Shown here: positions 1 to 28,455 of the stretch, in pieces
Position numbering within the stretch: the first letter of the stretch is position 1
Layout of the letters: each line of letters starts with the position of its first letter
Translations under genes and position numbers: made by a program
Notes under the pieces: generated by a model
What the model was told of the DNA's origin: nothing
Database searches by the model: none
The model's input: only the letters and a program-made list of their open reading frames with translations
Assembly (NCBI GenBank): GCA_030141605.1
Contig: JAQGDQ010001704.1
Span: 1-28,455 of the forward strand
Source of the DNA: Tubiluchus corallicola
Lineage: Eukaryota; Animalia; Priapulida
Reading direction: 5' to 3'
Length of the DNA: 28,455 bases

Positions 1-856
1 GATAAAATGAATAAAATAAATGGTTACAACTTAAAATTTTTGATAAAATGCAACGAATCACCTGTACAATGTTAATCGCCGAAAGTTTTGATGTAACCTG
101 AATTTCTGAATTGCTTAAATAGCAAATAATGTTATTATCAGATGTAATTAATCGTGTCATATGTGAATAACAACATTTTCATAGTATAACATCATAATTG
201 GGGAATATTTCGATCAATACATATTTGCCGAGCAGATCTCATTAAATGAATGGCTCGTGCCCCGTTTGTAGTCTTATTACTAGTCCAACACGTGTCAGAC
301 GGTATTGTCCGACTTCTGTCTGGCTTTTATCTGGATGACATCCGGATATTCCATCAACTGTACATTGCAGAAAAGCCAGAAATATCAGGCACAGCCTAGG
401 CATCGCCAGTTTGGTATTTCTTGCAACTAAGTCGGAGATAGAAAAAATCATGTCTCGTATTGAGGGAGCTACTTGTTGAAGGTGTTAGACAGTAGCGAAG
501 GTTGTCGTGGCAAATCCGACACATATCCACCTGCTCACATATCGACGTGACTCACTGCGCAAAATGTCTGTCAATTCAGAAGGATTACAACTGGAAAATT
601 CAGGCCTAAAAATTGTTTAGTTTTTGCCATTTAAAGTTTTCTCGGTGCAGTATATTTATGAAATACGTTAGTATATGATTGGTATAAATTTTCGTATTTT
701 TATAGCTTTTTTTCAGTGTTTCAACTCTAAACAGAAAATGTAATCGATGTAAAACGTCGGAAAACTATTTTTTATTAAATACGTACAAGTTACTATACAC
801 TTACAATTTCTACTTCAGGTACTGTAGTTTGTTAGTTGGTTCAACAACGGTGTGTA

Positions 857-1235
<379 letters not shown>

Positions 1236-1727
1236 TTATTGTTATTGTATTTGTTATTGTATTATCATCATAATATTACATCATCATCATCGTGTCACCG
1301 TTGTCGTCGTCGCTACCGTACCGTCATCACCATCAAAACCATCTCCACCAATGCCACTTTTACTCTCCTTGCTAATGTTTATTATTTATGCCTACCTGCC
1401 ACATTTTGTAATGATCATTTCTGTTCCTATGGCGTGGAATTTGTCCCACAGTTCCTTATTTTCTAATGAAACTTTGATGTTCTTATCATTGGATCTTGGT
1501 GGTCCAGCCATGATCTTTGTTTCAGGATTGAAGGCTGAAGCCATATGATGTAACTCAGCAAAGCGTTGAGCTCCATGATCCGCAGCTGTTGAAAAAACAG
1601 TTTAAATTTAAGTTTAAAAGTAAAGTTTCAAATTCACACAAATCAAACAATATCCGACATTTTATTGAGAAACAAATGAGAAACAAAGCTAAAATTGTGT
1701 GACTGGCAAATACACTAGGCAAATATT

Positions 1728-2731
1728 ATGTGTGACTGTTACCGACGTTATCTAGTTACGATGGCTAACGTAAATGGTGCGCCATCATTCCGAGAAGTCT
1801 TTCGACGTTGGTCATTAACTCGTTCGTATTGGTTCAGCGTGACCGCTTTATTGGTTTCTGTGCTGGTCTTAGTCCAGATATGTTTCATGCTCATAGATAT
1901 AAGATCGAACGACAGTTTTACCAACGAGTGGCACACAGAACGGAAGTCCGAAGACATACGGAAATCTCAGACACCAAGTTTGGTTCACCAGGCTTTGGAA
2001 GAGGTCCTGGAAAAGAGTGAGAAGCGTGGTGAGCCACAATTGGAGCTGAAGAATAAGGACCTAGACACTCCTCAAGGTTCTGATGTTGGCGATTCGAATG
2101 TTTCGCACTGTGTTGAAGTGGACTTTGCCAAGATATGTGATAATGGTGAAACATTTGTATCCAGCGTCCAATACTACATGGCTGCTAATAGCCGTCTTCC
2201 TATTGAGAACAGTATTCTACCGGGCTTTCAATATGCAATCATGGCAGATGTCTGTAAGAAGTCACATCGGACGGTCAAGTACCTCTTCATTGTCCATTCA
2301 AAAGCTGACCACTTTCGTCACCGGGACCTCATTCGCGCCACCTGGGGACGAAGTCTGTCAACTCGCAATGCCGCTCTTGTGTTTAACGTGGCGTCAGTTA
2401 ACGATTCCTCCTTACTTAAGGACTTGGCAGGCGAGGCCAGAAGGTACCATGACATTATCCAAAGTTCTCATCTGGAACATTACAGAAATATGACGTACAA
2501 GCACATGATGGGGCTTCAGTACGCTGGCATATTCTGTCCATCGCTAGATTACGTGTTCAAAGTTGATGATGACTGGTCAGTCGATGTCAGTGATCTATTA
2601 GCGGACCTTAAGATGATGGAGAATATTCCGGAGTTTCAGCACGGCTGGATATATTGTAAAGTTATACGTGGTCAGCCCAATAGGAATCCTAGAAGTAAAT
2701 GGTATGCCAAGAGGCAAACATACCCGGCTAA
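1728..2731 (+). CDS. GT31-family beta-1,3-galactosyltransferase-like type II membrane protein, coding exon 1
   Basis: Long ORF with an N-terminal TM segment (YWFSVTALLVSVLVLVQICFMLI) and a stem. GT31 motifs: LFIVHS..HFRHRDLIRATWG, EARRYHDIIQ..LEHYRNMTYK, the DxD motif FKVDDD, and PNRNPRSKWY..YP. It ends at the donor AA|GTAAGT (intron from 2732, phase 2). The start could be ATG 1728 or 1761. Confidence 0.9.
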
Positions 2732-2796
2732 GTAAGTAAAGGTCGCCGGCGTGCAGTGATGGTGGTGGTGGAGATGGTGGTGGTGGTGGCGGCGGC

Positions 2797-3871
<1,075 letters not shown>

Positions 3872-4330
3872 ATAATCACTATAATGTTTGTGTGGCGGCT
3901 ATTGCTAAATGATGCAAAGTAAGAAAGAAAGAAAATAAAAACAAAAGTGGACGATGAAAAGCAGAACGTGTTGAAAAGAAAGGCAAAAGCTAAAGAAAGA
4001 AAGACAGTTGGAAAACACAGAGGGGAAAATAATGAAACAAAAACCAAGTTACTGCAGACGAGTAGGCAGGTAGAAAGGTTGGAAGGCAGAAAAGAATAAC
4101 AAGTAGAGTAGGCCTAAGGAAAAGAAAAAAAACCAACAGAGAAGAAAAGGGAAAGTGTTAAAAAATAAGAAAAGAAGCAGTAAGGAAAATATATGAAAAT
4201 CAAGAAAATAATTTTCCTATACTTTCCAGAAAAAAGATAAGGAAAGAAAAGAACGTCAAAAATGTTACAAGAAAGATGAGTTCTTTTCACAAATTAATTT
4301 ATTTATTAATTTAACCAATTTTTATTTCAG

Positions 4331-4568
4331 GGCCTATCCTAACTACTGTTTTGGTGCATTCATCGTTTACAAGATGGACGCTGTACGTAAAATACTCAAA
4401 GTGGCGCCACAGATACCTTACTATCACGTGGACGATTTGCACGTGACTGGTCACGTGGCCCAGGCTGCTGGAATCTATCCACCAATCAGGATTGCTCTAG
4501 ACTTCCTCAAAAATGAGCAGCAGCTACATTCCTATAAGGGAGACAATAGATTCGTTGGTAGCGAGTGA
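4331..4568 (+). CDS. GT31-family galactosyltransferase-like protein, coding exon 2
   Basis: Acceptor tttttatttcag|G at 4330/4331. The phase-2 join gives YPAKAYPNYCFGAFIVYK (GT31 YPxYCxG motif) and VDDLHVTG (the EDV/DDV motif). Stop TGA at 4566-4568; spliced product 413 aa. Confidence 0.88.
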
Positions 4569-4801
4569 AAACGAAAAATGTTTATTTTTCAACGAACTTG
4601 ATCACAGACACTTGTTTGTTTACATTTTAATTGTTTACGTTTTTGGCAAACGCTGTCAGTCTGACCAGGGAGTGTAGATAATTGCTATTGTCGTTGCAGT
4701 TTCGAAGTTGATTGATGGAATTTTTTCTTGATGGAATGAAAGGCGATCTACCTCACTAATATCTCACTTGATTTTCATTGTAATCTTTTGTTCCAAAAAA
4801 A

Positions 4802-5326
4802 CAGTGGCGGCTCGTAGCTAAAATTAGTGGGGGTGCTACAAAATTAAAAAAATAGCCATTGTTTTAATACTGTGTAAAACAAACATATGTAATTATAATG
4901 TTGTAATTGTAGTTTTAAACAAACAAACTAATTTAAACATAACCTTGAAAAATCTCCTAAACAAAATATTGTTTTCTTACGAAAAGCCTAAACTGTTGCA
5001 GTTCAAAAATATGATGATACACGACTTTTAAACACGTGACAACTGATAACACGTACTGCAGTGAGCGACAGTACTCTTTCTACCTTAAGTACAGCGTCTT
5101 AATTCAGACATGTGCGCATGGCCGCATGCGCACAACAGCGAAACGCCACGTTGCTTGGACTGTGAAGCAAATTGTACTTCCCTCACATGCACCGGTTACG
5201 CACAAGTATAAAGAAAGAATCAAAGAAAATTATTATATAAAATTATTATATTGAATATTATCGATAATAATAAGTGAAAGCATGGGGTGCTGCAGTACCA
5301 CAGTATCCATACACGAGCCGCCACTG
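4802..5326 (+). mobile_element. hAT-like MITE, full length
   Basis: Perfect 14-bp TIRs CAGTGGCGGCTCGT (4802..4815) / ACGAGCCGCCACTG (5313..5326). Flanking 8-mers caaaaaaa/gaaacaaa match at 6/8 (degenerate TSD). A second copy lies at 27243..27597. Confidence 0.8.
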
Positions 5327-5805
5327 GAAACAAAATAGCTGTAAGTAAGAAAATGAACTGTTTCACCTGATTTTATTCAGGAACACGAAGGTATAATAAG
5401 ACAGAACATAAAAAATTCAACAATCAAAGCCATCTTTATCACAGGCACATAAAACATTTATAGTTAAAAACAACATAACTTTATTAAAAACGTTTACATT
5501 AAAAAGTTAAAATCAAGAAAAACATTTCGCTAGCTGCTGCTGCCATCATCAGTGGTAAATTTTCAAACATATAAACTGTTTATATAGGCAGAACTTATGC
5601 ACTAATTAAGCAGTTAACTAGGAGCCAAGTAGATAATGAATCAGCAGACCAGTAAAGAAATTGGTACAGCAACTTAAGTACTAATTATGTATTTATAAAA
5701 GCCAAATAGGTAATCATAAGCAGACCTTTGCGCATATTAAATATTAATTTTATTTCTACACATGTCCACACATGCGAGCACACATTTTTTGTACACACAT
5801 GCATT

Positions 5806-5869
5806 CACGCACACGCACACACACACACGCGCACACGCGCGCGCACGCACGCACGCGCACACGCACACA
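5806..5869. repeat. (CA)n/(CGCA)n microsatellite
   Basis: Directly visible alternating purine-pyrimidine tract. Confidence 0.9.
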
Positions 5870-6346
5870 GTCGTAAATAAGCTTGTACTTATATTTCGAA
5901 ACCAATTTTCACAAAAGACACAATACTAATCTATAATATGCAATCATTTTACAAGATGCAGAACAATCAACTAAACATCTGTTTCATCAACTATCAACAA
6001 GCAGTTTTGCGTGAGAACGTACTATACAGTTCAGTACATGTGGAATGCACCTGGTTTCACACTTGTTGAAAAGCAATCCCCAATCCCACGGGTGTTAAAC
6101 TTTTCTATAATGATTTGCATAGGCGCTAGCAGTGAAATAAACAGACCTGGGTAACTGCGCTTAGTGCTAAGCTTGGACGGCAGTTTACCGTCTTCCGTCC
6201 CTTGCATGAAAAACATAGGTGGCCTTCGGTAGCGAAAGGGTTAAATTCTTATTTAAAACATCTCTTACAATCAATACTAACAGTCCTGTAAGATTTTTTG
6301 CGTCTCAACTGCTTTATGATTTGCATTCAGTTACAGTCTAGTCTTC

Positions 6347-6709
6347 TTATTTGCCATAACCGCCGTAACCATGACCACCATAACCATGGCCACCATGACC
6401 ATAACCTCCATAACCACCGTATCGGCGACCGCCGTAACCATGGCCACCATGACCATAACCATGACCACCATGACCATAACCGTAACCTCTGCGACCGTAA
6501 CCAATGGCATACAGGAGTGATCTGGCAAACACGGTAGCCGGACTCTGCGTGGTGGTGGTCGTAAGGAGATTGATTAGGTAATACAGGTTGTGTCCAACGT
6601 GACCACCGTATCCGCCGTGACCATAACCACCATGGCCGCCGTAGCCACCGTAACCACCATGACCGCCGTAACCACCATAACCAGCAGAGTGGGCAATGCA
6701 CAAATGGAC
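6347..6709 (-). CDS. Terminal exon C of secreted Gly/Tyr/His-rich protein (VHLCIAHSAGYGGYGGHGGY...GGYGK)
   Basis: Acceptor gtttctacag|GTC, phase 0. GGY/GGH repeats flank the core NLYYLINLLTTTTTQSPATVFARSLLYAIG; stop TAA. Joined to 11422..11460 it gives 133 aa with the signal MKSTFIVFLIFVLVHLCIA. Confidence 0.85.
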   Translation of the reverse strand, partial: VHLCIAHSAGYGGYGGHGGYGGYGGHGGYGHGGYGGHVGHNLYYLINLLTTTTTQSPATVFARSLLYAIGYGRRGYGYGHGGHGYGHGGHGYGGRRYGGYGGYGHGGHGYGGHGYGGYGK

Positions 6710-6888
6710 CTGTAGAAACAACAGAGTGTTAAAGTGTGATAAAAGCCACGCAAGCTGTAATCATGCCTAGGATCTCGGCCACTGAATTGTGTACTCTAAG
6801 TAAAGTAAATGATCAAGCAGCGGAATAAGTAAGTAACCAAGAAAAAAATGGTTGATAGGTATTTAGGCAGACAGAGAGGGAAGCAAAC

Positions 6889-7260
6889 GAGTGAGTGAGT
6901 GAGTGAGTTAGTGTGTGAGGAAATTATTGAGTGAGTCAGTGGCGAGTGAGTGGTGAGCGAGTGTATGACTGAGTGAGTGAGTGAGTGAGTGGTGAGTGAG
7001 CGTATGACTGAGTGAGTGAGTGTCCGTGTGTGTGAGTGAGTGGCTGAGTAAGTGATTGAGTGAGTGAGTAAGTGAGTAAATGACTGTATGACTGTATGAC
7101 TGAGTGAGTGTGTGACTGAGTGAGTGAGTGAGTTAGTGAGTGAGCGACTGAATTAGTGAGTGATTGAGTGTGTGAGTGTGTGTGTGTAGGTGAGTGACTG
7201 AGTGTTACTGAGTGAGTGAGTAAATGAGTGACTGTGTGACTGAATCAGTGAGTGAATGAG
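6889..7260. repeat. Degenerate (GAGT)n tetranucleotide repeat
   Basis: Directly visible; it reads (ACUC)n on the transcribed - strand. Confidence 0.92.
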
Positions 7261-8383
7261 GAAGGAGCGAATGAGAAAATAAACAAGTATGCAAGCAATA
7301 AAATGAGCAATTAGACGATTTCAATAAGTGAAAGAAGCTGATCAAGGAGCAGTGAGTAAAGAAACGTAACGAGAAAAGCACCTATTGCATCTTTGAATTT
7401 TAATGCAACAGCTAAATCTAAGCAGGACTTAAGTCAAATCAAATAACCCAATGTAACTGATGTAATTTATCTAGATTGACGCTTATTAATTTATTCTAAT
7501 CTGACGCATTAATTGAGTAATTTATAAATGTTCTGGCTCGGTGACTGAGTGACTCATCTTGAGAAAGTGACTAACTGACTAGCTGACCGATTGACTTATT
7601 TATCGACTGATCTTTCTGAACTAAAATACAGTGTAGATGTTCTCACACCTTTGGTGTGCAAATGAGTTATCAAATAATTTGAGCCCAGGCAGCGATAATA
7701 CACTACTCGTAGGTTAGTTAAGTCAATGAAAAGCATGTTTGACATTTCGTCGTGTTTTTGTAAACGAGAACACAAAATAGATGAGAACAATTGGTATTGA
7801 TAACAACAACAAGATGACATTTTATTAACAACAAAAATTTAAATAATTGCTAAAATTATAAACGACAAACTCAATGGAAACAGAGTAGCATGTCATGGCG
7901 TATTAAAGCAGTGGGTTCTTCCTTTCAACCAAATAGGGCCTATTACACTGTAAACTGCCACTGCAATACAATGACACAAAACGTATTATACTTAATATTT
8001 CAAAAACTCATTTTAGTTTTGTAAACACCAGAATATCTCTTCACTGTTTCTTGTGGTAGGCTTGCACCCATTTATGAGTGCAGGGCCTAATGCTGGTATT
8101 GTGTTGTAGAAGTTGAATAAACTGATTTCAATAATCCAACATTCATACTTTTGTTAATTGTCACTGGGTGGCATGGGCATCGTAATATTTATATCCCAGG
8201 GGCCTAGAAAATCACAATTCGGCCTTGGCAATAAAGCTGATATTTTAAACAGAACCGGGGATTAAAAAGCACAACAACATAGTGACTAACTGACTACTGG
8301 TACTGACTACTGTTACTGACTACTTTCGTGGCTTTTCTTTTAAAACAAGTTAGTATTTTATGTTAACAGCGTCAAATCACAGA

Positions 8384-8728
8384 TCATTTTTTCTTCGCAT
8401 AACCACTGTATCCGTGACCACCATATCCATGACCTCCATATCCATGACCACCGTATCCATGGCCTCCATAACCATGACCACCGTATCGGCGACCGCCGTA
8501 TCCATGACCACCGTAACCATGGCCTCTGTGTCTTAGAAAATAGTACAGCGTCAGTGCAGCAGGACTAACAGTAGTCGTTGTAGTGAGAAGATTAATCAGA
8601 GAGTACAAGTTGAATCCACCGTATCCACCGTGTCCATAACCGCCATGGCCATAGCCACCGTGTCCATAACCTCCATGACCATAACCACCACCGTGTCCGT
8701 ATCCATGACAATTAATATAACTGAATGC
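8384..8728 (-). CDS. Terminal exon B of secreted Gly/Tyr/His-rich protein (AFSYINCHGYGHGGGY...GYAKKK)
   Basis: Acceptor ttattcttctag|GCA, phase 0. It extends the listed ORF 8384..8608 by 40 codons of GHGGY repeats; core NLYSLINLLTTTTTVSPAALTLYYFLR; stop TGA. 127 aa if joined to 11422..11460. Confidence 0.85.
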   Translation of the reverse strand, partial: AFSYINCHGYGHGGGYGHGGYGHGGYGHGGYGHGGYGGFNLYSLINLLTTTTTVSPAALTLYYFLRHRGHGYGGHGYGGRRYGGHGYGGHGYGGHGYGGHGYGGHGYSGYAKKK

Positions 8729-9737
8729 CTAGAAGAATAAGTAACGATTGTCAAGGCGATCATTCCTCAACTCAAGGATTTTAATTTTTAGGCTTCCATT
8801 TAAAAATGAAATTAAAAATTCAATAAAAAATTTTTGCGCATGCGTAGTACGTATTGCACAGTAATGTATAGATTTGTTGAATTTTGCATAAAAAATCACA
8901 AAATGTATAAAAACATATTAAAAAATATTAATTTTAACATTAAAAGAATATTATAAATCATAAAAAATTATCATTTACAGTAAACAGTGTATTTATTCGG
9001 CGCATGAATACACACCAAACACGAAATGCTTGCGCCCGCTTGAGATGCTGCTTGCCGACGTGAGATTGTACACAACACCAAGAGTGTGGGGAGGGTTTAT
9101 AAAGACCTAAAATAACGTATAACTACTAAAATAATTATAGCGTCCCTACTTCGCGGAAATTCATTTATTGCGGGTGGGCCTGGAACGGAACACTCGCGAT
9201 AAGTGAGGGATATGCATAGTTTTATGTTGTTGCCAAACAAAATATTTAAATGTTTAGCATAGAACGAGCTTTCAAAGCTAAACAAATAGTAAGCAGCAAA
9301 AGCTCAAAATGGCTTTAACTAGCTGTTACTCTAATACAGAATAATTTCACAAATTAGGCTGCAGGGAGATTAGAGCTCTGCATGTTTAACCTAAGCTTTT
9401 TTAACGTTCTATTTACTTTTTTAATGAGTACTCGCAAAGACCTGCAAATAATATAGTTTTTATGTCAAACTAGGTAACAGACCGCGTATAATGGCTGAGC
9501 TTTTTAGCTGGTAATAAGAATCGATCCTAAAGACGATAATTACTTTGTGTTGTGACAAAAGAGCAACACGCCGCCGTCTTGCAATGGTACCGAAAAAACT
9601 GGTGCCGCATGTCAATGGATTTGTTGATGATATGATGGTTAGCACCACGTGTGTGGGCGTGCTTACAAGAGACGCGTGTCAGGAAGTAACGTAAGCACTA
9701 CACGGTGTTCTGGACTTTATGAATGATGACCTTCTAT

Positions 9738-9857
9738 TCTTGAACAATAAATTTCTACAAGTTCGAGTCCCGCATTGTCTTGAACAATGAATTTATACAA
9801 GTTCGAGTCCCGCATTGTCTTGAACAATGAATTTGTACAAGTTCGAGTCCCACATTG
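9738..9857. repeat. 40-bp tandem repeat x3
   Basis: Unit tcttgaacaat(a/g)aattt(c/a/g)tacaagttcgagtccc(g/a)cattg at 9738, 9778 and 9818. Confidence 0.95.
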
Positions 9858-10275
9858 TTTAACGTTTCATTACCGTCGAAATGATTGAAACGATTTTACA
9901 GATGCGAAAACTTGTCTCTTCGTTAAACCCAAAACCAGTAGTGAGACCTTCGCTTCCAAACGATCACATGGTCTGCCCGAACGCATTAGTCCAAACAAAC
10001 GGTTGCTGATTTTCAAAACATGCAACGGAAAACCAAAATTGTTTTTGTGTGTGATTTTCGCACCGTTTCTTAAGTGAAGTTCTGACGTGATGATTTCTGC
10101 TTTTGCAAAAGGTTTGCAGGCTGGTTACGAGAAAAATGTTGTATAACGAGGAATCCATTCATATTCGATAAGCAACTTTTGTTTGAATTCTTGCATAAAT
10201 TACCAGACAGTGAATAACTGCATTTGTTCTTTGAACTCCAGTGGATGTCAATGTCTTTTCTTGGTTCTGCTTTTA

Positions 10276-10776
10276 CTAACAGTAATGAGCATGATAATTA
10301 GAACTAACGAATCTTAGGCCACCATATCCACCATTTTTATGTTTTCTATATCTGTGACCTCCATTTCCATGGCCACCATATCCATGACTATTGAGTCCAT
10401 GACCACCATAGGTATGACCACCATATCCAGGTGGACAACCATGTCTATAAGTACCATATCCATGGCCACCATAACCATGGCCACCATAACCATGGCCACT
10501 GTATCCATGGCCACCATATCCATGGCCACCATACCCATGGCCACCGTATCCATGGCTACCATGTCCATGACCACCATACCCATTGCCGCCATACCCGTGA
10601 CTACCATATCCATGGCTACCACGACCAAGAGCGTAGAGAAGAGAGCGAGCAAAAGAATTTGTTGGTGCTGCCGTTGTTGTGGTTCTTAGCCGTATGTAAT
10701 AGGTGTTGTACCCGTTGCCGTAGCCGTGGCTTCCATAGCCACCGTAGAACGCCAAAGCCGCATCTTTCCGTATATC
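10276..10776 (-). CDS. Terminal exon A of secreted Gly/Tyr/His-rich protein (DIRKDAALAFYGGYG...HAHYC)
   Basis: Acceptor tatttctgctgcag|GAT, phase 0. Core YNTYYIRLRTTTTAAPTNSFARSLLYALG, then many GGHGY repeats; stop TAG. 179 aa with 11422..11460. Confidence 0.85.
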   Translation of the reverse strand, partial: DIRKDAALAFYGGYGSHGYGNGYNTYYIRLRTTTTAAPTNSFARSLLYALGRGSHGYGSHGYGGNGYGGHGHGSHGYGGHGYGGHGYGGHGYSGHGYGGHGYGGHGYGTYRHGCPPGYGGHTYGGHGLNSHGYGGHGNGGHRYRKHKNGGYGGLRFVSSNYHAHYC

Positions 10777-11421
10777 CTGCAGCAGAAATATGGATAGGTG
10801 GTATAATGACCACGTGCAGTCCACGTGGTAGTCCACGTGCATTTGACATTTTTATAGTGAGCTGAAGTTTTCGTGAACTGAAAGTTTTTGTAGTTTCTTA
10901 ATGGGTCACCATTCTTTGATCAATTATTTATTTAAAACAGGCCAGTCAAACGTGGTAGGTTTGTTAATCGTAATATGATTCCCGTATTTTGTATCAAATA
11001 ACCTAACAAGAATTGATGAAATTGTGTATGAAACAATTAACGAAGACGCCATACTTTATGGAGTTTTCAAATTCTTAAGCTAGCATGAATGACATCAATT
11101 TTTAAGTAACCCCCAATAACCAACGAATTTTCCATCATTTTTATTAAAAAATAACAACGTTCCTACTGCACACTAGTAGTCAGTGTGAGTAGAAACGTTG
11201 CTGTTTTTCAATAATAATGATAAAAAATTAGTTGGTTATTGTGGGTATTTAAAATGATAACGAAGCAGGAAATCATACTTGTCATAGTAATGGAGACGAT
11301 ATTTAAAACATGTGTGTTTCTAAAACGCAGAGAAATTGGAAAAATGAAGGAAGAAGAAGTAATAAACAGATAAGAAAAAAAGAAGGAAGTGAGTTAAAGA
11401 TTTAAAAATGAAAAAACTTAC

Positions 11422-11460
11422 CAAAACGAATATAAGAAACACAATAAAAGTCGATTTCAT
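11422..11460 (-). CDS. Signal-peptide exon MKSTFIVFLIFVL
   Basis: ttattttcag|GTGTAAAATT ATG AAA ... GTT TTG|GTAAGT: acceptor at 11471/11470, 10-nt UTR, 13 codons (MK plus a hydrophobic run), perfect phase-0 donor. Confidence 0.85.
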
Positions 11461-11519
11461 AATTTTACACCTGAAAATAAGCAAAGTGTTGCAATAACAA
11501 GCGCACAATAACTATTGTT

Positions 11520-11590
11520 ACAGCTGTTGTTGTTGCTGTTGCTGTTGCTGTTGTTGTTGCTGCTGCTGTCGTCGTCGTCGCTGTCGTCAT
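11520..11590. repeat. Short (TGT/TGC/GTC)n trinucleotide run
   Basis: Directly visible, just upstream of the acceptor at 11471. Confidence 0.85.
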
Positions 11591-12276
11591 ATTCGTCACT
11601 GTCTGCGTCAATATAAACAAAACTAAGAGTATTGCTATGCATGATTACAACTAGTTTCTTGCATAGCAAACAGAAACGCAGTACTTTAAAGGAAATAATA
11701 ACAATTCCGTGTATTTAATCTTGAAATAAAAATCACATCAACGATTAGTTATTACCGTTCATTCCTATTGAAATATCAATTTCATTATCAATAAACCGAT
11801 GTCAAGGTTTTTCACTTTCGCTTTACTGATTCAAGTGCAAAGCAAGCGATTATAATCAAAAGATAAACTACAAGGAATTTAATCTTACCGTTAAGACGTT
11901 CAACAAAAACACGAAAGATCTCAGAGATGATAAAAACGGAAAACATTTGATGTAATAGTCAGATACGCACTGTTGATACACCTCGCCTGGGTAAACCCAA
12001 TTTGTCGGTTTGGAGTTTCCAAAGCGAAAGTGTGTCCCAGTATACACGCACTGGTACCCAGTCCGACCCAATTTTTTTATGAATTAAGACCATTCTTTCT
12101 TAACTAACAGTGTGCCAGCATTGTCCGTGTGTTACGGTGTGTATTGTTTACTGCAGCCTGTAAGTGGCGCAAAGCTAATAAGTGTTTGGGCGTTAATTTG
12201 GCTGTTTGATTAGAATTATTTCAAGGTCAGTTTTTTCAAGACAAATTACAAAAGCCGACGCAGACTCGATAACCAA

Positions 12277-13205
<929 letters not shown>

Positions 13206-13457
13206 TTTCTCCAACCAGTTATTTTTTTGCTCTCTTTTCATACATTTTTCTCTGCCTCTTATTAAGCACTGCTTTCTTATTTCTCCAATAAGTTCGTATC
13301 CGCCGTACCCTTCCCGTTTTTTCCCTTCTCCTCTTTTCTAAGAAAATAGTTTTGCTCCATATTATTATTATTTTACTTTATTAAAGACAAAATAACCCGT
13401 TATCCTTCAACGGAATAGTTTAAATTCGAAATGCTCGTTGCAAAATGTTGAAATTAA

Positions 13458-14430
13458 AGGACAAGAAAAGGGGTGCCTGAAGCAGGATTCAGAAAAATTG
13501 CCATAAAAAATTATATTACTTTATAGCATATATGGTATTGCGTTAAAAGGAATTTTTGTTTGTCTTTATTTTAAATTTCCCACAATAGTGTTATTGACAA
13601 TACTGACAATACTCGCCATTACATGACGTCATATACGCACAACGTAAACCAGGGGAAGAAAAGGCAATGTTAAATTATGACCCAAAAAACTTTCCGTGCA
13701 AATCTGTATTACTTAACATTTCGCTTACCTGCTGGAAAGACTTATGCAACTAGAAATAATAATTTAAAATGTTTGTGCCAATTGGCAAAATGTTGCTGAC
13801 TCACCATCCAGGGTGCGCCACTCACTAAACAAAAACGTATTTTTAATCTTATTGATATGATACAGTAATTTAAAATTTTACTCAGTTAGTGACGTGTGTG
13901 CTACGAACGCTCTGATTATTTTTCAAACTTTACTCAATGTTATCTAAACTTGTTTCAAACGACGTACCATCAAAATGGCTGCGTCTAATAACGGTCATCG
14001 CGGGAGTTTAAATTTATCTTTTATACAGCGTTACTGCCGATTGAAGTCCTGCACGCAAAAAGGCAGTATGTAAGTGATATAAAATTTCAAGACGAATTTT
14101 TCAAGCTTTATGTTTATGAAGGGTTTTCTTTGTCTAAAAAAACGCTTTATTTGATGCACCATGCTGACTCATGATACAGACATACCCTGACTGACAGCCA
14201 GGTGGAGCCAGTTAGCATATGCAAAATTAAAGGAAAGAACAACTCACTGAGTATGTTGGATCTATTTTGCTTTTGTCACTTATGCTACGAATGCTCTGAT
14301 TATTTTCTCAAACTTTACGCAATGTTATCTAAATTTGTAGAGACAGAGGGAGAGAGAGGGGGGTGAGAGAGAGAGAAGGAGAAAGAGAGAGAGAAAAGGA
14401 GAAAGAGAGAGAGAAAGAGAGAAAGAGAGC

Positions 14431-14490
<60 letters not shown>

Positions 14491-14701
14491 TACAGAGAGA
14501 GAGCAAGAGAGAGAAATAGAGTGACAGAGAGAGAGAAACAGAGCGACAAACAGAGAGAAAGAGAGCGACAGAGAGAGAGAGCGAGAGAGAGAAAGAAAGC
14601 AACAGAGAGAGAGAAAGAGAAAGAGAGCGACAGAGAGAGAGAAAGAGAGCGACAGATAGAGAGAGAGAAAGAGAGAAAGAGAGTGACAGAGAGAGAGAGA
14701 G

Positions 14702-14736
<35 letters not shown>

Positions 14737-14962
14737 AAGAGATAGTATATTATTATTATTTAACATGTAAAGTAATTATTGCACCAGAAATCATATTATT
14801 GATTTACTGACAATATAAAGTAATTTAAACTTTTGCTTAGTCAGTGAAGAATATGCTACGAATGTTCTGATTATTTTCTCTGAATTTGTAGCAAATGACA
14901 TTACCGTTAAAACGTCAATACGAATTTCTAAGCTTTATGTGAGTGGAAGGTTTTCTTGTGCT
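13458..14962 (+). mobile_element. Non-autonomous TTAA-flanked DNA transposon (Kolobok/T2-like), compound copy with repeated right-hand segments and an internal (GA)n tract
   Basis: TTAA|AGGACAAGAAAA at the left and TTTTCTTGTGCT|TTAA at the right (imperfect TIR). 13458..~14135 aligns by eye in inverted orientation to 24643..25518. The segment tgctacgaa..tctgattattt recurs near 13898, 14283 and 14854. Confidence 0.7.
14339..14742. repeat. (GA)n-rich microsatellite
   Basis: Directly visible. Confidence 0.95.
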
Positions 14963-15239
14963 TTAAATTCAAGTCGAGTTTCACTATAATCTAAAGCAGA
15001 CGGTATTGTAACGATGTCTCAAATGAAAATTCTGCATCGCTTGATGATTGGCTGTGTGGAAACGTGTGAAAGGCTTCACAAACTTCCCTTTTACTTCCTT
15101 CCTAAAAAAATAAAATTGAAAGAAAAAATAAAAGAATCATAACGTACAATTAATCGCTAATATTATGCAAATTGAATGTGTTTACTTCACAGACTCAAGC
15201 TACATTTTACATTATGGCAAATTCATGCACTACAAACCG

Positions 15240-15316
15240 CTATTCCGTACTTAACACAGAGCTTAGCAATGTTATGGTTGTGGCAGACCTGGCACTTAGC
15301 TCATTGACAAGGGCAA
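15240..15316 (-). CDS. Candidate third exon of the middle Gly/Tyr-rich gene ((V)ALVNELSARSATTITLLSSVLSTE*)
   Basis: The acceptor ccacgctttcctag|TT is phase-compatible with the phase-1 donor at 15611/15610 and gives an open 25-codon tail. There is no homology support, and read-through to the stop at 15537 is an alternative. Confidence 0.3.
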
Positions 15317-15347
15317 CTAGGAAAGCGTGGCAGATGCTGCTGCGTAG

Positions 15348-15616
15348 AAGCAGTTCTGCGTTTTAGCAGTCGCCCATCCACTTACGAACCTCCCCTGATG
15401 TTGCTTAACCCTTCTAGTTAAAATTCACAGTCTCCATTTCTCTTGTTATCACGCCTACCCGGTTAGGTACTCACCATAAAAGCAGTACTGCATTTTAGCA
15501 GTCACCCATCCACTTACGAACCTACCCTGATGTTGCTTAGCCGTTATAGTTAAAATTCACAGTCTCCATTTCTCTTGTTCTCACGCCTACCCGGCTAGGT
15601 AGGTACTCACCATAAA
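15348..15616. repeat. ~135-bp tandem duplication x2 overlapping a splice donor
   Basis: aagcagt..ttttagcagtc.cccatccacttacgaacct...aggtactcaccataaa occurs twice in tandem. Confidence 0.92.
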
Positions 15617-15857
15617 TTCTGTGTCCACCATAGCCATGACCGTGACCATAACCGTAACTTGGCTGATGACCAATGTAACCGTAGCTTCCACCGTTGTGGT
15701 ACCCCAGAGCACGTAGAAGCCGTCTGGCATATTTCGATGGTGACGCCGAGGTGGTCAGGTTCTGTCCAATCAGGACGGCAAGTGGCAGGTACCTATTGTA
15801 GTTGTTGTTGCCGTAACCGCTAGCTTGATGATTGCCCCCGTACGCAGAGCAGTATGT
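15611..15857 (-). CDS. Body exon of secreted Gly/Tyr-rich protein, middle gene (TYCSAYGGNHQ...GGHRIY)
   Basis: Acceptor tttctttgtccgcag|ACA, phase 0. Core LPLAVLIGQNLTTSASPSKYARRLLRALGYHNGGSYGYIGH. Family-like composition stops exactly at the donor TATG|GTGAGT (15611/15610). Confidence 0.8.
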
Positions 15858-16083
15858 CTGCGGACAAAGAAAAACCATTCGGAATATTTTTAGAAGTGAA
15901 AAATACTTAAGTGAGAAAGGTTATCATCACAAATACATCTCAAAATTTTTATTCCTATATGTTTATGTCGTACAGTGCATGGTGACAAGTTTAACCAGGA
16001 CTTCAAGGACTTACAGTAAAGAGAATCTGTAAAATGTGATAAATGTCTGATAATTAATGGCCTGATAAGTAAAATATATTAAA

Positions 16084-16400
16084 TGTCAATGAAGAACGCC
16101 CAGGAAGCCAGACTTCCAAATAAGGAATTAAGGTGCGGTGGTCACGTGACTGCTCATCCACGTGACTTCCAAATAAGGAAGTGCAGATTCTGGACAGACT
16201 GCGCACGCAGCCTGGCACGGATGCTGAAGCCACCCGCCGCAGGACTTAGATTAGACAGGGAACTCAGAAGAGGAAGTCAAGAGATCAGGGGCTTGGCATT
16301 GCTATACCTTTCTTATATATTGTGATGTGTGTAATAAAAGTGTTATTTATTAATCCAGCTCTTATAGCTTTGTCATTACCCAAACGCCCATAAACAGCTA
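16084..16400 (+). mobile_element. Possible solo LTR or other TE fragment with CArG/E-box motifs
   Basis: GC-richer block starting TGT, followed by an AT-rich stretch with AATAAA at ~16333. No convincing TSD was found and the right end is uncertain. Confidence 0.35.
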
Positions 16401-17066
16401 CACACCTCGCTCACATACGCACTACCACTATACAAACCAAGCACAATAAATTTACTCTTACAGTAAAGCACTTCTAATGACATTTTACGCCTGAACTATA
16501 TATATGCCTTTCAGAAAATGAATTACGTCATTAGAAGTGCAATTTGTAAGCCATTTAGTACTAATTAAACCTTCCTCTGTGTATATATATCCGTTAAGAA
16601 GTAATACGATTGAGAAGGTTTGAAATGACAAGAATATTTTTATAATATTTTCATTGGTAATACCGCGCAAAGTATTCACCGTAAAAATCACATAATACCA
16701 TTACCATCATCGTCATTATCATTATCGTCAGCATTATCAGTGTCATCAGATCCGATGTCGTCGTCATCATCATCGTCACCATTATTATCATAACAGCTCA
16801 TTATTTTTCATCACTGTTTTGCCAGCCCAATCAAGCTGTGTATCGTTGGAAAAACTTTGCCAAGAATCTCAAACATTAGATCAATAAACTTTGTATTCTA
16901 TTATAGTATACAAATTTCAGTGTTCGTTTTTGCGAAAAACGTTTAGTTCCTAGGGGGTGTTTGCCTCATTGTCTTGACAAAAAACTGACTGACCAATGAC
17001 CAGTCTTTATTATGTAACTAGTTACTAGCTATTGTAAAGAAAAAAATCTTGCAATTAACTTGTCAT

Positions 17067-17451
17067 CAGGGGCGTATCATGACTTTACGACGCCCTAGGC
17101 TGGTAGTTCCGCCCGTCCATCTCTATTGTGAATTTATGTAATGAGCAGATTAAACAATTACTTGTGGTGTATTAGAAACACTATTAACCTAGTTTCTGCG
17201 TGGTCATTATTAATTACAAGTATTTGCATAGCGCATATATTCAAACAGGCTGCGCAACTGCTTATTGTGTAATACCTTGCACCTGTTCGTTATGTGGCAC
17301 TTATACAAAAGCTTCACTCAGTAACTGCCTGAGGTGTGTTATAAAATGAACCCTTTACATGAATATGAAAGTACACACGTTTTTCGAGTAGAATAAGAAT
17401 TTTGGCGCTCTAGACTATACCCTAGTTAGCCTGTCGGTTAATACGGTCCTG
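17067..17451. mobile_element. Degenerate hAT-like MITE
   Basis: CAGGGGCGTAT ... ATACGGTCCTG (9/11 inverted match) with subterminal cgccctaggc/cgctctagac motifs. No TSD seen. Confidence 0.4.
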
Positions 17452-18060
17452 TGTCCACAAGAAGCTCGTTAACTAGAACATTAACAATAGTGCATGGCAC
17501 CTTTAGACTGATCGAATTTACATGCCTTAGAGTTGTAAAAAAGTCAAAATGCCTTTTAAGTCTCTCTATTTCTTTATTTTTCCTTCAAAAGCATTTCGTC
17601 CATCACGCAATTCATAAGCTGTGCAGACAGATACAATAATAAAAATGACAGTAATTAAAAATTTAAAAAAATCTGCATTTTTATTATTTCACCTCTCTGT
17701 AGTCATCATCACCATCATCAAACGCCCGTCACGTCTATTGTAGACACTGGGCAGGCAGAATTCTAAAATCAAAGAAATCTGCCTTCAGACAGGTAAACGC
17801 AGCAGTAATCCAGCAAAAAAAACTAGACACTGCTACGCCAGTGGCTTGTCAGCACCACTTCCGTTAAAGTAGTGTAGTCTGTAGTCTGTATAGCTGATGA
17901 AGTTCGCAAGGGGCGAAATCTTCTGAAGGAAAAACAAAAATTTTTTGACACTTGACTTTTTTACGGTTACGACCACGACGAATCTAGGCAAAGCTCTCTC
18001 TCATTTTCATACTTCTATACTTCTTGTAAGTACGTTAGCATTAAATTTAGTAATACTTAC

Positions 18061-18111
18061 ATATACAAAAACAACGAACAATACGATTATTCCGACTGCA
18101 AACTGCTTCAT
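18061..18111 (-). CDS. Signal-peptide exon MKQFAVGIIVLFVVFVY
   Basis: ATG at 18111, 17 codons, phase-0 donor TAT|GTAAGT. An upstream acceptor ttttcctttcatgtag lies near 18148. Joining to 15857 gives ...VFVYTYCSA-YGG, a canonical CxA cleavage site. Confidence 0.82.
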
Positions 18112-18256
18112 GATTCTCCAATTGTCTTATGATGTGCGGTAACTGCACTACATGAAAGGAAAATCAATATCAATAGCAACAGCTAACACATTCCATTTTT
18201 CTGTCTACCACTATAACTTATATGTTTCAATAAAAATTAAACAAGGAAAATGATAT

Positions 18257-18581
18257 AATTTCGCGTTCCCGCCACTAGTTCTTCGCTGTTACATGCATTT
18301 CGCCATTCGTTATTTAGACGGGCACTAGCGCCTGCTTTTCAGCAAACGCATTGCACAAAAAACTGGTGCTGTACCTCTTAGTTCAGATCTTAAAACTTGC
18401 CTAGTTTTAATACAACACACTGACTATCTTACAGTAGCATTGTGCTTCAATTTTCGCTTTCGCAAACACGTGCAACACGCTCGAAGAATATTTTTTTCTG
18501 TTTAAAATTATGTTAGTTTGTGATATCATCAATCGTTGGGCTCGCCTGCCGTTAATTAAGCTTTTAGTCTATTATTTAATT
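18257..18581 (+). repeat. Dispersed direct repeat, copy 1 (probable TE fragment)
   Basis: Aligns with 20930..21338 (gccactagttctt..ctgttacatgcatttcgccattcgtta ... aattaagctttt..tctattatttaat) and lacks ~80 bp present in copy 2. Confidence 0.88.
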
Positions 18582-18749
18582 TCATTTTTATTTCTTTCTG
18601 TCATGCTAACACTTGCAAACATTTTACTTTTACCATTTTTCAAGTATTGACGTCTGGTCAACTGCATAGATTATTCAATTTGTAAGCATAAAGTTACTTA
18701 AAAGAGGTTCTGTCTGTTTCTATTGTAAAAATTAACTTCTCGTTTATAC

Positions 18750-19428
18750 ATGAATATGCTCACATACCTACTGAATATACGTAAATACTTTCTGAATATG
18801 CTTACATACCTACTGAATATACGTAAATACCTTCTGAATATGCATACATACTTACTGAATATACGTATATACCTTCTGAATATGCATACATACCTACTGA
18901 ATATATGTACGAACCCACTGAATATACACAGCCTACATAATTACTGAATATACGTACATAACTAGTGAATATGCGTACATAATTACTGAATATACGTACG
19001 TAACTAGTGAATAGCGTACATAATTACTGAATATACGTACATAACTAGTGAATATGGGTACATATTTACTGAATATACGTACATAACTAGTGAATATGCC
19101 TACATAGTTACTGAATATACGTACATAATTAGTGAATAGCGTACATAATTACTGAATATACGTACATGACTAGTGAATATGCGTACATATTTACTGAATA
19201 TACGTACATAACTAGTGAATATGCGTACATAATTACTGAATATACGTACATAACTAGTGAATACACGTACATAATTACTGAATATACGTACATAACTAGT
19301 GAATACACCTACATAATTACTGAATATACGTACATAACTAGTGAATATGCGTACATAATTACTGAATATGCGTACATAACTAGTGAATATGCCTACATAA
19401 TTACTGAATATACGTACATACCTACTGG
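18750..19428. repeat. Minisatellite, 21-bp subunit / 42-bp dimer
   Basis: Unit actgaatatacgtacataact-agtgaatatgcgtacataatt is repeated throughout; it explains the ORFs at 18750 and 19166. Confidence 0.96.
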
Positions 19429-19529
19429 ATATCAGACGTTCTAAAAATATCAGATTGTATCTAAAAATTTTAGTGATTTTTCAATACTCAGAATAATCTC
19501 ACGGTTTATGAAAGAATTCGATTATTCAA

Positions 19530-19899
19530 GTTACTCCACTATTATTACAAATCAATATTAGTGCCTGACATCACCCCTATATTGAATATATAAATAAAAT
19601 ATACCTTAGGTCAGCTTGCTTATACTTACAAATGACTTCAATATATTGATTTTAATAGGTTACCAACAATAAGAAAACGAAGAATATAGATGGTCTAAAG
19701 AATATCTTTTGTTTTTATTCAAAAAAATTAGGAAAAAACGTACTTCTGTGTTTTGTCAATATTATTCAATGATTTCGCATTTTAAAGATGGCTGCATATT
19801 ACTAATTTTTACGTAAGGTTAGAGCTGTTACTCCACTATTATTACAAATCAATATTAGTGTCTGGCAACACATTGAATTTATAAGTAAAATATACCTTT
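19530..19899. repeat. ~75-bp direct repeat pair (19530..19608 and 19827..19899)
   Basis: gttactccactattattacaaatcaatattagtg...attgaat.tataa.taaaatatacctt occurs twice. Confidence 0.85.
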
Positions 19900-20150
19900 A
19901 AGGCATTCAGACGAGTGTCTTGAGTATTATCAGTTCCATACAGGTTCGATCCTTCTGCACATATGAGTCTGGTTACTAATAATCGATATTAAACTGGAGA
20001 TTTCTCTATTTATATTATTCTTAATCCGAGTGTCCTACTTATTATTGAAATTTCAACATTTAATAGACGCGCTGTTTGGAATCGTGAAAGGAATAAGCTG
20101 GCGTGACTTGCCATAACGATGCTTGCTATTTAGTGATTTTCATTTCTTAA

Positions 20151-20640
20151 GGCGCATTCAGACTAGCGAGTTTTCTCACGAAGTAAACTCACCAAGTAAC
20201 TCACGAAATGTTCAAAATTTGCCGTGAGTTACTATCCGACAGTAAACCGGGAGATGACACTTTTATATTCACTGCGAGAAGTGTCGAGAGTAACTCGCCA
20301 AAGCGTTCACACTAGACAGTAACTCACAAACATGTTCAGACTAGAGAGTAAAACTTGCTGTGAGTTACTATCCGACAGTAAGCGGGAGCTCACACTTTTA
20401 TATTCACTGCGAGAAGTGTCGGGAGTAACTCACTGAAGCGTTCACACTAGACTGTAACTCACAAGTATGTTCAGACTAGAGAGTAAAACTTGCTGTGAGT
20501 TACTATCCGACAGTAAGCCGGGAGCTGACACTTTTATATTCACTGGGAGAAGTGTCGAGAGTAACTCACTGAAGCGTTCACACTCGTGAGTTTGCTGTCA
20601 CAGAGAAACTCGCGACCGAAAATTCTTTACTCTGAACGAA
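20151..20640. mobile_element. Harbinger/PIF-like non-autonomous element with an internal ~135-bp tandem array (about 2.7 units)
   Basis: Left end taa|GGCGCATTCAGACT; inverted subterminal motifs gcgagttttctc/gagaaactcgc and aaactcac/gtgagttt. Units start at 20224, 20360 and 20495. The array is certain; the superfamily call is tentative. Confidence 0.55.
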
Positions 20641-20929
20641 TCGTGTGTCTCTTTCAAACTTTATTAACGAACTTTGTCGTTTATGAAAACAGAATTGTGT
20701 ATCAGCTGTATGAAAAATTATTATTCATTTCAAAGAAAAAGGAAAATCATCTGTCAAAGCGTCATTCGTGATGCTAATTAAGGGGCGCATAATTTGTCTT
20801 TCTTCCTTAAAACAAAACCTGTCCAAATCTAAAATTGTAGGTCAAACAATTTGCTCTTTAAAAGGTTGAAGGGAAACATACTATTTTTCAAAAATGACTT
20901 ACGTGAAAGAATTATTACCACACAAACGC

Positions 20930-21338
20930 AATTTCACATTCGTGCCACTAGTTCTTTGCTGTTACATGCATTTCGCCATTCGTTACTTAGACGGACACCA
21001 GCGCCTGCATGTCAGCAAACGCATTCCACAAAAAACAGGTGCTGTACCTCTTAGTTCAGATGTGTTAGTTTGTAACGAACTGCACACGTTCGACAGCTCT
21101 TGCGTAAGCACAGCGGTAAATTTGAAATTTGAATTTTTATCTTAAAACTTGCCCAGTTTTAGTACAACACAGTAGCACTGTACAATATATTACAGTAGCA
21201 CTGTACTTCAATTTTCACTTTCGCAAACGCATGCAACACGCTCGATGAATTATTTTGCTGTTTAAAATGTTAGTTTGTGATGTCATCAATAGTTGGGCTC
21301 GCCTGCCGCTAATTAAGCTTTTGATCTATTATTTAATT
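20930..21338 (+). repeat. Dispersed direct repeat, copy 2
   Basis: See 18257..18581. Confidence 0.88.
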
Positions 21339-22277
21339 ATCGGAAACACTTTTGCAGTATTAAGATATAGTATAGTGTAAAATATGTGTAGTGTTAAAAT
21401 GTATATTTTTATCGAACTTGAAATGGGGCAGTGCACGAAAAATCATCCTGTCTTCCTTAACATTAAACGCAAATTAGTTCCCAAAATTGAGGAATCCATT
21501 TAAAGGAAAACTGGACGGTTGTTTAGACTCAATCTCATTTAAATTTACTTTCCAAAAGATACATTTTCTTGCCTATAAAAGTTAACAATTGTTTCTTATA
21601 TTTGAATAATTAGCTTAGAAAGTTAATTAATGGCAACCGAACACAGCAAATGCTTACGTCAGAAACTAACCACAGTTTGCGCAAAGGCAGGCATCTTCCC
21701 TTGCGCGTCAAGCAAGTTTGCGTGAGTGTTTAAACGTGTGATGTAACGAAAATGGGCTCTACATCATATGACGTCAGAAACTAACATTGCAGTTCACAAT
21801 CTTGGTTATCACGATACCGTATTCTATTTGTCGGGCACGCGAATGTGACAAAAAGGCACCGTTGTCAATCTTAGTAGATTCACTGAGCCGCGCGTAGCTT
21901 TGAAAGTTTAACGAAATTTGAGTATCGGAGGTAATTATTATTTAATCTAAGTTTTGATTTAAAAAAAGCTATTGTAGTTTCCAATATTTTAGAGCATTCT
22001 CTATTCTGAACTAATGTTTACACAATCGTCCGCTTTTCCTTTAACAAATTATCTTAGTAAAGGCAAACTAACTTTTTAAAAAATTATTGAACAACGAATG
22101 AAAATCAGTTAGCAGCTGGAAAGGACAGGGTTTTGTCTGTGATTATTTGACAACAGAATGCGATTCCTTCTCAGAGATGAAGAACACCTCAAAAATGTGT
22201 TTTAATACGTTGCTAGATATCTTATTATGGAAATATAAACGCAGAACCCCAAAGATTCTCTGACTTTTATAAAGTTT

Positions 22278-22688
22278 AATAATCGATTTGTTTATTTTGC
22301 GTGATTATAATAAGAGAAAACTTAATAATAAGGCAAACATGTAAACAGTAAACTTTTGCTACGTAAACAATTAAAATTCAAAACAAAAAGGCTAAAATTA
22401 ATAGCAAAAAGATTGAAAGCGTGTCCAAATTAATGCAGTTAATGTGCACATTTCTGTTAAACTCTGAAGTACAATTTTTGGGCTACAGGGCCTAGGTTTC
22501 AGAAAATCAGAAAGCAAATAATCGATTTGTTTATTTTGCGTGATTATAAAGAGAAAACTTAATAACAAATCAAAACATGTAAACAGAAAACTTTTGCTAT
22601 TGAGGCCTTACAGTGTCCAAATTAATGCACATTTTTGACGTACAATTTTTGGGCTACAGGGCCTAGGTTTCAGAAAGTCACAAAGCAA
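22278..22688. repeat. Imperfect tandem duplication downstream of the 22993 stop; each unit carries a - strand AATAAA
   Basis: aataatcgatttgtttattttgcgtgattataa...gggctacagggcctaggtttcagaaa occurs twice (22278 and 22517); TTTATT at 22291 and 22530. Confidence 0.88.
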
Positions 22689-22992
22689 TGTAATTGGTCT
22701 TTCAAATGAAGTAAAGCTATTAAACATGTCTGTTAGACATTTACTGCTATAAATACTGAAGATCTTTAGGACATGTTAGTCGTCAAATGCAACGCTTTAA
22801 TTTTGCAAAAATCAACTAAAGTCCCATTTTAAATTTTGACAACAACGAAAAACTGAGTGAAACACACAAAATAACAATCACTAAAACAGTTTTGGGATCT
22901 TTGGAAAAGCTGGAACAAAAACAAAACCGTTATGGTAACAAAAACGAGTACTTTGGTCTATTTGAACAGCAATTACAGCACGGTGCTTTAAC

Positions 22993-23439
22993 CTAATGAT
23001 AACCACCTTTTCTGTAACCACCGTAACCGTGCCCTCCGTAACCTCCATAACCATGTCCGCCATAGCCGCCATAACCATGACCACCGTAACCACGCCTACC
23101 GTAACCACCATAGCCATGCCCGCCGTAGCCACCGTAACGGCCGTAACCGCCGTAATATTTGGGATAATGGCCAATATAGTAGTAAGATCCGCCATGGTAG
23201 TAACCAAGGTAACGAAGAAGCTTTTTGGCAAACTTCGACGTGGATGTGGTAGATCCAGATTTGAGGTGCAAAAATGGGTAACCATAACGGCCAAGCGGTC
23301 CATAATTGTAGCCGTCATACAAATGATTGCCATAACCGTAACCGTGCCCACCATAACCTCCATAACCATGTCCACCGTATCCACCACTGCCACCGTAACC
23401 GTAACCACCGCCATAACCACCATATGAAGAGCTGGCAAC
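22993..23439 (-). CDS. Terminal exon of secreted Gly/Tyr-rich protein, upstream gene (VASSSYGGYGG...RKGGYH)
   Basis: Acceptor ttcttatttag|GTT, phase 0, extending the listed ORF 22993..23322 by 39 codons. Core YPFLHLKSGSTTSTSKFAKKLLRYLGYYHGGSYYYIGH; GGHGYGGY repeats; stop TAG. 164 aa with 25896..25943. Confidence 0.87.
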   Translation of the reverse strand, partial: VASSSYGGYGGGYGYGGSGGYGGHGYGGYGGHGYGYGNHLYDGYNYGPLGRYGYPFLHLKSGSTTSTSKFAKKLLRYLGYYHGGSYYYIGHYPKYYGGYGRYGGYGGHGYGGYGRRGYGGHGYGGYGGHGYGGYGGHGYGGYRKGGYH

Positions 23440-23689
23440 CTAAATAAGAATTAGAGGAGTTGTAAATGTACGCTTAATACATAATTTAAGTAATGCTAAA
23501 CCTAGTTAGTAACTGGATGGGTAGACCTTCGGAAAACTGTTTCTCGGTGGTTCATCTGCTATATCGCACCGACTATTCACATTGATGATACGGTGCTTAT
23601 TCAAAGGCTGGTAATTCGTTGTTTTATAATAAAAGATTATCCCTGATAGTAAGCTTGGGTTATACCCGCGTCAAGCATCTTATTATGTA

Positions 23690-23977
23690 GTTAAAGTCAT
23701 TGTTCCCTCGACTACTCTGTGCAGAATTCCAGGCTCTGCAAGCTCCAACTTGCTAAGTACTGGCTCACCTCACCTTACTGTACAAGGAGTGTTTAATTTA
23801 ATCAGTTGCCATGAGTCTGAGCCCTTGCTTCGGGTCCTAATTGTAGCTATTGTATAGTGGTTTAACCTTGTAAGTTATGTGTGTGTATAAGTTATTTAAT
23901 TGTTTTTTATCGTTGTTGTAATTGTGTATTTTGAATATGAAGTTTATCTTTGGAATAAACGATAAATCAATCAATCA
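23690..23977 (+). mobile_element. Degenerate 3' end of a non-LTR retrotransposon (CR1/L2-like); a related tail lies at 24341..24446
   Basis: T-rich 3' UTR ending ggAATAAAcgataa(ATCA)n; a remnant KSLFPR resembles the SFFPR motif at LINE ORF2 C-termini. The tail recurs on the far side of the (CT)n tract. Confidence 0.5.
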
Positions 23978-24034
23978 TTCTCTCTCTCTCTCCTTCTCTC
24001 ATTTTCTTCTCTCTCTCTCTCCTCTCTTCTCTCT

Positions 24035-24109
<75 letters not shown>

Positions 24110-24160
24110 TTCTCTCTCTCTCTTCTCTCTCTCTCTCTTCCCCCCTCTCTTCTCTCTCTC

Positions 24161-24217
<57 letters not shown>

Positions 24218-24219
24218 CC

Positions 24220-24260
<41 letters not shown>
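23978..24260. repeat. (CT)n microsatellite
   Basis: Directly visible. Confidence 0.95.
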
Positions 24261-24261
<1 letters not shown>

Positions 24262-24642
24262 TTCTCAGTATTTCTATATTTTAATTTTGATTTAGTCATA
24301 GTAAGGATATTCTAGCTTCTATTGTTAAGATTTTTAATGATAGTTATGTGTATTTATGTCATTTAATTGTTGTTTATTGTTGTTGTTACTGTATTTTGAA
24401 TAAGAACTTTATGTTTGGAATAAACGCTAAGTCAATCAGTCAGTCACTCGATCAAACAAAATCAAGCCTTTGCATCACAGTGCTGACATTTGCACAGTTC
24501 GCATGTTACAAATTTTGATGTAAAATCTTGAAGTCTATCAAAGTGTAAACATGGTTCGTGCAGTGTGGTATTTTGTCGTATCGTATTTTCTGAATAGCCG
24601 GACATAGAATTAGCAAGTACTTTCATCTCAATAAACTCTTAA

Positions 24643-24804
24643 AGCAAAGCACAAGAAAACCCTTCATTTACATAAGACTTAAAAAATTCGTCTTGAAATT
24701 TTATACCACTTATACTACTGAGTTTTTGCATACAGGACGAGCAAGAGAGCGGGAGAGAGAGAGAAAGAAAGAGAGAGAAGAAGAGAGAGGGAAGAAGAGG
24801 AGAG

Positions 24805-24868
<64 letters not shown>

Positions 24869-25518
24869 AACATGTAAATTAGTGAAGAAAACGAATTTAT
24901 AAAGAGACAAACAAGTGAGTAAAGAATAGGACTTGCATCGGCAGTAATGCCGTATAAAACATGTAAATTTAGTCTCCCGCGTTTACCGTTAGACGCAGCC
25001 ATTTTGACGATAAGTCATTTGAAACAAGTTTAGATAACATTGAGTGAAGTTTGAAAAAATAATCAGAGCTTTCGTAGCGCACAAGTCACTAACTAAGTAA
25101 AATTTTAAATTACTGTATCTTGTCAATAAGATTCAAAATTACGTTTTTTTGGTTAGTGAGTGGTGCACCCTGGAAGTGAGTCAACGACATTTTGCCAATT
25201 AGTGAAAACATTTTAAATAATTAATAATTTTATTTTCTAGTTACATAAGTCATTCAACCAGGTAAATTTAACGTTAAGTAGCTTAAATTGCATGGAAAGT
25301 TTTTTGCGACATAGTTTAACATTTCCTTTTCTTCCCCTAGTTTATACGTTTTGCGTATATGACGTCATGTAATGGCGCGGTCAGAACAGCATTTAAAATC
25401 AAAACAAACAAAAATTCCTTTCAACTCCAGTACGATATATGCTTAAATAAGATAAAGTAATATATTTTTTTAAGGCGACTTTTCTGAAGCCTACTTCATG
25501 TACCCCTATTCTTGTCCT
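24643..25518 (-). mobile_element. Non-autonomous TTAA-flanked DNA transposon (Kolobok/T2-like), second copy, intronic
   Basis: TTAA at 24639..24642 and 25519..25522; termini (agcaa)AGCACAAGAAAA and ATTCTTGTCCT. Inverted homologue of 13458..14135, with an internal (GA)n at ~24738..24865. Confidence 0.75.
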
Positions 25519-25895
25519 TTAAGCTTTTGATTGGCCAGTCCTTGTTACAAATGTACCATTATCATACTCACAGACTGAGGATGACAATCAAGGGCATCTG
25601 CCGCTGCTTTTGCAAGGCGGCAATCTATATTACTGTAGACTCTGCTTATATAAAATGGTTGTACGTATGTAAAAAAAGATTATCACTGATGATGACAGCA
25701 GTAGTCTGTCGAAACGTTTGACATGATTTTCTAACTATGTAAATTACAAGTTTTAATAAAATTGTGGTGTTTTAACTATAAATCAAAGTGCATGTAATGA
25801 CTTTTGAGACATCCTACATTAATAATTGAGATATACGTCACGCAGGTTGCCCTATTTACGTGTAATTACGAGTTATTTCAGGTAAAAGTACTTAC

Positions 25896-25943
25896 ACAAG
25901 CCGTTGCTAGAATAACAAAGACTAGAAGTAGAATTCCTTTCAT
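25896..25943 (-). CDS. Signal-peptide exon MKGILLLVFVILATAC
   Basis: attttgcag|GTAACAAC ATG AAA ... GCT TGT|GTAAGT: acceptor at 25952/25951, 8-nt UTR, 16 codons, phase-0 donor. Confidence 0.85.
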
Positions 25944-26180
25944 GTTGTTACCTGCAAAATACAATTATTACAACAATATAAACCCGCTGCTGAATTTATT
26001 CATGAACCACAGGAGAGCAAGAGACTTTTATCCCTTGAAAATTTGTAAAATTGTTTTGCTTCCGGTTTGCACCTTTAGGTTGCACTTCCTGGCAGTTTAA
26101 AGAGTCCGTAAATACGTAATTAATAATGTCATATACAAACAAAATGCTCTTGTGATTATTAAAAGTAATGTTATTTAACA

Positions 26181-26868
<688 letters not shown>

Positions 26869-27242
26869 TTTTATTATACTGAAAATACTGTATTTTACAA
26901 AACATAATATGCGTGTTCGGTCTACTGCACAAATAATAGAAAGGATTAAATAAAACTAATTATGGCGCCGTTCTCAGTTTAAATTTATATTCGGTTGATG
27001 TTTATAATTGGCAATTAAATGATGGGAAACGTAATACTGTAGAACATAATAATTGAAATAACCAAAAATTTACAATTCTAAACTACCGTTTTACGTGTTT
27101 AATTGCTAAATGTAGTATGTTATTATTACATAAAATATTAAAGTACAAATCATATCTTCACGATAAGGATTAATGAAAGGCGACCTATGTACTCAAAGAT
27201 TCAGTAGACTTTTAGCCATTGTTTTAATCATTAAACATAGTA

Positions 27243-27597
27243 ATGCGGCCATGCGCACATGTCTGATCTCAGATAGATAAAGTCCTGTCGCTCACACAGT
27301 TTGTTGTCAGTTGTCACGGGCTTAAAAGCCATTTACCAACATATTCTTGAGCTGCGGCAATTTAGGCTATTCGTAAGCAAAACATTTCTTGTTTAGGATT
27401 TTATCAAGTTTACGTATAAATTTCTGTATGTTTATTTGTTTAAAATTACAATTACAAATTACAACATTAAAATTACAATTACAAATTACTTCATTAAAAT
27501 TACACATGCTTGTTTCGTTTTACACAGCAATAAAACAAGGGCTAAAAATTTTCTGAAGCAGCACCCCCACTAATTTTAGCTACTGCAGCCGCCATTG
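27243..27597 (-). mobile_element. Truncated, diverged copy of the hAT-like MITE at 4802..5326
   Basis: The reverse complement reads caatggcggctgcagtagctaaaattagtgggggtgct... through ...tcagacatgtgcgcatggccgcat, matching 4802..~5126; the second TIR is absent. Confidence 0.8.
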
Positions 27598-27774
27598 TAG
27601 CCTACTCTAGTATAAGCTCGTCATTACCACGCTTTTACCTTGATTACTGCAGTTCAATGTGAGTGTAAGGCTTCAATGCGATGTGTTATGATGTTCAAAA
27701 CACACAGTTGCACTTCACAAAGCATTAGATCATAAGTAATAACAGAGTATAATATGAAGTATGGCAGGTATGTT

Positions 27775-28399
27775 TTAGATCAGATTAGATTTTATAGATT
27801 TATTTCGCAATAAACATACATATGCATTACATGTGCATCGATAATCAGTTTTTGATAATACAAAATTATGATACAATTCATGAATTCTGCGCTAGAGACC
27901 TTAGAAGCTAGCTTATGGTAGGCCACTGGAATTAGTTACGAAAAAAATTATATACAGATACAATATTACAATATATACAAATATATAGGGTGGGAAGTAA
28001 TAAAAATATTATTATACTAGAGGGGAAGTTTTTGAAAATGAAAAACAACAAATCATGATTGAGTGATCAGTTATATGTTTCAAGTAAGTTTATTTTATAA
28101 TTTTTTTTAAATATGGACAGCGAGTTGGCATTTTTAATAGCTGGAGCAATTGAATTCCATATGTAAGGGCCATTGTATTTAATAGAAAATTTTCCAACAT
28201 TAGTGTTGCACTGAATGTAGTGATAGTTCAGTCTATAAGATGTGCCGTAATTATGTATCTCAGCATTCAAACAAAAATAATCAGTAAATAAGGGAGGCAA
28301 TAATTTATGAGAGAATTTGTACATGAAAATGGCAGTTTGGAACTTATTAATGTCATAAATGTTTAGAAAGTTTAGTCTTTTAAATATTGGTGGTGTATG
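27775..28399 (-). mobile_element. 5'-truncated LINE (L2/Crack/CR1 group): ORF2 C-terminus (28067..28399) plus 3' UTR and tail
   Basis: Translation HTPPIFKRLNFLNIYDINKFQTAIFMYK...IHNYGT...FSIKYNGPYIWNSIAPAIKNANSLSIFKKNYK matches the typical post-RT C-terminus (HxYxTR, GxxxWNxLP, SxxxFK). The 3' end has AATAAA followed by ATCTA-like repeats. Confidence 0.8.
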
Positions 28400-28455
28400 A
28401 AAAATATAACAACAAACATATACACAACCAACTGATCAACAGTCTGACGGTGCTG

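What the first reader, a model, noticed from the sequence alone, without database searches (positions are those of the whole stretch)
6347..11470. One signal-peptide exon, three mutually exclusive terminal exons: a splice-cassette system for secreted Gly/His/Tyr proteins
Seen: three paralogous, intact exons (10276..10776, 8384..8728, 6347..6709) each begin with a good phase-0 acceptor, supply the C-terminal part of a signal peptide (DIRKDAALA / AFSYINC / VHLCIA) and end in their own stop. Reading the gaps 6710..8383 and 8729..10275, I found no ATG-hydrophobic-GT(A/G)AG exon like the three clear ones elsewhere in the window. The only donor nearby is MKSTFIVFLIFVL|GTAAGT at 11422, and joining it to the two distal exons gives textbook signal peptides. 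Inference: one promoter/leader makes three entirely different mature proteins (179, 127 and 133 aa precursors) by alternative last-exon choice. This 'constant leader, variable payload' design would have arisen by exon rather than whole-gene duplication.
Basis: partly seen in the sequence, partly recalled or inferred. Interest (0 to 1): 0.88.

Follow-up and report, generated by a model that had tools for sequence, protein, structure and literature searches.

The report
One leader, three Gly/His/Tyr protein endings
An animal gene cluster has three old, intact exons for glycine/histidine/tyrosine-rich proteins but only one start-and-signal-peptide exon in front of them, so one gene likely makes three different secreted, probably structural, proteins by choosing its last exon; this gene design is known from other animals, and no RNA was available to confirm it here.

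Summary
Observation confirmed. On the minus strand one 13-codon leader exon (11460-11422, phase-0 GTAAGT donor) precedes three paralogous terminal exons (10776-10276, 8728-8384, 6709-6347), each with a strong phase-0 acceptor, its own stop and no Met. Relaxed scans found no private leader or usable micro-exon in either gap. New here: the three exons form a clade apart from the two neighbours that have their own leaders; their synonymous sites are saturated (pS 0.74-0.84, pN 0.19-0.25) with no stops; in a public DNA run 11 of 15 coding differences are silent. So the distal exons have long been translated and need an upstream start. Against: no RNA run held the locus, so no junction is shown; one contig carries a stop in the last exon; DNA contigs do not bridge the gaps. 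Best reading (0.75): alternative last-exon choice coupled to polyadenylation. The design is known (beetle DH37/DH47 gene, three last exons in Aethina; Drosophila PGRP-LC), and this scan noted it before on other DNA. The protein family had no database homologue. A post-hoc 25-bp RNA pairing next to the last acceptor is an untested lead. New variant of a known kind; interest 0.45.

The parts
11889..11960 (-). Likely non-coding 5' exon of the gene. The donor after 11889 is seen; the upstream boundary is unknown and 11960 is a placeholder.
   Evidence: Second-strongest donor-like site in 6710-12200, with no Met in its phase-0 frame; its role is inferred
11634..11668 (-). Hairpin in intron 1; candidate docking site that can pair with 6744-6771
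   Evidence: (I4); found post hoc, untested
11422..11470 (-). Shared leader exon LC: acceptor at 11470, ATG at 11460, 13 codons (n- and h-region of a signal peptide), phase-0 GTAAGT donor
10276..10776 (-). Terminal exon B3, 166 codons plus stop; Gly 33%, Tyr 15%, His 13%; intron from LC 645 nt
8384..8728 (-). Terminal exon B4, 114 codons plus stop; Gly 37%, Tyr 17%, His 12%; intron from LC would be 2693 nt
   Evidence: acceptor region covered in run X1
6744..6771 (-). Candidate selector, ending 34 nt upstream of the B5 acceptor
   Evidence: found post hoc, untested
6347..6709 (-). Terminal exon B5, 120 codons plus stop; Gly 39%, Tyr 17%, His 12%; intron from LC would be 4712 nt
   Evidence: acceptor region covered in run X1
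15537..18111 (-). Neighbouring paralogue: leader LB (18111-18061) and body B2 (15857-15537); the tail of B2 runs into a tandem duplication
22993..25943 (-). Neighbouring paralogue: leader LA (25943-25896) and body B1 (23439-22993)

Best explanation
One gene with a single start-and-signal-peptide exon (11460-11422) likely splices that exon onto any one of three duplicated last exons, so that one promoter would yield three secreted Gly/His/Tyr-rich proteins with entirely different mature chains. Shown by sequence: one phase-0 donor, three phase-0 acceptors, three intact paralogous frames without Met, no private leader in the gaps, purifying selection on all three. Inferred: transcription starts upstream of a non-coding exon ending at 11889; polymerase sometimes reads past B3, which has no AATAAA/ATTAAA for about 850 nt after its stop; the leader donor then joins B3, B4 or B5 and cleavage follows the chosen exon; signal peptidase removes the leader plus 6-9 residues of the body. 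Inferred from composition only: the products are matrix-hardening proteins (two Gly/Tyr/His blocks around a conserved hydrophobic-Thr-run-basic core) that would condense on leaving the acidic secretory route and cross-link through His and Tyr, as annelid jaw and squid beak proteins do.
For: Three leaders for five bodies; none in the gaps under strict or relaxed scans. B3-B5 contain no Met, and their first 25 residues are too polar to act as a signal peptide behind a 1-2 codon micro-exon (best 8-residue hydropathy 0.35-1.25, against best 10-residue 3.3-3.8 in the joins). pS 0.74-0.84 against pN 0.19-0.25 among B3/B4/B5 with open frames; in a neutral simulation only 5-6% of B4 or B5 copies stay stop-free at 0.3 substitutions per site. 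In run X1, 11 of 15 listed coding differences in B4/B5 are synonymous (expected 25-30%; P 1e-4 to 6e-4); after dropping 5 sites in repeat blocks that may be paralogue reads (one of them the stop variant) it is 7 of 10 (P 0.003-0.01); the only indel listed is an in-frame 9-nt insertion in B4. B3/B4/B5 form a clade against B1/B2 (97/94 on the core; 85/92 on full length). LC stops within the h-region and B4 and B5 begin with residues that extend it. Same design in the beetle DH37/DH47 gene.
Against: No spliced read or transcript was seen. One X1 contig (depth 23.9 of 75) has an in-frame stop at B5 codon 29: a null allele or a decayed extra copy. No X1 contig bridges either gap, so the assembly there is not independently confirmed. 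Donor and acceptor scores are my own simple matrices and SignalP was not available. The poly(A) argument rests on two hexamers only. The structural role has no direct support: no homologue was found, and the tissue and the taxon are unknown.
Confidence: 0.75

Rival explanations
1. B4 and B5 are separate genes whose own leader exons exist but are missing from this assembly or haplotype, or are too atypical for my scans.
For: The two upstream paralogues are ordinary one-leader genes. In Anopheles cuticular genes the first coding exon is often only 3-36 nt and hard to annotate (PMC2259329, passages). X1 does not bridge the gaps.
Against: No N in the window; both gaps would have to be hit; a micro-exon would leave no h-region; no strong ATG-donor pair in either gap; X1 matches the 240 nt upstream of the B5 acceptor with 1 other letter and no listed indel.
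Confidence: 0.09
2. B4 and B5 are recently orphaned: whole genes that lost their leaders and are now silent but not yet decayed.
For: A stop variant in one X1 contig at B5 codon 29; B2 nearby has a disrupted tail, so turnover happens in this cluster.
Against: Needs two recent losses that left no trace; both acceptors are intact; differences in X1 are mostly silent and the indel keeps the frame.
Confidence: 0.08
3. The distal exons are translated, but take their leader mainly from LB or LA by long-range splicing, or from another pre-mRNA by trans-splicing.
For: All three donors and five acceptors are phase 0, and all 12 downstream joins are in frame with a hydrophobic core. Trans-spliced groups of exons look like this in gene-structure scans (PMC3228551, passages).
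Against: LC is the nearest donor and the strongest in 6710-12200; LB and LA have their own bodies 2.2-2.5 kb away and would need 7-19 kb introns.
Confidence: 0.08

Closest known systems
Beetle DH37/DH47 CRF-like diuretic hormone gene (Veenstra 2019, PMC6585902; passages read)
   Same: First coding exon with the signal peptide is spliced to alternative duplicated last exons, each holding a whole mature product; three such exons and three mRNAs in Aethina; origin by exon duplication.
   Different: Neuropeptides; the first exon also carries part of the precursor. Here the shared exon holds only 13 residues of signal peptide, the payloads are 114-166-residue low-complexity proteins, and the junctions are not shown.
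Drosophila PGRP-LC, CG42235 and pipe 3' variable regions (Pan et al. 2018, PMC6191721; abstract and passages read)
   Same: Tandemly duplicated 3' cassettes chosen by splicing coupled to polyadenylation; a docking site can lie upstream of a 5' splice site and pair with selectors before the cassettes.
   Different: Large shared protein parts; one docking site pairs with two selectors and is conserved across species. Here only B5 has a candidate selector and conservation could not be tested.
Nereis jaw proteins (NVJP-1) and squid beak His-rich proteins (DgHBP) (review PMC9999432; passages read)
   Same: Gly about 35%, His and Tyr rich; the motifs GYGHG and GYGGH (NVJP) and GHGGY (HBP type GHGX'Y; 4 copies in B4, 3 in B5, read) occur here.
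   Different: NVJPs are 32-40 kDa with 27% His and many acidic residues; HBPs are 16-19% Ala. These proteins are short, basic, 12-13% His, with 0-2 acidic residues and a conserved core not matched in any search. Likeness of composition, not shown homology.
Insect calcitonin A/B and CNMa genes (PMC4237046; passages read)
   Same: Shared signal-peptide exon with alternative downstream exons giving different mature products.
   Different: Neuropeptide precursors with further shared exons; unrelated sequences.

Membership tests
Tandem alternative last-exon (multiple poly(A)) genes | Shared upstream coding exon whose donor phase fits every cassette | tested here: met
   LC donor phase 0; three in-frame joins of 179, 127 and 133 aa
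Tandem alternative last-exon (multiple poly(A)) genes | Homologous terminal exons, each with acceptor and stop and without a start of its own | tested here: met
Tandem alternative last-exon (multiple poly(A)) genes | A poly(A) site after each cassette | tested here: inconclusive
   First AATAAA/ATTAAA at 9425 after B3, 7826 after B4, 5754 after B5; hexamers only, in AT-rich DNA
Tandem alternative last-exon (multiple poly(A)) genes | Transcripts showing each junction | not testable with these tools
   No RNA holder listed; X1 behaves as DNA and nothing from X2 was laid
True mutually exclusive exon cluster (Pillmann et al. 2011 definition) | Cluster is flanked by further exons on both sides | tested here: not met
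   Each exon ends in its own stop; no shared downstream coding exon; untranslated downstream exons cannot be excluded. Definition
PGRP-LC-type competing RNA pairing | One docking site pairs with selectors before two or more cassettes | tested here: not met
   Dock 11630-11670 gives -33.1 kcal/mol with B5 (rank 3 of 378 tiles, the first two being itself) but -19.4 with B4 (rank 73) and -14.4 with B3 (rank 244)
PGRP-LC-type competing RNA pairing | Cross-species conservation or compensatory change of the pairing | not testable with these tools
   No genome held and no related locus found
R&R (CPR) cuticular proteins | R&R chitin-binding consensus | tested here: not met
   No Pfam family at E<=0.1 for B1, B3, B4, B5 (4 of 5 bodies scanned)
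NVJP / DgHBP His-rich hard-tissue proteins | Gly/His/Tyr pentapeptide repeats | tested here: met
   Translations against motifs quoted
NVJP / DgHBP His-rich hard-tissue proteins | Size and composition (NVJP 32-40 kDa, 27% His, acidic; HBP Ala-rich) | tested here: not met
   114-166 residues, 12-13% His, 0-2 acidic residues
NVJP / DgHBP His-rich hard-tissue proteins | Sequence homology outside the repeats | tested here: inconclusive
   Profile of the core found no credible relative; no direct pairwise test against NVJP or HBP sequences was run

The most novel reading that the evidence does not exclude
A lineage-specific family of hardening proteins is run as a splice-selected cassette library: one promoter and a 13-codon leader deliver three wholly different mature structural proteins, and a hairpin in intron 1 (11634-11668) opens to pair with a selector 34 nt before the most distal acceptor, an RNA switch that picks the far cassette over the two nearer ones. 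That would extend RNA-pairing control of 3' cassettes beyond flies, to a gene in which the entire mature protein is exchanged and where the ratio of isoforms could tune a biological material.
Probability: 0.2. Interest if true: 0.72.

Novelty: new variant of a known kind. Interest (0 to 1): 0.45.

Why it matters
If the junctions are real, a structural-protein repertoire has grown here by copying only the payload exon behind one promoter and signal peptide, beside sister genes that kept the ordinary one-leader layout. Both routes sit in one 20-kb cluster and can be compared directly. Annotation pipelines would call B4 and B5 pseudogenes or miss them, as they lack a start codon. The proteins are a small Gly/His/Tyr family with motifs like those of jaw and beak proteins and no homologue in the databases searched, so they are candidate material-forming proteins. 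The gene design itself is known, which caps the surprise.

Tried and rejected
Expression: no RNA holder listed; run X2 (RNA by guess) laid 0 records on 6000-12150; neither result is evidence about expression. X1 covers introns and exons alike and repeats at depth 1,000-26,000, so I read it as DNA; it has uncovered bins (e.g. 9296-9707, 10120-10325, 7316-7481, 7648-7730), which prove nothing. No genome is held. Homologues: B5 residues 1-80 gave 2 weak composition hits among 7971 candidates scored; the core alignment gave 0 of 7511 candidates; the HMMER scan of 1.84 billion representatives gave 2 hits, both unrelated tandem-repeat proteins; ESM Atlas gave no usable hit for B5 or B1; metagenome contigs gave 597 pattern matches, none confirmed; Rfam none. 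These blanks are weak for low-complexity proteins. AlphaFold on the 5-row core gave pLDDT 60.8, pTM 0.26, two helices: uninformative, no fold search run. An intronless start for B5 from the ATG at 6764, which would need a frameshift, was rejected because X1 lists no indel there. B4/B5 as mere 3' UTR of a B3 transcript (donor-like site at 10204) was rejected because it cannot explain selection on their frames. Docking sites in the LC-B3 intron: best duplexes -24.4 and -24.0, equal to the shuffled mean (12 shuffles each). The taxon was not determined: the best named hit of the neighbouring galactosyltransferase is Priapulus caudatus at 44%, too far to assign. Literature: 10 searches found no paper on this family or on a shared signal-peptide exon for Gly/His/Tyr structural proteins; the library lacks most subscription papers. 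I recall, unverified, that the Manduca cuticular-protein annotation (Dittmer et al. 2015) or the Manduca genome paper describes alternatively spliced CPR genes; Dittmer 2015 is not held, and if it does, novelty falls further. PMC12758981, PMC5377371 and PMC13073896 (passages) added nothing decisive. No supplements were read.
Full report
Setting. The window is animal DNA without N. On the minus strand lie five paralogous Gly/Tyr/His-rich exons: B1 23439-22993, B2 15857-15537, B3 10776-10276, B4 8728-8384, B5 6709-6347. Each has two low-complexity blocks around a shared core of about 45 residues: a hydrophobic stretch, a Thr run and a basic-hydrophobic stretch. Downstream lie a T-box exon (minus, ending at 1395) and a two-exon galactosyltransferase gene on the plus strand. 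No genome is held. The taxon is unresolved: the galactosyltransferase is 79% identical to an unnamed Logan protein and 44% to a Priapulus caudatus protein.

Observation. A strict scan finds three leader exons on the minus strand, LA 25943-25896, LB 18111-18061 and LC 11460-11422, all ending in phase-0 GTAAGT. LA and LB sit 2456 and 2203 nt before B1 and B2; LC sits 645, 2693 and 4712 nt before B3, B4 and B5, giving 179, 127 and 133 aa. The acceptors of B3, B4 and B5 are in the top 0.7, 3.6 and 1.7% of 1692 AG sites on my simple score. With GC donors, any phase and no ATG allowed, the two gaps give no ATG-hydrophobic exon and one weak no-ATG candidate at 9874. Of all ATG-to-phase-0-donor stretches only two weak ones exist, at 9150 and 7647. 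No remnant of a leader is detectable by alignment (6 of 6 comparisons within shuffles). B3-B5 have no Met. A micro-exon, common in insect cuticular genes (3-36 nt; PMC2259329, passages), would not help, because the bodies lack an h-region of their own. LC has an acceptor 10 nt before its ATG, and a strong ATG-less donor lies at 11889, so a non-coding first exon is likely (inference).

Are B4 and B5 alive? Among B3, B4 and B5 synonymous sites are saturated (pS 0.84, 0.74, 0.75) while pN is 0.25, 0.19, 0.19, and no frame has a stop; repeat blocks align ambiguously, so these values are rough. In a neutral simulation without indels 5-6% of B4 or B5 copies stay open at 0.3 substitutions per site and about half at 0.05, so a very recent loss is not excluded by this test alone. 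Run X1, which I read as DNA of probably another individual (it covers introns; some sites differ in all contigs laid), lists 15 coding differences in B4/B5: 11 silent, 3 missense, 1 stop; 25-30% silent is expected by chance (P 1e-4 to 6e-4). Without 5 sites in repeat blocks, one of them the stop, it is 7 of 10 (P 0.003-0.01). The only indel listed is an in-frame 9-nt insertion in the Thr run of B4. The stop, at B5 codon 29 in one contig of depth 23.9 out of 75, counts against: it is a null allele or a decayed extra copy, and I cannot tell which. X1 matches the B5 acceptor and 240 nt upstream (1 other letter) and the B4 acceptor region, but no contig bridges either gap. Exons under purifying selection, with no start of their own, need an upstream phase-0 start exon; LC is the nearest.

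Origin. B3, B4 and B5 group apart from B1 and B2 (97/94 on the core; 85/92 on full length; five rows, none left out). This fits duplication of the last exon behind LC, and equally whole-gene duplication with ancient loss of the leaders.

Mechanism. Most likely (0.75) this is alternative last-exon choice coupled to 3'-end formation. The first AATAAA/ATTAAA after B3 is about 850 nt past its stop, against about 560 and 590 nt for B4 and B5, which would allow read-through; this is weak. All junctions are inferred: no RNA holder was listed, which says nothing about expression. By the definition in PMC3228551 (passages) such terminal exons are multiple poly(A) sites, not true mutually exclusive exons.

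A possible selector. An inverted repeat (I4) extends to a 25-bp duplex between a hairpin in intron 1 (11634-11668) and 6744-6771, 34 nt before the B5 acceptor: -33.1 kcal/mol, against -14.9 and -9.7 for the parts folded alone. In a 30-nt window scan it scores -30.2; 0 of 100 dinucleotide shuffles reached that (minimum -27.0). Among 181 real 150-nt tiles 6 did, and the other 5 lie in microsatellite tracts. Against: it was found post hoc; in the untargeted scan shuffled minima reached -29.9 and -29.7; B4 and B3 have no counterpart (ranks 73 and 244 of 378); and intron 1 may be removed before B5 is transcribed (inference). In PGRP-LC the docking site lies upstream of a 5' splice site (PMC6191721, passages), so the position is not impossible. 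It is a lead only.

The proteins. Gly 33-39%, Tyr 15-17%, His 12-13%, net basic, 0-2 acidic residues. No Pfam family for the 4 of 5 bodies scanned, and no credible homologue. The repeats match motifs quoted for Nereis jaw proteins and squid beak His-rich proteins, but size and composition differ (PMC9999432, passages). A hardening or adhesive matrix role through His and Tyr is my inference from composition alone. Loose ends in X1 suggest more Gly/Tyr-rich genes elsewhere in this genome.

What is known. [quoted passage not shown] Earlier notes of this scan describe the same design on other DNA; I did not test those loci. Ten searches found no report for this family or for Gly/His/Tyr structural proteins with a shared leader; a Manduca cuticular-protein paper that may bear on this could not be read.

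Verdict. Real feature, probably a shared-leader gene, unproven without RNA. New variant of a known kind: known architecture, carried to the extreme in which only 13 signal-peptide residues are shared, in an uncharacterised structural-type family. Interest 0.45; 0.72 if the RNA switch proves real (probability about 0.2).

Noticed in passing
window 15345-15616 (-): A tandem duplication of about 137 nt (90% identical) overlaps the end of B2, whose last 24 or so codons are not Gly/His/Tyr-rich; B2 seems to have lost its tail and may be decaying.
   Followed up: partly
window 1395-1585 (-) and 1758-4568 (+): A T-box exon (Pfam PF00907; best solved-structure hits TBX3 and TBX5) with a phase-1 acceptor at 1585 lies downstream of the cluster on the same strand; a two-exon galactosyltransferase gene (PF01762) lies head to head with it on the plus strand, probably nested in an upstream intron of the T-box gene.
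   Followed up: partly
window 10776-10750 (-): B3, the exon nearest the leader, begins with four charged residues in its first five and gives the least typical signal peptide of the three joins; it may be cleaved late or poorly.
   Followed up: partly
window 11100-11254: A 155-nt palindrome (59-nt arms, 85% complementary) in the LC-B3 intron, MITE-like; its loop is complementary (18 nt, 83%) to a short repeat in the B4 3' UTR (8294-8324), not above shuffles.
   Followed up: partly
window 10204 (-): A donor-like site 72 nt after the B3 stop could open a 3' UTR intron.
   Followed up: no
window 10810-11409, run X1: Two haplotypes of the LC-B3 intron differ by about 7% plus indels, while 6676-6952 upstream of B5 lies in one contig of double depth; possible constraint near the candidate selector.
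   Followed up: no
run X1 loose ends at window 6669, 8482, 8705: Contigs that run on into other Gly/Tyr-rich frames, one resembling the family core, point to further family members outside the window.
   Followed up: no
window 13454-14050 and 24928-25522: Two inverted copies (80% over 624 nt) of a dispersed repeat flank LB/B2 and B1; further shared fragments at 18257-18581 and 20930-21338 may mark the B1/B2 duplication.
   Followed up: no
window 28067-28435 (-): A 122-codon frame that looks like the C-terminal end of a LINE reverse-transcriptase ORF (recalled likeness; no Pfam hit).
   Followed up: partly
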